From a virus: a stretch of DNA of 64,000 nt. Under the pieces are notes generated by a model. That model was not told the DNA's origin and did no database searches. It was given only the letters and a program-made list of their open reading frames with translations. Where the stretch lies: the IMG/VR virus record IMGVR_UViG_3300022562_001757, positions 1 to 64,000 of that record. The stretch is one strand, 5' to 3'. Of this stretch, positions 1 to 64,000 are shown piece by piece (positions within the stretch are counted from its first letter, which is position 1; every line of letters begins with the position of its first letter). The position numbers were made by a program, and so were the translations under genes.

Positions 1-194
1 TATGCGCTGAAACGCCGTCCACGCGCGATGAGACGCCGAAGTTTGCGTTCAAGATGGATTCTCTGCGAACTATGTGCAGGTCCAATGCGCGTGTATAGTG
101 CATTGCGCAACCGAATTTTATCCGGTGGATATGTAAGCTCTACATCATCGCTGAGAATGTATGTTTTTCCTCGAAAAAGTATGCGCTTTTTCAC
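1..194 (-). CDS. hypothetical protein (partial, runs off window)
   Basis: GAGGAG RBS then GTG at 194; open to the window edge (MKKRILFRGKTYILSDDVELTYPPDKIRLRNALYTRIG...). Not in the ORF track because it is truncated. Confidence 0.6.
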   Translation of the reverse strand, partial: MKKRILFRGKTYILSDDVELTYPPDKIRLRNALYTRIGPAHSSQRIHLERKLRRLIARGRRFSA

Positions 195-248
195 TAATCG
201 TTCTCCTCGTAGACCAGTACCACCGTAGCCGTCTTTACACAAGATGGA

Positions 249-1268
249 TCATGTCTCCACCTTAGGATCATACTCGCCGACTTGCAAACCCCACTGCCAG
301 GCAAAGGCTTCTTCGAGCGTAGTGATGCTGCCGGGGACACGTTCGTGATACACCTTTTTGCTTCCATCGAGTTCTGGTGTGGAGTTCGTGACTTCCGTCA
401 TCACCAGAGGCTCGTCATTAGGAAGCTCTGCTCGCAAAAGACGCCTCGGGTTTCCTAACGGATCTACGTCAGCATCGAGAACCACTGCACCAATATCGTG
501 AAGGTATCGTCCAGCACCATAGCGCTCCAGCATGATGCGACGTACCTCAACATTTTCTTCGTCGGTGATGCGCTGCGGTGTTAAGTTTTCCGGATTTTCA
601 ATAATGTACTGCGGAACCCGTACGCCATGCACGGCCCACACTCCCCAACCATCAGGATATTGAATCGCCGGTCCGCTAGTGTTGTGAAGACGGTGTCGGT
701 CGTCACGATGCAGGCAGGTTGGTCGTTCTGAAAGGATCACTGTATCGGATGAAGGCCACCACCAGCCGCTGCTCACCGCTACCTCAATCTGCGGACCTGC
801 ATCCGCATCCGTCTTCAGTTCAAGAACGTCCTTAATGGCTTGGTAATACCCTAGCCAGCAAAGGTCATGCTGCCCATAGCAAGGAAGCTGACCCCTAAGC
901 TGGACCCAAAGATGGTTCCTAAGTTGGTCCCAAAGCTGGACCCTAAGTTGGCTCCAAAGCTGGTCCTCAAGTTGAGCCGTAAGTTGGGCCATAATCTGGC
1001 TCCAAAGCTGGTCATCAAGCTGGTCCCTAAACTGATCCCTAAACTGGCCATTAAGTTTACGCTGACTTACCATCAAGAGACCTTCATGGGGACTTCTTGC
1101 CCAAAGGATTTCTTTCGGCTCGTCAAATCCACGTTCCCTGTAGGCTGCCCTGACACCGGCTTCGGCACGGGGGCGATCCGCCGGTCCTGTCTGCAAACCC
1201 AGCTGAAGGTACTTTTCACGTTCCTCTTGGAATCGCTGCCACTGCGCTAGGGTGATCTTGGTAGGCAA
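249..1268 (-). CDS. DUF6745-like protein with QLxx tetrad repeats
   Basis: N-terminal TGPADRPRAE, central (xxQL)n repeat, C-terminal GWWWP...SERP..LHRD...RLH...GPAI.YPDGW..WAVHGV and E.N.EVRR.M.E.YG...NSTPE.DG; full-length paralog of 48497..49549. Confidence 0.8.
   Translation of the reverse strand: MPTKITLAQWQRFQEEREKYLQLGLQTGPADRPRAEAGVRAAYRERGFDEPKEILWARSPHEGLLMVSQRKLNGQFRDQFRDQLDDQLWSQIMAQLTAQLEDQLWSQLRVQLWDQLRNHLWVQLRGQLPCYGQHDLCWLGYYQAIKDVLELKTDADAGPQIEVAVSSGWWWPSSDTVILSERPTCLHRDDRHRLHNTSGPAIQYPDGWGVWAVHGVRVPQYIIENPENLTPQRITDEENVEVRRIMLERYGAGRYLHDIGAVVLDADVDPLGNPRRLLRAELPNDEPLVMTEVTNSTPELDGSKKVYHERVPGSITTLEEAFAWQWGLQVGEYDPKVET
885..1046 (-). repeat. degenerate 12-nt tandem repeat (consensus AGGGACCAGCTT) inside the CDS
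   Basis: About 14 units with near-invariant CAG/CAA CTT and a variable preceding hexamer. Confidence 0.85.
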
Positions 1269-1458
1269 CTATTCTTTCACCTCGTCCGCTACCGTAGCGT
1301 TGGCCATCTTGTCAGCACCTTCACGATGTCGGCGTTGAGCAGCGGCTTCACCAAGCCTTGTAGGCGCTTACTCGGGATCACATTGCAGAGCATCTTGAAC
1401 AGCTCCTGGTCGCCGTCAAGAGGTTGCAGCTAGCCAGCGATTGTGGCTTACGTGACAT

Positions 1459-4400
1459 CTAGGCGTAGATGGCCGCGAAGCCACGGTCGCTGAGCTGGCG
1501 GCGGTAGCGGTAGAGGAGGAACCAGAGGGCCTCGGCCGCGGCAGCCGTGTCGAGGTTGTAGCGGCAGAGCACCACCGCGCGCACGGCGTCGGGCTTGTTG
1601 AAGCCCACACCGTCCTTCTCGATGGCGCCGTCGCAGTGGTTCAGCATGTCCTCATGGGCCCGAATGAGGAGCTGCCGGTACTCGGGATCTGAGATGCGCT
1701 CAGGGGCCTTGAGAGGCTTCTGAGAGCCGTTGGACACGCGGGCCTGCTCCTGCTCACAAATGCGGTCCACGAACGTCTGGTGCGCCTTACGCTCGGCCTC
1801 AGCGGCCTTCTGCTGGCGCTCCGACTCGGCCTTGGCCAGCTTCGCCTGGTGAGCGTCGACGCGGGCCTGCCACTCGGCATCCGACTCAGCCATGACCTTG
1901 ACCGGCGGCGGGGGAGGCGTGTAGCTCACCTCGGCCTCGATGGCGCCCTCGATGAGCCGCTTCTTCTGGTCGAGAAGGTCGTACACCCGCTTCTCCAGCG
2001 AATGATCCACCACCAGGCGGATGTACTCCAGGCTGGAAGCGGTCTGGCCGATACGGCGGATGCGGTCCTCAGCCTGAAGAAGTGTACCAGGTACCCATGG
2101 GAGGTCCACGAAAATCATTCGGCTCGCGTGCGTCAGGGTGAGACCCTCGGCACCGGCGGCGATCGTGAGCGCCACGCCCTTGAGCTTGCCGGACTGAAAG
2201 TCGCGAACCACATTCGCGCGATCCTCAGGAGTCATCGAACCGATAATCATGCCCCACCCCTCGCGAGCGCCAAGTGCCTCCACCGGAGCACGGTGCGCGG
2301 AGAAGACCACGATCGGTTCGTCGGCTTCTTCGTAGCTCTCGACCAGCTCGATGAGCGCGGGGATCTTCTCGGAAGCCAGGTCGGCGCGCAGCGAGGAAAA
2401 CATCTCGAATGGGGGCAGCTCGCCAGCTGAGAGGAATGCATCCGACACGTCCTCCAGCGCGTCCAGTTGCTGCCGCAGACCCTTGCTGATATCATTGACC
2501 AGAATGTGCTGGTAGCGCTTTGTGGGCAGCGAGGTGAGCACGTCGTCCTTGCGACGGCGAAGCATGACCCGGCGCATACGCTCGGCGGCCTCAGGCAGCG
2601 GCTTTGGCGCGAAGTCCCAGCCACCCCAGCGATTCTTGTGCCCACCGAAAAGCGTCACGAAGCGGTCGAATTTACCGAACACTTCCCACGCCAGGCCGCC
2701 GGCGTTGAGCGTGCCCCAGAGGTCGAAGGGACGATTCGCCAGCGGGGTACCGGTAAGCAGCCAGGTCGTAGAGGAGACCTTCGCCACCGCGGTGATTTTC
2801 TTGGTGCGCGCCGACTTGTAGTTTTTTACGAAGTGGCAATTGGAAACCAAGACGCCATCGGCTACGTAGTTGTGATTATCGGCTACTTCAAGATTGTAGA
2901 CAAAATCGTCTTGGCTACAGATTCCGGATCCCGAAGTATTTCCTCGTTCCAGAATCTCAATACGGACCACCCGAGATGATCCAGAACGAAGTTTTTCCTT
3001 TTGTCCAGGAAGCGCCACTTTTTTGACCGATGCGTGTTTCCGTCGACCTCGATAGCCGTCTTTGACTCCGGGTGCGCAATGTCCACTTGGTAGAACTTTG
3101 GCAGACTGCTTAGCAGACCCGGATTTATGCACGTAAGAGCCGTCCGTGCCTTTCCGAGTTTTATTGTGTACTCCAGCGCAAACCCAGGGCCAAGTAGATC
3201 GAATAGCGTTTGCTGGGGCATTGTGATTTGCGGCTTTCCGCCGCGCCGCAAAAAACTTGGATTCTCCGTATGAAATTTGGCAGCCGCTGCCATTACCTTG
3301 GAGCGGAAATCTGGGTCCTTGTTTAAGCGCGTCATGCGCTCCGATGCGGCTGAATTGCATCTCCCCTGCATTGGATGGCCAACTTTCTCTAGACGTTGTT
3401 TGAGACGATGACTCAACTCTTCCCGATATGCAGGCTTGGTGCATCTGTAGATCGACCAGCATGACTTCGTGCAGAAGCGCTGTTTTGGCTGATTCGTTTT
3501 GACGATGAAATCCATCCCGCAGCCTGCGCACGCGCGCTTGCACTCCGGTGCCTTGTTTGCAGCGGCTATTTTCGCCTTGACCTCCGGTCTGGAATTGGTG
3601 CTCTTGGCGGCGCATGCTTTGGAACAGAACCTCGCTGTTGATTTTCCTCTTTTCTGTGTCATGAACGTTGTCTGACAATGTTCGCAGACGCGCTCCACAA
3701 CGGAGCGATCCCGCCGCAACGTACCCTTCGTCTGTCCAGATTTTGTGGTTGGATGTGCAGGTGAACTCTCCGTCTTCATGAACCACCTTCACCAGAGAGT
3801 TATGCCTTTTATGCCGCATCCAGCGGGAAACTGGCTTGTACTCCCAGGTCTTTAGCTCTATATTAAAGGAAATAGCGTTGACCTGCAACTTGTTTTCAAC
3901 AATGTCTTGGATTTTCAGTAGCCCACGGTCTGTTAGAATCTCCGTGCTCCCCGGGAAGCACTCGTCCACCACCAGGACCACATCCGAGAAATTCGCGGCT
4001 TCCTTTTCCAGCGGCGCCTGGGTGTAATTCACGATGATGATTTCGCCCGCCTCAGGAGCCCGCGCACGGCCCGCGGTCACGACCGGGGTAAAGTCGGGGC
4101 GCCACTTCAGAGTCTCGTCGCGCCACACGTAGCGAACGGAATTCGGGCAGACCACCAGCACACGAGAGTCAGGCTCCAGTGCCATCAGCACCTGGACCGT
4201 GTTGTGCGTCACGATAAAATCGTCGGTCACGTACAGGTTGTCCTCAGCCGCTACGCGAATGCACTGTGCTGGCTTCTGCCCAATCGCAACGACGTTCACG
4301 ATAGCACGCGTAGGTCCATACTTCCCTTGGCGTCGTAGCGCTTTGACTTTCCTGTCGAGCTTAAACGGGTTGATGCCGTTTGGCATAGTGATGATTAGGC

Positions 4401-5772
4401 GCCACGAGCGATTTCCTGTGCGCGACTCCCCGTTGTAGGTGTAGGTCGGAATCCTCGACGACAATGTTGCAGTGCCACCAAGGCTGCGCACCAAGTGTAG
4501 TACATCCTCTGCCAAGTCTTGGCTAGACGATGAAAATTCAATAGTGGAATTATCGTACGCACTTCCGTCCGTGTCCAGAAGACCGGCCAGAAGTTCGCGG
4601 CGCTGCGCTACCGTTCCGAATAGATAAGGTCTAGGGATAAATTTGTCCGTGGATGAGCAGCCCCACAATGCCAGGTCTCTGAGTGCCTCGGTAATAGGAT
4701 TGGTATTCGAGTCTCTTCCACTAGACAAAGAGAAGTCTACGCAATGATCGTGAGCCGCCAATTGAGACACATGGACGCCATCGGGCAGGCGCTGCGCAAT
4801 GATTTCGGAAATAGCGGCGTCAGACGTGATAGTAGGGGTTCCGGAAATTATAGATCCGTCACCCAACAGTGCACCCAGAACATAGGGATCAATGGGTAGC
4901 GCCTGCGCATTGAACTCCACTGGGTCCACCATGGGAATGAAATGCTTGCAGTTGCCAGCCTTGTCGCGAAGGCCGACTTCCATGATGGCGCGCAATGACA
5001 ATGTTTGGTACCCCGAACCGCGCTTTTTGCGTGTGGGGGTAATGACGTTCCACAAGTGCTCTTCACAGCACTCAGTGCTCGCCCCATCGGAGAAGGTCAC
5101 ACGATAAATCTGCTTCTTGCCTTGTGGATACACGCCAATAACTGGCGTTGGCTGGCCGTTGCTCCCGATAACCAGGTCACCTACCTGGATAGTAAGCATG
5201 AGCTTCCAGCCCTTTGGCGTTAGAATCGCCGCATCCAAGGGTTGCGCTTTTCCGAGGCCCATGTCGTCGGCGAGTAGAGCGCGGTTGTGGAGCGCGAGGA
5301 ACTCGACACCGTCGACCTGGTAGTCGTACAGGCCGGTGTCGGCACAGCGGGCGAGGGCGCGGTCCCGGCGAGGATCGCTGAGGACGCGCAGCTCGTCGTC
5401 CACGTTGAGCTGGAGCTTATCGGCGACTTCGAGCACGCGGGCGCGGTGCTTGGCGTCGGCGGAGCAGGTCCATTGCTTCAGCTCGGGGTTCCAGCGGGCG
5501 CCGGGAAGGCTGCGCAGGAGAGGGAGCGCGTCGCGGTCGAACTCCATGACGATGCCCAACAGGAGGGCGCTAACCTGGATCAGGCGGCGGATGGTCTGCT
5601 GCACACCAACACCCTCGATTCCGTGCGGCTCGGCGCAGCGCGCATCGTTGCACACGCTGAACCACTTACCGTGACTATTTTTCGTCGACCAACCCTGTCC
5701 AACCGCGAGAGTCTTGCCGCAGGTGAGGCACTTCGAGTCGCGCTTGTTTCGGATTTTGAAAGTCGTCGTCAT
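1459..5772 (-). CDS. SNF2/SWI2-family (HARP/SMARCAL1-like) helicase with two inteins
   Basis: LYDYQVDG Q-motif, LLADDMGLGK|T Walker A, VVDE|CH Walker B, LTGTP, MLRRRK, GAEGLTL, QAEDRIRRIGQ; N-terminal CxxC zinc ribbon and ARWNPELKQW HARP-like segment; GGAGGA RBS. Confidence 0.95.
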   Translation of the reverse strand: MTTTFKIRNKRDSKCLTCGKTLAVGQGWSTKNSHGKWFSVCNDARCAEPHGIEGVGVQQTIRRLIQVSALLLGIVMEFDRDALPLLRSLPGARWNPELKQWTCSADAKHRARVLEVADKLQLNVDDELRVLSDPRRDRALARCADTGLYDYQVDGVEFLALHNRALLADDMGLGKAQPLDAAILTPKGWKLMLTIQVGDLVIGSNGQPTPVIGVYPQGKKQIYRVTFSDGASTECCEEHLWNVITPTRKKRGSGYQTLSLRAIMEVGLRDKAGNCKHFIPMVDPVEFNAQALPIDPYVLGALLGDGSIISGTPTITSDAAISEIIAQRLPDGVHVSQLAAHDHCVDFSLSSGRDSNTNPITEALRDLALWGCSSTDKFIPRPYLFGTVAQRRELLAGLLDTDGSAYDNSTIEFSSSSQDLAEDVLHLVRSLGGTATLSSRIPTYTYNGESRTGNRSWRLIITMPNGINPFKLDRKVKALRRQGKYGPTRAIVNVVAIGQKPAQCIRVAAEDNLYVTDDFIVTHNTVQVLMALEPDSRVLVVCPNSVRYVWRDETLKWRPDFTPVVTAGRARAPEAGEIIIVNYTQAPLEKEAANFSDVVLVVDECFPGSTEILTDRGLLKIQDIVENKLQVNAISFNIELKTWEYKPVSRWMRHKRHNSLVKVVHEDGEFTCTSNHKIWTDEGYVAAGSLRCGARLRTLSDNVHDTEKRKINSEVLFQSMRRQEHQFQTGGQGENSRCKQGTGVQARVRRLRDGFHRQNESAKTALLHEVMLVDLQMHQACISGRVESSSQTTSRESWPSNAGEMQFSRIGAHDALKQGPRFPLQGNGSGCQISYGESKFFAARRKAANHNAPANAIRSTWPWVCAGVHNKTRKGTDGSYVHKSGSAKQSAKVLPSGHCAPGVKDGYRGRRKHASVKKVALPGQKEKLRSGSSRVVRIEILERGNTSGSGICSQDDFVYNLEVADNHNYVADGVLVSNCHFVKNYKSARTKKITAVAKVSSTTWLLTGTPLANRPFDLWGTLNAGGLAWEVFGKFDRFVTLFGGHKNRWGGWDFAPKPLPEAAERMRRVMLRRRKDDVLTSLPTKRYQHILVNDISKGLRQQLDALEDVSDAFLSAGELPPFEMFSSLRADLASEKIPALIELVESYEEADEPIVVFSAHRAPVEALGAREGWGMIIGSMTPEDRANVVRDFQSGKLKGVALTIAAGAEGLTLTHASRMIFVDLPWVPGTLLQAEDRIRRIGQTASSLEYIRLVVDHSLEKRVYDLLDQKKRLIEGAIEAEVSYTPPPPPVKVMAESDAEWQARVDAHQAKLAKAESERQQKAAEAERKAHQTFVDRICEQEQARVSNGSQKPLKAPERISDPEYRQLLIRAHEDMLNHCDGAIEKDGVGFNKPDAVRAVVLCRYNLDTAAAAEALWFLLYRYRRQLSDRGFAAIYA
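2839..3960 (-). mobile_element. intein 2 (class 1, Cys1...Ser-Asn, +1 Cys) in the DECH box, 374 aa
   Basis: CFPGSTEILT block A, CTSNHKIW block B, VYNLEVADNHNYVADGVLVSN blocks F/G; removal restores VVDECHFVKN. Confidence 0.92.
2883..3779 (-). CDS. alternate-frame Zn-finger + Vsr/DUF559-like PD-(D/E)XK endonuclease nested inside intein 2
   Basis: CEHC...RFCSKAC and CAGC...RFCTKSC zinc modules, SERMTRLN, then YQVDIA...AIEVDGNTH...DKRKN..L..LGWSVLRFWNEEI; frame offset by +1 from the helicase; start may be GTG 3698. Confidence 0.85.
   Translation of the reverse strand: MKTESSPAHPTTKSGQTKGTLRRDRSVVERVCEHCQTTFMTQKRGKSTARFCSKACAAKSTNSRPEVKAKIAAANKAPECKRACAGCGMDFIVKTNQPKQRFCTKSCWSIYRCTKPAYREELSHRLKQRLEKVGHPMQGRCNSAASERMTRLNKDPDFRSKVMAAAAKFHTENPSFLRRGGKPQITMPQQTLFDLLGPGFALEYTIKLGKARTALTCINPGLLSSLPKFYQVDIAHPESKTAIEVDGNTHRSKKWRFLDKRKNFVLDHLGWSVLRFWNEEILRDPESVAKTILSTILK
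4201..5247 (-). mobile_element. intein 1 (Ala1, class 3 WCT type) with LAGLIDADG homing endonuclease, in the Walker A motif, 349 aa
   Basis: AQPLDA start, ECCEEHLW, AQCIRV, VTHN end; LGALLGDG and LLAGLLDTDG LAGLIDADG helices; removal restores GLGKTVQ. Confidence 0.93.
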
Positions 5773-5800
5773 GAGTGGGATCCTCCGTGGCTCTTCTATT

Positions 5801-5830
5801 GTTGTACCACCACGGTATTACGTTGTCAAT
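5801..5830 (-). promoter_or_regulatory. sigma70-like promoter with conserved spacer (helicase)
   Basis: ATTGACA-ACGTAATACCGTGGTGG(17)-TACAAC, upstream of the GGAGGA RBS. Confidence 0.75.
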
Positions 5831-5924
5831 ACGCGTAAAGAAGATAAATTACGATTTGGCGCTACGTGGAGAGCGCTGAAATTCTTTTGAAACTAGGTAG
5901 TGGAAGAAAAAGAAGGAGGATGGA

Positions 5925-6725
5925 TTAGTCGAGGAAGGCGACCGCGTTGCTGGTGCTCTCGGAGTTCATCACGACGCGGTGCCAGCAGTCGAGCTTCAGC
6001 GTCTTGTGGTCGGCGTGGCTCACCTTGCCGCGCACGTAGACCGTCGTCGCGATCGTCCGGTCCACCCACATGAACGCCTTGATGTCCGGATGGCACTCCC
6101 GGCGCATCTCGTTGTACTTCTTCATCGAGATGCCGTTCGGGTACTTGCTGCACACCATCACGATGCGCCCGATCGCGCGGTACAGCTCCTCGACCGTGTG
6201 CGGCTTGGAGCGGAAGTTCCGCTGGAGAGGCTCGTGCTTCATGATGAGCTTGGGATTCGGCTCGAAGTCCGGCTCCGGCACGAAGAACCACTCACCCTGG
6301 CGCTTGTACGCCTTGTTGTGGCGCTTGTGCCAGTTCTTCTGGCGCACACCCTTGGCCTTCTGCTCCTGCGCCACCTGAGCCGGCTTGAGCGACTCCTTGG
6401 CCTCCCACACGGTGTTGCCACGGGTCTCGGCGACGAACCAGTGACGCTCGTCGTGGCCCATCAGGAGGGACCGCTTGACCTCACCACGCGTACCGTCCTC
6501 GCGCGAGCCCAGCACGAGGTGTCGTCCGGGAGCGTCCAGGTTGAGCACGTCGACCGCCTTGACAGCCGGCGACACGCGCAGCTCGAAATACTCGCCCTGG
6601 CGGTCGTTCTTGACGTCGGCCACCAGGGGAGCGCTGCGCCCCCGCACCGTCGTTACCGGCACCGAGACGATCTTTACCCGCGCTCCCATCTTGGAGAACT
6701 GCTTCTTCACGTGATCGAACTGCAT
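5925..6725 (-). CDS. conserved hypothetical protein with C-terminal RQGEWFF...HxDH domain
   Basis: Strong codon bias; GHDERHWFVA, RQGEWFFVP, VRGKVSHADH; C-terminal part resembles 48049..48363; start set at ATG 6725 behind AGGGG. Confidence 0.75.
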   Translation of the reverse strand: MQFDHVKKQFSKMGARVKIVSVPVTTVRGRSAPLVADVKNDRQGEYFELRVSPAVKAVDVLNLDAPGRHLVLGSREDGTRGEVKRSLLMGHDERHWFVAETRGNTVWEAKESLKPAQVAQEQKAKGVRQKNWHKRHNKAYKRQGEWFFVPEPDFEPNPKLIMKHEPLQRNFRSKPHTVEELYRAIGRIVMVCSKYPNGISMKKYNEMRRECHPDIKAFMWVDRTIATTVYVRGKVSHADHKTLKLDCWHRVVMNSESTSNAVAFLD

Positions 6726-6841
6726 GGCATTTACCCCTTGTTTTTGTATGACTCGCACGGGCCTGAGTACATCCATACGCCATAAGTGGCGCCGTTCACC
6801 CTAAATCCGTGCGAGTCTTTCTTTTGCAAACTCCTTCTGAT

Positions 6842-6871
6842 GGTGTGCCACTACAGTGATACGTTGTCAAT
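6842..6871 (-). promoter_or_regulatory. sigma70-like promoter with conserved spacer
   Basis: ATTGACA-ACGTATCACTGTAGTGG(17)-CACACC; weak -10. Confidence 0.55.
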
Positions 6872-6878
6872 ACTGATT

Positions 6879-7220
6879 CTAGGATTTTTCTTTCAAGCTG
6901 CGAATGGCATCCATGATGGCCGCGTGCGCTTCGCCGGTTTTATCCAGCGCGTCTGCCTTTCGCGCCAACATTTCCAGCATTTCATTGCGCTCTTGCCGAC
7001 GTCCACTGCCGTAGGTGAATCCTTCCACAGTGTCCGCCGCAGAAAGTAGCGCTCCGTGTGCTGCCTGCACGATACCATCCCAGTCTTTGGCCTTAAGACG
7101 TAGCATTGCCGCAATGTCCTTCTGGGCATCGTGGCGACCACGGCGATAGGCACTTTTGATCTTGGAGTCTTCTGAAACTTGCCGAAGGCTCTTTTTCACA
7201 GGTAGGGCGTTTATTGGCAC
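6879..7220 (-). CDS. hypothetical protein
   Basis: 113-aa ORF with AAAGGA RBS; internal duplicated MLRLKA / MLARKA segments. Confidence 0.6.
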   Translation of the reverse strand: MPINALPVKKSLRQVSEDSKIKSAYRRGRHDAQKDIAAMLRLKAKDWDGIVQAAHGALLSAADTVEGFTYGSGRRQERNEMLEMLARKADALDKTGEAHAAIMDAIRSLKEKS

Positions 7221-7272
7221 GTCATTTTCCTTTACCGGTTTTGGTCTTCAGATGTCTGCGTCGACAGGCCGC

Positions 7273-7611
7273 TTAGTTTTCTTCACGGCCGACCTCGTTC
7301 AAAGCAGCGATAAGCAAACCGCGAGATTTCTGGTCAAGAGCGGAAATAGCATGATTCAGCCGTTTCCGTATTAGCCGTTCGGCGTGCACCTCGAAGTTTT
7401 CGAGCATCTGGATAGTCTTGAGGACCTCGCGCAGCTGAAGGCGATACGGATGCCGCCACCACGGTTCATTCTTGATGCGAACACGCAATTCGGCAGCTTT
7501 CTCGTGGAGAATGCGGGTTGTTTGGTTGGCGCGCATCAGTATGTCAAGTTGCAGCAGCATTGCTCTCATTCTCCTTTTGCACCGCGCCCGCAGGCGTAGA
7601 GCAAAATCCAT
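7273..7611 (-). CDS. hypothetical protein
   Basis: 112-aa helical ORF co-oriented with its neighbours. Confidence 0.5.
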   Translation of the reverse strand: MDFALRLRARCKRRMRAMLLQLDILMRANQTTRILHEKAAELRVRIKNEPWWRHPYRLQLREVLKTIQMLENFEVHAERLIRKRLNHAISALDQKSRGLLIAALNEVGREEN

Positions 7612-7849
7612 GGCCCGACTTGAACGGGCTGGCTTCCAAGCGCACAGACATAGTGCGGCTTTTCGGGCATGGCGCCGCTACCATCGACAGATATGTCCTA
7701 TCTGCCCTACGGTGCTTGACGGCATCAGTACCGTCTCTAAAGGCCAGCACCGCATGACCTACTGCATGACCGCCACACGACAAGAGACGCGGTCTGAGGC
7801 TAGCAGCGGAGCCTTTTAGACGCACCCAGACTTGAACTGGGAACTTTGT

Positions 7850-7858
7850 TGTTACAAT
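7850..7858 (+). promoter_or_regulatory. extended -10 promoter for a leaderless HNH transcript
   Basis: TGTTACAAT ends 5 nt before ATG 7864; no SD; TTGAAC (antisense T-loop) lies upstream. Confidence 0.5.
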
Positions 7859-7863
7859 ATAGC

Positions 7864-8493
7864 ATGAAAGCAAAACCAATGGTCAAATTAAAGTGCACGC
7901 ATTGCGGAAAACTGTTCCTTCGTAATGCGAGTCATTATCAACAAAACCTAGAGCGGCAGCAACGCATATTCTGCTCACTCGTTTGCCAAAATGAAGGAAA
8001 GAAGAAGGCATGCCAAGAACACGCTTGTAAAAACTGTGGAACGCCTACCAAGAACCCAAAGTTTTGCTCCAGAGCGTGCAGTGCTACCTATAACAACCGT
8101 AGAAGTCCAAAACGCAAGCTCCAGAAGTTGTGCAAAGTTTGCGGAAAAGCTATTAATGCCAAAGTAACCTATTGTTCTGCCTGTTTTAGGCAAAAGTGCC
8201 AGCGTATAGACAATTTGCGCCTGCAAGACGTTCAAGCACACTATGGGTCCAGAAATAGTTACACCACTATGGTTCGCCAACGGGCACGTCATGCTGCTGA
8301 GGCGCTTGGCATTCTGTCCTATTGCAGCGTTTGCGGTTACAGTGCGCATGTGCACTGCTGTCATATCAAACCCGTTAGCGCCTTTCCACTTACCACTAAG
8401 CTCAAAGTAGTTAATAGAGCTAGCAATTTGGTTGGCCTATGCCCAAATCACCATTGGGAATTCGACCACGGGTTGCTAAAATTACCTAAGTAG
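7864..8493 (+). CDS. HNH endonuclease with multiple N-terminal zinc-binding modules
   Basis: CTHC/FCSLVC/CKNC/FCSRAC/CKVC/CSAC, then CSVCGY...HCCHIKPV...N...NLVGLCPNHHWEFD; more AT-rich than its flanks. Confidence 0.9.
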   Translation: MKAKPMVKLKCTHCGKLFLRNASHYQQNLERQQRIFCSLVCQNEGKKKACQEHACKNCGTPTKNPKFCSRACSATYNNRRSPKRKLQKLCKVCGKAINAKVTYCSACFRQKCQRIDNLRLQDVQAHYGSRNSYTTMVRQRARHAAEALGILSYCSVCGYSAHVHCCHIKPVSAFPLTTKLKVVNRASNLVGLCPNHHWEFDHGLLKLPK

Positions 8494-8531
8494 GGCCGGC
8501 GCTCTACCATTGAGCTATGCGTCTGCACCCT

Positions 8532-8795
8532 CTAGTCCTGCGTTTCAATGCACGACAGCTCTTTACCGAGTCCCAACAGCGCATACGCTAAATGAGCCAG
8601 CAACTCTGCATCATGTACACGTTGCACGGTGTCACCACGATCCCCATCCAGCACGCTACCAGCAACAGCGGCCAAGCGCGCCCGCAGCACGGCCTCCACG
8701 CCTGCTTGGTAGCTTCCATTCAGCAGAGGCGTACCGTCCAGGGTTTCCCCGAAATATCGCGCCAATGCCTCAGCGATTGTCATGCGCCGGCTCAT
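8532..8795 (-). CDS. hypothetical protein
   Basis: ATG 8795 overlaps the stop of the upstream gene (ATGA); AAGGAAG upstream. Confidence 0.55.
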   Translation of the reverse strand: MSRRMTIAEALARYFGETLDGTPLLNGSYQAGVEAVLRARLAAVAGSVLDGDRGDTVQRVHDAELLAHLAYALLGLGKELSCIETQD

Positions 8796-8998
8796 CCGTG
8801 CTCTTCCTTTTTCAGCGCGCTCCTCATAGCGCAATGGTGGCACAAGTCACGTCCGCCGTCTTGGCGCCGCCACAGGCGCAGCGTTTCCAAGTTTTTTCTT
8901 AGTAGGTGTGGCTTGGCACCCGAATACGTGTAGCCGTGCCCGTAGGTGTCGTCTACGACTTTGCACTCGTCGCAAACGATCCGGATTTCGATACTCAT
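8792..8998 (-). CDS. small zinc-binding protein
   Basis: IVCDECK...W...DGGRDLCHHC; similar to 43532..43762; starts 2 nt after the tRNA-Ala 3' end. Confidence 0.6.
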   Translation of the reverse strand: MSIEIRIVCDECKVVDDTYGHGYTYSGAKPHLLRKNLETLRLWRRQDGGRDLCHHCAMRSALKKEEHG

Positions 8999-9000
8999 AG

Positions 9001-9073
9001 TGGAGGATATCGGGATCGAACCGATGACCCCCGCCGTGCAAGGGCGGTGCTCTCCCAGCTGAGCTAATCCCCC
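9001..9073 (-). tRNA. tRNA-Ala(UGC)
   Basis: GGGGGAT-TA-GCTC-AGCTGGGA-GAGC-A-CCGCC-CT-TGC-AC-GGCGG-GGGTC-ATCGG-TTCGATC-CCGAT-ATCCTCC-A; G3:U70 Ala identity; CCA not encoded. Confidence 0.97.
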
Positions 9074-9077
9074 GGGA

Positions 9078-9149
9078 TAGCGGCGGTCGGAATTGAACCG
9101 ACGTAGGCAGGCGTATGAGACCCGCTCGGAAGCCAGCATCCTCACCGCT
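9078..9149 (-). tRNA. non-canonical tRNA with CAU anticodon (Met-type)
   Basis: AGCGGTG-A-GGA-TGCTGGCT-TCC-GA-GCGGGT-CT-CAT-AC-GCCTGC-CTAC-GTCGG-TTCAATT-CCGAC-CGCCGCT-A. Confidence 0.85.
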
Positions 9150-9197
9150 GACCTGACATTATAGCGTGCCATCGTAATGTGTCTAGCGTTCCACTGC

Positions 9198-9962
9198 TCA
9201 GTCGGTCTTATCTTTAGCGTCTACCACGCTAGCTTCCAGCTGCACTGCTGGTACTTTGGCGAGCGGTTTCGGCACCACGGTGGCCGCCAATGGCATTGGC
9301 CTAGGTGCTACTGCTGCTGGCCTAGGTGCTACTGGCTGAGTATCCCTTGCGATTTTCAAAGCGTGCCGCCCATCTACAGAAATGGCAGCAGACTTGGAAA
9401 TCTCATTGAAGATCACCAGTCCGCGATCATGTAGTGTTTTAGCCACATAGATGTTTGGCCCGCGCAAGAAAAGGCGCTTGCTAGTCGAAAGGCTTTCTAG
9501 CAGCTGCCGTTGCGGAACAGTAAGTCTTGGCATCCAGGAATCGGCAGATTTCTCATCCTCGTCGTCGTCCTCGTCGTCGTCCTCGTCGTCCTCATCCTCG
9601 TCGTCGTCTAGATCGTCGTCGTCGTCGTCCTCATCCTCGTCGTCGTCTAGATCGTCCTCGTCGTCATCTTCATCGTCGTCTAGATCGTCCTCATCCTCGT
9701 CATCATCCTCGTCATCATCCTCGTCATCATCCTCGTCATCATCCTCCTCGCCCCAGTCGTCGTCGGCGCACCCACGTCCCCATTCATGGAAGTTGTGGCA
9801 CAAATTTACATATCCGGCATCGGCTACCGCTTCTGCGAGGTCCTCCCACAGATTACGGATGGCTGGTGGAATTTTCTTGGGGTTCGCCAGCACCAATGCG
9901 ATGGCGTTGTTGATGATGGAAAGGTCCGCTGACAACCTCGTTGGACGATAGACTTTTGCCAT
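9198..9962 (-). CDS. wHTH-like protein with long Asp/Glu tract (paralog 1 of 3)
   Basis: GGAGA RBS and ATG 9962; W.DL..AV.DAGY N-domain, acidic tract, W..LT.PQRQLL...RGP...GLV....A.I...GR domain, Pro/Ala tail. Confidence 0.8.
   Translation of the reverse strand: MAKVYRPTRLSADLSIINNAIALVLANPKKIPPAIRNLWEDLAEAVADAGYVNLCHNFHEWGRGCADDDWGEEDDDEDDDEDDDEDDDEDEDDLDDDEDDDEDDLDDDEDEDDDDDDLDDDEDEDDEDDDEDDDEDEKSADSWMPRLTVPQRQLLESLSTSKRLFLRGPNIYVAKTLHDRGLVIFNEISKSAAISVDGRHALKIARDTQPVAPRPAAVAPRPMPLAATVVPKPLAKVPAVQLEASVVDAKDKTD
9552..9750 (-). repeat. GAY/GAG low-complexity repeat encoding poly-Asp/Glu
   Basis: GATGATGACGAG and GACGATCTAGAC tandem units. Confidence 0.9.
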
Positions 9963-9988
9963 TTTTGGTCTCTCCGTTGTGCCGTCTG

Positions 9989-10285
9989 CTACTTCTTGCT
10001 GTGGCGTGCGCGGTGGTCTATGCACACATTGCAGCGGCACTCTACCTCGTCCTCAACCTTGATAGAAGTAAAAATCTCCACGCTACCGAAAAATTCTCCG
10101 GCCATCCCGCCTTCACCAAATAATGATCCATCGACCGGTGGAGCATACATGCTACGAATGACCTTCAATGGACGGTAAAACGCTCGCTGAGATGTCTGCT
10201 GGCAGGCTTCTTGCGCAGACTGTGCCTCTACGTACACCGGAATCAGCGGCCCGATTGAGCTGTGAAATACTACTTTGTAGTGCAT
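9989..10285 (-). CDS. hypothetical protein
   Basis: 98-aa ORF fills the gap between paralogs; ends CRCNVC. Confidence 0.55.
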   Translation of the reverse strand: MHYKVVFHSSIGPLIPVYVEAQSAQEACQQTSQRAFYRPLKVIRSMYAPPVDGSLFGEGGMAGEFFGSVEIFTSIKVEDEVECRCNVCIDHRARHSKK

Positions 10286-10321
10286 CGTTAGGTGCCGTTT
10301 TCAATTCTTGCCGTACGCTGT

Positions 10322-11083
10322 CTAGTCTACTTTTGCCGCCTCCGTCTTAGCAGCTTTGGCTGCCTCCAGACGCGCTTTCTTCGCAGCTCTGGCCGCAAGA
10401 AACTCCTTGCCGGCAGCAGTTGCAGAAGCCCAATGGTAGGGATCGACGTAGCAAAGGGTAGCAAGACCCCAGTCTTCAAGCACTTTTGCTGCGCGATGTA
10501 GTGCGCCACCGCTAACGTCCACGACGCCAAGCTTGCCGATGTCAGACAAAAGGCGCTGCTGTGGAGCATTGAGCTGCGACCACTGCATTTTGTACTCTTT
10601 TAAGCTGCCGTTCTTGACTTCTCTGGCAGCGAGTTGCGCTCTTCCGGCAGCCGTGATGCTGGCAAAGTAGCTGTTCAAGTTGCTCTTGGACAGCAGCACA
10701 AGCCCATGCTTTTGGAGTATCGACGCCACCTGTAGCTTAGGGCCTCTTACGTGCTTTCTGCCAACGTGCTCGCCGACTTCGATTAAGAGTTGCCTTTGTG
10801 GATACGTAAGTTGCGACCACTTCCGTGGCTGCGCTCGGTTTTTCTCTTCGACAGCGTCTTCTTTCATGTACCCTGCATCGCGGACTGCGGCAACAAGGTC
10901 TGCCCACTGCGCGTAGATGACGTCCGGTACGTCTCCGGGATCAACAATGGACATTTCTACGGCGCAATCAATGAGAACGAGATGAGCTGCCATGTAAGCC
11001 TTAGTTGCCGTCTGTGCCTCCAGCACGCGCTGTCCTCGATACGTGCGTCGACGGTTGGCTTTGACCTCTTCAGTCCTTTTCAT
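10322..11083 (-). CDS. protein with two tandem wHTH-like domains (paralog 2 of 3)
   Basis: WADLVAAVRDAGY; WSQLTYPQRQLL...ITAAGR and WSQLNAPQQRLL...ATAAGK. Confidence 0.8.
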   Translation of the reverse strand: MKRTEEVKANRRRTYRGQRVLEAQTATKAYMAAHLVLIDCAVEMSIVDPGDVPDVIYAQWADLVAAVRDAGYMKEDAVEEKNRAQPRKWSQLTYPQRQLLIEVGEHVGRKHVRGPKLQVASILQKHGLVLLSKSNLNSYFASITAAGRAQLAAREVKNGSLKEYKMQWSQLNAPQQRLLSDIGKLGVVDVSGGALHRAAKVLEDWGLATLCYVDPYHWASATAAGKEFLAARAAKKARLEAAKAAKTEAAKVD

Positions 11084-11121
11084 TGGCCGTTTCCATTCTG
11101 CTGGCAGTCCTCGCCATCTGT

Positions 11122-11598
11122 CTAGCCCCAGTTATCGCATTCATCCCAGTCAAGCAATGCTTTTCCAGCAGGAGTAATGCTCGCAAAATAGTTGCGCGAA
11201 TCCGTACTTTCCAGCAATGCTAGACCATGTCGCTGGAGTGAATTTGCCACCGCCAGCTTTGGACCCCGTACGCGCATCTTTCCTGGACAGTCCAGATCGA
11301 ATAGAAGCTGCTTCTGCGGCTCCGTTAGCTTCGACCATTTCGGGAGGTTCGTTGCTGCCGATATTTCCGCTGCACTGTCGTGCTGCTTCGGCTCTTCTAC
11401 ATAGCCGGCCTTGCTCACCGCGACGACGAGGTCCTTCCACAGTGGATAGAGCGCATCGCTGACGTCGTTCGGATCGGCCAACGCTAGCTCGATGGCGCGG
11501 TCGAGGATGGCAAAGTGAACATCCACTCTGGCTTTAGTGGCTTTCCAGATGCCCATCATGCGACGGCAGCGGCTGGATTGTCGAGGCTTAGTAGTCAT
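11122..11598 (-). CDS. wHTH-like protein (paralog 3 of 3)
   Basis: WKDLVVAVSKAGY; WSKLTEPQKQLL...VRGPKLAVA...FASITPAGK; ATG 11598 fits a leaderless start. Confidence 0.75.
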   Translation of the reverse strand: MTTKPRQSSRCRRMMGIWKATKARVDVHFAILDRAIELALADPNDVSDALYPLWKDLVVAVSKAGYVEEPKQHDSAAEISAATNLPKWSKLTEPQKQLLFDLDCPGKMRVRGPKLAVANSLQRHGLALLESTDSRNYFASITPAGKALLDWDECDNWG

Positions 11599-11604
11599 GC
11601 ATTT

Positions 11605-11634
11605 TTGGTAGCACCGCGATATCACGATGTCAAT
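11605..11634 (-). promoter_or_regulatory. sigma70-like promoter with conserved spacer
   Basis: ATTGACA-TCGTGATATCGCGGTGC(17)-TACCAA, 6 nt before ATG 11598. Confidence 0.7.
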
Positions 11635-11644
11635 AAAATTGTGG

Positions 11645-12136
11645 CTAGCTATCTCTTGGCATTCGGCCGTAATCGCTGTCGGTGAATAGCAGCTTCACCG
11701 AAACAACCTCGGTGCCAGATTCCATTACCAAGCACCAGCTAACGGTATAGGCATGGCGGCTAAGGTTGACCACGTCGCAGAACTCGGCCAAGTCTTGCTT
11801 CCACTGAGGAATTTCGTCGCGACGATTGAGTACGTCAGGATATTTTCCTAGCTTGACGAATTCTGTCGACCGCATTGCCGCTACCAGCAGCCCAGCGTTT
11901 CGAGGAAAAACATTGATGCGGTTTTGCCATTCTGGCAAGTTGGCCGTCTGCTCAATGTCCTCCCGCAAGTTGCTCCTTCCCGTCCCCAGTGCACGATCTG
12001 CCTCCATGGCGTCTTCTGGTAGCCAATCATCATCGGATGTGGTGACGCGGAAGCCATAAAACAACACCGCATTGAGCGGCTTAGCTGTTTTTGACCCAGT
12101 GCTGAGCATGTAGTGGAGGGTTTCTAGCGCACTCAT
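11645..12136 (-). CDS. hypothetical protein
   Basis: 163-aa ORF, co-oriented. Confidence 0.65.
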   Translation of the reverse strand: MSALETLHYMLSTGSKTAKPLNAVLFYGFRVTTSDDDWLPEDAMEADRALGTGRSNLREDIEQTANLPEWQNRINVFPRNAGLLVAAMRSTEFVKLGKYPDVLNRRDEIPQWKQDLAEFCDVVNLSRHAYTVSWCLVMESGTEVVSVKLLFTDSDYGRMPRDS

Positions 12137-12224
12137 CTGTTCTCACGTCCTGATAGTAAAGGGCTACCACATGAGCGGTAATGCCCAAGAGTAGCGACAT
12201 GAACGGCAAAACTCAAGCAGAAAA

Positions 12225-14177
12225 TCAGGGATAATCGACGCGCAGCACGTAGAGGTGCACGGCGTCTTGATGGCGACACTGGACCGGCATGTGCAAAATG
12301 CCGAAGAGGAACCAGGTGCCAATTTCGGCAGGGAAGGGAGAATCTAGGATCTGGGCAAAAAGTCCCACTTCGCCAATGCGGTCGATGGCCGCTCCAGCAG
12401 GAACGCGGCACCAGTAGTAGACATGCTTTGGCGTTGAGGTGTAGTCGGTCGTCACCTTTGTGATGGGGAATCTGGCGATCTCATTGATGAGCGCCACGTC
12501 AGCTTTTACCACCGGAACGATGGTCTTGGGATCGAGCGGATCGTAGCCGCTATTTCCCACGCCAAATTCCAGCACGGCGTACACGGTGCCGTCACCACCC
12601 GCAGCGCGCGCAATGAAAGTGTCCGCGGCATCGGTGAGCAAAAATGAGCTGCCACCGGATGCTCCGGTCACGTCGGGCGCCGTTTGGATCTCTACCAAGA
12701 CGGCGCTCAAGTAGACCTCGCCCGACAAAATCACCATTCCATATTCGGCATCAAGTGTTCCTGTCGTCCACTTAGTACCAGTTACGGGATGGGTGAAGAA
12801 GTCCTCTTTCACATCAAACCAGGTGGCACCCGTACCTTCAATGCGTACCGGCAATCCCATGTATGTTTCGCCGGTCCAGCGAATGAGAGGCGCTATCACG
12901 GCTTCGGATGTCGTACCTAAGCGCAACCGCAGCCGCACTTGAACATTCAGAATTTGCTCTCCGGCTGGAACGACAAACGTATCCGCGTCCGTGTCGAACG
13001 TCGCATACAGTGCGGTACCAGCAGTGTCCGCGTTGCCACCGACGTAGCTGGCTGCATCATCCGGCGGATTGTCGTCCACGTCTTCCCACCGAGCTTCACC
13101 AGCACCTGGCACCAACGGAGGCAAGTCCGTATGGAAGCCATCGGCTACCGGCACCGCAGTCATTGTGGTAGCAGGTAGGTATTTGAGCCACACATCGGCT
13201 TCCATGGAGGTCATTCTGACTTCTGGACCAGCGTCAACATTGACGAGGCCAATCTCCATGGCGTTCACATCACCCAGGAGCCAGTCTGAGGCGGCCGGTA
13301 AGCCGCTTGGGAAGCCGCTGGAAGGCTCCGTAACCCAGGTCTCGCTGATGGGCTCCCAGGGGCCTCCTGGTTCGACTACGAGGCCGTCTGTCGTGGTAGC
13401 CCCATCGTAGTCCGCACCGCCGCTTCGGATACGCACCTTGACGGTCGCTGGAAGGGTAGCGTCATCGTTGCGCACGAGCGCGCTGGCACGCACCCGGTCG
13501 ATGTCGCCGGGGAACAAGGCCGGTCCGATATCGCCGACGCCAGCGGTGTAGGCATCGAGGGCTGCGGTGGAACTGAGGTAGCTCAAGTTGCCATCGAATG
13601 GCGGAGTCAGATGGCGGAACTTATCGGCGCCTCCTGGTGTGGCTGTCCATCCTGTATGGAAGCCTTCTGCATCCGGAATGGTGGTCCAATGGGGATACAA
13701 TTCCGTGTGTACGTGCAGTTCCATTTTCGTGCAACGTAGCGGCTCACCAGAAATGTAAACCAATCCGATCTGGAGCTTGTTGAGTTTTACCGTATTCCAC
13801 GCATTTCCATCAGGCAGCGTGATGTAGGTACGGTTCTGCTCGATGTACGACGTGCTGCTGATGGTGAAGTCTTCAGAGTCATAATCCACGCCAAGGTAGC
13901 GCAGACGGAAACGAAACGTGGTGGGGTTGGCCAAGGTGGTACGCACCGTTGCGACCAACGTCACACCAGGGATTCTGTGTGGACGAGGGAAATTTGTGAG
14001 GTCGAGGTTCGTCAGCTCAACGGTAAACGCATCGAGCGGTGTGCTGGTATAGACGTAACTGGCGTCGCCATCGTGGTCAGCATCATCGATGTTCTGCCAA
14101 CGTGGCGCCGCGGGCAGTACATTCCACCCGGCGTTGTAGTACCCGATGGCATTCGGGCGAAGGACAAGGTTGGCCAT
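12225..14177 (-). CDS. virion tail/baseplate-associated protein with three beta-rich repeats and a C-terminal tail-collar (gpH N-term/DUF3751-like) domain
   Basis: Three L.P.A.G...W...DGD.SY repeats; C-terminal FGVGNSGYDP...ALINEIAR...IGEVGLFA. Confidence 0.7.
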   Translation of the reverse strand: MANLVLRPNAIGYYNAGWNVLPAAPRWQNIDDADHDGDASYVYTSTPLDAFTVELTNLDLTNFPRPHRIPGVTLVATVRTTLANPTTFRFRLRYLGVDYDSEDFTISSTSYIEQNRTYITLPDGNAWNTVKLNKLQIGLVYISGEPLRCTKMELHVHTELYPHWTTIPDAEGFHTGWTATPGGADKFRHLTPPFDGNLSYLSSTAALDAYTAGVGDIGPALFPGDIDRVRASALVRNDDATLPATVKVRIRSGGADYDGATTTDGLVVEPGGPWEPISETWVTEPSSGFPSGLPAASDWLLGDVNAMEIGLVNVDAGPEVRMTSMEADVWLKYLPATTMTAVPVADGFHTDLPPLVPGAGEARWEDVDDNPPDDAASYVGGNADTAGTALYATFDTDADTFVVPAGEQILNVQVRLRLRLGTTSEAVIAPLIRWTGETYMGLPVRIEGTGATWFDVKEDFFTHPVTGTKWTTGTLDAEYGMVILSGEVYLSAVLVEIQTAPDVTGASGGSSFLLTDAADTFIARAAGGDGTVYAVLEFGVGNSGYDPLDPKTIVPVVKADVALINEIARFPITKVTTDYTSTPKHVYYWCRVPAGAAIDRIGEVGLFAQILDSPFPAEIGTWFLFGILHMPVQCRHQDAVHLYVLRVDYP

Positions 14178-14180
14178 CGT

Positions 14181-14309
14181 TTACATGCGTCCAATCAAGA
14201 GCGCCAATGCTAGCAAGGTAATTGAAGCAACCAAGACCCACCACCACACGGGAGGGCGTTTTTTGCCCTGCACTTCGCGAAGAATGCGGAGGATCTCTTT
14301 GCGCTCCAT
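14181..14309 (-). CDS. small single-pass membrane protein (42 aa)
   Basis: GGAG RBS; MERKEILRILREVQGKKRPPVWWWVLVASITLLALALLIGRM; below the ORF-track cutoff. Confidence 0.6.
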   Translation of the reverse strand: MERKEILRILREVQGKKRPPVWWWVLVASITLLALALLIGRM

Positions 14310-14356
14310 CGGTCACACTCCAAGCTAAGCACGGTTTTTTGCCTCAACAGATGGCG

Positions 14357-14722
14357 CTAGTGGCATGTCACTGCCAGCACAGCGTTTTTGACTTGAGCAA
14401 GCCACAAGTCTAACTGGCGGCGCCAAGCACTATACTCACGCGATTGTGGCTGCATATTTGGCGGCGGTGACGGCGCTGCGGCTGTCACGATGGCTTTGTA
14501 TTGAAGATGCTCTGGAAGACAACGACGTGCTTTGGACGCGTAGTCAGCATTGGGGCAACAAATAGCCCACGCCACTGCATGGCCAAGCTGTGTACCGTCA
14601 CGTCCATAAAAAACGTTGGTGTCGGTATCGAACTTCCATGCGTCGTGTACCAGGTTGCCTTGCTCGTCGAACAAGGTAATACCGGTGAGCCATCGTTCGA
14701 TAGCATTGCGATCGATGATCAT
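14357..14722 (-). CDS. hypothetical protein
   Basis: 121-aa ORF, start overlaps the upstream stop. Confidence 0.6.
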   Translation of the reverse strand: MIIDRNAIERWLTGITLFDEQGNLVHDAWKFDTDTNVFYGRDGTQLGHAVAWAICCPNADYASKARRCLPEHLQYKAIVTAAAPSPPPNMQPQSREYSAWRRQLDLWLAQVKNAVLAVTCH

Positions 14723-15204
14723 GCTTGCACCACAACACGCAATCCGTAGCGCATGGATGAGTTCTTTGCGATCATTGGAAAGTGTGCCGTGGCGAAGAGG
14801 ACGAACGTTCCGTTCTCCGCCGCCACAGGCGAACCGTGAATTTCTGCCCAGATGCCAATTTCTCCCAGCGTCTCGTTGGCCTCTGCGTTTTCAAGCACAC
14901 AGTGAAACGATGTGGCACGTTCGTTTGGCTGCTCCCATTGGTTAATGCTGTCACGAAAAATCTCGTCATCCAGCGCTTGGGAATCCGGATTTACCGGAAC
15001 AGCAGCCGCAAAATCAAACGGGTCAAATCCTCCGCGGCCTACCGAAAACTCTTTTCCGCGCAAGCATGTCCCGTCGGTCGACCCACGTGCGACCAGGTGC
15101 TGCGCTAACGTGGTCATTTCAGCGTCAACCTGTAGCAGCAATAGCGGTGTAGGATCACCACCAAATGACGCACCGCCGAAACTGCTAATGCCAAAGCTGC
15201 TCAT
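14719..15204 (-). CDS. tail-collar/fibre attachment-like protein (gpH N-term/DUF3751-like)
   Basis: FSVGRGGFDP...ALDDEIFR...EANETLGEIGIWA...FATAHFPMIAK. Confidence 0.65.
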   Translation of the reverse strand: MSSFGISSFGGASFGGDPTPLLLLQVDAEMTTLAQHLVARGSTDGTCLRGKEFSVGRGGFDPFDFAAAVPVNPDSQALDDEIFRDSINQWEQPNERATSFHCVLENAEANETLGEIGIWAEIHGSPVAAENGTFVLFATAHFPMIAKNSSMRYGLRVVVQA

Positions 15205-16898
15205 GGCACCGCGACGTAGGCAGCAAGCCAGTACGTGCTGCCGTTGAGTTCAACCTGCACCATGCGGCTAAAATCCCAGCCCGGGTTAGTTGATTTGGTG
15301 TGCGGCCCTACCATGGCGCCGTCTCCATCAACGTTTGAAATCGAGTCCGTTTGATTCGCCGATTCCTGCCCATCGAAGCTGATGAAGGGCTTGTCGATGT
15401 CGTTCTGGTCCAAATTCAGGATTTCCGTTCCAACGCCTGCATCGGAGGAAATGGTGAGCAAGCCAGTTTTGGTCATCGATAGCCTGGACGTACCTCCAAG
15501 AGGCGCGCCGGCTAGCAGCTCCAAAATTGGACCAGTGCCTTGCTGACCAATGCGCATTCCAGATGTAGTGCTGTTCACTTCCATATCGGAATGCCCGTCT
15601 TGGTAAAAGTGCCAACGGGTAACAGCGGCATTACCATCTTGTAGCTTGAGTAGCTCACTTGTAACCGCAGAGTCCTGCGTGATTAGCAATGCGGGGCTAG
15701 TCGACGTGTCTGCCTTCAATTCAGTGTGCCCATCGACGCGCACAATAAATCGTCCAGCCACCGGAACCGCCAACGTCCCTTCAACCAATGCTAGTAGAAA
15801 GGAATCCGAAGCACCTGCATCGTTCGCTGCTGCGATCGAGGCAATGAACGTTCCAGGCGATGTATCCAACGCCAGTCCGTAGCCTGTACCACTTTGGGAC
15901 ACCAGAATAGAAGCACCGGACCCAGCATTGGACACATACAATGCTGCTTGATCGTCGGAGGCATTTGTATTGTTGACCTCCACGATAGCGGCATCGGTAG
16001 AAGCTGCTGCGAGGTTACGCGTGAGCACCATGCCAGCGCCTGTCGTCACTGTTTGTGTAAATGTCAGGCTGCTGCCATCGATGGTAAGCGTGGTGCTGTT
16101 GTTATAGATATCGTCCCAGCCATAAGCAGCCACTTCGTCAATGGCCCCCACAATGCTGGTTGCCGTGGTGGTCAATGTTGTAGAGCCAACCTCGTTGAAC
16201 GGAATGGCGCCAGAACCACGTGCGGCAAATGTCAGGTCGAATGCACCGGTCGTACTTAGGTTGAGCACGTTGCTCGGATTACTGATATCGTACGCACCAG
16301 CACCATTAAACGTCAGGCTACCCGCTAGCTTTCCTTCGATGATCACCGCAGCCCCGGTGGCAGCCGTATCACCGATAATGATTTGCGCCGCGGAGCTATC
16401 AGTGCGCAGATATTCCACCGTTCCATCGTCTATGACGAAGTCATCTGGCGATGTGAGCGTCCACGTCAGTGTGCCAGCATTGATTGCCAGGTCTTTGTCC
16501 ACCGCGTAGATGGAATCCCACGTAGCAAACGCACCGGCAGTCAAGTCGGTAAATGTAGCTACCGGATCACCACCCTTGTGGAATGAAACGTTTCCCGTAC
16601 CGGTGGCGATGAAAAGTCCGTCTTCGGCGATTGCTCCTGGCCACTGCGCATGCTCACCAGCAAACCGCAATCCTTGGTTGGGAGAGCCGGCAACACTCAA
16701 CGTCGCCCAGTCCAAACTTGTCGTGACTGCGCTATCCGTAATGCCAAGCCGTGCTTGCATTGCCAGTACGCTGTCGTTCAAGTTGTTGCGGTAAAGGGCG
16801 TCGATATTCTTTGCCGGGTCGACGACGGGAAAAGCATTGACGAACGGTCCGCCAAGCGTAACGGCATCATCGAACGCGCCAGGATAATTGGTCGCCAT
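15201..16898 (-). CDS. tail fibre-like protein
   Basis: MATNYPGAFD anchor, L.T.AT.IVGAI.E collar motif, Gly/Thr/Ala-rich beta repeats, C-terminal VELNGSTYWLA. Confidence 0.7.
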   Translation of the reverse strand: MATNYPGAFDDAVTLGGPFVNAFPVVDPAKNIDALYRNNLNDSVLAMQARLGITDSAVTTSLDWATLSVAGSPNQGLRFAGEHAQWPGAIAEDGLFIATGTGNVSFHKGGDPVATFTDLTAGAFATWDSIYAVDKDLAINAGTLTWTLTSPDDFVIDDGTVEYLRTDSSAAQIIIGDTAATGAAVIIEGKLAGSLTFNGAGAYDISNPSNVLNLSTTGAFDLTFAARGSGAIPFNEVGSTTLTTTATSIVGAIDEVAAYGWDDIYNNSTTLTIDGSSLTFTQTVTTGAGMVLTRNLAAASTDAAIVEVNNTNASDDQAALYVSNAGSGASILVSQSGTGYGLALDTSPGTFIASIAAANDAGASDSFLLALVEGTLAVPVAGRFIVRVDGHTELKADTSTSPALLITQDSAVTSELLKLQDGNAAVTRWHFYQDGHSDMEVNSTTSGMRIGQQGTGPILELLAGAPLGGTSRLSMTKTGLLTISSDAGVGTEILNLDQNDIDKPFISFDGQESANQTDSISNVDGDGAMVGPHTKSTNPGWDFSRMVQVELNGSTYWLAAYVAVP

Positions 16899-16906
16899 CG
16901 GTACCT

Positions 16907-17143
16907 CTACTTAGGCTGCAATGCCTTCAGCTCCTCGCGCAACGCCTCAAGCGCCCGCTGAGCATCTGGTAAAAGTTTCTGGTCAATCAAACTGGCTTCG
17001 AGCGTAAGGCTCATGCGGCGTTGTCGTAGCGCTTCAAGGTGCGACGCTGCGGCTTGGATTTTCGTTTGGAGCAGCTCGATACGCAGCTTGGCGTTGACCT
17101 CTTCAAGCGACGCAGGCTTTTTGATATCGAGCGTTTCGTTCAC
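16907..17143 (-). CDS. small coiled-coil protein (putative fibre chaperone)
   Basis: Heptad-rich 78 aa next to a fibre gene. Confidence 0.55.
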   Translation of the reverse strand: MNETLDIKKPASLEEVNAKLRIELLQTKIQAAASHLEALRQRRMSLTLEASLIDQKLLPDAQRALEALREELKALQPK

Positions 17144-18081
17144 GACATTTTTCCGAACAGATTTTTGGCAATGAGCTTGCCGAGGTCAGCTGTGGGCTTA
17201 AATCCAGCGGCGCCTTGATGGCCGCCACCACCTCGATTGCGCGCCAGTTCCGAAACGTCCAAACCGCCATCGCGGCTGTACAGCGACACAGAGCCAGCTC
17301 GCGCACCGTTGGGATGCCACACCGCTACATAGTCGACGCTGTCATCCGAAGCGTAGATGGCGTGCGCTACGTTGGTGCTGGAATGCATGATGGGTGAATT
17401 TATGCCAATAAGCAGCGCAAATACATGGCCATCTTTGTCCCGGAATTTACGGAGCGCCTTCAGTGACTCGTCAATCAAACCTTGCTCGGCCCGCTCGATA
17501 TTTCCAACGATGCTCTGCTCGTTGTCATCCAGGCTGGCTTTGGCACCGCGCTCCACAAATGCAGGTTGGCCCATCCAGTTGTGCAACCGCATCAGCTTTT
17601 GCGCGTCATCAAATCCTGGTGCGTCATGCTGGAACCGATCGTACAAGTCGATGGTTTCTGCAAACGGCGTCAGCTCGTCATGTGGGCCTACCAATTCTTG
17701 CGCACAGATAAGCCCACTGCACGCGCCTTTATCGTGCCGGCATCCTTCTAGGTCGTTGAGATAATCCTGCGTTTCGTGGTGGTCGAAAATGCGTACCTGG
17801 CCCGGAAATTTCTGGTGCAGTTCACGCACCAACTTCTCGTCGCTAGGTAGCATGTCGGCAATGACTACTTGGTCATAGCCTTCAGGATTATCGATGAGCT
17901 TACGTACGCGATCACTCACTGTGCTGTGGTTCTCGTACTCGACCGTCGTATCAGGATAGGCCATCTGGGTAGCGATGGCGCAGCAGGAGCCATCCATGTC
18001 GCCATCGGTGATCAACAGCGTCTTAGTCGGCTCTGCCAACCGATATACTGCACCGGCATAGCGAATGTACGGACGAATCAT
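17140..18081 (-). CDS. DHH/DHHA1 phosphoesterase (NrnB/oligoribonuclease-like)
   Basis: DGDMDG, IADM, IFDHH, D.YD, SLYSR, GGGGHQGAAGF. Confidence 0.9.
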   Translation of the reverse strand: MIRPYIRYAGAVYRLAEPTKTLLITDGDMDGSCCAIATQMAYPDTTVEYENHSTVSDRVRKLIDNPEGYDQVVIADMLPSDEKLVRELHQKFPGQVRIFDHHETQDYLNDLEGCRHDKGACSGLICAQELVGPHDELTPFAETIDLYDRFQHDAPGFDDAQKLMRLHNWMGQPAFVERGAKASLDDNEQSIVGNIERAEQGLIDESLKALRKFRDKDGHVFALLIGINSPIMHSSTNVAHAIYASDDSVDYVAVWHPNGARAGSVSLYSRDGGLDVSELARNRGGGGHQGAAGFKPTADLGKLIAKNLFGKMS

Positions 18082-18353
18082 GCGGCGCCCTTCGGATCGA
18101 TGATGTTCCCATTATCCAGGTCGATTTCCAACCCTTCGGGAACTTGGCGCTCGGCCTTCAGCTTCAAGTACAGTTGCTTTGCACTGGCTTGTAGCTGCTG
18201 AGCTTGATTTTCGATCATGGTGCGCTGCTGCGCCAACGACAACAGCCGAAGCTGCATGTTGGCCACTTCTAGGCGCATGATTTTCGTCGCGTCGACTTCC
18301 GCAACCGGTGTAATCACGGTAGCGTTTGGATCGGTGACTGGTGTTTCCATCAA
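18078..18353 (-). CDS. small coiled-coil protein (putative fibre chaperone)
   Basis: Coiled coil followed by EIDLDNGNII hairpin; GGAGG RBS. Confidence 0.65.
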   Translation of the reverse strand: MMETPVTDPNATVITPVAEVDATKIMRLEVANMQLRLLSLAQQRTMIENQAQQLQASAKQLYLKLKAERQVPEGLEIDLDNGNIIDPKGAA

Positions 18354-18724
18354 TCCACCTCCGCGACTTCTTCAACAACCTTCGGCGGCTTACGGGAAAT
18401 TGATCCCGTTTGCACATTGAGGGATCCATCGTCTGGGATATCGTACTTGCGATGCAGCTCGCGTTGCAGATCCAACATCTCGGCTTGGGAGTGGTCAAGC
18501 TGCTGCTTATGCGCGTCGCGCTCGCGCTGTGCCTGCTGCGCCTTCATGGTGGCGTTTTCCAGCAACAGCTGCTTGTTCTGGAAATCCAGAAAAGCGCGCT
18601 GGATGCGCAGCAAATCAACTTCCGTCAGCTTCAGAAATTCCGCGTACGACTTCGTGGTGCTGTTGCCATTCTTGGGGCTGCTGTCTTCCATCATAGTCTT
18701 CTTCTTTCGTGCGCCCTTTACCAT
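18350..18724 (-). CDS. small coiled-coil protein (putative fibre chaperone)
   Basis: AAGGAG RBS before ATG 18724; coiled coil followed by KYDIPDDGSLNVQTGSI. Confidence 0.65.
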   Translation of the reverse strand: MVKGARKKKTMMEDSSPKNGNSTTKSYAEFLKLTEVDLLRIQRAFLDFQNKQLLLENATMKAQQAQRERDAHKQQLDHSQAEMLDLQRELHRKYDIPDDGSLNVQTGSISRKPPKVVEEVAEVD

Positions 18725-18738
18725 CAGAGTCTCCTTGT

Positions 18739-21700
18739 CTACGTGTTCTTGATTACCGGCCGGTAGAGCGGCCAAAACGCGTCAATCGCGGTTCCATTGA
18801 GATTGTTGGGGGTGAACTCCGTTGCTGTAGGCCAATCCACTGCTTCTGGGCCGGTCGGTCCACCAGACACCTGCAAGACCGCGCGGTGCCGATAGCCGTC
18901 ACTGCCAGGATCGATCAGTGCTCCGAACCCAACATAGGCCAATGGCCCACCATGGTCAAGCTGGTGATACTGTCTGTTTGATGTCGCGAAGATAGACTCC
19001 CCAGGCATGTAGGGTACGCGCTCTGGAGGTGTGGCCGTCGCTTCAACTTGTACATCTTCCAGGCCAAGTACCAAGTCCAGCTCAGTTCCAGATCCAGGAA
19101 CGAAAAGCGGCATATTGTACCGCGTGGACGATGACCCGAGATACAAGCCACGACGAGAATGCGTAGCAGCCGAAATGAGCGTTTCCACATTGGTGATGGT
19201 AGAGGCACCCCAGCTCGGTGGATAGCCCGTCAGATGACCGCGTAGGCTGCTGTGACCAAATGCGTGGCCACGTCGTTGACCTTGCTGATTGCGATCGATG
19301 CGCGACAAGCGCGAGCTGCTGCTGAAGGGAAGCCATAGGATATCGATAAATGGCGCTGTCTCTTCTAGCGCTTGTACGTACGGAAACAGACCATTGCTGT
19401 AATAGTTTGACGGCTTGCTTTCGGCATACACCATGGTCCCGTAAATGTGGTTGTCCGCCGATGCCACATCCAATAGCTGGTCAAGGAAAATGCTAGGTGC
19501 ATATAGTCCATACGTTCTGTGTCTCTCGTAAGCCAAAAGGCTTCCAGGACATGCTGCAAGAATAATGTCCGATGTGGCCCCGGGCACCAGAGTTACGTGG
19601 CTAGTGTTTTCTAGTGACGTACCTCCACTGACGAGGTAGTCATAAAGATTGCCAACAGGCGGTACATTTACGGTTGCTCCAGAGACTTTATCACGCATGC
19701 TAACACCCCAAGAAGCTGGTGTCTTGTCGATGCTAACACTCATTAAGAGTAGATTGGCTTGGTCAAAGTCTCTCACAGGAAAATGATGTTTAAATGCTCC
19801 ATGGGCCAATCCGCCCACCAAATCCCAAGAGCCGTCGTTGCTAGTGGAAAGCGTAGCGGCAAGCTGAATTGTAAAGTAGTTAGCCGGATCGACGTATGTG
19901 CTTTCCCGCTGTTGATGCGCTTCACCGCGGTCGACTAAGCGCGTCAAGCCGTTAATCCATTGGTTCATTTTTACTTTGGCGAAGCCGGAAAGTATGGTTG
20001 TGTATGTATTCATGTAGGCCGGAGCGTAGCTCCAGTAACCAGTGGATGCACCTTCACGACCGGGGTCCAGGTCAAACGCCATCGGAACGGCGTGGTAGGA
20101 GCCATGGATCATTAGCGTGTTATCGGGGAACGGAAGGCGCAGCAGCGCAGCCGCATTGGTGCCACCATTTTCCGCCTTCAAGGCAATCAAATCCTGCGTA
20201 CCGGCGACAGCAGGCTTGACCAACGCCGTATCGTTGTAGTCCGCAAATCTACCGTCACCGAAAAAGGTGTATAGCGTATTGCCGTGCGGCACACGAACAG
20301 GATATCCGGTGTAGCTGTCCACACCTCCGAAGAACGATGTCGGTCCGCTCTGGGTGGCGAAGAAGTCCGAGTTGTCGATCACCACACCGTGCAGCATGCC
20401 CTTCATGATGGGGACTGCCGTACCCGGAACCGCTGCTACACCGCCATCGCTCGACAGCCCTTGGTAAGGTGTGTACGTGTAGTGCACGATAAATTCATCT
20501 GTGATGGAGGCCGTAGGCGTGACGTGCTTCGGCGCGATAACCAGCGCGTACTGGTCGGCCACCGCCGAGATATCGACAGAAATCAAGTTGCTATAGCGGT
20601 ATTCTGCTGCCACGAATCCCGTCTGCAATGTCCAATCGGTGGCCGGGACATTGCGGCGCCACACGAGCGGCATTTCCACCATGCCACCTGGCACTTCCGC
20701 ATCTTGCCAGATGTCGTTGCTCAATACGATGGCGGTAGGGTTGATGGGGTCTGTAGCCGTGTCCAACGCTTCTTCGTGCCACGTGAAGAATGCACGAACG
20801 CTCTTGGCACCTCGGCCAACCTCAATCCACTGGTCGACATCATCGGTGCGGAAAAACACCATCACGTCTACATCACCAGTGTAGGGTGCTGTCAATGTGA
20901 TGGTAATTTGATCCCGAGCATCCGTCATGACTGTCGAGGACACAATTCCCGCAGTCGTGCTGAAGCGCAGCCGATCAATGGCTGGACCGCATAATGTAAA
21001 CGTCGTTCCCGATACACCAGATGCAGCTTGCACGTCGGCATCTGTAATGACGATGCTTGCCGAGGCGGCCAACGTCTTCCGTACGATGGTGTACAGCGTA
21101 CCGATGTTGAGGTCGACCGCTGGCCCGCCAATGTGGTTACGCTGCGCAGACCAAACTCGGTCGGGAATTTCTGCCAATCCGTAGTTGGCATTGAAGGGCG
21201 GAGTGATCGAGCGGTCATAGTGCACCCACCACGCCAAGCATGCCGTGCCAGACGCCGCTGTAATGGTGAGCTGCATTTCGGTCGCGCGCCCTATCGCGTC
21301 GGATGCTGTCACCGTCCATTCTTCGTAGATATTGTGGATTCCAGCTACCACACCCGTCGTCAAGTTGACTACGGTGCCACGCACGAACGATGGTGTTGTC
21401 GCATGGTCTTTACGCGTAGACCATAGCGGTGGACCCTTGAAGTCCATGTAGTTTACCGATGCCGAATTTCCATCCAGCATCATGGTAGACGGTAGTGCAC
21501 GAAGAAGGTGCGCACCTGCTGGAGCGCGGATAATCAGTAGCTTGGTGCCGGCATTGTAGTCGACCAAGTTTTCAACGTCCGCGTAATTCAGCGTGACGTC
21601 GAAGCTACGAGCTACTACATGAAATTCCCGTGCATCGCTCCAAATGCGGCGCATATTGTCGCCATCAGGCAAAGCAAATGCAGAGCCAGGCGATGTCGTC

Positions 21701-23988
21701 GACACGTGGTCAGATTGCAGAATGCGGCTACCTGCTACAGTACCACCACTACCTGGACCAGCCCACTTGTTGGCCATTCTGGTACGCAGTTGACCCCGCA
21801 TCATGCGGTCAATGGACTCATCGAGAATTTCTTGCCATGTGACATTTTCGTCGGCGAGCTGTCTAAGGTCCACAAGATCGTCAGGGTGAATTATGGTGGC
21901 AGCGGTTCGGTCGTCTACACGAGAAGCAGTAGAGCCATTCGGATTGCCAGCATAGCTCCATGCACCCGTATTGCGCCGGTGAACGAGACAAATGGGCATG
22001 GCCCACTCATGCAGCAGCGGATGGATTCGGTCATCCGCGTCAATGGAAAGCGCACGGCTCCACAGTCCACCATCGTGGTACGTGTCTGGCGTAAAGGAAG
22101 CATCCCCATGTAGCCAGCCGCTGGCAGTGAACGCAGCGTCTGTATCACGAATGTCTACACCACCAAGATTTTCCACTACGACTTCGTAGGTCACGTAGCC
22201 GCGCTTCCAGCCTTGGTCGCTCACATTAGGTGGCAGTGCAGGATGCACGCGATCTGAGGGCACATAGGGCCGATGGCGCTCGCTTACCCAGCGATATGGA
22301 GCTGTGCTGCCTGGTACAGTGACTTCGTCGGCGTACAGCGTGATGTTCATCTTGAGATAGACGAATACACGCTCATAGCCCGCCCCTGGAGGTGCGCCCA
22401 AGTCAACCTCCACCGCCGGGTCAATCCAGTCCTCCAGACCGCGCATACGAATGTGCAGGCGCTCTCCTGTGGGCTTTAGCGCAATGGAATTGGCAGATGC
22501 ACTGGCCTGGATGGGGAAGCTGCGTACATGGCTGATAAAGCCCGATGGCAGGTCGCCCGTCGAGGTGTCATGCGTTGTGGTTCCTGGCGTGAGGCGGAAC
22601 TGAGTCTCCACCAAGCCACGCGCCGTGTTCGCCATGTCCGCCACCGGATAGACGGGGAAGACAAAACGTGTTTCGCCGCGGAATACCCGGATGGCGTTGT
22701 TGATGGTGAAGTCTTCTGCCGTCGTACGGTGCACGACAAACAGCGGGATGGCCCAGCTCTTTCCATCGATGGGCGTGACGCCTGATGTCGCCATCCATAC
22801 ACGAGGGTCTGTGCCACCACCGGCCGGCGTAGAAAATGCTACGCCATCGACGTTCAGCGCCAAGCTCGCCACAGCATTGCTGCCGGGGGCGTACAACGCT
22901 GCTGTGGTAACATTTTCCACCGTAGCTAGGCGATACTTGGTCACGACCCAGTCATGACTGCGCGCTTCGATTTCCGGCAGGTCGAAGTTGTTGCCAGCCA
23001 ATCCCGGTGTCCATGCAACGGTAGCGCCTTGTGTGTCTACTTGGTCTATGTCGTAGGTTGCTGCACCATTGGGATTTCGCGGGTAGGGGAATGTCTGCGG
23101 GCTGACAACCTGTTCGCGCCACACTTCCAGGAAGATGAGGTCGTAGCGGTTTCCCTTCGCCGCCATCGATATCTCTTGCGCGTGTACTTGGACATAGAGC
23201 CCATTGACGTACGCAGTGAATGCGTCGAAGGCAATGCGGTCCGCGATGTTGGGCTCTTCAATGATACCGATTTCTAGCGTCGAGCTGAGGTCTTTACCAA
23301 CGGTCCAGCGGTCGCCAGAAATGATTCCGGATCCCTCGACATGGCGCCGTAGTTCTTCCTGTACCAGCGTATCGTTGTAGAGGCTGACTTCGGAGTTGAA
23401 GCTGCCAGTATTTAGTGCGTTCCACGCCACACCATCCCAAAAGTAGAACGTGCTATCGGCATCGACGAAGTAGAAGTCACCTGTACGGTTGGTGGGGCTG
23501 GGCGGTACTGGCAGTGCTGCTGCATTGGGCACGGTACCGCGGAAAAGACTGCGCCGTAATGGATCAATTTCATCGCGCTCGACGAAGCTGATGTTCGCTG
23601 ACACGACCGACACAGCGGCCGGAGGCACCGCAACCTTGCACAGGACGATGTAGTAGTCCTTTTCCGGGTCGGCATTGAATACCGACTCTTCCAGCACACC
23701 GAATTGTAGTGGCGCGACGGCCGGACTTCCCAGAGCGTTGTACTTCGCTTTGACAAAGCACACGTTGGTCTGGTTATCCACAACCGTCAAAATTTGCGAA
23801 GCATCGCTCGTGATGGTCATGCCGTCGTACGACATGGCAATGAACGGGCTTACTACGACGGTAAGACCGGCGCCCGGAACGACACCTCCACCCCAGTAGA
23901 CGCCGCGCTGCACGAGCTGCCGGGTCCGGTCATTGAGATCCGACGTGCGGTCGGGGTTTCGCCATACGAAAGATGCTTTGAGCGTCAT
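18739..23988 (-). CDS. large baseplate/tail fibre network protein (1749 aa)
   Basis: Long beta-rich ORF in the baseplate cluster; RYDLIFLEVW and AIPLFVVHR / AMPICLVHRRN...NPNG motifs typical of myophage tail proteins. Confidence 0.75.
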   Translation of the reverse strand: MTLKASFVWRNPDRTSDLNDRTRQLVQRGVYWGGGVVPGAGLTVVVSPFIAMSYDGMTITSDASQILTVVDNQTNVCFVKAKYNALGSPAVAPLQFGVLEESVFNADPEKDYYIVLCKVAVPPAAVSVVSANISFVERDEIDPLRRSLFRGTVPNAAALPVPPSPTNRTGDFYFVDADSTFYFWDGVAWNALNTGSFNSEVSLYNDTLVQEELRRHVEGSGIISGDRWTVGKDLSSTLEIGIIEEPNIADRIAFDAFTAYVNGLYVQVHAQEISMAAKGNRYDLIFLEVWREQVVSPQTFPYPRNPNGAATYDIDQVDTQGATVAWTPGLAGNNFDLPEIEARSHDWVVTKYRLATVENVTTAALYAPGSNAVASLALNVDGVAFSTPAGGGTDPRVWMATSGVTPIDGKSWAIPLFVVHRTTAEDFTINNAIRVFRGETRFVFPVYPVADMANTARGLVETQFRLTPGTTTHDTSTGDLPSGFISHVRSFPIQASASANSIALKPTGERLHIRMRGLEDWIDPAVEVDLGAPPGAGYERVFVYLKMNITLYADEVTVPGSTAPYRWVSERHRPYVPSDRVHPALPPNVSDQGWKRGYVTYEVVVENLGGVDIRDTDAAFTASGWLHGDASFTPDTYHDGGLWSRALSIDADDRIHPLLHEWAMPICLVHRRNTGAWSYAGNPNGSTASRVDDRTAATIIHPDDLVDLRQLADENVTWQEILDESIDRMMRGQLRTRMANKWAGPGSGGTVAGSRILQSDHVSTTSPGSAFALPDGDNMRRIWSDAREFHVVARSFDVTLNYADVENLVDYNAGTKLLIIRAPAGAHLLRALPSTMMLDGNSASVNYMDFKGPPLWSTRKDHATTPSFVRGTVVNLTTGVVAGIHNIYEEWTVTASDAIGRATEMQLTITAASGTACLAWWVHYDRSITPPFNANYGLAEIPDRVWSAQRNHIGGPAVDLNIGTLYTIVRKTLAASASIVITDADVQAASGVSGTTFTLCGPAIDRLRFSTTAGIVSSTVMTDARDQITITLTAPYTGDVDVMVFFRTDDVDQWIEVGRGAKSVRAFFTWHEEALDTATDPINPTAIVLSNDIWQDAEVPGGMVEMPLVWRRNVPATDWTLQTGFVAAEYRYSNLISVDISAVADQYALVIAPKHVTPTASITDEFIVHYTYTPYQGLSSDGGVAAVPGTAVPIMKGMLHGVVIDNSDFFATQSGPTSFFGGVDSYTGYPVRVPHGNTLYTFFGDGRFADYNDTALVKPAVAGTQDLIALKAENGGTNAAALLRLPFPDNTLMIHGSYHAVPMAFDLDPGREGASTGYWSYAPAYMNTYTTILSGFAKVKMNQWINGLTRLVDRGEAHQQRESTYVDPANYFTIQLAATLSTSNDGSWDLVGGLAHGAFKHHFPVRDFDQANLLLMSVSIDKTPASWGVSMRDKVSGATVNVPPVGNLYDYLVSGGTSLENTSHVTLVPGATSDIILAACPGSLLAYERHRTYGLYAPSIFLDQLLDVASADNHIYGTMVYAESKPSNYYSNGLFPYVQALEETAPFIDILWLPFSSSSRLSRIDRNQQGQRRGHAFGHSSLRGHLTGYPPSWGASTITNVETLISAATHSRRGLYLGSSSTRYNMPLFVPGSGTELDLVLGLEDVQVEATATPPERVPYMPGESIFATSNRQYHQLDHGGPLAYVGFGALIDPGSDGYRHRAVLQVSGGPTGPEAVDWPTATEFTPNNLNGTAIDAFWPLYRPVIKNT

Positions 23989-24015
23989 CGCGCTACCTCG
24001 CTATGGCCAAGAGGC

Positions 24016-24456
24016 TCAGAAGAAGACTTGGAGACGGAACGTGATGTCGTCCGTTCCGGTCAAAATTAGAAGTGGACGATTGTACACTGCGAAAAGAAAA
24101 GATGTACCAATCTCTCCTGGATTTGCCACCGAGTCCACAATTTCCGCAAATAGAGCCACCGTACTGATCCCTCCGGTGACTTCTCCTTGCGCAATCGAGC
24201 AGACATATACCGGACAGTCGTCGGCCACCAATTCATAAGCGTCGATAGGCTCGGGGCCGAAAATCGGTGGCGCTCCCGGCATGGTGGTCGCTGATGGATC
24301 TGGTGTCAGCGCCGTAGTCGGATCATTTGGATCATGCCCACCAGCAGACACCGCAAATGTTTTCACACGGTAGCACGTTCCGATATTTGGATTCCAGACT
24401 TCTGCCATGCGCCGCTTGGCTTCGTTTGTCAGAACGGCTAGTGCTTCAAAGGCCAT
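24016..24456 (-). CDS. tail-collar/fibre attachment-like protein (gpH N-term/DUF3751-like)
   Basis: LTNEAKRR...FAVSAGGHDP.DP...ISTVALFAEI; paralog of 14719..15204. Confidence 0.65.
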   Translation of the reverse strand: MAFEALAVLTNEAKRRMAEVWNPNIGTCYRVKTFAVSAGGHDPNDPTTALTPDPSATTMPGAPPIFGPEPIDAYELVADDCPVYVCSIAQGEVTGGISTVALFAEIVDSVANPGEIGTSFLFAVYNRPLLILTGTDDITFRLQVFF

Positions 24457-24457
24457 G

Positions 24458-24613
24458 TTAGGCTCCCATGCGCGGCTTGATGATGGTCAAATACACGCGC
24501 TTAGCCAAATCCGAAACTACCGCATTTTCATCAGCCATGAGCTGCACCAGCTCAGCATATAGTTGCGGATTGTCACGTTGTATATTGGCCAGGTCTTCTT
24601 CAGTGATGGGCAT
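24458..24613 (-). CDS. small hypothetical protein (51 aa)
   Basis: MPITEEDLANIQRDNPQLYAELVQLMADENAVVSDLAKRVYLTIIKPRMGA exactly fills the gap, coupled to the upstream stop. Confidence 0.6.
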   Translation of the reverse strand: MPITEEDLANIQRDNPQLYAELVQLMADENAVVSDLAKRVYLTIIKPRMGA

Positions 24614-27135
24614 TAAGTTGCCTTCAGGTACGCTTTGTAGATGTAGACATTGGGAGGTCCGATGGGGGCCCCCAACGAGTCATAGGTGATGCGAACACGC
24701 CACACTTCAGGCTCCGCAGTTACGGTGATATTCGTCATCACGGCAATGCGGTCGCGCGTTGCACTGTCTGGCAGCGTGACGGTGGTGGGCGCTGCTTGCC
24801 AACTCGAAAGCCCTTCGTTCCAATAATAGAAATCGTGGAGCCGTTGCAAAGCTACTTTGACACGCGTGTTGGTATCGCTGTTCTTGTAGTCTACGGTCAG
24901 GTGGTAAATTAGGTCGACTGGGAACAGAATGTCATATTCCCACGTATCGCCACGATATGTGCCGTCATGGCCACCGTAGACGATAAGGCGCTTTTGCACT
25001 TCATGGTAGGCAACTTGTGGATGTGTTCTGGGTGGCGGCTTCTGTACAGGCATGCGCTGTACCCAGTCAACACCATCCCAATCCCACAAATCATTGTAGT
25101 AAGTTGGGCCAATATAGTCAAAGCCGCCAAATAGCAGCGACGTATTGGTATCGGGACAAAAATCCATGCCGGCTTGCTCACGAATTGGAGGTGTGTGTGC
25201 CGGGAAAATCTGCGTCCACGTTAGCCCATCATATTCCCAAGTGTCATTCTGGTCGAAACCTGCCACATAACCACCGAACAAGACTGTGCGATCCCGTACT
25301 GGATCGTACGTCATCGTAGTGCCTTCACGCGCTGGTGGCGAACTGGCAGGAAATTGCTGTGTCCAATCTACGCCGTCATAAAGCCATGTCTCATTATTGT
25401 CCGTAAAACTGGTGTCAGTTCCACCGAACATGAGGACTTTTTTCTGCTGACGGTCATAGGCCATATCATGCCAAAAACGAATAGAAGGCAGAGTGGCGGT
25501 AACGACTTGTGTCCAATCAATGCCGTCGTATTCCCAAGTATCATTCAATGCAGTAATGGCACTATCCAGTCCGCCGAACAACACCATGACTTTTCGATCA
25601 CGGTCATACGCCATGCGAGACAAGGACCGCATTGATGGCATGGTGGCTGTAGGAACGGGATACCATTTCGTGCCGTCGTATTCCCAAGTCGTGTCTTGGT
25701 AAAGTCCACCTGTGTACAGACCACCAAAAACGACTACGACACCGCGATCGGAATCATAGGCAACGGCAGATGCATGCTGCGGGCGTTCGGTATAGCTGTA
25801 GTCCTCGATCGGGATCCAGCCAGTGTCGCGAATTTGAGCATACTGCTCCACCAACGCCGTCGCCAGCGAATCGTCTACGTCAAGCCGCGCACAGGCTCGA
25901 CTTTGCCCAATTGGAAGGTCCATCGGAATTGCCGGAAGCGGTCGCTGTATATCGGCGTCTGTGGTGTCGTGCACAACATCATTGGTGGACGTTGCACGGG
26001 AATACCAAGATCGAATCCCTTCACCGTGCTTGTTCACGGTGTTCCACACCACGTAGTCGATATCCACGTTGGTGTTGTCGCTGTTGGGCGCGGCGCCACC
26101 GACGCCAAAGTAATTTTCCGAACTGGCTGTGGTGGGGAACAAGTTGTAAAACGTATCCAACAATGGCGTTGGACTGTAGTCTACAAATACCTGTACGCGA
26201 CCTCGATATTGCGCATCATCATCTCGATCGATGCGCAACCGGAAATGCCGGTCAACAGCCACCATTGGAAGTGCAGCACTCACTAGATACGTTGCAAGGT
26301 TGTCGAGTCCGCTCGCTCCACCTGTCAAGCCAACGTATGTTTGTCCTCCACTGACGACTACGTTTAGGGCAACGTCGCGTACCCCGTCACTTCGACCGAA
26401 GATGGTGCAGGCCAGTTTCGGACCTACAGGAATGGTGTTGAGGGTGAGACGTACTTCAGCATCAGTCACATGTCGTCGATCTAGCGCGGCGTCAGCCAAT
26501 GTGAAGTACACGGTGTCGATATTATCGCTGTCGGCCAGATTGAGAAAATTGCCGATCAACGCCGAGCTTTGCGCACCGACTTTTGTCCACTGCAAGTCGC
26601 CCAGCACAGCATCCGGTGTTGCACCATCATAGGGGTCATAGATATACGGTGTATCCGCGTATTCTACTTCAAGCCACGCTTCCGCGACTTCGATTTGCCC
26701 GGACGCTGGCGCTGCCGTGACCTCGAAACCAATACCCAAGCACGACGCTCCTGCTGCCGTGTAGCGCGCTGTAGACGTCCGCCAATCCTCGCGAAGTCGG
26801 TAGACCACGTCCACGTAGCTATTTGTATTGAGGACTACAATTCCGGCGTCATAGCGGTCGACCGTGTTGCGCCGGAGGTACACCGTTACCTGCGTCCCGA
26901 TCAACGCCACCGTTTGGCGTAGCCGGATGTGCAAGGAGATGCCCATCACACGGCCCCAGATAGGCTGATAGCCGCTTCCGCAGAAGAGCGAGACCTTCGC
27001 CCCGAGGGTGTTGCTGTACACCGCTGGAGGGGCTCCTGAGCCGCGTCGCACGGCCTCCCACCTAGCCACGCCGCCAAGGACGCCCCAGTCCGTATCGGGT
27101 CCATCCTCAATTATATCCAGGATTACACGTGGCAT
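24613..27135 (-). CDS. virion protein with kelch beta-propeller
   Basis: Six repeats of R...MAYD......LFGG......DTWEYDG..W. Confidence 0.85.
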   Translation of the reverse strand: MPRVILDIIEDGPDTDWGVLGGVARWEAVRRGSGAPPAVYSNTLGAKVSLFCGSGYQPIWGRVMGISLHIRLRQTVALIGTQVTVYLRRNTVDRYDAGIVVLNTNSYVDVVYRLREDWRTSTARYTAAGASCLGIGFEVTAAPASGQIEVAEAWLEVEYADTPYIYDPYDGATPDAVLGDLQWTKVGAQSSALIGNFLNLADSDNIDTVYFTLADAALDRRHVTDAEVRLTLNTIPVGPKLACTIFGRSDGVRDVALNVVVSGGQTYVGLTGGASGLDNLATYLVSAALPMVAVDRHFRLRIDRDDDAQYRGRVQVFVDYSPTPLLDTFYNLFPTTASSENYFGVGGAAPNSDNTNVDIDYVVWNTVNKHGEGIRSWYSRATSTNDVVHDTTDADIQRPLPAIPMDLPIGQSRACARLDVDDSLATALVEQYAQIRDTGWIPIEDYSYTERPQHASAVAYDSDRGVVVVFGGLYTGGLYQDTTWEYDGTKWYPVPTATMPSMRSLSRMAYDRDRKVMVLFGGLDSAITALNDTWEYDGIDWTQVVTATLPSIRFWHDMAYDRQQKKVLMFGGTDTSFTDNNETWLYDGVDWTQQFPASSPPAREGTTMTYDPVRDRTVLFGGYVAGFDQNDTWEYDGLTWTQIFPAHTPPIREQAGMDFCPDTNTSLLFGGFDYIGPTYYNDLWDWDGVDWVQRMPVQKPPPRTHPQVAYHEVQKRLIVYGGHDGTYRGDTWEYDILFPVDLIYHLTVDYKNSDTNTRVKVALQRLHDFYYWNEGLSSWQAAPTTVTLPDSATRDRIAVMTNITVTAEPEVWRVRITYDSLGAPIGPPNVYIYKAYLKAT

Positions 27136-27137
27136 GA

Positions 27138-28832
27138 CTACAGATCGAAGTATGGGTTCTCAAGCAACCCGGGGTCATCGCCGCCAAAAAGCGGATTCGG
27201 TGGTGTCACCAAGCTCAACGCAGATTCTTCAAGGGCCAATGTGCTGAGCAGAATCACATCGGGGCCCATTTCACAGCACGACGCCTCCGCAGGAATTTGC
27301 ACAATCGGCGTGTATGAATCGAGACAGTTTCCATAGTCGAAACGTTTCGTCGTACTCGTGCCAACCCAGTAGTCCGTCAGCAAATCCACATCGTACACAC
27401 TATCAAAGTGGCCGGTGACGGTGTGCAGATTGAACTGAGCTTTCAGATTATTCAGCAGCGACAAGCTCGTCGGCACATCGACCACCGTAACAGCCGCCAA
27501 TGGATGCAAGTCATCGGTTGGGACGTGCATTGCTGCGTCATTAACGTGGTTCGTGTACTGCTGCTGAGCGTCTTGCGCAAACGCCACAAGCGACGCGACG
27601 TCAAAGGGAATGGGTGCCGTAATTTGATGACTACCACCAATGACGTAGTGCCATGTCGGCGTTGGGTCCGCATCGTGCGCGTTGAAGTCTGCAAGAATTT
27701 CTGTCGCCAGAGGAATGGCTGTCGCCAAACCCACTGCGTCAGCTGTCAAAACAGCGTTGGTCTCATCAGGCTGAATGTGTGTGCCGGTATCGAATACCCC
27801 GCCTGCATCGAAAAATTCTCCGCCGATGCCGGGCGATTCTACCTGTTCATCGAACGGGCTTGCCCATGCGCAAAGTACAAAGGAATTGGTGATGCTCACA
27901 GTACCCGCAACATCAATGCGGTCCATGCAGCCGAGGAATTCAATCAGCGAAAGTACATCGCATCCAGGACCTAGGTTGTCAGTACGATTACCAATGACGT
28001 CAATCGACCCAAAGCGATGTTGCTCGTATTTCTCTTCACCAGTGTATTGAATGGTGACGACTTGCTCACTCATCCGACGGATGGTGTAGAAGTCGACGTT
28101 GTTCATAATGGTGATGAACGCCAGCCAATGATTCAGGCAAAGGTTCGGCAACCAGATATGCATGTCGTACCCGAGGTCGTCATGCCCACTGGTCTGCGGC
28201 TGGTACAGGTCTGGCTGCCACAGCTCCGGATTTACCGGCGCCGTGATGACGGGTGTAGATTGGGAAAATCCGGTCACCAAGTCCGTCACGCCACCTTGGA
28301 GCCCGCTCTCGTTATAGAGGCAGTTGGCGATGAACTTCACCGCCATCGACCTCCAGCTGCGAACCTCTGGAAGCTCTCGCTGCCAGGGCATTTGGTACTC
28401 GGCGATGAAGCTGGCCCACGGGCTCCTGATGAGGTTCAGGAACTTTTCGTTCTGGTAGCCCGCCATCTCGTACAGCGACTTTGCGTAGACGTACATGTAC
28501 TTCGCAATGTGCGTCGCTGCGATAGACAGATGCACCGGTGGATCGATGCGGTTGGTTACCAAAATGAAATTGATCGCTGGAGGGTGCAGCAGCGGGATTT
28601 TTACGCGGTCCAGCTGTGCGCGCGGACGGTGACGAAGTACCAGTTTGTTATTGACGTAAATGTCAACTGTGGCGTCGAGGCTGTCCGTTGCGAGTAGAAA
28701 TTCGGTAGAAAGGTTCGTCCTCGGCGTCATCTGCGCGGATTGCAGGTAGAACTGTCCCGCCGGGATAGCGTCCTGCATGTCCTCGAAGATGGAGTCCCAC
28801 GGAACCGGGGACAAGATGAAGTCGAGCGCCAC
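27138..28832 (-). CDS. baseplate wedge protein with inserted His-rich helical repeat domain
   Basis: Directly downstream of the baseplate J-like gene; insert homologous to the sheath insert. Confidence 0.6.
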   Translation of the reverse strand: MALDFILSPVPWDSIFEDMQDAIPAGQFYLQSAQMTPRTNLSTEFLLATDSLDATVDIYVNNKLVLRHRPRAQLDRVKIPLLHPPAINFILVTNRIDPPVHLSIAATHIAKYMYVYAKSLYEMAGYQNEKFLNLIRSPWASFIAEYQMPWQRELPEVRSWRSMAVKFIANCLYNESGLQGGVTDLVTGFSQSTPVITAPVNPELWQPDLYQPQTSGHDDLGYDMHIWLPNLCLNHWLAFITIMNNVDFYTIRRMSEQVVTIQYTGEEKYEQHRFGSIDVIGNRTDNLGPGCDVLSLIEFLGCMDRIDVAGTVSITNSFVLCAWASPFDEQVESPGIGGEFFDAGGVFDTGTHIQPDETNAVLTADAVGLATAIPLATEILADFNAHDADPTPTWHYVIGGSHQITAPIPFDVASLVAFAQDAQQQYTNHVNDAAMHVPTDDLHPLAAVTVVDVPTSLSLLNNLKAQFNLHTVTGHFDSVYDVDLLTDYWVGTSTTKRFDYGNCLDSYTPIVQIPAEASCCEMGPDVILLSTLALEESALSLVTPPNPLFGGDDPGLLENPYFDL

Positions 28833-30262
28833 TACCGAACTCCAAAGTCCGGGTGCAGAATCGGATATTCCGTCCTGCCGTCAAAGGAAATCACTTCCAC
28901 ATCCAGGAAGGCAAAGTCTAGACGAGCAAACCCAGTGAGCTGAAATTCTTGCAGCCCATCAATGGATTGCTCAGCCGCCTTCTGGTATGAATATGGGTCC
29001 AGCTCGCTGACGAACGTACGGAATCCGCTGCTCGGCGAGGTTGGATTTCGGAAATAGCCTTCCGTGAAAATTTGCAGGGCGTTGACCACGTCTGCTCGGT
29101 CGGCTGTGGAGAACGCTTTGATGCGCCCCTCCACGCGCACACTAATGGGATCAGCTACGCGTACCAAGACGTCGCTGCCAAATGGGCGCGAACGGTCTTT
29201 TACCAAATTGTAGGATGTCCACACTTGGTCATAGTACATGTAGCGAATTTCCACCGTCTGCGCCGGCAGTAGTGGATTCGACAGCGTGATGCGGTCGTTG
29301 GCCAACGGCGAACCGCGTGTATCGGCGCGCGTGTCTAGCTCCACATTGAACGACACAGGTGTGCCATCTACTACCACAGATTGGACTGCCAGTATAGGTG
29401 TACGTTCGGGTTTGACGTACGTTTCCCCACCAGCCGAAACATAGGTTTGTAGGTATGGCGCTACTTTGTCCGTGATGAGATAAATGTCGTACCCCATCTT
29501 GGCGTTGATCGTCTTTAGGCGTTTGAAGATGTCGAACTCCGACGAGTTCGTGATGCTCACCGCATCAAAGCCACCAGGATCGATGTCCTGGATGGTGCTG
29601 ATAAGAAATCCGGTGACGTCGGAGCTAATGCCCTGAAGGCGGTCTTGCACAATGCGGACGAACTGTGTTTTGTCGACCGTGTCGCCGCCACCGCGAGCGG
29701 CTGTCTTGTTGATTACGCCATCAAATCCTTCTACCGGTGTGATGATGGTATCGATGGCGGTTGGCGGAAGATCGTAGTCAAGCCCCACCGCGATGGCTTC
29801 GGCATTCACCGCAATTTCGTACCGCTGCTCTTCCGCATTGTAGAAAACGTTGGCAATGTTGCCAGGCATTTCTGCGTCTTCGAGCGTGGTGTACACGAAA
29901 CGCTGGTCTCGCGTGCCGATTTGTGTGCCTGCTTCAGCGATGATTGTTTCATCATCGGCAGGCTTGGAATAGCGAAACAGGTGGACCACGACTTTGGAAA
30001 ACGATCCAACATTGGCGTCGAGACCGTAATTCAGCCCCAGCTGGTAAATGTCTTCGTCTTCCAGGCTGTCAGCTTGCTCTAGCTGCCAAACCTGCTGAAG
30101 ATATCCAGACAGTGATTCGGTCTTTGATAGCTCCACCGCGTGGGCGTAGTACATGACCGACAGTGGGCCTTTACGCGTGTCGATACCGGGATCGACAAGC
30201 CGCGTCGTCGTATCCATCTCGTCAAGAATCGTATCTGTGTCTCTTGGATTGGAAGTAGGCAT
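28832..30262 (-). CDS. baseplate J-like wedge protein
   Basis: AGTQIGT...FVYTT..., AIAVG..Y.LP...I.....GFDGVINK.AARGG.D pattern. Confidence 0.85.
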   Translation of the reverse strand: MPTSNPRDTDTILDEMDTTTRLVDPGIDTRKGPLSVMYYAHAVELSKTESLSGYLQQVWQLEQADSLEDEDIYQLGLNYGLDANVGSFSKVVVHLFRYSKPADDETIIAEAGTQIGTRDQRFVYTTLEDAEMPGNIANVFYNAEEQRYEIAVNAEAIAVGLDYDLPPTAIDTIITPVEGFDGVINKTAARGGGDTVDKTQFVRIVQDRLQGISSDVTGFLISTIQDIDPGGFDAVSITNSSEFDIFKRLKTINAKMGYDIYLITDKVAPYLQTYVSAGGETYVKPERTPILAVQSVVVDGTPVSFNVELDTRADTRGSPLANDRITLSNPLLPAQTVEIRYMYYDQVWTSYNLVKDRSRPFGSDVLVRVADPISVRVEGRIKAFSTADRADVVNALQIFTEGYFRNPTSPSSGFRTFVSELDPYSYQKAAEQSIDGLQEFQLTGFARLDFAFLDVEVISFDGRTEYPILHPDFGVR

Positions 30263-30268
30263 GGCGGC

Positions 30269-30757
30269 TCACAGGAAAGAGGTGCTAGATCCAGTTAGGC
30301 CGAACAAAGCATCGACTCCGACACCCGCGGGCAAATCAGATAGCAAGCTGACTTCAAAAGCCGTCGGTACCGGCTCGTCCGATTGATTGATGAGCAGCAA
30401 GAAAAATGAGTAGCTCAGCTGGCCAACTTGCTGCACGTCAATGCGATCAATGGTGTCGATGCGCTCCTCATCGGTGGCATAGGGATCGAGGTCCTGCATG
30501 TCGATGAGACGCTCAACGGCTTCTTGCACGTAGGTGCGGATGCGCTCCTGCACCAGTACAATGTTGTTCGGGATGGGGTCTTGCTGGATACGGTAGAGCT
30601 GGCTACCGTTGAAGTAGGTTGGAAAATCCGGGTCGAAATTGTTGAGCAAGGACTCCGCAGTGTCCTGCGCCAGCTTTTCTTCGTCCTGGATGTTGATGTG
30701 TCGGCCGGCGATGTCCGTCGCGAGGTCACCGTCGACCATCTTCAGCGTGATGCTCAT
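30269..30757 (-). CDS. baseplate wedge subunit (gp25/GPW-like)
   Basis: DGDL...G......EKLAQD...L.......Y..GS.L; position upstream of the J-like gene. Confidence 0.65.
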   Translation of the reverse strand: MSITLKMVDGDLATDIAGRHINIQDEEKLAQDTAESLLNNFDPDFPTYFNGSQLYRIQQDPIPNNIVLVQERIRTYVQEAVERLIDMQDLDPYATDEERIDTIDRIDVQQVGQLSYSFFLLLINQSDEPVPTAFEVSLLSDLPAGVGVDALFGLTGSSTSFL

Positions 30758-30772
30758 GATGTTGCTCGAACC

Positions 30773-31300
30773 TTATGGATAGCTGAGGATTGCGCGAACC
30801 CAGCTCCGCATTTCGCGTTGTTCGTCGGACGTTAACCGGCCTCCATGAAATGCCTTGGAAACTTGCGCCAGTCGGTTGTAGTATTCTGACGCATCGGCTT
30901 CTTGCTTTACTTGACCCAGACCTCTGACCAAAATGGACATCAACGGAGCGAACCCTACTGCGAAAAATGTCTCGCCGTTGTTGATCAGACCGTCTTTGAA
31001 TCCATCGAACGACGAAACAATTTGCGTCAGCGCGTCGCTCAACGTCTTGCGCACCGTGGCTTGCTGGTCCGCAAACAGCTTCAGGACCTCGTCATGGTCA
31101 TCGGAGCCACCATCAGAATCCAAAGCCAATCGCAGATAGGCGACGGCTTTTCGTTTGGACTCCGGCGTTGCAAGGATGAGTGCATCCTCAGTGTCGCCAC
31201 CAATGACAGTTTCTGTTTTGCGGTCAGAACTGTAGACGGTTGGCGGAGAAAGCTTCCTCCGCGTCTCCAGATAGACACGCTGTTGGTCAGTAATGGTCAT
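30773..31300 (-). CDS. hypothetical structural-cluster protein
   Basis: 175-aa ORF in the operon. Confidence 0.65.
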   Translation of the reverse strand: MTITDQQRVYLETRRKLSPPTVYSSDRKTETVIGGDTEDALILATPESKRKAVAYLRLALDSDGGSDDHDEVLKLFADQQATVRKTLSDALTQIVSSFDGFKDGLINNGETFFAVGFAPLMSILVRGLGQVKQEADASEYYNRLAQVSKAFHGGRLTSDEQREMRSWVRAILSYP

Positions 31301-31319
31301 CTAAGCCCTAGACAGTAAC

Positions 31320-33695
31320 CTACAGAAACTCGGAAATAGCGTCCGTGAACAGTCCTAGGCTGGGCGGGCTGCAACCGGTGGTGGCGGTTTTTTGCTCATC
31401 CGCAGCTACTTTGGTTTCCCGCACTTCGCCAGTCAGCTCGCGCACCGCTTTGTCAATGCGGTCGAGGAATTTGAGCTTGGAATCGAGCGACTTTTGAATG
31501 TCCTCCATGACCTTTTTCACCCCGCGGTCGATGGTGTTGGTCACGGTGGTCACAGTTTTTTGCACCTCGCCAGAAAATTCCTGCACGCTCTGTTCGACTT
31601 GCTGCGTCGTCTTCTGCGTAGGCACGTCTGCCAAATGATTCATGCCACTGAGCGATGATGACATCTCCGTCGATGCGTTAATGATGTCCTGCGTATCGCC
31701 AGCCGGACAGGACGTGTCGAGATCCTTTCCAGATTTGCAGGGATTCTCCACGCCGCCCAAGTCAAACCCAACAATGCTGGAGATGAGATTCTGCATCTGG
31801 CACAGCGGCGTGCGGATAAGATCCATCAGGCTTTCAAACGCGCTAGTGATGGTCTCATCAAGCGATGTCGATAGCTCTTTCAGCGCATCAACGAGTAGCG
31901 ACGTGGGTAGAGGAATGCCACCCAATGTTGGCGCTCCGACACCGCCAGAGCCTCCAAGCGCAATGCCTCCCGGTGCACCGCTGCCTACTCCAGGAATATC
32001 CGGTAGTCCGGTACCTTGGCCATCCGTTCCTAGCAGACATTGCAGCAGGTCATTTTTCAGCAAATTTTCTGCTAGCGAGGAGAGGTTCGACAGCTTGTTG
32101 AGTAGCCCTTCTACGGCACCCATTACAGCCTTGATTTGCGCGTCGAAAATTCCGCTAGCTGTGTTGATGATGTTGCTGAGCGCGCCAAACGCAGACTCGA
32201 TTTGCTCAGCCGACACCGGCAAATCTGCGGTGGGCATGTTCGGCAAGTCAAGGTTCGGAAATGCTGGTGTGGATGTGTTGAAATTCTTGGACTGTCGAGC
32301 ACACGCTTTACCGCGTGTGGCTAGCTCCTTTGCCAAGTCATCTTCTGCCAATGAGTCTTTGGCATTGATGGCTTGAGCCGCAGCAATCGGCTTCTTGAGG
32401 GCAGAGCGCAAGCCATTTGCGAGAATGAAGCGGTCGTTGTTAGTTACGTCATCCAACGCTTTTTCTCGGTCGGAAAACGACACCGATCCGGGAATGCGCA
32501 CTCCAGAGACTTTTTCGGCTAGCAGGAGCTTTATTTCCGCATCCGACAACCCTAGCCGATTAAACAATGTAGGTTCCTCAACGAGGTAGACCGTCGGCGC
32601 CAGCACCTGCGACGACACATCTTGCTCGGGGCTTACGCCGGTTAGAATGTCGGAAACATACGGCTCCGGCATTCCATAGTTGATGACCCGATACCGCGTG
32701 GCCTGTGTTGCTGTGACCTCGGTGCCCCAAAACCAGTAGTTGTTGATGACCGACGCATTGCCAGAAGCCCATTGACTGGCCACCAAGGGCAACGGTGTAT
32801 CCGCGCTACGGTAATTCTCCGCCACGGTCACGAACGTTTGCAGCTCGCCACAAACCAGCTCTTGCGTCGTGGTCTCCACATTCTGTGTGGTAATGTAGGT
32901 AGGTAGCTTACCATTGGCGCTGATATGCGCTAAAGCGCTCTTGAGCTTGTCGAGGTCTTGGCTCAGCAAGTCGTATAAGGCATTGATACCATTAAGATTT
33001 GTTCCTTCTACGATGAGCAGCTTGCCGTTGATGATGACAAAGTTCTCGTTCTGGCTACGAAGGTACTTGGCGGCATCGTCCGCAGACTCCACCACAGGCA
33101 CGTCAGCGGCTTTAAGCAGGTCTTGATAGGTGGAGTACCCGAAGGCTTTTGAAATGTCGTGAGCGGCCGTCTCTGCGTCGCTGAGAGGGGACCCCTTGCC
33201 ATCGCTTAGGAAGGTCTGCGGCTGGATGGTCGGAGCATCGAGTCCTGTGCCGATCGGGATGCCCGTCACCAGGGCAGCGACTTCAGGCGTGAGGAGCCAA
33301 GCATTCAAGGCATCGATGGTGGTACCCGAGATGGCGCCTGTGATGTCCACTGGTAGCACGCAGTAGATCGTTGTATCGCCGATGACGTAACTGCTTGCTG
33401 GACGTGCTGCCAGCACGCCGCCCGTCGAGTCGGGTCCCAAGTAGATGTACGTGATACTGATTTGATTGCCTGCCGAGCCAGAGTCTACCGCTTGCCACAG
33501 TACTTGGTCATTGGCCGCCGCACCGATGGTCGCGCTGGCTTTGGTTTTGTTGGAAGACAAGCGCTGTACAGCAACTGCTAGTGCAGTGGCTTCGTCGTTC
33601 GTTTGTTTCTTGATGCGCTCCAGCTCACCACGATACACCCGAAGCGCGTCCGAAATTTCATCCTGGATTTGGCATCCGTAGTAGATGGAAGGCAT
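31320..33695 (-). CDS. hypothetical structural protein (791 aa)
   Basis: Long ORF; N-terminal sheath-like A...G..GN.ISITY segment, helical C-terminal half. Confidence 0.7.
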   Translation of the reverse strand: MPSIYYGCQIQDEISDALRVYRGELERIKKQTNDEATALAVAVQRLSSNKTKASATIGAAANDQVLWQAVDSGSAGNQISITYIYLGPDSTGGVLAARPASSYVIGDTTIYCVLPVDITGAISGTTIDALNAWLLTPEVAALVTGIPIGTGLDAPTIQPQTFLSDGKGSPLSDAETAAHDISKAFGYSTYQDLLKAADVPVVESADDAAKYLRSQNENFVIINGKLLIVEGTNLNGINALYDLLSQDLDKLKSALAHISANGKLPTYITTQNVETTTQELVCGELQTFVTVAENYRSADTPLPLVASQWASGNASVINNYWFWGTEVTATQATRYRVINYGMPEPYVSDILTGVSPEQDVSSQVLAPTVYLVEEPTLFNRLGLSDAEIKLLLAEKVSGVRIPGSVSFSDREKALDDVTNNDRFILANGLRSALKKPIAAAQAINAKDSLAEDDLAKELATRGKACARQSKNFNTSTPAFPNLDLPNMPTADLPVSAEQIESAFGALSNIINTASGIFDAQIKAVMGAVEGLLNKLSNLSSLAENLLKNDLLQCLLGTDGQGTGLPDIPGVGSGAPGGIALGGSGGVGAPTLGGIPLPTSLLVDALKELSTSLDETITSAFESLMDLIRTPLCQMQNLISSIVGFDLGGVENPCKSGKDLDTSCPAGDTQDIINASTEMSSSLSGMNHLADVPTQKTTQQVEQSVQEFSGEVQKTVTTVTNTIDRGVKKVMEDIQKSLDSKLKFLDRIDKAVRELTGEVRETKVAADEQKTATTGCSPPSLGLFTDAISEFL

Positions 33696-33698
33696 ACG

Positions 33699-34919
33699 TT
33701 ACCCGGACAGCTTTACCTGCTGGCTCAATACGCTGCTCAGGTTGCCGCTCAGCGTCGACAGCATGGTAGAAAGTGAAGTCATCGTAGCAGCGGTAGCGGG
33801 TGTCAACGCCGGTTCAGCTGCCAGCACAGACAAGGCTGACGCAAGTGCGGTGAATATTGGATTCAAAATGCCGTTCACCAGCGTCGTTCCCAGTACGGCC
33901 TGAAACGCACCGGTATTTCCGAACGTCACGTTAGAGCTGGCCACACTGACTTGATTTGACCGGATGGTGAGGCCCGTGTTGAACGTGAACTGCCCTGTGT
34001 CGGTGGCGGTGATTTTCAGTGTCTTGGTATTCAACTTGAGTGTGTTGTTGGCACCAAATTGCAGATTTCCTTCGGTGCTGGTAGCCGCGGAATTGTTCAA
34101 CAGGAAGTTCAGCCCTTCATCAATGCTCAGCGTCAACAGGTTGCTGCCCGAGACATCAACGAACGTGCGCTTGAACCGCAGGCGTTTGTTAGTGGCTGCT
34201 AGCGTCTCGAAAGTTCCATCCGGTCCTACCACATCGCCATCCTGCACCACGGAAAGCTGTTTTCCGTCTTGTCGGTTGATGCTACGGAAATATTCTTGGG
34301 CAAACTCACCGGCTGTTTGGATACGAATGAAATCTTGTACAGCGGGTGCCAACTGCGGATTTTTCTGGCTGGGCCGCCGCACGATGCCAAAGCGTTCTTC
34401 ATGCGCAAGTATGGTTGGATCGTGCAACATGAGCCGGCGTTTGTGCGTAGGCGCGATGGAAGTGATTTCCAAACGCCCCGGGCTCATGTCCATTTCTAGC
34501 GGGCCACCACGTAGTTCCAAATCTCCGCGCCGGCCAAAGAAAGCATACGCGCGTCCCTTGGATCGTATTTCAATTTCACCGGCTTCAAGCCGTCGAATCA
34601 ATGACTGCTGCGATTTGGAATCCTTTACCTGGCGTGGCAGGGTATTGGAAATATACCCCCAGATTTCTTCACGATGCAGGTCGCCTCGTCGCTGTGTTAG
34701 CACCGCCGTACCAGGTTCTGGCATCGTGCGGATCCAGGAGTTGACGCCGAAGTATGGATGACGCACCACCAAGCGCGGTGTGCCAGGCGTTTGTGCCATG
34801 TCGACGTTGACGGATTCGATATCCGGTGCCACGGAAGAAATGACACCGCGAATCGGCAACTCGACGGATCGCGCATTCTTCGCAATCTGTCGTTGTACAA
34901 AGGCGTCGTGCTGTGACAT
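33699..34919 (-). CDS. baseplate spike (gpV/gp5-like OB-fold plus beta-strand region)
   Basis: N-terminal G.I......V...HPY....WIRTMPEPG..VL; C-terminal AVLGT...LS..VKL; downstream of the hub. Confidence 0.7.
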   Translation of the reverse strand: MSQHDAFVQRQIAKNARSVELPIRGVISSVAPDIESVNVDMAQTPGTPRLVVRHPYFGVNSWIRTMPEPGTAVLTQRRGDLHREEIWGYISNTLPRQVKDSKSQQSLIRRLEAGEIEIRSKGRAYAFFGRRGDLELRGGPLEMDMSPGRLEITSIAPTHKRRLMLHDPTILAHEERFGIVRRPSQKNPQLAPAVQDFIRIQTAGEFAQEYFRSINRQDGKQLSVVQDGDVVGPDGTFETLAATNKRLRFKRTFVDVSGSNLLTLSIDEGLNFLLNNSAATSTEGNLQFGANNTLKLNTKTLKITATDTGQFTFNTGLTIRSNQVSVASSNVTFGNTGAFQAVLGTTLVNGILNPIFTALASALSVLAAEPALTPATAATMTSLSTMLSTLSGNLSSVLSQQVKLSG

Positions 34920-37900
34920 CAGAGGTACGCGGAGTCGATTTGGCCAAATCGACTCAATCCAGTCTTCCAGGCATTTTCCTGGTTGGTGTTCTTTTGATCG
35001 AAGTCAAGATATTGGCGTACCGATGCGTGAAGTGCCCCTTCAAGGCGTTCGGACTGTACCAAAGCAAGCTGTCTCGTGATGTCCCTTTCTTCCATGCGCT
35101 CTTCCAGTCGGCGTTGTTTCTGGAAAATTTGCCGCTTTCGCGCGCCGCTGGTGAAGCTGTTGCGGGCCGACCGGGACTTGCGGTCAACGTCGGTGCGCTT
35201 GATGACGCTCTTCTTTCGCGTTTTTTCTAGCCCACTGCTTCCCAATCGTTTGCAGAGGTGCTGCTTGTTGTCCTTCACGATGGCGCGGCGTTGACGAGAC
35301 GATTTTATGTACTTTGAACCATAGATTCTTCCACCAGGTGTGGCGGAGCGCTGAACCGCATTGTCAATGATTTGCTCCGGCGTAAAGAACCATAGAGGAT
35401 TGACATCAATCCACTCACGCAGGTTCTTTTTACCGAACACATTGGCTTGATTGGGATTGGTAAACCAGGAAAACGAGCTGTTGACGTTCTGCCACTTTAC
35501 CAACGCATCAATCACGTCTACAGCTTTGGCGGTGTTTACATCGATGGTCTTCGTTACCGTCTGGCCATTCTCTTGCACCTTGATGGTTAGCTTACCCCGC
35601 AGTCTTTTTTTCCAAGCTTCTGAGAGCGTGGAGTTCAGTGGATCTTCTTTGAGATTCCCACGCACGGTGGTGAGTTTGTAGGCCAAGATTCGCGTCAGAA
35701 ACTCGTTGCGCGCTTTCAGCACCTCACGAAGCGTATTGCTGTAGGTGGTGTCGGAAATTCTACCTGCTGATCTGACTTTCATCGTCAAGTGCAAGTGCGC
35801 GAGTGCTGTGCCCGCGTTTCCAGTAGATCCTATCTGACCCAGTGGATGCACTTTTTCCGGATCTGCTGGAGCTTCATTAGTGCCAGCACCATACACACCA
35901 CGAGGTCCCTCATAAATGTCTCCTAGATGCAGGTAGAGCAATTGACAATGCAGTTTCCGATACACGGTACCGTCAGGACCTTTGGTCAGCTGGTCACGTT
36001 GCTTTATATTCGATGCGCTGATCAACTTGGTACCTGGCAACGACACGTAGCCTTCGCATTGCAAATACAATCCACGGTCGTGTATACTTGTAGACTGCAC
36101 TGGTTTGATGCGTTTGGTCTTTTTCCTGATCTTCAACCACGTCTCGTACTCATTGACCAGTAAAAACTTGTACGTGGTCTCGATGAACCGTGTGGGTGCG
36201 TTGGGGTCGTCTGGCTTGATTTTGATTTTAACCACTTCACCAGGAAGAATGCCGCGCGCTTTGCGTACTCCCTCTGATATTTTGTGTGGCTTTTTAACAA
36301 AAAATGGTTGCATGTCTGCTGGCACATTGAAGACGCGCGTTTTGCCTTCTTGCACCCACTGCCCTTGCGCATTCTTTATAACGTAGCGCTCAGACACTGG
36401 CACAGCTCTGGCTTTATCAGCAGTGAGGTACGAGCCAAATTGATAGGCGGCTTCGATGGAAAAAAATGGAATTGGTGCATAGACGTTGCTGTTCTTTGGA
36501 TTCGCAAACAGGTCTACGCCAGAGTGATACGGATACTTTTTCCCGCCAAGAATATGGTACGCAGGAGCATCACCTGGGGTACGCACAAATCCCCACTGAT
36601 TGAATTGATATTCATTAGGGGGTTTGTGAGTAAAGAAAGGTATGGCGTCGTAAAACAACTTCGTGCTGTCGTAGCGCTGCTTGATACCGATGGTGCCATC
36701 ACCACGCAGGCCAGCCTTGGCGTCATTTGACCCCTTTGAACCGGTCTTTTTGTCCAAGCTAGACTGGATGCCCGTACTAGGTTTGACAGATGCTTCTGGA
36801 CCGCCTGCGCTGCCAGGACGTCGATGTGCACGTCGTCCCACCCCTGTGTTGGGCTTTGTTGGCACCGTCTTGGACGTACCTTTCGCTCCAGCCGTACTGC
36901 CGCTGAGGGTCTTTCCTTTGGCAAATGCAGCTCGTAGCGCGCTGGCTTGTGGTTCACCTACGGCGGTTTGATTCCAAGCCGCAGATCCGGTTCTGCCTGG
37001 ACCTTGACGGCTTCCATTGTCAGCACGCACTGTGTCATTACTGCGCAATGCTGCCAAATTTACATCGGGCTGACGATTGGAGAAATTCCCAGCGCTACGC
37101 CGCGTATCGAGCGACACGCTACCGGGCTGAAATTGCGTGTAGTCCAACGGCATGCGTGTGCCGCCGCCAGCGTGCCTGAAGGTGCCATCTCGGTTGAGCC
37201 ACCGTACATAGCCAATGTCCGTTTCTGTGGTGCATTCACCCCCAGGTGGCGACATGGCGTAGTTGACCGTTTTTACCAACCCAATGCGCTGCCGAGGAAT
37301 GAGATGGATCGGTCGATTTGGCAGGATGTACGGACGAAATGGCGTCGACACTTGGAGCTTGTGCATACGACCAAATTGACGATTAATGTGAAAAAGACCG
37401 TAAATGATTAAGCTGGCCAGCGCACCTGCAACACCACCCGGACCGTGCGTGCCGTTGGGTCCAAAGTTCGCGCCGACACCTGGAAGGGCGATGTTTACGT
37501 CCTCCACTTTGATACCCAAGCGACGAGCTAGAATGGGCGCCATGATGGTAATGGTGGCAAAGCGGTTCTTGATCTGAAAATCTCTTTCTATAACTCCTTG
37601 CAGCTCTTTATCCAGCTCGCTACCAGTCAACACCCACGCAGTGGGCAGGTCGCCGGATTCCTCGGAAATGCTGGAGCTGATGAGCTGCTTGTCGACTTCG
37701 TACGCGCCGCGGAATGTCGGACCAAAGTCACTTGGCAGAATGTTGTAGTTCGGGAACTCAAAGCACCAATCACCCATCGGACTGATGTAGCACTGATAAT
37801 CGAGAAGCGTGCACACTTGGTCAATCATCGACTTACGCGTCTCATACTGATGACTAGTTGCGCCGTATGGGTTAGCACTCAGATGCCGCTGCACGATGGT

Positions 37901-40576
37901 GCTTCCACCCGTTCCCTGCTCAGGCGTCAACATATTGAGGAAGACGTTGAGTGGCGAAAATACTTCTTTGATATCGGTGACCGTACCCTCACCGATGATT
38001 TTCATTTCTTGGTACGTCAGGGGACGTCCGAGCTGTCCAAAAACGCACACACGGTTCCAATTGTCTAGGCGGCCAGGATTACGATAGTCCACTACGCGCG
38101 AACGGGCGCCGAAGACTACGTTGGTGTTTTCCATCACAAGCCACTCGATGGACTGCTCGAAAGACATCTCTGACAAAGGATGCGAGTGCTTACCAACGTT
38201 GCGTACCAGGTCAGCAAAAATCCCGGCGTTGCGGTCTGTCCAAATGGGTCGATTTTCAAACAAATCAGCCATGGTGGCGCCGGAGTTTGGCACCGCGGCG
38301 CGCGCTTGTGCACGTCCTGCATTTCGCGCGTCAATGAAGCGCTTAACCATTCTTTGCGCTTCAGCGAGCTGTCCCCCTTTGCGTCGGAAAGTGGACTGCA
38401 CAACCGCAGTTTTTTGCTGCTTTTCACAGTTCTTAATGAACTGTTCGATCTTTCGTAATTCGTCGTTGATGCCGGAAATGCTTTTCTTGACTTCTGCTTG
38501 CAGCTTGGTGGGTGACGGGAGCTTCTTTTGCTCCTCCAACAACCGTTGGCGTACCTTCAATCTGTCAGCTTCGGTAAAAATGGGCTTTGGAGCAGTCTGG
38601 CCACCATGCGCACCGGTCTGCGTGATGTCTTTTAACCGCGCCGTCAGCGTTGACGAAATGCCAGTCAATGCAATGTTGAGCTGGTTCGCCGTCGACTTAC
38701 CAAAATCTTCGGTTAGCTTGGATGCCCAGATGCCAATCTTTTTGGTTCGCTCGTCCAGCGAATTCGCTTCTTGAATGGGCGGTACGGGTATGATCCATCC
38801 GTTGTCGATGCCTGTTTTGACAAACGCTGCCGCTTCTTGAATGGGCTTTGTTAGAGAGTCAACGACACCGGTGATGACGATGCCCGAAGTGCTCTGTAGC
38901 TGAGCCCCAGCGTACGTTCCGGCTTGGAAAATTGGCAACAGAATATCGAAGCCAAGCGGAGAGTTGAACAACAGAACGGTGTTTGCGACGAACTTTTCCA
39001 GCGTGACTTTGGTAACCGCAGTGACGAGCGCCTTACACCGGCCATCAATGTATGCCAACCCGTTTTTCAATACGTTGATATCGCCTTGTGCAGGCTGAAC
39101 CCATTGGCCGTCAACGTTAGTCCGTGTCGGTTTTACGATTTTCAGATCGCTTCTTAGCTTGACCTGAATGCCAATGGTCTTGTTTTGTCTCGTATCGCGT
39201 TCCAGCAGCCAATTGTTGACGTCTATCGCATTCAGCTTGTCGACGATTTTTTGAGCGGCGCTCATTTTGTCGACGAGAGGCTTACTTTGCTCCTGCACAG
39301 TAGTTTTTGCTGCTTGCAGTGCTTTTTGGAAGCAGTCACTGTTGATGCTCAAGTCAGATGTTCGACATGTCAACAGCACCGCATTTTCCGCCAAACAATT
39401 TAGCCAGCGGTCGAGCACCTCCTTGAACATGTTGCGCACGCCCTTTAGCTTTTCCAGGACGGCTTTGTCCAACCCGATGGTCTGAAGAAGTGTGCGGTTA
39501 CTTTTGAAGCGCTCCTCAACAATGTCGGCCCGTACTGCACCAGATTTCAGCTTCTCTGGCGTTGGATTGACATTGATGCGCACCCGCATCCGCTCATACA
39601 GCCCACGGATGTCGTAGCACTGAATGTTCATGGTGCGCTCGGCCGTTACAGGTCGATCGTCCCAGCTGTATGCCGAAACGAATCCTGTAAATGCCGGTAT
39701 CCAGAGGTCGTGCCACTCTTTGTAATTCGGCCGCTTAACGGCTGAGACATGCGGCAGACGGATGAAGATGCGCACACTGTCGTGCTTGTGGATGACACTG
39801 CTGAATGGATTTAGCGGATAAAGCCACACACCAGTTTCTGGGTCGATTTCCGCTTGTTTCGTTCCGGGCTGTACCGCCTTGTACTTGCGATAGTAAATGA
39901 CGTACTTCGCCAGCTCATCCGCTCGGGCGTTGGCGCGCCCTTGGTGCGGGATAATCTTACCTCCACGATCGCGTGCTAGCCGCCAGCCGGTGCCGTGCAC
40001 ACGCCATGCTGATTTATTCAGGTTGGCGCAGATATTCGCCGGCGTGATGATGAACGCGTCGTGGTTGTTGTTGAGCGTAAAGCTCGCTGTATTCATCCCA
40101 CCCGTAGTTTCCAAAGACCAGCGAACATTGCCCATCACGTAGGGAGTGACATCTGCGCCTTCAATGTAGACGCGTAGGTCATTGTTTTGGACGGCGTACT
40201 TCTGTTCTTTGAAATCGATTTTGGCGCCGCACAGCCATTGTCGGCTACGGCTAGACACCTTCTTCTGAAAAATGCCTACCGTTTCGTTGGCGCTAGCGAG
40301 ATATACATCCAGCGCCGGGCGGCATTTTGGTTCAGCGAAGGCGCCAGCTTTTCGCGCACGGTCGAATGCCGTTCTATTGGTACGGGTAAGCTTTTGCTTG
40401 AGATTACGCTGTTGGAGCTTGGACGCATTGCGGGCATTTTGCTTCTGTTCTTGCGACAGCAGCTTGTACAGGTATTCAGAAAGCGAACCGGACTTTGTGC
40501 CAACCTGGACCTGTGTCGTGTTGACAAAGTCGTTCAACGACCCCCGCGGATTATTTCTGGCAGGTGGGTTGGGCAT
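34919..40576 (-). CDS. baseplate hub (gp27/gp44-like) with M23 peptidase domain
   Basis: LRVYIEG.DV, F.GFV...., FRPYILPNRP hub motifs; HSGVDL, YLHL, GQIGSTGN...HLHL M23 motifs. Confidence 0.8.
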   Translation of the reverse strand: MPNPPARNNPRGSLNDFVNTTQVQVGTKSGSLSEYLYKLLSQEQKQNARNASKLQQRNLKQKLTRTNRTAFDRARKAGAFAEPKCRPALDVYLASANETVGIFQKKVSSRSRQWLCGAKIDFKEQKYAVQNNDLRVYIEGADVTPYVMGNVRWSLETTGGMNTASFTLNNNHDAFIITPANICANLNKSAWRVHGTGWRLARDRGGKIIPHQGRANARADELAKYVIYYRKYKAVQPGTKQAEIDPETGVWLYPLNPFSSVIHKHDSVRIFIRLPHVSAVKRPNYKEWHDLWIPAFTGFVSAYSWDDRPVTAERTMNIQCYDIRGLYERMRVRINVNPTPEKLKSGAVRADIVEERFKSNRTLLQTIGLDKAVLEKLKGVRNMFKEVLDRWLNCLAENAVLLTCRTSDLSINSDCFQKALQAAKTTVQEQSKPLVDKMSAAQKIVDKLNAIDVNNWLLERDTRQNKTIGIQVKLRSDLKIVKPTRTNVDGQWVQPAQGDINVLKNGLAYIDGRCKALVTAVTKVTLEKFVANTVLLFNSPLGFDILLPIFQAGTYAGAQLQSTSGIVITGVVDSLTKPIQEAAAFVKTGIDNGWIIPVPPIQEANSLDERTKKIGIWASKLTEDFGKSTANQLNIALTGISSTLTARLKDITQTGAHGGQTAPKPIFTEADRLKVRQRLLEEQKKLPSPTKLQAEVKKSISGINDELRKIEQFIKNCEKQQKTAVVQSTFRRKGGQLAEAQRMVKRFIDARNAGRAQARAAVPNSGATMADLFENRPIWTDRNAGIFADLVRNVGKHSHPLSEMSFEQSIEWLVMENTNVVFGARSRVVDYRNPGRLDNWNRVCVFGQLGRPLTYQEMKIIGEGTVTDIKEVFSPLNVFLNMLTPEQGTGGSTIVQRHLSANPYGATSHQYETRKSMIDQVCTLLDYQCYISPMGDWCFEFPNYNILPSDFGPTFRGAYEVDKQLISSSISEESGDLPTAWVLTGSELDKELQGVIERDFQIKNRFATITIMAPILARRLGIKVEDVNIALPGVGANFGPNGTHGPGGVAGALASLIIYGLFHINRQFGRMHKLQVSTPFRPYILPNRPIHLIPRQRIGLVKTVNYAMSPPGGECTTETDIGYVRWLNRDGTFRHAGGGTRMPLDYTQFQPGSVSLDTRRSAGNFSNRQPDVNLAALRSNDTVRADNGSRQGPGRTGSAAWNQTAVGEPQASALRAAFAKGKTLSGSTAGAKGTSKTVPTKPNTGVGRRAHRRPGSAGGPEASVKPSTGIQSSLDKKTGSKGSNDAKAGLRGDGTIGIKQRYDSTKLFYDAIPFFTHKPPNEYQFNQWGFVRTPGDAPAYHILGGKKYPYHSGVDLFANPKNSNVYAPIPFFSIEAAYQFGSYLTADKARAVPVSERYVIKNAQGQWVQEGKTRVFNVPADMQPFFVKKPHKISEGVRKARGILPGEVVKIKIKPDDPNAPTRFIETTYKFLLVNEYETWLKIRKKTKRIKPVQSTSIHDRGLYLQCEGYVSLPGTKLISASNIKQRDQLTKGPDGTVYRKLHCQLLYLHLGDIYEGPRGVYGAGTNEAPADPEKVHPLGQIGSTGNAGTALAHLHLTMKVRSAGRISDTTYSNTLREVLKARNEFLTRILAYKLTTVRGNLKEDPLNSTLSEAWKKRLRGKLTIKVQENGQTVTKTIDVNTAKAVDVIDALVKWQNVNSSFSWFTNPNQANVFGKKNLREWIDVNPLWFFTPEQIIDNAVQRSATPGGRIYGSKYIKSSRQRRAIVKDNKQHLCKRLGSSGLEKTRKKSVIKRTDVDRKSRSARNSFTSGARKRQIFQKQRRLEERMEERDITRQLALVQSERLEGALHASVRQYLDFDQKNTNQENAWKTGLSRFGQIDSAYL

Positions 40577-40584
40577 CGCTCGTT

Positions 40585-41019
40585 CTACTTCATACGCTTT
40601 TCGACTTGATTAACCAAGTGGCCCAAGTCATCACCGAAATAAGCGTTGTTTCCGCGCACAAATTTTGTGGCCATTCTGGAACGGAACACTTCTGCGATGA
40701 TGGCACGCATCAGCTCATTTTCATGGTCGCCCAATTTCATCCGCCGGATCAACAACTGCGCAATGCGCACCTGCCACAGCCGGTCGTAGATGCTTTGGAA
40801 TTCGATTTTGTTGAAGATGTCGTCAGGAACCGCACCCTCTTTTTGGTCGGTGCGGTCGAGGTACTGCTCAACCAGTTCCAACTCAACCACTGCGGCAGCT
40901 CGGGCCGCAGAGTCGCTACGCTGTGCTGCCGTCCGCAGCAGCTTCGCTAGCCACTGTCCGGTCGCGTCCAGTTCCTCGTACTTCGGATTGGTGGGTTCGT
41001 CGTTCGGAATGCTGCTCAT
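40585..41019 (-). CDS. hypothetical protein
   Basis: Start reassigned to ATG 41019 (MSSIPNDE...); the track's N-terminal extension overlaps the next gene. Confidence 0.65.
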   Translation of the reverse strand: MSSIPNDEPTNPKYEELDATGQWLAKLLRTAAQRSDSAARAAAVVELELVEQYLDRTDQKEGAVPDDIFNKIEFQSIYDRLWQVRIAQLLIRRMKLGDHENELMRAIIAEVFRSRMATKFVRGNNAYFGDDLGHLVNQVEKRMK

Positions 41020-41254
41020 GATGTTGCTCTTCAAAATCACCCGTTTCCCAATTGATAGCGCTGCCAACGTCGACCCCGTACTTTGCTCCGAGGTCTGACA
41101 CGAAACGTGCCAAGTTGGCTTCCGCCATCTGGTGGGTGAGTTTTGTATTTTGGAGTGCCTGCTCGGCGGCGCGGATCGCCATCCGCTCACGCTCGACAAC
41201 TAAGGCCAAGACTTTTAGGTTCGCGTGATCAATGTCGCTCAGCTTCTTTGGCAT
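40916..41254 (-). CDS. small coiled-coil protein (putative fibre chaperone)
   Basis: Coiled coil followed by KYGV...INWETGDF, similar to the 18078 and 18350 proteins. Confidence 0.65.
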   Translation of the reverse strand: MPKKLSDIDHANLKVLALVVERERMAIRAAEQALQNTKLTHQMAEANLARFVSDLGAKYGVDVGSAINWETGDFEEQHHEQHSERRTHQSEVRGTGRDRTVASEAAADGSTA

Positions 41255-41269
41255 TCGTCTTCTCGTTGG

Positions 41270-43063
41270 TTATTGGAGGTTCACCAGCCCTCGGATGATG
41301 CCTGTCTTGCTGCCCGATCCGTCATCCGCCAAACCAGACAGTGCTTTTCCTAGAATGCTCCCTGCGGGCGCGTCCGCCGGCGCTACCGTGCAGCGTCCAC
41401 CACCAGCGCTCACCAAGCGGTCTCCAGGTGCGATAGAACCATTCGTAGTGATGGCGCGGATCGGAACAATGCCTACCACCGTCATGGCTAGCTTGTCGAC
41501 CTCGGGCACCAACCCCTTCAAAATGGCCACTCCTTCATGGTAGCGGACAACTGTATTGCCGCCTACAAAATTCAACGTCGTGACGCCACCACTATACACC
41601 GCGGGGAGGACATGGACAATATAACCTCCCACACGGAGGTACTCTACGCCCGCCAGAGCCGTTGTGACGTCCCCATCGAAGGTCAGGCTGGTAAGGCTAC
41701 CTTGCTTGTTTGGCACCAGTCCTAGGGGCTCTGCGGCGCTCTCATCGTAGCCGTTGCCCCGCCCCATGATGAGGGCCGGATAGGTGGAGGCCACCTTGAC
41801 TCCGATGACCTTGGGGTCGGCGACGGCGCTCGACTCAGACATCTTGCCCTCGGCGTTCACCACCAATACCGTGCCGTCCAAATAGGTAGCTGCCGTGCCC
41901 TCTACCTGTACCCACTCCGCCACGTCGGTTGCCGGGCTGGTGTAGGATCCATCAGCGTGCACGTTCCCGTCGTTGTCGACATCGAACAGGTAGATATTCA
42001 CGCCTGGGTCGTTGTCAGCGCCGGTGCGGCTGATTCGGAACATGTAAGCCGCATTGTCGCTAACGTCTTCGCTATGGATGGTGAAAATCTCTTGGTTGGC
42101 CAGCAAACTCGGAGACCGATGCACCAAGCGCAAGGTTGCGCGATTATCGGCACCAAACGCCGGACTGACGACCAGCAATGTTGTATCCTGCTGCGTGTCT
42201 CCAGGGTCGCCCCACGACGTACCTTCTTGACCGCCCACGGCGACACGAATGGCTGCCGCCGCAGAGCCAGCTTGGCTACCGGCGATGTAGAGCTTTCGTT
42301 CAGCGTCGGACCGTGTAGTACGCAGCTGGAAATGTGTGCGCAGTCCAGGAACGATGGAGTCATCGATGGTCTCGATAGCCAGGCTTGCTTCAGAGCTGTA
42401 GTCGCCTACGTGGAAGGTGGAGCCCAGCGTGGAAGCCGCTTTGATGTCTTCCCAGCCACCGCGCAACGAACCGCTAGTGGTACGGAATTTGATATCGGTG
42501 TCGACATCAACCGCTAGATTGCCTGAGTACACCAACAGGCGTCCACCCGCGTCGGACAGCCCGAGCGCTTCCGGTCCACCTTCCAGAATTACGTAGTTTG
42601 TGGAGCCACCATTGGGATAGCCTAACGATAGGCGCCCGTGGTGATTTTTAGCTGTGACCAGTGTGGATCGCGGACCGATGGTTAGATTCGGCCCACGCCG
42701 GTCAGGCTGGCCAATGGAAGCGAAAACCGCTGGCGTAGCCAACGTGAGCAGCTCGCGGTCTTCGTCCGTAATCGGCGGAGCGCTCTGGTTGTGGCCAACA
42801 CGAAAATAATTCAGCGCCAGTCCAGAATTGTTGTCGCTGTCGAGGAAGACATTGACGTCATCTGTGCCGGCAATCGTGCCACCACCTGCAACGCCGCCGT
42901 AGTTCAACGACGCTGCAAGCGTTTCTAGATCCGATTCCGTCGCGTTGTTGGCGACGAGCCGAATTGCATTGGCGCTGCTGTCATCCGCCAGAACGCCGCT
43001 GTAGCGCAGAGCACGAATAATCGTGTCTACGACCTTTTCTGTAAGTCGTGGAATTTTAGACAT
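41270..43063 (-). CDS. tail spike/fibre with C-terminal peptidase G2-like intramolecular chaperone
   Basis: DVAEW...GTVLV....VIGV...P and G.VP......NGSI.PGD.LV......GSILGKAL. Confidence 0.75.
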   Translation of the reverse strand: MSKIPRLTEKVVDTIIRALRYSGVLADDSSANAIRLVANNATESDLETLAASLNYGGVAGGGTIAGTDDVNVFLDSDNNSGLALNYFRVGHNQSAPPITDEDRELLTLATPAVFASIGQPDRRGPNLTIGPRSTLVTAKNHHGRLSLGYPNGGSTNYVILEGGPEALGLSDAGGRLLVYSGNLAVDVDTDIKFRTTSGSLRGGWEDIKAASTLGSTFHVGDYSSEASLAIETIDDSIVPGLRTHFQLRTTRSDAERKLYIAGSQAGSAAAAIRVAVGGQEGTSWGDPGDTQQDTTLLVVSPAFGADNRATLRLVHRSPSLLANQEIFTIHSEDVSDNAAYMFRISRTGADNDPGVNIYLFDVDNDGNVHADGSYTSPATDVAEWVQVEGTAATYLDGTVLVVNAEGKMSESSAVADPKVIGVKVASTYPALIMGRGNGYDESAAEPLGLVPNKQGSLTSLTFDGDVTTALAGVEYLRVGGYIVHVLPAVYSGGVTTLNFVGGNTVVRYHEGVAILKGLVPEVDKLAMTVVGIVPIRAITTNGSIAPGDRLVSAGGGRCTVAPADAPAGSILGKALSGLADDGSGSKTGIIRGLVNLQ

Positions 43064-43127
43064 TTTTGTTCTTCAGGCGCACCGGGCCTATATAGAGTAA
43101 CCAGGGCGTTAGCCAGCGCGCATTCAT

Positions 43128-43157
43128 ATTGACAATGCGATACTGTTGCGGTAAACG
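43128..43157 (+). promoter_or_regulatory. sigma70-like promoter with conserved spacer, leaderless start
   Basis: ATTGACA-ATGCGATACTGTTGCGG(17)-TAAACG, 6 nt before ATG 43164. Confidence 0.7.
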
Positions 43158-43163
43158 TAGTGC

Positions 43164-43535
43164 ATGATCACCGAAATTACCCCAGAGCAATGGCAGCGAC
43201 TCCAAGAGGAATGTGAAAAGTACCTTCAGCTTGGCTTGCAGACAGGACCGGCGGATCGCCCCCGTGCTGAGCGTATTCTTCTTTGTGGGCTGCACGAGCT
43301 TTCCACAGAGCGCTATCGTCGGCTGTTCATGTGGTCGCTGCTCAGTGAAGAAACGAAAAAGGAAGCGCGTCAGCTAGCGTTTAGGCGCTACCTGCACGAA
43401 AGCATGTCCATCATGGAAAATCTCAATCCTGGGAGCGCTGCCTATTACGATTGCGTTCCTGGCATCTACAATGCGCAGACCGCCGAAGAGTTCCGTGCGG
43501 AAATCGACGCGCTCCGCAAGAAGTACACACCGTGA
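43164..43535 (+). CDS. chimeric protein: DUF6745-family N-terminus fused to an unrelated C-terminus
   Basis: The first ~36 aa nearly match the N-terminus of 249..1268, also at DNA level. Confidence 0.7.
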   Translation: MITEITPEQWQRLQEECEKYLQLGLQTGPADRPRAERILLCGLHELSTERYRRLFMWSLLSEETKKEARQLAFRRYLHESMSIMENLNPGSAAYYDCVPGIYNAQTAEEFRAEIDALRKKYTP

Positions 43536-43762
43536 GCTACATGGTTGGTATTGGCGCTGGAATGGCACGCTTTGGGCTCAAGCCTGGGCCACCCCGGATC
43601 ATTTGCGACGGCTGCGGAGCCGAGGTCACCATCCTCGGGTTTCCACAGAAGTGGTTTATGGACGGTAAGCCGCCACGGGGTTGGCGAGGGCTGCGGATGG
43701 CTGATGAAAGCAAGCGATGGGACCTGTGCCCACGTTGCTGGAAGGGAAATAATGCGCGATGA
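43532..43762 (+). CDS. small zinc-binding protein
   Basis: IICDGCG...PPRGW...DLCPRC; GTG overlaps the upstream stop. Confidence 0.65.
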   Translation: MSYMVGIGAGMARFGLKPGPPRIICDGCGAEVTILGFPQKWFMDGKPPRGWRGLRMADESKRWDLCPRCWKGNNAR

Positions 43763-44360
43763 ACGACCCACGGCTTTTGAGCGCCGCAACATCGAGGAAG
43801 CGTTCGCCACTAGCAAAGGTAAGACTTTTGACTGGGTGGATGAAGCCGGCATGCTGGCCGTGCCGTTGACCGATGGCAACTGGAAGATGCTCAAGCACAA
43901 CGAGCTAGGGCGCGCCGTCGCTGATGGAAAAGTCAACGCCGTCGTCGCCTACGATCCGGTGGAGGCCAAGCGTCTTGAGGAATGCCTGCTGGTAGACCAG
44001 ATGTACACTGGCGTTGTGCGCATCGACCTCGCCTTCATCCGTGAGCAGATGGATCTGTTTACACAGAGCGCCATCAAGGCCGCTGAAAAAGCGAACGTGC
44101 CTGCGCTCAAGCGCGCCCTGGGCGACCTGTGGCAGTGCCGTAAATTCATGGCTGACGATGATTGGAGTGAGACGCTAAACTACCTGCAATCGGCCGTAGC
44201 GCTGCACGAGAAGCTCACGCCGGCGCAATGTAGAATTGTTGCCAAAATCATCACCGATCATTTGGGGTACTCTAGAGAAGGTGACCCGACGACAGTACGT
44301 TGGTTGCTACGCCAGAGCGAGTTGAATCCGTGGGCTGGAATTTCGCAACGCGAGGCGTAG
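43752..44360 (+). CDS. hypothetical protein
   Basis: AAGGGA RBS before ATG 43752. Confidence 0.7.
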   Translation: MRDERPTAFERRNIEEAFATSKGKTFDWVDEAGMLAVPLTDGNWKMLKHNELGRAVADGKVNAVVAYDPVEAKRLEECLLVDQMYTGVVRIDLAFIREQMDLFTQSAIKAAEKANVPALKRALGDLWQCRKFMADDDWSETLNYLQSAVALHEKLTPAQCRIVAKIITDHLGYSREGDPTTVRWLLRQSELNPWAGISQREA

Positions 44361-44363
44361 CCA

Positions 44364-44684
44364 ATGAACAACAAAAGTGACTGGAAACAGCTCGTCTGGA
44401 AAGCGAAGCACGCCATCAAGATCCGCGAGCACCGCGGCGGCACTGGCCTGGTGCAGCTTAACTATTATGACCGATGTTATGTCAGTGCATTACTTTCTTT
44501 GGAAGTTGTTCACCCGCCGGCGTGGCACACCGAAATTGTGCGGAGAGAGCTAGGTGCGCAAGTTCCGGCGGAGCTGATAATCGACCTAGACACCGCATTG
44601 AATAAATCAACCAAGGCTGCCTTCAATGCGATTGCCCCCAAAATCGCTGCGGCTTTCAGCAAGGAGGACACGATGCCAAAATAA
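44364..44684 (+). CDS. hypothetical protein
   Basis: GAGG RBS; 106 aa. Confidence 0.6.
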   Translation: MNNKSDWKQLVWKAKHAIKIREHRGGTGLVQLNYYDRCYVSALLSLEVVHPPAWHTEIVRRELGAQVPAELIIDLDTALNKSTKAAFNAIAPKIAAAFSKEDTMPK

Positions 44685-44697
44685 CTAGGAGGGCCTC

Positions 44698-44949
44698 GTG
44701 TCAATTTATCCCGATGTTGACTATGAAGAGGACTGGTGCGTGTTGCCTAAGCAAGGCAGCATGTCATATCCAAATTTACCGTACATCCGCTACCGCATCC
44801 AAGCGCAAACACCGCATGCGGTGACCGGAAAGCCGACAAGAACACCCTGGGCGTGGGATATTGTGAGTGAAAATAAGAGGGCACGTAGGCGGTGGAGGTT
44901 GCGCTGCTGGAAGGCGTATCGGAAGACGCGCTACTGCGTCATTTCGTAG
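44698..44949 (+). CDS. small basic hypothetical protein
   Basis: GGAGG RBS; ends R...R.WK.YRKTRY. Confidence 0.55.
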   Translation: MSIYPDVDYEEDWCVLPKQGSMSYPNLPYIRYRIQAQTPHAVTGKPTRTPWAWDIVSENKRARRRWRLRCWKAYRKTRYCVIS

Positions 44950-45634
44950 ATAATTCGTACAAGCAGTTCAACGCAGCTATCTCTACGCGGCGGCTGACCT
45001 CCTCCATTGACAGGCTACCGTCAATCGACACGACATTCTGATCGCAGCCGAACTCCTTGTCGTAGCGGTGCCTTATGATCTCATCGTAGAATGAATGCAC
45101 ACGCGCTTGCTCTTCGCTGGCTTCGTAGAACTCCGTGGTGTCGCTTCTCTGCTGCCGTCGTTTCTGCGCAACTTCTAGCGGTGTGCGGAGGAAGATGGTC
45201 AAGTCGGCGTTGCGCACGCCTTCCATCGTTGATGTCAGCCACTGGAAATATTCGCGATCGATTCCGAATGGATAGACACTGTCGTAGCTTCCACCTAGAA
45301 CGCGGTGGTCATCCTGCACGGATTGGTAAACCATCGTCGACAGGATGTACCGGTCGCAGATGACGTTGACGCCGGCGTTCAGCTTTGGAATGATTTCTGT
45401 CGCCAAGTGGCTCCAACGGTCTGCGGAAAAGAGCTGCGCCATCATGCGCGGTGGTTGATGCTCTCCCGCTAGAAATTGGCGGATAAGCTTACCTATTGGC
45501 CCCTGCGAAGGCTCGAATGTAAAGTATGCAGAGAAATCCAGTTCATTCAAGCGCGCCGCGAGCTTCTTGGCCTGCGTGGTGGTGCCTGCACCATCAATGC
45601 CTTCAAGTACAATCAGTTTGCCTTTTGTCGTCAT
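44939..45634 (-). CDS. tmk: thymidylate (dTMP) kinase
   Basis: LIVLEGIDGAGTTTQ, FEPS.GPIG, LFSADR, VICDRY.LS...YQ; start set at ATG 45634 behind GAGG. Confidence 0.92.
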   Translation of the reverse strand: MTTKGKLIVLEGIDGAGTTTQAKKLAARLNELDFSAYFTFEPSQGPIGKLIRQFLAGEHQPPRMMAQLFSADRWSHLATEIIPKLNAGVNVICDRYILSTMVYQSVQDDHRVLGGSYDSVYPFGIDREYFQWLTSTMEGVRNADLTIFLRTPLEVAQKRRQQRSDTTEFYEASEEQARVHSFYDEIIRHRYDKEFGCDQNVVSIDGSLSMEEVSRRVEIAALNCLYELSTK

Positions 45635-45762
45635 TGTGTCCTCGTCAACGCTGCCAACAATGATAGCAGCAGCAAGATGGGCGTCATGTAGGGATGGTGA
45701 GGCCAAGCCTCGAACGCTGCGAGCGCAAAGATGGCCGCCGCACTCATAGAGGCTACTCGCAT
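45631..45762 (-). CDS. small hydrophobic peptide (43 aa)
   Basis: MRVASMSAAAIFALAAFEAWPHHPYMTPILLLLSLLAALTRTQ fills the gap; stop overlaps the tmk start. Confidence 0.4.
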   Translation of the reverse strand: MRVASMSAAAIFALAAFEAWPHHPYMTPILLLLSLLAALTRTQ

Positions 45763-45765
45763 GCA

Positions 45766-46992
45766 CTAAGCGGCAATGTGCTCGGTCTTGGGGCGGACCC
45801 GCCAGCGAAGGTGCAGACCGGGGACGATCTCCATCCTGGCCCAGTCGGTACGGGCCTTGGGTGGACGGTAGCCTTCCCAGCGCTTATCAGCCACCCAGGA
45901 CGGCTTCCGAGGCTCGACTGCTGGGATACCATTGCCCAACGAGGCGAGCCACTCAGCGGCCTGTCCGGGCGTCTCCAGGCGAGGCATGACCGCGTTGTGC
46001 CAGAAGGCAAACTCGGTGGCCCGGGTCTGGAATCGGAGGTCGCGGATGAGCTGCCGGCAGCGGGCCAGGTAGTCGCTGTGCTCGGTGAGGTGATCCCGGT
46101 AGCCTGTCTCCTTGATGATGAGCAAGCTGACCACGTCGTCGATTTCCTTGAGCGTCCCCTCGGTGCGGTCATCGGCGCTTTGCGTGGAAAGCAGGTCAAC
46201 GCCATCCACCACCGCCTGGAAGGCCGGCACGATCACTTCCTTGGACTCGCCGACGACTTGTGCAGACTTCGTGCGGTCGCCTTCATCCGCAATGCCCATC
46301 CGCTGCTTCAACGCCTTGACGACGGCGCTGGCAACACGGATCTCGAACTCCAACCGCGTGATGGCGATCTTGGCCAGCAGGTAGGGACGCCCGTAGAACG
46401 ACGTCCACCGCATAGGGTGGATGAAGTTGTCGAACCGTACCTTGCCATCGGTACCGGCCAGCGGTCCCAGCTTTTCGTTTTCCAGCTCGTCGGGGAGGAA
46501 CTGGATCTCGTGCCAGCCTTCGTGCCAGTAGCCGTCGATGTCCTGGAGCATGAAGTTCCGCGGCAGGCCGACGGTGTCCTTGGTCATGACGTTGGCGTCC
46601 TCAACGAGCACGCTAAAGCTGAAGACGTCCTGGTTCGAGCTGAGTCCGATGATGCGGCCGTGGCGATTCTTGTCAGAGACGACGATCTCGCCCTCGCGCA
46701 CCTGCTTCGGTCGGCGTCGCTCGTACGTCGGTAGATTGATGGCAGCGCGGCGCTCGGCAAGTGCAGAGATTGCGCACGCCAGGTCGAGGTCAGTAATGGG
46801 CTGACCATTCTCGTCGACGTAGGCGATACCCGGCTTGCGCTCTGCTAAGTTATAGCGCCACGTTTCGAGAATACGCCCGCACACTGCACGCACGTCGGAG
46901 TCGAAGTGCAGCAGCTTGGTGAGGTCCCTGTCAAATGCCTGTTGATCCATACTGCTCATCGTTGCTGTGTTCTCCTTGGCACTATCCGTCAA
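45766..46992 (-). CDS. conserved hypothetical phage protein (408 aa)
   Basis: Long ORF with strong codon bias; DLDL...L..R.A.INLP.Y, NRHG.IIGL.SN...FSFSV. Confidence 0.8.
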   Translation of the reverse strand: MTDSAKENTATMSSMDQQAFDRDLTKLLHFDSDVRAVCGRILETWRYNLAERKPGIAYVDENGQPITDLDLACAISALAERRAAINLPTYERRRPKQVREGEIVVSDKNRHGRIIGLSSNQDVFSFSVLVEDANVMTKDTVGLPRNFMLQDIDGYWHEGWHEIQFLPDELENEKLGPLAGTDGKVRFDNFIHPMRWTSFYGRPYLLAKIAITRLEFEIRVASAVVKALKQRMGIADEGDRTKSAQVVGESKEVIVPAFQAVVDGVDLLSTQSADDRTEGTLKEIDDVVSLLIIKETGYRDHLTEHSDYLARCRQLIRDLRFQTRATEFAFWHNAVMPRLETPGQAAEWLASLGNGIPAVEPRKPSWVADKRWEGYRPPKARTDWARMEIVPGLHLRWRVRPKTEHIAA

Positions 46993-47233
46993 GTTTCACG
47001 AAGTGCGATAGTGCCCGTATATTTAGTGGAAGACGGTTGAAGTCTTTGTCCAACTCGTACGATTTCAGACGCTCCAACAGCACTTCTCCAGACGTGATGT
47101 CGGTGTGGTATGGGATGATGACGCCAGGGGCGCCCATGCGAGCGATGATGTCGGACATCTCCGTGACTTGTTCGAGCGTACCGTCAACGAGTAGCGGAAA
47201 GCGCACCGCAGTACCTTGTAGCAAAAATAGCAT
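46982..47233 (-). CDS. hypothetical protein
   Basis: 83-aa ORF, coupled to the downstream gene. Confidence 0.5.
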   Translation of the reverse strand: MLFLLQGTAVRFPLLVDGTLEQVTEMSDIIARMGAPGVIIPYHTDITSGEVLLERLKSYELDKDFNRLPLNIRALSHFVKLDG

Positions 47234-47248
47234 CGTACATCGTGCTCC

Positions 47249-47527
47249 TCAGCGCGCCGCCTTTGCAGGGCGAATTCGATAGATGGTCTTTACCAACGCA
47301 GCACTCTTGTCCGGCCGAACCATAACCACCATGCGGATGCCGGCTTTTTCTAGAAGCTTGATTCCAATGCCATCAGGCGTTTCTGTGCCGAAGAATAGCA
47401 CGTCTTTGATTTGCGCTTCTGTAATTCCTAGATGCACGGCGCGGTTTATGGCGTGTTGGCTAAAGTTCACGCTGCCAAATCCTGGAACATCCTCGTATAA
47501 GTCTCCGCGGCTTAGGTAGCTTTTCAT
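47249..47527 (-). CDS. DUF4258-like small protein (RelE/BrnT-like fold candidate)
   Basis: FSQHAINRA...GIT...I..VL..G...VKT.Y; GGAGG RBS. Confidence 0.55.
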   Translation of the reverse strand: MKSYLSRGDLYEDVPGFGSVNFSQHAINRAVHLGITEAQIKDVLFFGTETPDGIGIKLLEKAGIRMVVMVRPDKSAALVKTIYRIRPAKAAR

Positions 47528-47563
47528 GCGTTCCTCCTAGCACTGCGAGGATCCGCGCGTTAG

Positions 47564-47759
47564 TCATCCAGGTTGCTGCACTTCGTTGCTCCACCAATAG
47601 CAAAGTCCGCTTTTCCCTCTGCCGTTGTCAGGGCACGCTTCGCAGTACCACTCGCCGGCGATCATCGACCGCCATTGGTCTTCGTTGAGCATGGACGCCG
47701 GGCTGCGCTTCACCTTGTGCAGCGCACCTCCGCACTGTGGGCACTTAGGATTTAGAATT
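47564..47759 (-). CDS. small zinc-ribbon protein (start uncertain)
   Basis: CPQCGG...S.LN.DQW....AG.WYCEAC...CYWW. Confidence 0.5.
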
Positions 47760-47960
47760 TTCTCTTTTCCGCGCCTGGCACTCGGGACAGGTCGGTTGCC
47801 GCTTCTCCAGCCCGAGCGGCAGCACGATAAAATGCTTGCACCGCGTCTCGACGCTGAAGTCATCCGCGTTAGGCTTTTTCCGGCCCTTGACGGCGCACCA
47901 GTGGATGTCGTTGCTCTCGCGGTCGCTTTTCCAGGCTACACACCAACGGTCTTTAGGCAT
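47745..47960 (-). CDS. small Cys-rich protein
   Basis: GGAGG RBS; WCAV...T.C......P......PTCPEC. Confidence 0.6.
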   Translation of the reverse strand: MPKDRWCVAWKSDRESNDIHWCAVKGRKKPNADDFSVETRCKHFIVLPLGLEKRQPTCPECQARKRENSKS

Positions 47961-47977
47961 CGCCGTCTTCCTCCACA

Positions 47978-48035
47978 CGTGGCCGGCTAGTTTTCTGACT
48001 CCGCGCGTGGCCGGCTAGTTTTCTGACTCCGCGCG
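47978..48035. repeat. perfect 28-bp tandem duplication
   Basis: CGTGGCCGGCTAGTTTTCTGACTCCGCG twice, intergenic. Confidence 0.9.
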
Positions 48036-48048
48036 AGATAAACGATCG

Positions 48049-48363
48049 CTAGTCCGCCACGTAGCGCACTTCGGCTGGCGTGTATTCACGCTTGCGCTGC
48101 ACCTTGTACCAGCCTGGGTCGAGGTCGATGTTGCCGTGTTCCTCGTGCTGCACCTGAGCGCGCTCTTGCAGATGGAGGTACACCATGCCGGCCATCATGT
48201 AGAGCGCTGCCCGACGCGCCGCGATGGCGTGAGCGTGGCCTGTAGCCTCACCTTCAGCCAACACGAGACGCCCACGGTCATCGCGCTGCGCCGTTTCCGC
48301 ACCTGCGATCTCAACAGGGGTTGTCGGAATCAATAGAACGTCACCTTGTCTGAACATCTTCAC
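48049..48363 (-). CDS. RQGD...HEEH small partner protein of DUF6745 genes
   Basis: FRQGDVLL, LAEGEATGHAH, HEEH..I.L.PG.Y.V.R.REY; AAGGAG RBS. Confidence 0.8.
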   Translation of the reverse strand: MKMFRQGDVLLIPTTPVEIAGAETAQRDDRGRLVLAEGEATGHAHAIAARRAALYMMAGMVYLHLQERAQVQHEEHGNIDLDPGWYKVQRKREYTPAEVRYVAD

Positions 48364-48496
48364 TCTCCTTGGTAGTTTCGCACCACGTAACTCGGATCGA
48401 AGTTAAGTGACTCGCCACCGGCATCGGATCCGGCACCGTTGCTAATCTCCGCACTTCTTTTCACGGAGCTTAGCGCATTTTATAGCGGAGCACAAG

Positions 48497-49549
48497 TCAG
48501 GTCTCCACCAGGGGTTTATATTCGTCCTTTGGCAGCTCCCACTGCCAAGCAAAGGCTTCTTCGAGCGTGCGTATATTACCAGGTACACGCTCGTAGTAGA
48601 CCTTATGGTGTCCATCAGGTTCTGGCGTAGAGTTTACGACTTCCGTCATCACCAGCGGCTCGTCGTTCAGCTGTTCTGCGCATAGCAATCGTCTAGGATG
48701 CCCAAGCGGATCGATATCTTCGTCTAGCACCGCTGCGTCAATAGCGCGCAAATAGCGCCCGGCACCGTAGCGTTCGATCATCACACGCCGCACTTCCACA
48801 TTGTTTTCTGCCGCTATGCCTTGCGGTGTGATGGTTTCTGAATTTTCGATAACCTCTCGCGAAACCCGAACTCCATGGATGGCCCATACGCCCCACCCAT
48901 CAGGATACTGGATGGCTGGTCCGCTGGTGTTGTGGAGACGATGTTGCTCATCCCGGTGAAGACATGCGGGACGTTCGGAAAGGATGACGGTGTCTTCAAA
49001 CGGCCACCACCAACCACTACTCCTGGCTACCTCAATCTGTGGTCCTGGGTCGGCCGATGAGGTCAGCCCGAAAATATCCTTTACGGTTTGGTAATGACCA
49101 AGCCAAAAGATGTCGTGCGGACCGAAGCAAGGCCGTTCCACAAGCTGCCCAAGTTGTTCCCTAAGCTGGTCCCCGAGCTGTTCCCAAAGCTGGTACCAAA
49201 GCTGGTCCCCGAGCTGTTCACAAAGCTGGTACCAAAGCTGTTCCCTAAGCTGTTCCCTAAGCTGTTCCCTAAGCTGTTCCCTAAGCTGGTCCCTAAGCTG
49301 GTCCCTAAGCTGGTCCCTAATATTGTCCCCGAGCGGCGTACCAAGCGTGTTGGCGGCCAGAAAGAAGCCTTCATGCGGACTTCGCGCCCACAGGATCTTT
49401 TTTGGTTCTGGAAGCCCACGTTCACGATAGGCAGCCTTTACTCCGGCTTCGGCGCGCGGTCGATCGGCGGGACCGGTTTGCGTTCCCAACCGCAGCCATT
49501 CTGTGCGCGCGGCGTAGACTTTCTGCCATTGTTCTTCGGTGATTTTCAT
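48497..49549 (-). CDS. DUF6745-like protein with QLxx tetrad repeats
   Basis: Paralog of 249..1268 along its whole length. Confidence 0.8.
   Translation of the reverse strand: MKITEEQWQKVYAARTEWLRLGTQTGPADRPRAEAGVKAAYRERGLPEPKKILWARSPHEGFFLAANTLGTPLGDNIRDQLRDQLRDQLREQLREQLREQLREQLWYQLCEQLGDQLWYQLWEQLGDQLREQLGQLVERPCFGPHDIFWLGHYQTVKDIFGLTSSADPGPQIEVARSSGWWWPFEDTVILSERPACLHRDEQHRLHNTSGPAIQYPDGWGVWAIHGVRVSREVIENSETITPQGIAAENNVEVRRVMIERYGAGRYLRAIDAAVLDEDIDPLGHPRRLLCAEQLNDEPLVMTEVVNSTPEPDGHHKVYYERVPGNIRTLEEAFAWQWELPKDEYKPLVET
49142..49329 (-). repeat. 12-nt tandem repeat (AGGGACCAGCTT / AGGGAACAGCTT) inside the CDS
   Basis: About 15 units, with runs of identical adjacent copies. Confidence 0.9.
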
Positions 49550-49794
49550 GGCTTCTTTTTGCGCCGCCTTCGTCGCAGGGTGGTCGCGCTTTCATTCCAC
49601 ACGACTGGCGTTCCCGCCGTCCCATACCAATCGCCGATGCGCTGTGCTTCAACAAGAAAACGCATCAACGATACCTGCGAAACGCAGAAGTTCTGGTCAT
49701 CTGGATCCACCGCGTAGGCATCCCACAAGGCTTTTCCACTACGCCACCACGTGCCCTGGTAGCCCGGATTGATGTGCACTTCGTAAAATTGCAT
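49546..49794 (-). CDS. hypothetical protein (start uncertain)
   Basis: C-terminal half of the track ORF; stop overlaps the DUF6745 start. Confidence 0.45.
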   Translation of the reverse strand: MQFYEVHINPGYQGTWWRSGKALWDAYAVDPDDQNFCVSQVSLMRFLVEAQRIGDWYGTAGTPVVWNESATTLRRRRRKKKP

Positions 49795-49828
49795 TTCCGT
49801 TACAGCGTGCTGCGAAAGTAGACGGGCA

Positions 49829-50281
49829 TTATCCGTCTGTGCTCTTACCATTCTTCTGTTCCAGCAAATTGTGGGCGCGCATCCAAGCTGCCCGAAGCAC
49901 GAAGTCGGTCGTCGTATCGAAATGCTCGACTGCGGCACGTTGAATGGTTTCCTTCTCTTCGAGTTCCATTGAGATTGACACCATTTCCTTTTCGCCGACA
50001 TCATCGCCGGTAATGTAGCAGCGGTCGCGATCCACCGTGATCCAATTAAGTACGGGAACCTTCGTGCCATCCTCCTGTTGCTCTAGTGTCCAGACAACAT
50101 TTGGTCGCGTTTCGACCGGAGCGTTGCCCATGATTCTGCGCGCCAACCCGAGGGCAGCGCCAACCATGAAGGCACTCCGATTAGGATCGACACCTAGCAG
50201 ATCAGCTAGGTACTCTACCGCCTCGTCAATTTTATCTTTGATGCGCACCGGCACGCGAATCGTCAAATTGTGCTCTGACAT
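49829..50281 (-). CDS. tandem ribbon-helix-helix transcription regulator
   Basis: LTIRVP..IKDKIDEA...NRSAFM..A and VSISM..EEKETIQRAA...TTDFVLRAA; GGAG RBS. Confidence 0.7.
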   Translation of the reverse strand: MSEHNLTIRVPVRIKDKIDEAVEYLADLLGVDPNRSAFMVGAALGLARRIMGNAPVETRPNVVWTLEQQEDGTKVPVLNWITVDRDRCYITGDDVGEKEMVSISMELEEKETIQRAAVEHFDTTTDFVLRAAWMRAHNLLEQKNGKSTDG

Positions 50282-50311
50282 GCTTGAACTCCAAACGCAA
50301 GTGTCCCTAGT

Positions 50312-50341
50312 GTTATACCAAAACGGTATTACGCTGTCAAT
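50312..50341 (-). promoter_or_regulatory. sigma70-like promoter with conserved spacer (RHH operon)
   Basis: ATTGACA-GCGTAATACCGTTTTGG(17)-TATAAC. Confidence 0.8.
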
Positions 50342-50351
50342 CCTGATTGTA

Positions 50352-50993
50352 TTACGGATGTCGACGGAGGAAGTGCAGGAACTTTAAGAGCTTTTTAGGC
50401 TGGCAATGGAACAAAATGATGGTTTGGCGTCGATGGCGAGCGCGCCAGCGGACTTGGCGCCACATACGAAGGGCCGAAGTGCGGTAGTCGTCGACGTCCC
50501 ACATGACCGTACGAAGGTGCATGTGGCGGACCTCGTGAATCAGTTCAGGGCACCAGAAGCCACCGGGCGGGCGAAAAAATTTCATGTCCACGCCCGTAGC
50601 ACGCTTGACGACCTTGTGGTTTGTACTGAGCTGCCAATGGATCCACCGACGCCGGACAGCGCGATTCTTCTTTCGGCACATGAAAGGATGGTCAAGGCTA
50701 TGGTTGCCCAGCAGGTGCCCTGCACGGTAGATGGCCATGAGCCGCTCATAGTGCCAGCGGTTGGGCGCATAGCGTGGATTCTGATAGTAGTAGCGGACTC
50801 CCCAAGCGTTGATGAAAAATATGGCGCGCAGATGATACGTCTTGAGGATCTTCAAGACTTCTTTGGTGTGCTGGCAGGGGTGATCATCCACCGTCCAGAT
50901 AATCCGGTGCTGATGGCCATCAATGACTTCATTCGTATGTGGCAACGGCGGCGAAACCGCGGACAACAGAAACAGAACAGGAAGTAACATCAT
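50352..50993 (-). CDS. secreted NodB/CE4 polysaccharide deacetylase
   Basis: Hydrophobic N-terminus; TVDDHP, A.FF, GNHSLDH, FRPPGG, WDVD, ILFH motifs. Confidence 0.85.
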   Translation of the reverse strand: MMLLPVLFLLSAVSPPLPHTNEVIDGHQHRIIWTVDDHPCQHTKEVLKILKTYHLRAIFFINAWGVRYYYQNPRYAPNRWHYERLMAIYRAGHLLGNHSLDHPFMCRKKNRAVRRRWIHWQLSTNHKVVKRATGVDMKFFRPPGGFWCPELIHEVRHMHLRTVMWDVDDYRTSALRMWRQVRWRARHRRQTIILFHCQPKKLLKFLHFLRRHP

Positions 50994-51547
50994 GACTGCT
51001 TGCGAGCGAAAAATGGTTGCGGGTCAAGCGTTGACGGGCCGTCGAAGGCTTTATCTCCGCGGCCTGACAGCTTGGCGTCTACGTGCGCTTGGAGCACTTC
51101 CAAGCAGTAGCGGTAGAGGCCCACACGGCGACCACTTTTAGCATGGGTATGCTCCCCTGCCAAGATTTTAAGCCTACCATGGAGTTCTCTGGACATGTGC
51201 AACGATACGATGACTGGAGCGTTGTCTTCGCCTGCTTCTGGAATGAAGGTTTCTTGGGCGTTGGCAGCCGAGCTGACCAGGCTCCAAAGGCGCTGACGGG
51301 CTTTGGGATTGTGCGGAATGTGCTGCATCGCCAGGTCTTGTGCCAACCCGATTTTCTTGCTCAGGCTGTATTGCGCAAGTCGATGTAGCACGTCGTGGCA
51401 AGAAGCACAAAGCCAGACAGTGTTTTCTTCCGTATCGGGGCCGCCGAAACCTTGGGGGATGACGTGGTGGAGATGCAGCAGGCGGGTACTGACGGGCCGT
51501 TCACAATGCACGAAGCAAACGGCCATTTGCTCTTTTCTGTCGGCCAT
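50990..51547 (-). CDS. HNH protein with C-terminal RHH-like domain
   Basis: HLHHVIPQGFGG.D...N.V.LCASCH..LH; VSLHMSRELHGRLK...LYRYC. Confidence 0.8.
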   Translation of the reverse strand: MADRKEQMAVCFVHCERPVSTRLLHLHHVIPQGFGGPDTEENTVWLCASCHDVLHRLAQYSLSKKIGLAQDLAMQHIPHNPKARQRLWSLVSSAANAQETFIPEAGEDNAPVIVSLHMSRELHGRLKILAGEHTHAKSGRRVGLYRYCLEVLQAHVDAKLSGRGDKAFDGPSTLDPQPFFARKQS

Positions 51548-51780
51548 CAGGACATGACGATTCTAAGTGACCGCCGCAGTAGCGTGTCGAGATTGGTGCC
51601 TTTGAGCAGCATCACGGGCGGCGTGAACCGCGGTGCGAGTTCGCGATCGCTGTGTGGCGCCACAATCAGCGTGCTTCGGTTACCATCCGGACCGCGGTAC
51701 GTAATCTGCACTTCTCCGGATGTGATATTCCGAACTACGACTTTGCCTTCTGCAATTGCCTTCTTGAGCTTTTTCGACAT
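51547..51780 (-). CDS. small hypothetical protein
   Basis: 77 aa directly after the tape measure gene. Confidence 0.6.
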   Translation of the reverse strand: MSKKLKKAIAEGKVVVRNITSGEVQITYRGPDGNRSTLIVAPHSDRELAPRFTPPVMLLKGTNLDTLLRRSLRIVMS

Positions 51781-51782
51781 GA

Positions 51783-54773
51783 TTATCCGCCTGTGTGTGT
51801 TCCGTTAGGATTGTTGCCCTGGTTCATGCGCTGCTGTGTCGCCACAGTCATTTGGTTTACGTCGACCAAGACAAAGCCCGAATTTGCGTTTTGCACCGGG
51901 AGCTTTACCACGCCAGTGGCATCTGGGCGGAATGGAGTAACAGTGCCTTCATTTCCGCCAGCTGCTGGCTCAGTACCTGTGGTGATGTTGATGTTTGGCT
52001 GTCGACGATCAGCCATTTGCTGGGCAGCGGCCGGCGGCAAGCCTACTTGCAGTCTGCCTTGATTGGCAACCATCTGGCGTGCAAACATTTCCGTCATGCC
52101 GCCAAGGCCAGCAAATTCTCCAATCATGGACGTTTGCTCGGTGCGCTCGGCAGCGCGCTCACCCTCTTTACCGCCACCAAACAGCTTGGCCGTAAATTCT
52201 GGGTCGCTAAGGATCTCTTTCAAGTCGCGGCGCTGTGAACGCGTGAAGCGCTTCGCTATGGCTTCCGGATCCGTCAGCAAGCTCTGAAATGCTGCAATGT
52301 CCTGCGACGTCTTGAGGCCAGCGCGCACCTTCATCAAGTCTTCCTTGCGCAAGCCAACAAAGCCTTCGCCACCACCTTCTGCCGCGCGAATCCTTCCCGC
52401 GATGCTTTCTCGCCGGCCCTCAAACGTCTTTTGCAGATATTCGGTTTGCTTTATTGAGGCGGCTATACCCTCTTTGCTTACCTTGATATGATGCTTCAGC
52501 TGCTCGTTGTATTTTTCCTGTTTTTCGATATAGTCCCTTTGTACCGGAGAGAGCTTATCCCAGTTTTTCCTGGCCTTTTCAATTGACGCGGTAAGTAGCT
52601 TGGATTCCTTTTCCGTCTCCGGTGTAGCCATACCACGAACGCGCGAAATAGGTCCAGTGTAGGCGCCCTTGCCTAGTCCGACATCAAAGCCAAATATATT
52701 TCCCAGACCTTGAGCCCATTGGGCGCCGACGTCGGCCACAGCGCCAAATAGCTCATTTCGGGACAACGCTCCTGAGATCGAACTGTCCTTTCCGCCAAGC
52801 TCTGGGCGCTTGGCTGTCTCGCCAAGTCCCATCCATTTACCAACTGACTTATCAATCTGGCGCCCAAAGGTAACGCCGGTGATCCCGCTAATTCCTCCAA
52901 GTATCGCTCCTTGGGTTGTTTTGGCTGAGAAGGCGCCGGTAATGGCGTCAGTAATGACTTTTCCAAGCAGCAGACCACCAGCAACAGTTTTCACACCGCC
53001 AAGCAGCGCCCCGCCAGCGCCCAGAATACGACTACCAAAACCAACTTTTGCCGCGGTTGGTGCAACGGCAGCAGCAGGCGCACCAATAGCTGGTGCCATC
53101 GCTCCAGCAGCAGGAGCGAGCGCAGGCGCTGCGGCTGCTCCTCCACCAAAAATTTTGCTTAGCAATCCACCACCTGCACCACCGCCTCCAAATAGCAAGC
53201 GCGCGGCGACCAGCTGCACACCGGCCAAGATACCCATCAACAAGATGGGATTGTTCTCCAGTAGCTTGTACAGCTTCTGCTGCACTTCGTACATCTTCTT
53301 GGCCATTTGATACTGAAGACTTTGCGGTGTATAACCAGCCTTCATCAGATCGTCGAACTTGGTCTTAAACACGTCGAGCTGTTCGCGGTGTTGCTCCTCT
53401 TCTTCCTTGGTTTTCGGAGTGACCTTTGCCATGGAGTCTTGAAGTTTATGAGTAGCTATTAGCTCCGTAAGCGTACCTGCCATGTATGGTTCCATGCCGG
53501 CGACGTTTTGCATATAGGCAGTCAATTGGCCGTAATTTCCGTTGGTTGCCTTTACCAAGTCATCCAAGATCATACGGCTGGCTTGTGAGTCACCGCGCAT
53601 TGCACCAACTAGCTCACGCCATCGAGTAATGTCTGCTTCACCCTTAGTGCGCTCCAAAACGGCTTCCACGCGCTTTCGAGTCTGCTGGTTGGTGATTTGG
53701 TCGAGTCGCCCTTCCATCGCGTCGATATTCGATGCCATCCGCATGGCGAAGACATTGTCTACTTTTTGCAAAGATGACATAAGTCTACCAAATCCACCCG
53801 CCACCGCAGCTTGCTCTGACGACGTCATGCCAGCTTTTGCGGCACCTTCAATCGACTTTACCACAGCAGCACTGTATGCTTCAGCGTCCATCACACCATG
53901 CTGGAATTCACCCTGCATGTTTTTTATGATGCCGATGAATTCTTGGCGGCTAATACGCCCAGTCTTCATGAAGCGGTCACCGAGCTTGTTCAAGCTCTGC
54001 GTCAGCATGTCAGCTTGGCGCGCCACACCGAGCATTTCGCGCTGTGCTTCTCCAATAGTCTTGTTGGAAAAGCGCATACGGTTTTCGAGGAACTCCGCAG
54101 CATGTGCCGCGTCGACACCCATAAAGTTGGCCCACTTGATGGTGTCTTTGGTAAGCGTGCTCAAAGAACCAGACATGTCTGCTTGTGCTGCCAGCTGTCC
54201 TTTGAAGCGGTCCATCAAGTCCGTAGACACCTGGCGGACTTTTTCTACCTCTAAACCGTACTCTGCGGCCACGTCACGCGCGTTGGCATACGCATCGTGC
54301 ACCGCGTCAACAAAGCGCTGCGATTGTTTTCCTGCGGTGCCAATGGCATCGGTGGTCGCATAGGCGGACGCGGCGAAGGCTTTTTGGCCTTGACGCATCT
54401 CTTCCATCATGCGGTTGTACACGTTGGTGACGGAAATAGTCTGCTTGAGCTTACCGAGGAAGCTTGTCAGCGCGCCGCCTGCGTCATGAAACTGCGACTG
54501 AAGAGACCCTACTTGTGCCGCTGCTTTCTTGATACTATCAATCTGCTCACGAAGTACATCGTCAAGGGACTCGAATTTCTTTTCGACATCAGCAACACGC
54601 TTTCCCAGACGACCGAAATTCTGCTCAAACCGTCGTGCAGGATCCGCACTACGCCGCAAAGAATCAGATAGCTCATCATTGCGCTTCCGCAACATTGCCA
54701 TCATGTCCGCAGCTTCGGACAATTTCTTTAGCTGGTCAGGCGTAAATTTGCTGATGTCGATGTCGTCAGCCAT
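51783..54773 (-). CDS. tail tape measure protein
   Basis: 996-aa helical Ala/Gly-rich protein with a hydrophobic segment, downstream of the frameshifted chaperone pair. Confidence 0.8.
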   Translation of the reverse strand: MADDIDISKFTPDQLKKLSEAADMMAMLRKRNDELSDSLRRSADPARRFEQNFGRLGKRVADVEKKFESLDDVLREQIDSIKKAAAQVGSLQSQFHDAGGALTSFLGKLKQTISVTNVYNRMMEEMRQGQKAFAASAYATTDAIGTAGKQSQRFVDAVHDAYANARDVAAEYGLEVEKVRQVSTDLMDRFKGQLAAQADMSGSLSTLTKDTIKWANFMGVDAAHAAEFLENRMRFSNKTIGEAQREMLGVARQADMLTQSLNKLGDRFMKTGRISRQEFIGIIKNMQGEFQHGVMDAEAYSAAVVKSIEGAAKAGMTSSEQAAVAGGFGRLMSSLQKVDNVFAMRMASNIDAMEGRLDQITNQQTRKRVEAVLERTKGEADITRWRELVGAMRGDSQASRMILDDLVKATNGNYGQLTAYMQNVAGMEPYMAGTLTELIATHKLQDSMAKVTPKTKEEEEQHREQLDVFKTKFDDLMKAGYTPQSLQYQMAKKMYEVQQKLYKLLENNPILLMGILAGVQLVAARLLFGGGGAGGGLLSKIFGGGAAAAPALAPAAGAMAPAIGAPAAAVAPTAAKVGFGSRILGAGGALLGGVKTVAGGLLLGKVITDAITGAFSAKTTQGAILGGISGITGVTFGRQIDKSVGKWMGLGETAKRPELGGKDSSISGALSRNELFGAVADVGAQWAQGLGNIFGFDVGLGKGAYTGPISRVRGMATPETEKESKLLTASIEKARKNWDKLSPVQRDYIEKQEKYNEQLKHHIKVSKEGIAASIKQTEYLQKTFEGRRESIAGRIRAAEGGGEGFVGLRKEDLMKVRAGLKTSQDIAAFQSLLTDPEAIAKRFTRSQRRDLKEILSDPEFTAKLFGGGKEGERAAERTEQTSMIGEFAGLGGMTEMFARQMVANQGRLQVGLPPAAAQQMADRRQPNINITTGTEPAAGGNEGTVTPFRPDATGVVKLPVQNANSGFVLVDVNQMTVATQQRMNQGNNPNGTHTGG

Positions 54774-55344
54774 AGCGCTCAGTTATCCAACTTGGTAGGT
54801 TTCTTTCCGCACGGCGCACTTTTCGCGGTGCGCGCTTCTGCCACGCTGTTTTGTTAGAATACGGGTCCTTCGGGGCGTGCGGCATGATGTTCGACTGCAC
54901 GAACTTTGCGAATGCTGCGCGATCGCTATCGAACAGGTCTTCAAAGTCATCGTCACGCCGCGCCCATTCTGGTGCGCCCCTGCCAAATTTCTGCCCGAAC
55001 ATCTTCTTGACTTGCTCTTGCAGTTCGGGCTCGATAGCAACGGCAAGAGGAATGAACACTTCTTCTAGTGGCTTTTTGCCTGCCTTCCGACCTACGTCCG
55101 CCTCGGCAAACAATCCATCCACCATGTTGCGCGTCCAGCGCGTCCCCAGCATTTCTCCCAGGGTGTCGAACTTTTCTCGGTTGACTTTTTCGTTCCAATG
55201 CAACGCGAACATTAACGCGGTTGGATTACGGAAGAGCCTCTGGGCGCGCTCGTCTGTCGGCAGTAGGCCAGCATAAGTGATTACTCGTCCCCAGGCGGAG
55301 AGGTAGGGGTCGTTGTCTGCTTCGCTGACCAATCTAGTAAAGGG
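54766..55344 (-). CDS. tail assembly chaperone, -1 frame part (gpT-like)
   Basis: No good independent start; in frame with a -1 shift at CCCTTTA 55338..55344. Confidence 0.7.
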   Translation of the reverse strand, partial: PFTRLVSEADNDPYLSAWGRVITYAGLLPTDERAQRLFRNPTALMFALHWNEKVNREKFDTLGEMLGTRWTRNMVDGLFAEADVGRKAGKKPLEEVFIPLAVAIEPELQEQVKKMFGQKFGRGAPEWARRDDDFEDLFDSDRAAFAKFVQSNIMPHAPKDPYSNKTAWQKRAPRKVRRAERNLPSWITERYG

Positions 55345-56630
55345 TACGTCTCATCTTTGGCTTCCGACCGCATTTTTACCAAATCGGTCATTAGCTTCCA
55401 CAGCTCGTTCAGCCGCTCGAATGGGCCGAACTCGTTCTGAAGCCATTCGTACATCTTTTCGGCGTACTGGATTCGCAGCGTCGCCGGAACATCCATCAAA
55501 TCTTGGGCTGCACCACAATAGGCGCACTTTTCGGCGTCTACTTTTACTTCGTGCGCGCATCCTGGGCAGAGCTTGGAGTGCAGACTAATTGGCACACGCT
55601 CGACATGTGGAAGAGTCTGGCCAAGACCCGGTACGTCAATTTCGTACTCGGTCAGAATTGGCAGGTTAAACACTTTCCAAAGTGGGGTGTCATCGAGTCC
55701 AACCAGACCGGTCGACACACCCAAGGCTGGCGCGACCATCACACGACTTAGCGGTTCTTCTGGCAGCTGTGTATACAGCCAGTAGTCAACCTGCGCAGGT
55801 GCGGGGGCAAAATGCCACTTCATCCCACCCCATTCAACCGCCGCCGACTTGATGGCCTTGAGACCCAAATTCCGGCGAAGCTTGTCCAGAATGAGGGAAC
55901 GCTCTACCTTGGGAGGCGTACGGCGCACCGTGGTGTCCACGATGGCGGCCTCGGCCATCTTCTGGAGACGTACCCCTAGCAGGGGATCTCCTGACTGCCT
56001 AGCCCGCTCAGCTTCCTGAAGCAGGGCAGAGACCACGGTAGCGCTGTTGTCAGGCCCACCAGGGCCCCTACCGTCACCGCCAGAGGGGGGAGCAGGGGGT
56101 GGCGCTCCTGGCGGTCCAGGAGGCGGCTGTGGAGCTGTGGAGCCCATATGCCCTTGTGGCGCCACAGAGGCTCCCTGGTCGTCGCGAAGGAAGTCCGGCA
56201 TCAACGCCTCGGCTTGGTTCTCGCCGAACTGCTGAGCGGCATCTTGAGCCGTCTGCTGGGCCACCTGGCGGGCGTAGTGGCGTTGATGAGCAACGGCATC
56301 CGGTAGCGGATCGCCCCGCATGTTCACGTTGCCGGCATAGGCAAGGTGCCCACGCGCCAGGTCATCCGACGTGAGAGGGTGCATCTCACGGCCTGCGATG
56401 TTCACCGGCGGTAGGGTGGGCTCAAAGCCCATCGGATCAGGGATGTAGGTTGAGTCTTCCGGAATGGAAAAATCACCAGCGTTCGACCGCGGAACGGCAA
56501 AGTCTTCCGGCTGACCGAAATTCGACCGTGGTTCCTCGGATGGTACGTTGGGTTGGCGGTGCCGGCTAACGCGGCGATGAGGTCGAACGATAGGAGCGCG
56601 TGGGTCCGAAGGCCCAGAATTCTGAGTCAT
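55281..56630 (-). CDS. tail assembly chaperone (gpG-like) with Pro-rich N-terminal extension and zinc ribbon
   Basis: Position between tube and tape measure; slippery heptamer near the 3' end; CPGC...CAYC. Confidence 0.7.
   Translation of the reverse strand: MTQNSGPSDPRAPIVRPHRRVSRHRQPNVPSEEPRSNFGQPEDFAVPRSNAGDFSIPEDSTYIPDPMGFEPTLPPVNIAGREMHPLTSDDLARGHLAYAGNVNMRGDPLPDAVAHQRHYARQVAQQTAQDAAQQFGENQAEALMPDFLRDDQGASVAPQGHMGSTAPQPPPGPPGAPPPAPPSGGDGRGPGGPDNSATVVSALLQEAERARQSGDPLLGVRLQKMAEAAIVDTTVRRTPPKVERSLILDKLRRNLGLKAIKSAAVEWGGMKWHFAPAPAQVDYWLYTQLPEEPLSRVMVAPALGVSTGLVGLDDTPLWKVFNLPILTEYEIDVPGLGQTLPHVERVPISLHSKLCPGCAHEVKVDAEKCAYCGAAQDLMDVPATLRIQYAEKMYEWLQNEFGPFERLNELWKLMTDLVKMRSEAKDETYPLLDWSAKQTTTPTSPPGDE
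55338..55344 (-). promoter_or_regulatory. programmed -1 ribosomal frameshift site C CCT TTA
   Basis: X XXY YYZ heptamer in the 0 frame; the -1 frame continues PFTRLVSEADND into 54766..55332. Confidence 0.8.
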
Positions 56631-56654
56631 GATGTTGTCCTGTGATGTTGCGAT

Positions 56655-57629
56655 TTAATTGGCGCTGATCAGCAACGACCATTCGCCAAGCTCGAATCTG
56701 GATTGCAGTGCGCGCTGTGGCACTACGGGGCAATAATAGTGTCCGCCATATTGTCGTGGCTGAAGTACCGGTGCTGCGTGGTGCAGTACATCATGATGCC
56801 ACGGACTTTGGTTGCGCATCCAAGGCAGCAAGCCGTCGAACTTTTCCGTATCCATCACGACGCGCTTGCCTTCCTGCACGCGCATGGCATCTCGATGCAC
56901 ACCTATCAGCACCATGTTCGGAATCATGACATAGTTGCCATAAATATTCCGGAACATGTACTTCACGTCATGCTCTCGACACGCACTGGCGGCGGCGGAA
57001 GTAATCTTGCTGCCACTGAGCAGCACCGGAAATGTTAGCAGATCGGCGAAAGTGTCTGTTGCTAACAAGGCAGTCTTGGGGCGCTGCGCTTGTTGTAGCA
57101 GCAAGTCGCTAAAGTCGTCCTGGTCTTCTTCATCCGACGACGGTGCTTGCTCGTTCACGCGCCATCCACGAGAACCAATCTTGGACAAAAATGTACGCAG
57201 GTCATCGTTGACTTGTGTTGGGCGGCGCTTTCGCGACAAACCTGCCACTTGGCTTGACACCGCTTGATAGGCACGCAGCAGACGTCCAGCTACTACATGT
57301 ATAGTTGTCACCAATGCCGTATGCGTTTCGCACACGATAGTGTTGATCAAACTATGCAGCAAGCCTGCCGTATCTTCAGCTGCGCTAGAAATGGTCGCTG
57401 TGGTATCGATAGGAAGTAGCGGCGCGACGGCACGCAAATAGTGTTGCGCATCACGTAGCTTTTGATCGAGGCTGGAAAGTGCCGCCGTCATGCTCAGCGT
57501 AATCCTGGTGCGTTGACTAGCCAGGCTGTGCAGGCGGTCGGCTTTTTGCCGCGCGGAATCAAGCGCCCGATGAAGGGCTCGGAGGGCTCGCTTTTGGAGT
57601 GTGGAGTATGTCATCTGGTCAGCTATCAT
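56655..57629 (-). CDS. hypothetical protein
   Basis: AAAGGAG RBS before ATG 57629. Confidence 0.7.
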   Translation of the reverse strand: MIADQMTYSTLQKRALRALHRALDSARQKADRLHSLASQRTRITLSMTAALSSLDQKLRDAQHYLRAVAPLLPIDTTATISSAAEDTAGLLHSLINTIVCETHTALVTTIHVVAGRLLRAYQAVSSQVAGLSRKRRPTQVNDDLRTFLSKIGSRGWRVNEQAPSSDEEDQDDFSDLLLQQAQRPKTALLATDTFADLLTFPVLLSGSKITSAAASACREHDVKYMFRNIYGNYVMIPNMVLIGVHRDAMRVQEGKRVVMDTEKFDGLLPWMRNQSPWHHDVLHHAAPVLQPRQYGGHYYCPVVPQRALQSRFELGEWSLLISAN

Positions 57630-57669
57630 CTGCACTCCTTTCGTCGTTGCTAGTGGGCGAAAATCACCT

Positions 57670-58239
57670 CTATGCGGAAGTCGATGCAGCGCCAGCACCA
57701 GCAGAACCGCCGCTGGTACGTTGGCGAGAAACGTAAGTGAAGCTGAAGTTACGCATCACGCGTGCGTTGCCTTCCGCCGTAAAGTTCTCTTCATTGGCGT
57801 CGGTAAGCCAGCATCCTAGATAGGTCCAAATGCGATATTCGGACACGCCACGGAACCACCATTCACGGCAAGTGAAAGGATGGTTCTGCTCAACCAAGTG
57901 GGCAAACTGCTCGTCGCCAAGTCCGAGCTGTACTTCGATTTCGGCGTTCCAGATTTCCGCTACCGTTGCGGTAACGGTAAATCCGGTGGCGCGGCCAGGT
58001 ACGTAGTCTACCGGCAGGCCCCATGAGAGGTTGTTCAGCTCGTAGACCAGCTCACCTTCACGGCTGTATGCGCCGCTCGGGTGCCATGTTTGAATGCGCC
58101 CTACAACGGCACCGTCGACCTCGATCGTAATGCCGTGGTAGGTCTTGGTCGTCGGCGCCCCATCCGGCGAATCGTAGACGAGTGGAGTCGTCAACACGCC
58201 GTACGGATTGTTCGCAAACAGTGCGTAATTGAGGGCCAT
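57670..58239 (-). CDS. tail tube protein
   Basis: I.VDG.VVGRIQ....SR....YEL...VDYVPG; Y.GCW.T.......G; downstream of the sheath; AGGAG RBS. Confidence 0.8.
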   Translation of the reverse strand: MALNYALFANNPYGVLTTPLVYDSPDGAPTTKTYHGITIEVDGAVVGRIQTWHPSGAYSREGELVYELNNLSWGLPVDYVPGRATGFTVTATVAEIWNAEIEVQLGLGDEQFAHLVEQNHPFTCREWWFRGVSEYRIWTYLGCWLTDANEENFTAEGNARVMRNFSFTYVSRQRTSGGSAGAGAASTSA

Positions 58240-58248
58240 CTTGTTCTC

Positions 58249-58644
58249 CTACTTGGTGATGTTGTTACGGGAACGCGCCCGCATCAAAATCGCGGTTACT
58301 TGCTCAATATTTGGCATCTGGCGACGTGCACGCCGAAGGACGGTGTACCACTTTGACGGTGCATGCTCCGCCATCCGATTGGCCGTGCGCAATGCGACTT
58401 TCAAATCGCTATCGTGTGGCAAGTCAGGCGCTGCCAGCGCTGCTTCACATGCCAACTCCATGATGAGCCGGCCAATCGGATTGTCCTTCACGGTGGCACC
58501 AACGTAGTTATCCGCCAGGTCCCACATGTGCTCACGGACTTTTGGGGAAAGCTTCCACGCGCCAACGTGATCGCCTTCGATCGCCATGGCCCGCTGCGCG
58601 TTCCTAAGAGCCCGAACGTCCTGTGCTGTTTTCAAGATGCTCAT
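58249..58644 (-). CDS. hypothetical protein
   Basis: 131 aa, coupled to the upstream gene. Confidence 0.6.
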   Translation of the reverse strand: MSILKTAQDVRALRNAQRAMAIEGDHVGAWKLSPKVREHMWDLADNYVGATVKDNPIGRLIMELACEAALAAPDLPHDSDLKVALRTANRMAEHAPSKWYTVLRRARRQMPNIEQVTAILMRARSRNNITK

Positions 58645-59075
58645 TGAATGTTCTTGATCACCGACTGGCTTGCCGGCAGCTGGACTTGCGTCTCTGTTGA
58701 TCCGAACAACATGCAGCGCACGATTTCGGTTTTCGTGGCCGACAGGTTTTCAATCGTTACCACGTGCCGTGTGGTGAACTGCGTATCGTCATCGATCTGC
58801 GGAGTGAACGCAAAATCGCGAATGGCTTGCGGAGGTACGTCTTCAGCCACTACGTTAATGGTGAACGTGCCGCTGTTGAGCGGATCATCACCAAATCCCA
58901 AGTCCAATATGTGGTCAATGGTCAATCGCATGGTAGACGTCGCGGTAGAGTTGTAGAACCGCAGCATCGGGTTCAGGATGAACTTTACCGTGTTGATTTC
59001 GTCCTCCACCGTAAAACTCGCGGAGGTCAACGGCAGCAGCTGGAACGGAAAGTGGAATTTTACGGCATACAGCAT
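58641..59075 (-). CDS. hypothetical structural-cluster protein
   Basis: 144 aa, beta-rich. Confidence 0.65.
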   Translation of the reverse strand: MLYAVKFHFPFQLLPLTSASFTVEDEINTVKFILNPMLRFYNSTATSTMRLTIDHILDLGFGDDPLNSGTFTINVVAEDVPPQAIRDFAFTPQIDDDTQFTTRHVVTIENLSATKTEIVRCMLFGSTETQVQLPASQSVIKNIQ

Positions 59076-59084
59076 CGCGGTGTC

Positions 59085-59486
59085 CTAGAGCAACTCGAAG
59101 CCATGGCCGCCGGTAAAATCGGTAAGTGGACGGCCGGCCAACGATGGATTTTGTAGCTGGTTTGGATCATTCAAGAGATTGCTAGCAATAATGGGTGCTC
59201 TATCGGTTGCTGTGCGCCCATCTAACAACACAACGTCCAAGCGAATTTGCATGTGCCGTTGAATGGGTGGATGCAGAAAGAAAATGAAAAACTTGTTCCA
59301 CTTCTGGTTGTACGCTCGGTTGTCAAAGGACACTACCTGCATGTCGTAACGGTCATGCATTAGCGTCACGTTGGCGGATTTAATCAGCCGGTGTAGCGAT
59401 GACGTACCATCGTCCTCCAGCAGATGGACAGCCGCCTCTACGTGGTCCTTCGTGCCATCATAGATGGCTTGTACCGACGCGATCAT
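59085..59486 (-). CDS. hypothetical structural-cluster protein
   Basis: 133 aa, coupled to the sheath stop. Confidence 0.65.
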   Translation of the reverse strand: MIASVQAIYDGTKDHVEAAVHLLEDDGTSSLHRLIKSANVTLMHDRYDMQVVSFDNRAYNQKWNKFFIFFLHPPIQRHMQIRLDVVLLDGRTATDRAPIIASNLLNDPNQLQNPSLAGRPLTDFTGGHGFELL

Positions 59487-62400
59487 TAGGCGCTCAGGCT
59501 ACGGCTGTCCCAGAACCGCCCATCAACAGAGAAGAGGCCGAAGAGGCGCTTCACGGGATAGCGGATGTTGAAGAAATATCCGAAGTGGTACAGGCGTCGG
59601 TCCGCCTGGTCGACAAACACGTAAGTGTCCTTACCAGGGTTGATGGTGCGCGATGTCGGCGGATTTTCTTCCGATCCGAACGGCGCAATGAGGCCAGCCG
59701 ACACAAGGCTCGCCAACGTCTCTGCCAGGAAGCCCTGGATGGAAACCACCGCGGCACTCGGGCTCGGCGGCACCAGAGCGATGAGATTATCGTTGAGGCG
59801 CGTCCGCACGAATTTCGTGACGAACTGCTTCTGTGTCATCGCCGAGATTTCGTTGAGGTCCGGTGCCGATGTGTCTACCGTGACGCTTTCCTGGAAGCGA
59901 TACAGGCCACCACCCACATCCGATAGGTACGTGATGCTCGCACCACCGAGCATCAGCTCTTCCTTTTCGTTGTAGACCGCCAGCGTGTCGAACGATGCCG
60001 TGTCCTTGTGCAGCAGCGTCTCCGCCGGATCCTGGAAGGATGCCGTGCGCGCCGCTGCATAGGCCGCGATAAACGAACCGTCCAGCGTCACGACTGTCGA
60101 CGTTCCATCATCGAGTACGATGGTGCGCGTAGCCTCGGTGTTGCCGATCAGGATGACATTGCCGCGCCCCGGATTGTTACCGGAGAACTGCAAGGTGTTG
60201 CGTGCCAGATAGATGAGCGTGTCTGGCGTTTCCGCATCGCCAATTGCTGTACCGATGGGAGCACCAACCCACAAGAGGCGCTCCTTAGCCTCGAAGGGGT
60301 TGTTCATAGCCTCGATGCTGAGCTTAGAAATTCCCAGCGCCGCGAAGTAGCTCAGCACCACCAAGTCGGTGATGCGGCTCTTTTTCTCGGTGGCCTCGAT
60401 GGCTGCACGGTAGTCAGGCAGCGTGAACACGCCATCGCCGGAAGCATCTTTCACCTGGATGAAAAATGCGCCGAAAAATTCGGTGTCGAAGGCGATGTCC
60501 CCTGCGATGTAGAGGTGGTTATCCGGCGCTACAGGAGACAACCCGTCGGTCATCTCCTCGCGGGTCAGGTACAGTACGGGAACGTTGTACTCGGAAGCAC
60601 CGCGGAGACGGTGTGCCGAAATGAAGTAGATGTTCCCCGGGTCTGGCTCGGCACCACGGTGCTCATAGAACACCTCAATGTCGACACCTGGATCGGTGAT
60701 GAACATCAGGTACGGCGTGTTATCTCCACCAGACTGCACCACGCTGTACGCTACCGGATTTCCTGTCGCCACTTCCCGTACACGAATGACGGTGTCTGGC
60801 GTAGAATTCAGAATAGCGTAGTACGCTAGCGGAACACCGGTGATGTTGCCAAACTGGTCGAGCCGAATATTCTCGGCTGCAATAGTTTCCGTAACGCGTG
60901 TGCGCAGCGTCCAGTCAATCTGGTCCGTGTTGAGCGTGGTGAAGCTCCACGTGTCGTTGACTGCGTGCCGGTTGGTGCTGGTATCCTCGTAGTTCCGGAC
61001 CGAGAGCTGGATTTGATCCTGGAAGTTAAGGTACGGGCTGGCCGGAGTCGCCGACACATTTCCCCAGCCGCCTTCCAGCGTACCCGACTGGTACTGGAAG
61101 GTGATGATCGACCCAGGAACGAGCGTCGTGGTCGTCAGCAGATAGCTGCGGTCATCCTTGGCCGTGTAGTCGCGCCGTGCGGCCAGAGCGGTCATGGTCC
61201 AGTTGTCGCCAACCGTGAAGTTGACTGCCTGGCGGTGCCGATTGTACTTGGCCTTGAAGTCGTTCAAGAACGCGATAGCGCCAGCCAAGCTTGTGGTGGT
61301 GATCGACGTATCCAGCCCGAACAAGGAGTCTGCTGTCGCGTGCAGCGTAGTGTCGGCAATGTGTGCCGTATACTGGGTACGCAGGTCTGCAATGAGCACC
61401 AACAGCGCCGCTAGCTGCACATCAGGATTGGAAAGCGGGTTCGGATCGGCAGCCGTTACCTGATGCGTACCGCCGGCAATAAGGTGCCATGCCGGTCCGG
61501 CATCCGTGTCGTGCGCGTTGTAGTCCAGCTTGGCCTCGATGGCTAGCGTGACCGCCGTAGACAGGCTAGTAGCGTCGGCCGCTGCGATAATGTTGACCGC
61601 GTCCGCTGCCTCATGCGTAACGCCAAAGTCAAAGTCGAGGAAAATCCCCGATTCCAGCGCCACGTCGGTGTAGCTGGTCGACACCGCTTCATCGATGGTG
61701 AACGTGAACTCGGTGTATGGCAGCTCGTTGTAGCCTGTAGCCACGATGGTTGCCGTACGGTCTTTTGCTCCAGGCGCCGACGGCGGGGTAACAGCCGTCA
61801 CCTCGAAGTAGTAATCGCGGTCCCAAGACCCCGTGTAATCCGTGTCTTGGTTGACCGAAATTGTACCGGAACTGGTTGGCGTAGTGGCCGTTTCAGCAGG
61901 CTCGGAAACCGTGCTAAATTGGTTGTCGTTGTCCATCGCCGAACTGATTTCGATCATGGCTGGCGCAAGACCATCCCACTCGAAAATGTCGCCGATGTCG
62001 AATCCAGTACCGACGGTAAGGTCTAGGCGAATACCATCCGTAAATGGATAATTTCCATCGAGCGCATAGGCGACACTGGCATCGGAAATGGCGCCTGTCG
62101 AGGGCGTCGTCAGCGAAGAGTGCGCCGGTACCGGAAGCACCTGGTCATTACCACCGCTCAGCGGCGTGACCTCTACGTCAAATGTGACCGTGCCAGCGCC
62201 TGTGCCGGTGACGGTCAATTTGTAATGCATGTTGTAGGGGAAAGTGTATGCAGAAGCGGCGTTGAACGTAATCGTTCCGGTGCCTACACCTGCGGGAGTC
62301 TCGACGATGGCCGAAGTAGCGCCTGTGGTGTTGGTGTTATTGGTACCAGGCGTTAGCGCGTCGTCATCAACGCCAAGGTTGCCAAGCACCTGCGTCACGA

Positions 62401-62920
62401 TGCGGTAGTCCACGAATTCGATGTACTTGTTCTGGCCTTCCGTGTCACCAACTCGCACCATGTTGCGCAAGTCGTTGAACTTCAGATCATCCAGCACATC
62501 GCGATCAGTCGACTGATAGTCGATTTCGTACGTGGTGGTGCCATCGAACTTGGTGATCGAAATTTCGATTTGGTCGAAATCTCCACTTCCAGAAACGCTC
62601 TCTCGGAAAGTCCAGTCCTGGCTCGGTACCGGTTCGCCGTTGCTCTTGTAGAGCCGCGCTCGATCCTTGCTGTTCAGCGCATTGTGGTCGAGCTGCGCCA
62701 AATATGGAGGCGTGGGCGGAAATGTCAAAGCCTCCGCTTCAATAAACGATCGTAGATGCCCGAGGTCTTTCACCAACGCGAGCCGGTGGCCTCGCCCAAC
62801 ATAGGCAGGCAGGCGTGGTTCACCCGTTGGCGCGGTGGGGCGCGGGATCCGAACGTATCCGATGTAGGTGCCCGGCCGCACATAACGGGACGCGGTCAAC
62901 CTGTAGTCTGCAATCGCCAT
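59486..62920 (-). CDS. tail sheath protein with large inserted domains
   Basis: N-terminal YVRPGTY...P.YVG.G; C-terminal DGSFIAA..AA, VT.D.....EIS...QK..V...R, YPVKR; AAGGAG RBS. Confidence 0.88.
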   Translation of the reverse strand: MAIADYRLTASRYVRPGTYIGYVRIPRPTAPTGEPRLPAYVGRGHRLALVKDLGHLRSFIEAEALTFPPTPPYLAQLDHNALNSKDRARLYKSNGEPVPSQDWTFRESVSGSGDFDQIEISITKFDGTTTYEIDYQSTDRDVLDDLKFNDLRNMVRVGDTEGQNKYIEFVDYRIVTQVLGNLGVDDDALTPGTNNTNTTGATSAIVETPAGVGTGTITFNAASAYTFPYNMHYKLTVTGTGAGTVTFDVEVTPLSGGNDQVLPVPAHSSLTTPSTGAISDASVAYALDGNYPFTDGIRLDLTVGTGFDIGDIFEWDGLAPAMIEISSAMDNDNQFSTVSEPAETATTPTSSGTISVNQDTDYTGSWDRDYYFEVTAVTPPSAPGAKDRTATIVATGYNELPYTEFTFTIDEAVSTSYTDVALESGIFLDFDFGVTHEAADAVNIIAAADATSLSTAVTLAIEAKLDYNAHDTDAGPAWHLIAGGTHQVTAADPNPLSNPDVQLAALLVLIADLRTQYTAHIADTTLHATADSLFGLDTSITTTSLAGAIAFLNDFKAKYNRHRQAVNFTVGDNWTMTALAARRDYTAKDDRSYLLTTTTLVPGSIITFQYQSGTLEGGWGNVSATPASPYLNFQDQIQLSVRNYEDTSTNRHAVNDTWSFTTLNTDQIDWTLRTRVTETIAAENIRLDQFGNITGVPLAYYAILNSTPDTVIRVREVATGNPVAYSVVQSGGDNTPYLMFITDPGVDIEVFYEHRGAEPDPGNIYFISAHRLRGASEYNVPVLYLTREEMTDGLSPVAPDNHLYIAGDIAFDTEFFGAFFIQVKDASGDGVFTLPDYRAAIEATEKKSRITDLVVLSYFAALGISKLSIEAMNNPFEAKERLLWVGAPIGTAIGDAETPDTLIYLARNTLQFSGNNPGRGNVILIGNTEATRTIVLDDGTSTVVTLDGSFIAAYAAARTASFQDPAETLLHKDTASFDTLAVYNEKEELMLGGASITYLSDVGGGLYRFQESVTVDTSAPDLNEISAMTQKQFVTKFVRTRLNDNLIALVPPSPSAAVVSIQGFLAETLASLVSAGLIAPFGSEENPPTSRTINPGKDTYVFVDQADRRLYHFGYFFNIRYPVKRLFGLFSVDGRFWDSRSLSA

Positions 62921-63028
62921 TCCAGTGTCTCCTTAGATATGCGCGATTTCCACCCTTATGCGGATCGCGACGTGCCGACGATGAAGCCGGTGTTTCGCCT
63001 TAGAGAAGGTAACTTCCTTTATCGGTGT

Positions 63029-63955
63029 TCACCGCGCGATGATTTCGACTTGTTTGGTGCCTACAATGCTGGCTTTTCGCTCGTTAAACCCAGGCTTAGC
63101 GATGATGATGTTGAAGGTCCCAACCCGTCGCGGAACGATCGTGAATTGGCTGTTTGTCTGCTCGATAATGGCGATTCGTCGGTCGTCAGAGTAGATGCGG
63201 AATGGGAATGTTAAGTCGCGAAGCGGTATCGGATGCCGCCGTCGTATAGAGATTTTGTCCGGCACTTGGATCTTCAGCGCACCAGAGGTTTGGATGTACT
63301 GTGGATCTGCGCGATAGTGCATGTACGTTGAGTTCTCGAAGTCCACCGTCATGGAACAGGTGGCCTCCCAGAACTGGTCGTTAGAGTCCTCGTGCAGCGA
63401 AGAATGGGATTTCGCTCCCATCTGGTGGTCTAGCGGGATGCGCACTTCCCAATAGGCTGAAGCATTTTCCACTACCTGCGGTTGTGCAGGTCGCAGCACA
63501 TTGCCGCAAGTGAATCGCTGGAAGCTGTTGGAGAACGCCGCCGTTACCAGCGCCATCAGGTCTTCACATACCTGCTCATCGGTGGCGACAAGGGAAAATT
63601 CGATGGGAACTTCGATGACGTCGGTGACACGGATGACGTGTTGACCGAGAGCATTTTTCGTGCGGAACCCGGCCGAAAATCCACCAAGGCTGCTCGGTAC
63701 GTAGCGATAGCCACCATCTTGGATGAAGATGTGCGGCGGCTGCTCTCGTGTGCTACGGAAGAAACTCGCGATTTGCAGGTGCCGTTTAGTCGGGTCACCG
63801 TCCAGATTTTCGTTGATGGTAAACCCTTGCGTAAACGTTGCGAAATTGTCGAAGAACTTCCGGAATTGTCCCTGTGGGTGCACGCACGCTTCGAGGTACT
63901 TCTGAAGTGTGAATTTTGTGATCTTCAGATACTGGGTGATGTCCTTCGTCATCAA
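63029..63955 (-). CDS. putative tail terminator/completion protein
   Basis: P.I.I...G.RY...S motif and position upstream of the sheath. Confidence 0.55.
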   Translation of the reverse strand: MMTKDITQYLKITKFTLQKYLEACVHPQGQFRKFFDNFATFTQGFTINENLDGDPTKRHLQIASFFRSTREQPPHIFIQDGGYRYVPSSLGGFSAGFRTKNALGQHVIRVTDVIEVPIEFSLVATDEQVCEDLMALVTAAFSNSFQRFTCGNVLRPAQPQVVENASAYWEVRIPLDHQMGAKSHSSLHEDSNDQFWEATCSMTVDFENSTYMHYRADPQYIQTSGALKIQVPDKISIRRRHPIPLRDLTFPFRIYSDDRRIAIIEQTNSQFTIVPRRVGTFNIIIAKPGFNERKASIVGTKQVEIIAR

Positions 63956-64000
63956 TCCGTCGATAGCGCTCTGGGTGAGCGTATCGGGAGTGATGTAGTG

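Follow-up and report, generated by a model that had tools for sequence, protein, structure and literature searches.

A DUF559/Vsr-like nuclease gene nested in the +1 frame of an unbroken intein in a phage SNF2-family helicase

Endonucleases of inteins are, in the textbook view, in-frame domains. The window analyzed here, a 64,000-nucleotide stretch of virus DNA (IMG/VR record IMGVR_UViG_3300022562_001757, positions 1 to 64,000), raises the question of whether an intein can carry its nuclease in another reading frame of the same DNA. A sequence-only reading of the locus had proposed such an arrangement, with a separately translated or frameshift-accessed homing nuclease and an intein frame acting as a spliced-out passenger. 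Comparative sequence analysis showed how the nested nuclease is built, that the arrangement recurs, and that selection on it is frame-specific. It is probable, on this basis, that a homing endonuclease gene of the free-standing type has been overprinted in the +1 frame on an unbroken DnaX-type HINT intein and is translated separately. The features of the locus are presented in Table 1.

Table 1. Positions of the helicase gene, its inteins and the nested nuclease gene in the window.
Feature	Position	Strand	Basis or remarks
SNF2-family helicase precursor ORF, 1437 aa, two inteins inside	1459..5772	-	Single ORF without a stop
Intein 1, helicase residues 176-524	4201..5247	-	In-frame LAGLIDADG domain; GC 0.538
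Intein 2, 374 aa, helicase residues 605-978	2839..3960	-	Between VVDE and CHF, the Walker-B / DExH motif
N-terminal splicing domain, intein residues 1-99; block A CFPGS, block B TSNH	3664..3960	-	Alignment to 7cfv residues 4-95 and consensus of alignment A3
Helicase-frame linker, intein residues 100-352	2905..3663	-	Stop-free; no amino-acid constraint detected
C-terminal splicing domain, intein residues 353-374, FVYNLEVADNHNYVADGVLVSN, then Cys+1	2839..2904	-	7cfv alignment, family consensus
Nested +1-frame ORF, 298 codons from ATG 3779; stop 2885..2883	2883..3779	-	Wholly inside intein 2; DUF559 7.1e-13
Two CxxC...FCxxxC zinc modules, putative DNA-binding part	3459..3686	-	Motifs CEHC/FCSKAC and CAGC/FCTKSC
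DUF559/Vsr-like nuclease core, residues 210-275 from TTG 3719	2895..3092	-	Pfam; D213, E224, D226, H230, D239, K242
Double-open stretch, 301 codons / 903 nt, helicase and +1 frames both stop-free	2886..3788	-	Third frame has 14 stops in the same span

The helicase ORF matched the Pfam families SNF2-rel_dom (5.7e-17) and Helicase_C (3.9e-14), and was unbroken, intein 2 not dividing it into two ORFs. When the whole gene was compared with GenBank phages by megablast, no match was observed. The GC content of the exteins was 0.633-0.646 (~0.64), that of intein 2 was 0.511 and that of intein 1 was 0.538. Intein 1, which is context and lies outside the double-coded DNA, has Ala as its first residue and is inserted in the P-loop between GLGK and T.

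The splicing blocks of intein 2 were intact, as had been read earlier. CFPGS follows VVDE directly, placing Cys at position 1; the TSNH of block B conforms to TxxH; and the element ends in LVSN before CHF, with a terminal Asn and a Cys at +1. Cys1, His72 and Asn374 were each invariant in 64 relatives, and the last intein codon was AAY in 100% of 67 loci; L055, with an unclear C-terminal junction, and L056 and L061, with a mis-assigned one, were excluded from this junction-codon count and from alignment A3. The penultimate residue is Ser, not His. A penultimate His is usual in inteins, not universal, and it is dispensable in some; a VSN ending was common to many of the SNF2-hosted relatives, with VHN in other subgroups. 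Among solved structures the Spl DnaX mini-intein (PDB 7cfv) was closest to the splicing domain, matching residues 3-99 and 353-374 of intein 2 at 4.5e-11 and the intein family profile at 6e-22. Pfam Intein_splicing scored 28.0 bits against intein 2, below the cut-off of 35.8, and was detected in 61 of the 64 relatives at E <= 0.001. Excision of intein 2 joins VVDE to CHFVKNYK and restores the DExH box.

The linker of intein 2 stands where the mini-intein has a connector of ~20 residues. Its description as R/S/G/Q-rich sequence without an endonuclease motif was borne out: intein residues 85-335 in the helicase frame contained 10.8% S, 10.4% R, 10.0% G and 6.8% Q, LAGLIDADG matches in the helicase frame occurred only at residues 390-446, within intein 1, and no Pfam endonuclease family was detected in the host frame of any of the 64 relatives. 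The +1 frame of the same DNA contained the two zinc modules and the proposed nuclease motifs (YQVDIA, IEVDGNTH, LDKRK and GWSVLRFWN). A profile search with the nested ORF gave DUF559 at 7.1e-13 (48.8 bits, cut-off 20.6) and MTES_1575 at 1.2e-9; zf-FCS, at 3.4e-4 and 21 bits, fell just below its cut-off of 22.4. Among structures, PDB 3hrl was matched at 2.8e-5 by the nested ORF and at 7.4e-15 by the nuclease family profile.

DUF559 was matched by all 74 members of the nuclease family. The nested gene encodes two zinc-ribbon modules, a conserved middle region and the DUF559/Vsr-like core. Conservation of the catalytic residues, on which the proposed nuclease assignment depended, was evident across these 74 sequences: D213, E224, D226 and H230 (numbered from TTG 3719) were invariant, and D239 and K242 were kept in at least 90%. 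The zinc-module cysteines C64, C67, C83 and C87 were likewise invariant or nearly so, and L24e and MYM zinc ribbons were matched in profile searches at E ~0.01. The nested ORF of the window is full length and retains all of the catalytic and zinc-binding residues that are invariant in the family, its nearest relative being 48-49% identical. A kinship of its zinc modules with the neighboring HNH ORF at 7846..8493 was considered and rejected, the likeness being at motif level only (best pairwise E 0.012).

The DNA open in both frames, estimated at first as about 900 nt, measured 903 nt. No helicase-frame stop was present over the nuclease ORF, compared with a mean of 12.3 when its codons were shuffled synonymously (0 of 500 shuffles as low). 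The same was observed in the family, where 71 of 73 distinct nuclease ORFs had no host-frame stop, compared with a mean of 12.4 after synonymous shuffling; in the third frame 21.6 stops were observed versus 20.0 after shuffling, and the non-nested relatives L063 and L068 had 16 and 12 host-frame stops. Substitutions were highest at nuclease codon position 3, the constraint expected of a functional +1 frame. The per-site differences at codon positions 1, 2 and 3 of the nuclease were 0.236, 0.228 and 0.41 in 14 pairs with at least 60% identity, and 0.396, 0.362 and 0.578 in 224 pairs. Pairwise protein identity for the nuclease, host and third frames was 0.355, 0.199 and 0.203 in 1703 pairs and 0.493, 0.328 and 0.302 in 116 pairs, the host-frame peptide being conserved no more than that of the closed third frame. 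These data support selection acting on the nuclease frame, and in the host frame on the avoidance of stops only. As the nearest nuclease relative is just 48-49% identical, this selection is established for the family and not for the window copy alone. Locus L036, which is truncated at its end, and the non-nested loci L063 and L068 were excluded from the codon-position, identity, start-signal, junction and tree analyses; alignment A2 was made without L055, L001-L003 and P0008, and alignment A3 also without L001-L003.

The same +1 nesting was found in 81 of 83 phage loci (the best 80 of 273 confirmed IMG/VR loci plus three GenBank phages), and the examples include complete genomes of cultured phages. 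For bacterial and archaeal assemblies the best 80 of 220 confirmed loci were retained, and 48 of the 50 full-length matches among them were nested. At E <= 1e-30 the nuclease family comprised 1031 clusters at 50% identity. No in-frame fused form was present among the best 150 of these clusters, of which 149 were 202-434 aa long and the remaining one was a 1662-aa zinc-module repeat protein; none was found either among proteins of 523-2000 aa, which is weak evidence. Thus a homologue with the nuclease in frame, which would have spoken against the nested arrangement, was absent from the phage, cellular and protein-cluster relatives examined. The host proteins were helicases, clamp loaders and terminase-like proteins, with the inteins at Walker-B sites. 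In the records of the cultured phages Vibrio phage CP-T1, Vibrio phage 1.194.O and Pseudomonas phage MR14, a helicase-type CDS alone is annotated over the match, with both the intein and the nuclease gene unannotated. Nuclease clades grouped by host type in a quick tree (17 changes versus a shuffled mean of 44.0; 0 of 200 shuffles as low), in which host types were assigned by rough regular-expression matching of the residues that open the C-extein and which was used for this clustering claim only.

The mechanism that we propose is as follows. Intein 2 would be a DnaX-type HINT splicing element at the Walker-B (DE/CH) codons of a phage SNF2 helicase, and the +1 nuclease gene would occupy the loop where inteins normally hold an in-frame endonuclease. 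Ribosomes on the helicase would read frame 0 through the nuclease DNA, producing a linker of ~250 aa whose sole constraint is to be stop-free and which is presumably removed together with the intein at protein splicing. The nuclease itself, judging from sequence signals, would be produced independently by ribosomes that initiate within the helicase mRNA, most likely at TTG 3719, with ATG 3779 and GTG 3698 as alternatives. From its family membership and from the presence or absence of the intein among relatives, it may be expected to cut intein-less alleles near GAYGAR/TGYCAY, after which repair would copy intein and nuclease gene together. The recurrence, the selection on the nuclease frame and the starts found upstream thus support the earlier proposal that a homing-type nuclease is encoded separately and that the intein frame is its passenger.

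Intein-less helicases were found in L165 and L166, the closest helicase relatives (50-52% identity), and in L179. The empty junctions read FDE-CHFVKNYK in L179 and CDEV-HLCKNYK in L165 and L166. Mobility is also suggested by L063, in which a relative of the nuclease is free-standing. The low GC content of intein 2 and the close relatives that lack the intein favor acquisition over long-standing inheritance. They count against the possibility that the nested gene of the window is a disused relic or serves a role other than homing (e.g., cutting the DNA of competing phages), with the intein inherited only vertically. That possibility draws on the distance to the nearest relative (best identity 48-49%), which leaves no close relative by which to gauge selection on the window copy, and on the nuclease activity being a prediction, with one run only holding the DNA. 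Given that the ORF is full length with all of its invariant catalytic and zinc-binding residues, and that helicase-frame stop avoidance is still perfect, we regard a relic or a non-homing role as improbable.

With respect to the start of the nested gene, the earlier proposal of an internal start within the nested frame was supported, and its choice of codon was not: not GTG 3698 but TTG 3719 occupies the position matching the ATG of relatives. An ATG, GTG or TTG was present within 20 codons before the first CxxC in 63 of 70 loci and absent in seven. A Shine-Dalgarno core of at least 5 nt was found at the nuclease start in 24 of 70 loci versus 2.9% of 2017 control windows (p = 1.5e-19, ~12-fold), so that start codons with Shine-Dalgarno motifs are located just 5' of the first zinc module. 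The signals of the window itself were weak (GAAGGG before TTG 3719 and AGGT before ATG 3779). A promoter scan of 2600..4200 yielded nothing 5' of the nested ORF on the same strand and two weak matches elsewhere versus 0.5 expected. Folding of the RNA around the candidate starts (3680..3800, minus strand) revealed nothing unusual (z = 0.72).

Weak signals in the window, and the seven relatives that lack a start codon in the 20-codon interval before the first zinc module, would also be compatible with programmed +1 ribosomal frameshifting from the helicase frame, which would yield a fusion of N-extein, N-intein and nuclease without a start of its own. The +1 offset, identical in all nested cases, fits such a mechanism as well, but is equally predicted by descent from one ancestor. 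Against frameshifting are the start codon at the homologous place in 63 of 70 loci with Shine-Dalgarno enrichment there, the ordinary RNA structure, and the helicase frame, in which no in-frame stop or other pause signal was seen. Free-standing relatives of the nuclease such as L063 begin at their own ATG with GGAGG upstream. Frameshifting is therefore considered very unlikely.

For a single metagenomic contig the default worry is that the nuclease is truly in frame and that compensating frameshifts were introduced in sequencing or assembly; nothing specific favors this, it leaves the 903 nt open in both frames unexplained, and the same nesting in independently assembled loci and in complete genomes of cultured phages makes it next to impossible. 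No RNA run containing the DNA of the window was listed, and one sequencing run only has it, a marine sediment metagenome which is probably the source. A second assembly of this run (Logan contig) had identical letters without an indel at a word depth of 20.8, and does not constitute independent support since it derives from the same sample.

Whether the arrangement had been reported was a question left open by the sequence-only reading. As a kind, it is known for other endonuclease types: out-of-frame and antisense intein endonucleases have been published by Gorbalenya in 1998 (as given in citing papers) and in two preprints (10.1101/2025.01.02.630785 and 10.64898/2026.09.14.751524). In the literature covered, to which the supplementary list of the 63 non-canonical inteins of the 2025 preprint does not belong, no description was found of an unbroken intein with a DUF559 or Vsr-like gene in the +1 frame of the same strand, nor of a same-strand +1 DUF559 type at Walker-B sites. 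The same-strand +1 DUF559 nuclease with zinc modules is outside the described combinations.

Gosselin, Arsenault and Gogarten (bioRxiv 10.1101/2025.01.02.630785) describe 63 of 784 actinophage inteins as non-canonical, with antisense LAGLIDADG, antisense VSR-like or frame-3 endonuclease VII-like ORFs, in the DNA polymerase, minor capsid, terminase and thymidylate synthase of actinophages. They propose an origin through invasion by a free-standing endonuclease gene and caution that annotation pipelines overlook such ORFs. The intein 2 family shares with these inteins a separate-frame endonuclease ORF in mid-intein, an open host frame, an in-frame middle without recognizable structure and, at family level, purifying selection that acts on the endonuclease reading but not on the host frame beneath it. 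Unlike the actinophage types, it has a same-strand +1 DUF559 nuclease with zinc modules and occupies Walker-B sites in helicases, clamp loaders and terminase-like proteins. Phillips, DeSimone and Gogarten (bioRxiv 10.64898/2026.09.14.751524) report a cyanobacterial dnaX intein with a LAGLIDADG endonuclease in a '+2 ORF' over a disordered in-frame region, a layout which they term a rarity. There too a same-strand overlapping ORF lies in mid-intein, selection is frame-dependent and a Shine-Dalgarno motif precedes the inner start; in contrast, the present nuclease is DUF559/Vsr-like, lies in +1, occurs in phages and is the rule within its family.

The fractured phage replication genes of Dassa et al. 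2009 (PMC2677866) also have a Vsr-superfamily gene of the free-standing type at the endonuclease position of the intein. In those genes, a free-standing Vsr-like or GIY-YIG endonuclease gene lies between the halves of a split intein and, as in intein 2, extends at its 3' end into the downstream part of the intein. Their gp41-1 and NrdJ-1 inteins were also matched by the intein family profile. While the fractured genes consist of two ORFs joined by trans-splicing, the host ORF of intein 2 is contiguous because the nuclease gene avoids host-frame stops, and this contiguous out-of-frame form is absent from the model in the available part of that paper, which has fractured and in-frame outcomes.

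The prototype of the EDxHD homing endonucleases, I-Bth0305I (Taylor et al. 2011, PMC3239194; PDB 3r3p), is a group I intron-encoded enzyme with NUMOD binding motifs. Like the nested nuclease it is bipartite, with an N-terminal DNA-binding part (putative in the nested nuclease) and a Vsr-like nuclease at the C terminus. With the family profile, 3r3p was matched at 7.1e-4, E224, D226, H230 and D239 lying at or beside active-site positions (E, H and D within one position); the family has Asp where I-Bth0305I has Asn208, and the first Asp lies beyond the aligned stretch. It differs in having CxxC...FCxxxC zinc modules and no NUMOD, and is much nearer DUF559 (3hrl 7.4e-15) than 3r3p. The methylase insertion of phage ShiLan (Arsenault et al. 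2025, PMC11855218) similarly hides an endonuclease gene out of frame and is stop-free in the host frame. Unlike intein 2, it has no splicing domain and is retained as a protein loop, and its nuclease is HNH.

Taken further, the overprinting may be a stable, selected design and not a chance stage in the formation of a split or in-frame intein, defining a very large, undescribed partnership of phage inteins and homing endonucleases (1031 clusters) that targets Walker-B DE/C(S) codons. We offer this only tentatively and consider it doubtful as a whole. Under such a design, the target codons are common to unrelated P-loop NTPases, so that movement between helicases, clamp loaders and terminases would follow. 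The nuclease gene and the intein would be locked together, since only rare in-frame deletions could drop the nuclease without breaking the host gene, and ribosome traffic in the host frame would also throttle nuclease expression. Lock and throttled expression together would account for the usual endonuclease decay not being seen in this lineage.

Recent preprints describe out-of-frame intein endonucleases as rare; here the out-of-frame layout is the rule in a family of hundreds of phage and prophage loci in several unrelated ATPase genes. This layout bridges canonical inteins and the split inteins of 'fractured' genes, and the family illustrates how a homing element can hop between genes with a common nucleotide-binding motif. 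Since gene callers drop nested ORFs, such genes fall in a systematic blind spot of annotation. The nested-nuclease family provides a clean natural system for the maintenance of two overlapping readings, and its zinc-ribbon and Vsr-like nucleases may represent an untapped set of putative site-specific enzymes.

The helicase ORF of the window is interrupted by two inteins (see table), the second of which lies between VVDE and CHF and therefore splits the Walker-B/DExH box. Searched alone, intein 2 gave a match of 4.5e-11 to the solved structure 7cfv, the Spl DnaX mini-intein. The match covers residues 3-99 and 353-374; between these two blocks, 253 residues take the place of a connector that in the mini-intein is about 20 residues long. 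This middle is the usual endonuclease position of inteins; read in the helicase frame it is rich in S/R/G/Q, and a family search of it gave no match to an endonuclease family. A canonical intein (intein 1) and a non-canonical one (intein 2) are thereby adjacent in one gene, and the GC content of both (0.538 and 0.511, respectively) is below that of the three extein pieces (0.633-0.646).

Features of the window and of one related phage locus
Feature	Position	Strand	Length	Matches and remarks
SNF2-related + Helicase_C ORF	window 1459..5772	minus	1437 codons	family matches; two interruptions (inteins 1 and 2)
Intein 1	residues 176-524, window 4201..5247	minus		in GLGK|T P-loop; in-frame LAGLIDADG_3 domain (2.8e-8); first residue Ala
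Intein 2	residues 605-978, window 2839..3960	minus	374 aa	CFPGS directly after VVDE; LVSN directly before CHF
Nested ORF from ATG 3779	window 2883..3779	minus	298 aa	DUF559 7.1e-13 (48.8 bits; cut-off 20.6); MTES_1575 1.2e-9; PDB 3hrl 2.8e-5
Free-standing ORF	window 7846..8493	plus	215 aa	CxxC...FCSxxC zinc modules resembling those of the nested nuclease; HNH-like C-terminus
Free-standing nuclease relative	L063:3369-4244	plus		three zinc modules; unrelated phage genes either side

The +1 frame of the same DNA is stop-free over 301 codons (3788..2886), with 14 stops in the third frame across that span, and the nested ORF carries two CxxC...FCxxxC zinc modules upstream of its nuclease core. The anatomy described in the sequence-only reading, namely the intein boundaries, the open +1 frame, the DUF559 match and the zinc modules, was thus right in every detail. 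All 74 aligned nucleases matched DUF559, and the catalytic residues are conserved: counting from TTG 3719, D213, E224, D226 and H230 do not vary, and at least 90% of the sequences keep D239, K242 and the zinc cysteines. The family profile matched PDB 3hrl (7.4e-15) and the catalytic domain of I-Bth0305I (3r3p, 7.1e-4), and in the latter alignment the E, H and D of the family coincide with or adjoin active-site positions. The zinc region was also matched by PHROG HNH families, and the modules of the ORF at 7846..8493 resemble it at motif level only (pairwise E 0.012); these matches suggest a DNA-binding module common to different phage nucleases. Many nucleases (P0003, P0005, P0006 and P0008-P0011 of nuclease alignment A1) end in a conserved TSK...TTTT tail, the DNA of which overlaps the conserved host-frame intein motif (R)VxSVEILExG, so that the last ~25 nuclease codons seem to be under constraint in the two frames simultaneously.

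A tblastn search with the nested protein identified 40 phage records in GenBank, 37 of them from Vibrio phages, 2 from Corynebacterium phages and 1 from a Pseudomonas phage. In the three examined, Vibrio phages CP-T1 (gp10) and 1.194.O (NVP1194O_69) and Pseudomonas phage MR14 (gp44), the match lies inside an annotated helicase-type CDS at offset 1 modulo 3. Each of the three carries this intein, within which a +1 nuclease ORF of ~240-260 codons is nested; the covering CDS is named 'putative helicase' or 'coil containing protein', and neither intein nor nested gene is annotated. IMG/VR, searched by pattern, yielded 273 confirmed relatives; the best 80 of them, together with the three GenBank phages, make up 83 phage loci. 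The nuclease ORF lies wholly within a much longer ORF, with codons starting one base earlier, in 81 of these 83, and the third frame is closed in every case. Prokaryotic genomes, scanned at one per species, yielded 220 confirmed relatives, 80 of which were kept; among these, the same nesting was present in 48 of the 50 that matched at least 180 query residues. Short stand-alone DUF559 genes (Rhizobiales and others) were without nesting.

Homologues with the nuclease in frame with its intein were sought and none was found, the longest nuclease-frame ORF among nested loci being no more than 377 codons. A search of longer proteins for in-frame fusions likewise returned nothing, which is weak evidence. 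An exhaustive profile search gave 1031 clusters at E <= 1e-30; 149 of the best 150 are of 202-434 aa, and the other, of 1662 aa, has 17 matches to the zinc module and shows no trace of an intein host. In one IMG/VR locus of the 'SSILK' helicase group (L055) the nuclease-frame ORF is longer, at 357 codons, and the C-terminal junction of the intein could not be recognised; it may be a decayed or rearranged copy. Assembly error was considered and rejected, given the recurrence of the nesting across loci; a second assembly of the probable source run was without indel, although, coming from the same sample, it offers weak support. The double-coded intein 2 is real, and not a product of chance or of assembly.

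Selection was examined in both frames. Host-frame stops were absent from 71 of 73 distinct nuclease ORFs, versus an average of 12.4 in synonymous-codon shuffles, and for 69 of the 73 the observed count lay below all 500 shuffles. No avoidance was seen in the control, the third frame (21.6 stops observed vs 20.0 shuffled). Two free-standing, non-nested relatives, L063 and L068, serve as a natural control, with 16 and 12 stops in the frame that nested copies keep open; they are also a possible source population of the nested nucleases. Substitutions were most frequent at nuclease codon position 3 (host position 1) and least frequent at position 2 (host position 3), with differences at positions 1/2/3 of 0.236/0.228/0.41 in 14 pairs at >=60% identity and 0.396/0.362/0.578 in 224 pairs. 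Peptide conservation was about equal in the host and third frames (0.199 vs 0.203 in 1703 pairs, 0.328 vs 0.302 in 116, 0.520 vs 0.479 in 11) and clearly higher in the nuclease frame of the same aligned DNA (0.355, 0.493 and 0.673); because the nuclease protein served as guide for the alignment, its own frame is favoured, but the closest pairs, where alignment is unambiguous, gave the same pattern. Stop avoidance, substitution positions and peptide conservation together lead us to conclude that, across the family, the nuclease is under purifying selection, with the host frame only kept stop-free. Recurrence and frame-specific selection thus support the earlier proposal of a separately encoded homing-type nuclease with the intein frame as passenger.

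Of 70 loci, 63 have a start codon (ATG, GTG or TTG) no further than 20 codons upstream of the first CxxC, and in 24 of the 70 the start is preceded by 5 nt or more of the Shine-Dalgarno core; among 2017 control windows, taken from the host genes' own +1 frame, the share was 2.9% (p = 1.5e-19). Because the window residues LRRDRSVVERVCEHC align with M(S/L)R..R....R.CE.C of the homologues, the homologous start is TTG 3719, which has GAAGGG upstream, rather than the originally suggested GTG 3698; the latter is still a possible alternative, as is ATG 3779. Neither a promoter-like site nor unusual RNA structure was found upstream of the nested ORF, so that the gene would most simply be read from the helicase mRNA. 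That the nuclease is instead reached by frameshifting from the helicase frame is required by nothing observed, and we regard it as very improbable. With a start of its own, the nuclease would be translated separately, the passenger linker would leave by splicing of the intein, and the nuclease would home at the Walker-B codons.

Intein_splicing was matched by 61 of 64 host-frame inteins and an endonuclease family by none of the 64. Their profile has the Spl DnaX mini-intein as its nearest match (6e-22) and also picks up gp41-1 and NrdJ-1, split inteins of 'fractured genes'. At the 67 loci whose junctions were resolved, the intein is placed after the Walker-B DE (in some cases DExx). Its first residue is Cys and its last is Asn, the host residue after it is Cys or Ser, and the flanking DNA has the consensus GAYGAR|TGYCAY. 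Judged by their C-extein motifs, the host proteins comprise SNF2 helicases, DEAH-type helicases, clamp-loader/DnaX-like ATPases, terminase-like proteins and giant helicase-containing proteins, names that are motif readings backed by family search for the window's helicase only. A quick tree groups the nuclease clades by host type and shows several switches (17 changes; shuffled labels averaged 44.0, and none of 200 shuffles went as low). In it the window's nuclease falls among those hosted by SNF2 genes (best identity 48%). The closest C-extein relatives, L165 and L166 (50-52% identical), read uninterrupted CDEV-HLCKNYK, and L179 reads FDE-CHFVKNYK, the exact spliced junction expected for intein 2. 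Low intein GC and these intein-less relatives are signs consistent with mobility in the window.

Out-of-frame intein endonucleases as a kind are already in print. Later work cites Gorbalenya (1998, 'Non-canonical inteins') for homologues of endonucleases encoded in an alternative or antisense frame, dnaX being one example, and a preprint by Gosselin et al. (bioRxiv 10.1101/2025.01.02.630785) classes 63 of 784 actinophage inteins as non-canonical (in-frame HNH, antisense LAGLIDADG, antisense VSR-like and frame-3 endonuclease VII-like) and proposes invasion by free-standing endonuclease genes. For the cyanobacterial dnaX intein, Phillips et al. (preprint, bioRxiv 10.64898/2026.09.14.751524) describe a LAGLIDADG gene in the '+2 ORF' that shows frame-dependent dN/dS and is accompanied by Shine-Dalgarno motifs; they term the layout a rarity. 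Vsr-like endonuclease genes lie between split-intein halves (Dassa et al. 2009, PMC2677866), and a hidden out-of-frame HNH lies in an insertion that is not an intein (Arsenault et al. 2025, PMC11855218). In the literature searched, the supplementary lists of Gosselin et al. apart, we found no report of an unbroken intein that holds a DUF559-type gene on the same strand in the +1 frame, and none of the Walker-B family. The nested gene stands unannotated in the cultured-phage records of CP-T1, 1.194.O and MR14, and across a large phage family the out-of-frame layout, supposedly 'rare', is the norm.

What the first reader, a model, noticed from the sequence alone, without database searches (positions are those of the whole stretch)
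7817..8524. HNH gene inserted antisense into a tRNA, reusing tRNA parts as its own signals
Seen: both parts of one tRNA (acceptor pairs 7/7, intact D and T arms) flank a ~640-bp insert almost fully occupied by an opposite-strand Zn-finger/HNH ORF. The HNH stop codon (TAG 8491-8493) is the antisense of the anticodon loop. The antisense T-loop gives a TTGAAC -35-like box ahead of TGTTACAAT and a leaderless ATG. The 3' anticodon strand is missing and there is no room for a group I ribozyme. Inference: a minimal tRNA-targeting homing element, or an anticodon-less tRNA-shaped RNA processed by RNase P/Z that carries antisense HNH sequence. The undecayed arms imply recent insertion or selection.
Basis: partly seen in the sequence, partly recalled or inferred. 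Interest (0 to 1): 0.78.

Follow-up and report, generated by a model that had tools for sequence, protein, structure and literature searches.

The report
HNH gene splitting a phage tRNA-Val
A selfish DNA-cutting enzyme gene sits backwards in the anticodon loop of a phage valine tRNA gene with no self-splicing intron around it, so the tRNA gene is most likely broken; relatives of the enzyme live beside or inside tRNA genes.

Summary
On the minus strand, nt 1-36 of a tRNA (8524-8490) and its variable loop, T arm and 3' acceptor strand (7846-7817) flank a 209-aa zinc-ribbon/HNH gene on the plus strand (7864-8493). The TAG stop is the complement of tRNA nt 33-35.

The 5' part looks like tRNA-Val(UAC), and it ends right after the anticodon. 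That is the site of the classical tRNA-Arg(CCU) group I intron. Nt 37-43 are replaced, and no ribozyme is detectable.

The enzyme belongs to a large family tied to tRNA genes:
- In bacteria it lies antisense inside group I introns of tRNA-Arg(CCU).
- In phages it is mostly free-standing next to intact tRNAs.
- Its three nearest relatives (two phages) abut intact tRNA-Val genes.

Best reading (0.7): a homing-endonuclease gene with its own -10 box and a leaderless start has landed in its tRNA-Val target and killed it, probably recently. The insert has 44-51% G+C against 56-68% in the flanks.

A processed, functional tRNA-shaped RNA is not excluded (about 0.07).

The scan has reported the intron-borne form several times on other DNA. 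This ribozyme-free, spare-less form is a new variant. Cleavage and expression are untested.

The parts
8490..8524 (-). 5' part of a tRNA-Val(UAC)-like gene, canonical nt 1-36: acceptor 5' strand, D arm, anticodon-stem 5' strand, loop CC and anticodon UAC
   Evidence: Sequence. Best matches in the phage collection are annotated tRNA-Val genes, 25 of the 25 rows listed, 87.5-92.6% over 27-32 nt. Alignments A2 and A3 with phage tRNA-Val genes.
7864..8493 (+). Gene for a 209-aa zinc-ribbon + HNH endonuclease (ATG 7864, TAG 8491-8493). It is the only plus-strand gene in a minus-strand region.
   Evidence: Pfam HNH_2 PF13391, E 2.5e-7, 30.9 bits against a cut-off of 21. PHROG 1271 'HNH endonuclease', E 7.4e-13. 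All 17 invariant columns of the 35-sequence alignment A1 are kept. 267 homologues at E<=0.001. One copy in the 82.6-kb record.
8485..8493 (+). ORF tail CCT AAG TAG beyond the family's usual ...GLLKL end. The stop, and the G before it, are the complement of tRNA nt 33-36.
   Evidence: Sequence. Family C-termini in A1 and in the loci.
7847..7863 (+). Left end of the inserted cassette. It holds the extended -10 TGTTACAAT (7850-7858), then 5 nt before the ATG. It occupies the place of tRNA nt 37-43.
   Evidence: Sequence. TATAAT lies 6-7 nt before the ATG in relatives L005 and L009. Not listed by the promoter scan, because the upstream hexamer is 15 nt away.
7832..7837 (+). TTGAAC, the antisense of the T loop. 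A possible but doubtful -35 box (15-nt spacer).
   Evidence: Sequence. No conserved counterpart in relatives.
7817..7846 (-). 3' part of the same tRNA: variable loop AAGUU, T arm, acceptor 3' strand, discriminator A
   Evidence: Sequence. The stem-loop at 7825-7841 is also picked up by the scan.
9000..9073 (-). Intact tRNA-Ala(UGC), upstream in the same minus-strand tRNA cluster
   Evidence: ARAGORN. Rfam tRNA, 63.9 bits.
9078..9149 (-). Weak tRNA-like gene with a CAU anticodon, just upstream of tRNA-Ala
   Evidence: Rfam tRNA, 27.8 bits, below the gathering score of 29. Not called by ARAGORN.
9158..9185 (-). Promoter-like site (TAGACA, 16 nt, TATAAT; 11 of 12) that could drive the minus-strand tRNA cluster through the antisense of the HNH gene
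   Evidence: Consensus scan only.

Best explanation
A homing-endonuclease gene (HNH_2 type with zinc ribbons) from a lineage associated with tRNA-Val genes has been inserted, antisense, into the anticodon loop of a phage tRNA-Val(UAC) gene directly after nt 36. The insertion replaced nt 37-43.

The gene carries its own extended -10 box and probably makes a leaderless mRNA. It lost its own stop codon and ends at a TAG supplied by the complement of the anticodon loop.

There is no ribozyme around it and no spare tRNA beside it. The tRNA gene is therefore a dead remnant, tolerated because phage tRNA genes are dispensable. The insertion also destroys the enzyme's presumed target, which would protect this genome from its own nuclease.

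Shown: the anatomy, the intact nuclease motifs, the absence of a ribozyme, the family's tie to tRNA genes, and the foreign base composition.

Inferred: expression, cleavage of intact tRNA-Val genes, spread by break repair during co-infection, and a recent arrival.
For: Anatomy.

tRNA-Val identity and a break after nt 36. Nt 36/37 is the site of the classical 'Arg.5Ug' intron (preprint 10.1101/2020.01.27.920355, main text read).

No ribozyme:
- Rfam at E<=10 on 7000-9500 gave none.
- nhmmer with profiles of the intron's 5' and 3' core gave no core match (the 3' profile of that call also held HNH coding sequence and matched only that). The cleaner profiles gave nothing at E<=100.
- ORF-less phage introns in L015 served as positive controls and scored E 7e-10 and 1.9e-6.

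Family context:
- In 56 of 189 loci with the HNH motif, a split tRNA encloses the gene. It is on the antisense strand in all 56 and on the sense strand in 0 (a control with the 5' acceptor reversed gave 11 hits).
- 46 of the 56 split genes tested carry both intron cores.
- Rfam Intron_gpI reached its gathering score in 4 of 20 loci tried.
- An intact tRNA lies within 100 nt in 31 of 77 metagenome loci, 28 of 80 genome loci and 46 of 76 viral loci.

Nearest relatives: L198 (45% identity), L036 (44%) and L199 (42%) start 11-90 nt from the 5' end of an intact antisense tRNA-Val, UAC or GAC. On the tree of 48 long forms the window's protein forms a clade of 5 rows with them (SH-aLRT 95, quick method).

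Intact enzyme: all invariant columns are kept.

Foreign composition: G+C is 0.435-0.51 across 7800-8500 and 0.56-0.68 in the flanks.
Against: - No HNH-free allele and no close relative of this phage was found, so mobility is not shown.
- The insertion is not clean: 7 nt of the target are gone. That fits illegitimate repair better than textbook homing.
- The nearest relatives sit beside an intact tRNA-Val, not inside one. That this enzyme cuts the anticodon loop is therefore a guess.
- One member of the 5-row clade (L106, a long branch) lies next to tRNA-Arg(CCU).
- The arms are perfectly kept, which could also mean selection.
- A fold of the 708-nt minus-strand RNA keeps the acceptor and T stems (pair probabilities 0.60-0.96 and 0.83-0.99).
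- Unchecked first-reader notes say the same genome holds other tRNA-shaped RNAs without anticodon arms.
- Among free-standing phage members the orientation is not biased: 24 of 46 are antisense.
Confidence: 0.7

Rival explanations
1. Remnant of a mobile group I intron. The tRNA-Val once carried a self-splicing intron with an antisense HNH gene, as tRNA-Arg(CCU) does in many bacteria. Deletions then removed both ribozyme segments and nt 37-43, leaving only the endonuclease gene.
For: The position (after nt 36) and the antisense orientation are the same as in the intron-borne relatives. In those relatives the ribozyme is about 59 nt on one side of the ORF and about 176 nt on the other (medians). 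Two deletions would therefore be enough.
Against: The window's protein is a long form with an N-terminal zinc ribbon. Its nearest relatives (L036, L198, L199) are free-standing. The intron-borne genes are almost all the short form of about 155 aa. No tRNA-Val intron turned up in the 271 loci fetched for the family. No ribozyme residue is detectable. Two independent deletions that spare the ORF exactly are less simple than one insertion.
Confidence: 0.15
2. Functional tRNA-shaped RNA. The minus-strand transcript folds its two ends into an acceptor/T-arm minihelix and is cut out by RNase P and a 3' nuclease. It acts as an antisense RNA against the HNH mRNA, or as a decoy for tRNA-directed enzymes.
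For: All 7 acceptor pairs and the T and D arms are intact. In a fold of the 708-nt RNA the acceptor pairs have probability 0.60-0.96 and the T stem 0.83-0.99. The cluster lies downstream of a strong promoter-like site on the minus strand. That a minihelix is enough for RNase P is established knowledge, recalled here. Unchecked notes report other anticodon-less tRNA mimics in this genome.
Against: The fold was given exact tRNA ends, which favours end pairing. The D stem has probability 0.1. In the related pair L013 versus L011/L012 (96.5% identical over 1164 nt) the 5' fragment is simply absent from two of the three. The low G+C of the insert points to a recent arrival, which by itself explains undecayed arms.
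Confidence: 0.07
3. Two unrelated tRNA fragments that pair by coincidence, or an assembly chimera.
For: Phage tRNA arrays contain orphan T arms. Several are seen near HNH genes in relatives.
Against: 7 of 7 Watson-Crick pairs between the two fragments. Shuffles gave 0.083 hits per genome under looser rules. A second assembly shows the same junctions without a difference. Similar split genes occur in other loci.
Confidence: 0.03

Closest known systems
Free-standing homing endonucleases in phage tRNA clusters, e.g. T4 SegB (review PMC2988022, passages read: GIY-YIG, inserted between tRNA-Arg and tRNA-Ile, target given as 'tRNA intergenic region'). T5 F-Tfl HNH enzymes are recalled only.
   Same: A selfish nuclease gene resident in a phage tRNA gene cluster. 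Spread is expected through break repair in mixed infections ('intronless homing').
   Different: SegB lies between intact tRNA genes and belongs to another nuclease family. Here the gene lies inside a tRNA gene, antisense, and destroys it.
[quoted passage not shown]
   Same: Insertion directly after anticodon nt 36. Relatives of this very HNH family occupy such introns, antisense.
   Different: No ribozyme, nt 37-43 lost, -1 base C instead of U, host tRNA is Val. I-Ssp6803I belongs to another fold family and is encoded in the sense direction (recalled).
Antisense homing-endonuclease genes in nuclear rDNA group I introns (PMC9548176, search listing and abstract start only)
   Same: The endonuclease gene is read from the strand opposite to the host RNA gene.
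   Different: Eukaryotic rDNA, His-Cys box enzymes, ribozyme present.
'Fractured genes' split by a free-standing homing-endonuclease gene (PMC2677866, search listing and abstract start only)
   Same: A host gene is broken into two adjacent pieces by an inserted endonuclease gene.
   Different: There the host products are rejoined by split inteins. Here no rejoining device (ribozyme, bulge-helix-bulge motif or spare gene) is visible.
   Same: A ribozyme-free HNH gene, antisense, between a 5' and a 3' fragment of one tRNA gene.
   Different: Those break the D loop of tRNA-Arg and bring a replacement tRNA. The window breaks the anticodon loop of tRNA-Val and has only 46 nt between the ATG and the tRNA's 3' end, so there is no room for a spare.

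Membership tests
HNH endonuclease (Pfam HNH_2, PF13391) | Profile match above the curated cut-off | tested here: met
   E 2.5e-7, 30.9 bits against a cut-off of 21, residues 154-205. PHROG 1271, E 7.4e-13. Weak sequence link to the HNH domain of TagI (6ghs, E 3.2e-4).
HNH endonuclease (Pfam HNH_2, PF13391) | Conserved His/Asn/His and Cys ligands of the motif | tested here: met
   C154, C157, H167, N184, N188, C193, H197, E199 and D201 are invariant in 35 sequences including the window's. Which residue does what is recalled, not tested.
HNH endonuclease (Pfam HNH_2, PF13391) | beta-beta-alpha-metal fold | not tested
   Structure prediction was not accepting jobs.
Homing endonuclease gene (mobile) | Presence/absence polymorphism between otherwise like genomes | tested here: inconclusive
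   No close relative of this phage was available. Only the probable source run holds the stretch, as contigs, with no joint.
Homing endonuclease gene (mobile) | Site-specific cleavage of the allele that lacks the gene | not testable with these tools
   Needs enzyme and substrate.
Homing endonuclease gene (mobile) | Recurrent residence in or beside one kind of conserved host gene | tested here: met
   tRNA genes. tRNA-Val for the window's clade.
Mobile group I intron in a tRNA | Ribozyme core (P3-P9) around the ORF | tested here: not met
   Rfam at E<=10 gave none. Core profiles gave none, while control introns scored.
Mobile group I intron in a tRNA | Both exons complete, so that splicing would restore the tRNA | tested here: not met
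   Nt 37-43 are missing: CAACA stands where GCCGG is needed.
Mobile group I intron in a tRNA | Insertion within the anticodon loop | tested here: met
   The break follows nt 36. This rests on reading UAC as the anticodon.
Functional tRNA gene | Complete cloverleaf recognised by tRNA finders | tested here: not met
   ARAGORN, with and without introns allowed, and Rfam call nothing at 7817-8524.
tmRNA-like RNA (tRNA-like ends with a long insert) | tmRNA call, alanine-type acceptor | tested here: not met
   ARAGORN finds no tmRNA. Acceptor position 3:70 is A:U (sequence). The G3:U70 rule is recalled.

The most novel reading that the evidence does not exclude
The two tRNA-Val pieces are kept on purpose. 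Their acceptor/T-arm minihelix lets RNase P and a 3' nuclease cut a roughly 700-nt RNA out of the phage's tRNA-operon transcript. That RNA is the exact antisense of the endonuclease mRNA. The phage would then hold its selfish nuclease in check with a tRNA-handled antisense RNA, or the nuclease gene would use it to time its own expression.
Probability: 0.07. Interest if true: 0.75.

Novelty: new variant of a known kind. Interest (0 to 1): 0.5.

Why it matters
Homing-endonuclease genes are thought to survive by hiding in introns, inteins or intergenic DNA, because landing in a gene would harm the host. This one family shows four solutions side by side:
- inside a self-splicing intron;
- beside an intact tRNA;
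- inside a broken tRNA together with a spare tRNA;
- in this window, naked inside a tRNA with nothing to repair the damage.

The last state sits at the exact nucleotide where classical tRNA introns sit. That makes the family a good natural series for a long-standing question: how do endonuclease genes and introns come together, endonuclease first or intron first?

For this phage alone, the practical meaning is modest: one tRNA gene has probably been lost to a selfish element.

Tried and rejected
- Intact allele. An exact 24-mer of the 5' part found 0 viral contigs. Relatives found through the neighbouring 283-aa protein are only 41-42% identical and carry other tRNAs at that place.
- Isotype from tRNAs in my own loci gave no clear answer. 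The annotated phage collection did. The 3' part alone gave only weak, mixed matches: Met, Arg, Leu and coding genes.
- aragorn's call of 'tRNA-Ser with a 204-nt intron' at 67254-67551 of the genome is a ghost. Rfam finds an ordinary tRNA at 67254-67333 and no intron at E<=1.
- My first 3'-core profile was contaminated with HNH coding sequence and matched the ORF of the window and of L002. I rebuilt it.
- Rfam's Intron_gpI reached its gathering score in only 4 of 20 intron-bearing loci tried. The count of introns therefore rests mainly on my own profiles, and 33 of the 46 positives were the seeds of those profiles.
- The split hits in L199 (963 nt) and L218 (915 nt) have poor D stems. I took them for chance.
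- Sequencing runs: no RNA holder is listed. One DNA run, the probable source, holds the stretch as contigs, with no joint and no alternative form. Two sister runs cover only the tRNA-Ala part.
- Papers. Searches listed no paper on an HNH gene inside a tRNA gene without an intron, nor on antisense HNH genes in bacterial tRNA introns. The review PMC3984707 has no occurrence of 'antisense', 'opposite' or 'HNH'. [quoted passage not shown] Its Table 1 is an image and its supplementary files were not seen, so a tRNA-Val intron class may be listed there.
- A possible second, decayed tRNA copy at about 7606-7700 (minus strand) scored too low to claim.
Full report
WHAT IS THERE

The window is the first 64 kb of an 82,653-base IMG/VR virus record that CheckV rates 24% complete. 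The genes around the finding all run on the minus strand.

Read on the minus strand, 8524->8490 gives a textbook tRNA 5' part: acceptor AGACGCA, UA, D arm GCUC-AAUGGUA-GAGC, G, stem strand CCGGC, then CC-UAC. 7846->7817 gives AAGUU, T arm CCCAG-UUCAAGU-CUGGG, acceptor strand UGCGUCU and discriminator A. The two acceptor strands pair 7 of 7.

Between them lies a plus-strand ORF, ATG 7864 to TAG 8491-8493, 209 aa. The TAG is the complement of tRNA nt 33-35. The 3' strand of the anticodon stem is missing: CAACA stands where GCCGG is needed.

ARAGORN, with or without introns allowed, and Rfam at E<=10 call neither a tRNA nor a group I intron here. They do call tRNA-Ala at 9000-9073 and a weak CAU tRNA-like gene at 9078-9149.

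Under deliberately loose rules, shuffled genomes give 0.083 such split tRNAs each, with 5 of 60 shuffles giving a hit. Logan's contig from the only run that holds the stretch reproduces 6800-9075 exactly.

THE PROTEIN

- Pfam HNH_2 is matched above its cut-off, and PHROG 1271 'HNH endonuclease' at E 7.4e-13.
- 267 homologues were found at E<=0.001.
- In a 35-sequence alignment (A1) the window's protein keeps all 17 invariant columns: three CxxC-type zinc-ribbon pairs and the HNH residues.
- Relative to most of the family it has an extra N-terminal zinc ribbon of about 54 aa. Some phage members share this 'long form'.
- The record holds one copy.
- No structure could be predicted.

WHICH tRNA, AND WHERE IT IS BROKEN

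Searched alone against annotated phage genomes, the 5' part hits tRNA-Val genes in all 25 rows listed (Streptomyces phages, 87.5-92.6% over 27-32 nt). Alignment with those genes, and with the tRNA-Val genes of L036, L198 and L199, shows shared A1:U72, the short D loop, and a match running through CC-UAC. I therefore read the gene as tRNA-Val(UAC), kept up to nt 36.

The break directly after the third anticodon base is the site of the classical tRNA-Arg(CCU) intron, 'Arg.5Ug' in Williams' nomenclature (preprint, main text read). The 3' part resumes at about nt 44.

The isotype call rests on about 35 nt and is moderately sure. The 3' part alone gave no isotype.

THE FAMILY LIVES ON tRNA GENES

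I fetched homologous loci from four scans:
- viral contigs with the protein (31 loci);
- metagenome contigs with A1 (80 loci);
- genome contigs with A1 (80 loci);
- viral contigs with A1 (80 loci).

| Set | Loci with the HNH motif | Intact tRNA within 100 nt | Of these, antisense |
|---|---|---|---|
| Viral, protein query | 31 | 14 | 11 |
| Metagenome | 77 | 31 | 24 |
| Genomes | 80 | 28 | 28 |
| Viral, A1 query | 76 | 46 | 24 |

The neighbour is most often tRNA-Arg(UCU or CCU), then tRNA-Met(CAU). Many ORFs run on into the antisense of the neighbouring tRNA, which gives tails such as ...GLEPS.

Allowing long introns changes the picture for the loci with 'no tRNA'. aragorn calls tRNA-Arg(CCU) with an intron of about 640-715 nt enclosing the HNH gene on the opposite strand in dozens of loci from Chloroflexota, cyanobacteria, Planctomycetota and others.

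My own split-tRNA rule finds an enclosing split tRNA in 56 of 189 loci. All 56 are antisense to the HNH gene and none is sense. The control with the 5' acceptor reversed gave 11 hits.

Rfam's group I intron model reaches its gathering score in 4 of 20 such loci tried. Profiles built from the two intron flanks score in 46 of 56 split genes tested, of which 33 were the seeds and 13 were not.

So this enzyme family is, in bacteria, the antisense passenger of IC3-type tRNA-Arg introns. Earlier notes of this scan report the same layout in tRNA-Leu, tRNA(CAU) and tRNA-Arg(UCU) on other DNA, and found no description of it. I reached the tRNA-Arg(CCU) case before reading those notes. My own searches also listed no paper on it.

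THE WINDOW HAS NO RIBOZYME

In the intron-borne relatives, medians of 59 nt of ribozyme separate the HNH stop from exon 1 and 176 nt separate the ATG from exon 2. In the window the figures are 0 and about 17-22 nt.

Rfam and both core profiles find nothing. ORF-less phage tRNA introns in L015 served as positive controls and do score.

Eight of the 56 split genes tested lack any ribozyme signal: the window, L002, L013, L055, L056, L111, L135 and L177. Rfam at E<=1 agrees for L055, L111, L135 and L177. L246 and L257 of the second viral set look the same.

In most of the others the broken gene is a tRNA-Arg cut in the D loop. Between the HNH start and the 3' fragment lies a complete but oddly built tRNA-Arg(YCU). 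The window has neither ribozyme nor spare. In this sample it is the only naked case.

ITS NEAREST RELATIVES POINT TO tRNA-Val

The closest long-form proteins are L198 (45% identity, on a 340-kb phage contig), L036 (44%, apparently the same phage type) and L199 (42%). All three are free-standing. Their start codons lie 11-90 nt from the 5' end of an intact, antisense tRNA-Val, UAC in two and GAC in one.

On a tree of 48 long forms the window joins these three and L106 in a clade with SH-aLRT 95. The method was 'quick', and L106 is a long branch that sits beside tRNA-Arg. On the larger FastTree of 173 rows no starred clade held the window. The ribozyme-free split state needed 8 changes for 10 rows, so it has arisen several times.

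HOW IT MOST LIKELY WORKS

Shown:
- an intact nuclease gene, antisense in a tRNA-Val gene at nt 36/37;
- seven nucleotides of the tRNA replaced;
- no ribozyme and no spare tRNA;
- insert G+C of 0.435-0.51 against 0.56-0.68 in the flanks.

Inferred, step by step:
1. The gene is transcribed from its own extended -10 (TGTTACAAT, 7850-7858), and the mRNA starts at or next to the ATG. Relatives L005 and L009 have TATAAT 6-7 nt before their ATG. Others, such as L036 and L199, use a Shine-Dalgarno sequence.
2. The enzyme recognises tRNA-Val genes of phages that lack it, and a break there is repaired from the carrier genome.
3. In this genome the insertion itself removes the site.
4. The tRNA is dead.
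5. The arrival is recent, which explains the undecayed arms.

The loss of 7 nt, and of the gene's own stop codon, suggests an untidy, possibly illegitimate, repair event rather than clean homing.

RIVALS

- A decayed intron (0.15). This is less simple, and the free-standing nearest relatives do not favour it.
- A functional tRNA-shaped RNA (0.07). The acceptor and T stems are predicted to form in the 708-nt RNA, and unchecked notes describe other anticodon-less tRNA mimics in this genome. Against it, the L013 versus L011/L012 comparison shows such a 5' fragment being lost without consequence at 96.5% identity.
- Coincidence or chimera (0.03).

COMPARISON WITH WHAT IS KNOWN

The element works like a free-standing homing endonuclease of a phage tRNA cluster, with T4 SegB as the studied example. 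Unlike SegB it sits inside its presumed target.

It shares its site and strand with intron-borne relatives but fails the membership test for a group I intron, because the core is absent and exon 2 is incomplete.

As an arrangement it resembles the 'fractured genes' of Dassa and co-workers (abstract start only), minus the rejoining device.

VERDICT

A real and tidy observation. The element is a new variant, the naked form, of a tRNA-dwelling HNH family whose intron-borne form this scan has already met several times and which seems not to be in print. Interest is moderate: the single locus is probably a dead tRNA, but the family series is instructive.

Noticed in passing
L013:980-1055(-), L002:3918-3994(-), L111:70-146(-), L177:1392-1468(-) and 12 further loci (alignment A4): A tRNA-Arg(UCU/CCU)-like RNA with a rearranged core. 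A 3-bp 'D stem' encloses the anticodon arm, and a D-loop-like GUAAYUGG follows it in the variable-loop position. In 16 distinct sequences, 304 of 304 cells pair and 17 of 19 pairs show changes on both sides, including 2 of the 3 pairs of the odd helix (I drew the structure by eye from these same sequences). The motif search found it in 21 loci, always antisense to the HNH gene; in L002, L013, L111 and L177 it lies next to the HNH gene inside a broken tRNA-Arg. Rfam scores some copies as tRNA at 27-39 bits. An earlier first-reader note saw one copy.
   Followed up: partly
L015:4472-4761(-) and L015:6118-6421(-): Two phage tRNA genes (Gln-UUG and Ala-UGC by aragorn) with ORF-less introns of about 206-208 nt. 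They score as group I introns below Rfam's gathering score (35 and 40.9 bits, E 1.7e-5 and 2.9e-7). One of them directly abuts a free-standing HNH gene of this family.
   Followed up: partly
window 7606-7700 (-): A T-arm-like hairpin GCCCG-UUCAAGU-CGGGC (7629-7613) has the same loop as the split tRNA's T loop. It lies directly before the start codon of the 112-aa ORF 7273-7611. About 45 nt upstream there is a stretch resembling the D arm of the split tRNA. It could be an older tRNA remnant or a processing signal. The alignment scores were low.
   Followed up: partly
window 9198-10040 (-): A 280-aa ORF with a run of about 90 residues made almost wholly of Asp and Glu (DDDEDDD... repeats), next to the tRNA cluster. 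No family match beyond a weak chance hit.
   Followed up: no
L002:893-966(-): The phage contig with the second-best HNH relative carries a tRNA with a CUA anticodon (ARAGORN calls it 'Pyl'; Rfam tRNA 61.2 bits). This is a possible amber suppressor and a hint of stop-codon recoding in that phage.
   Followed up: no
genome 66000-66126 (locus L196:12-126, minus strand), beyond the window: A weak Rfam match to YrlA (Y RNA-like), 24.2 bits, E 0.49, near further tRNA genes. Unchecked first-reader notes describe permuted tRNA mimics there.
   Followed up: no
L037:779-852(-) with L037:231-307(-); L111:676-748(-): Some loci hold an intact tRNA-Arg(UCU) on the stop-codon side of the HNH gene, plus a 5' fragment, the odd spare tRNA and a 3' fragment. 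This looks like nested or repeated insertions into tRNA-Arg genes.
   Followed up: no
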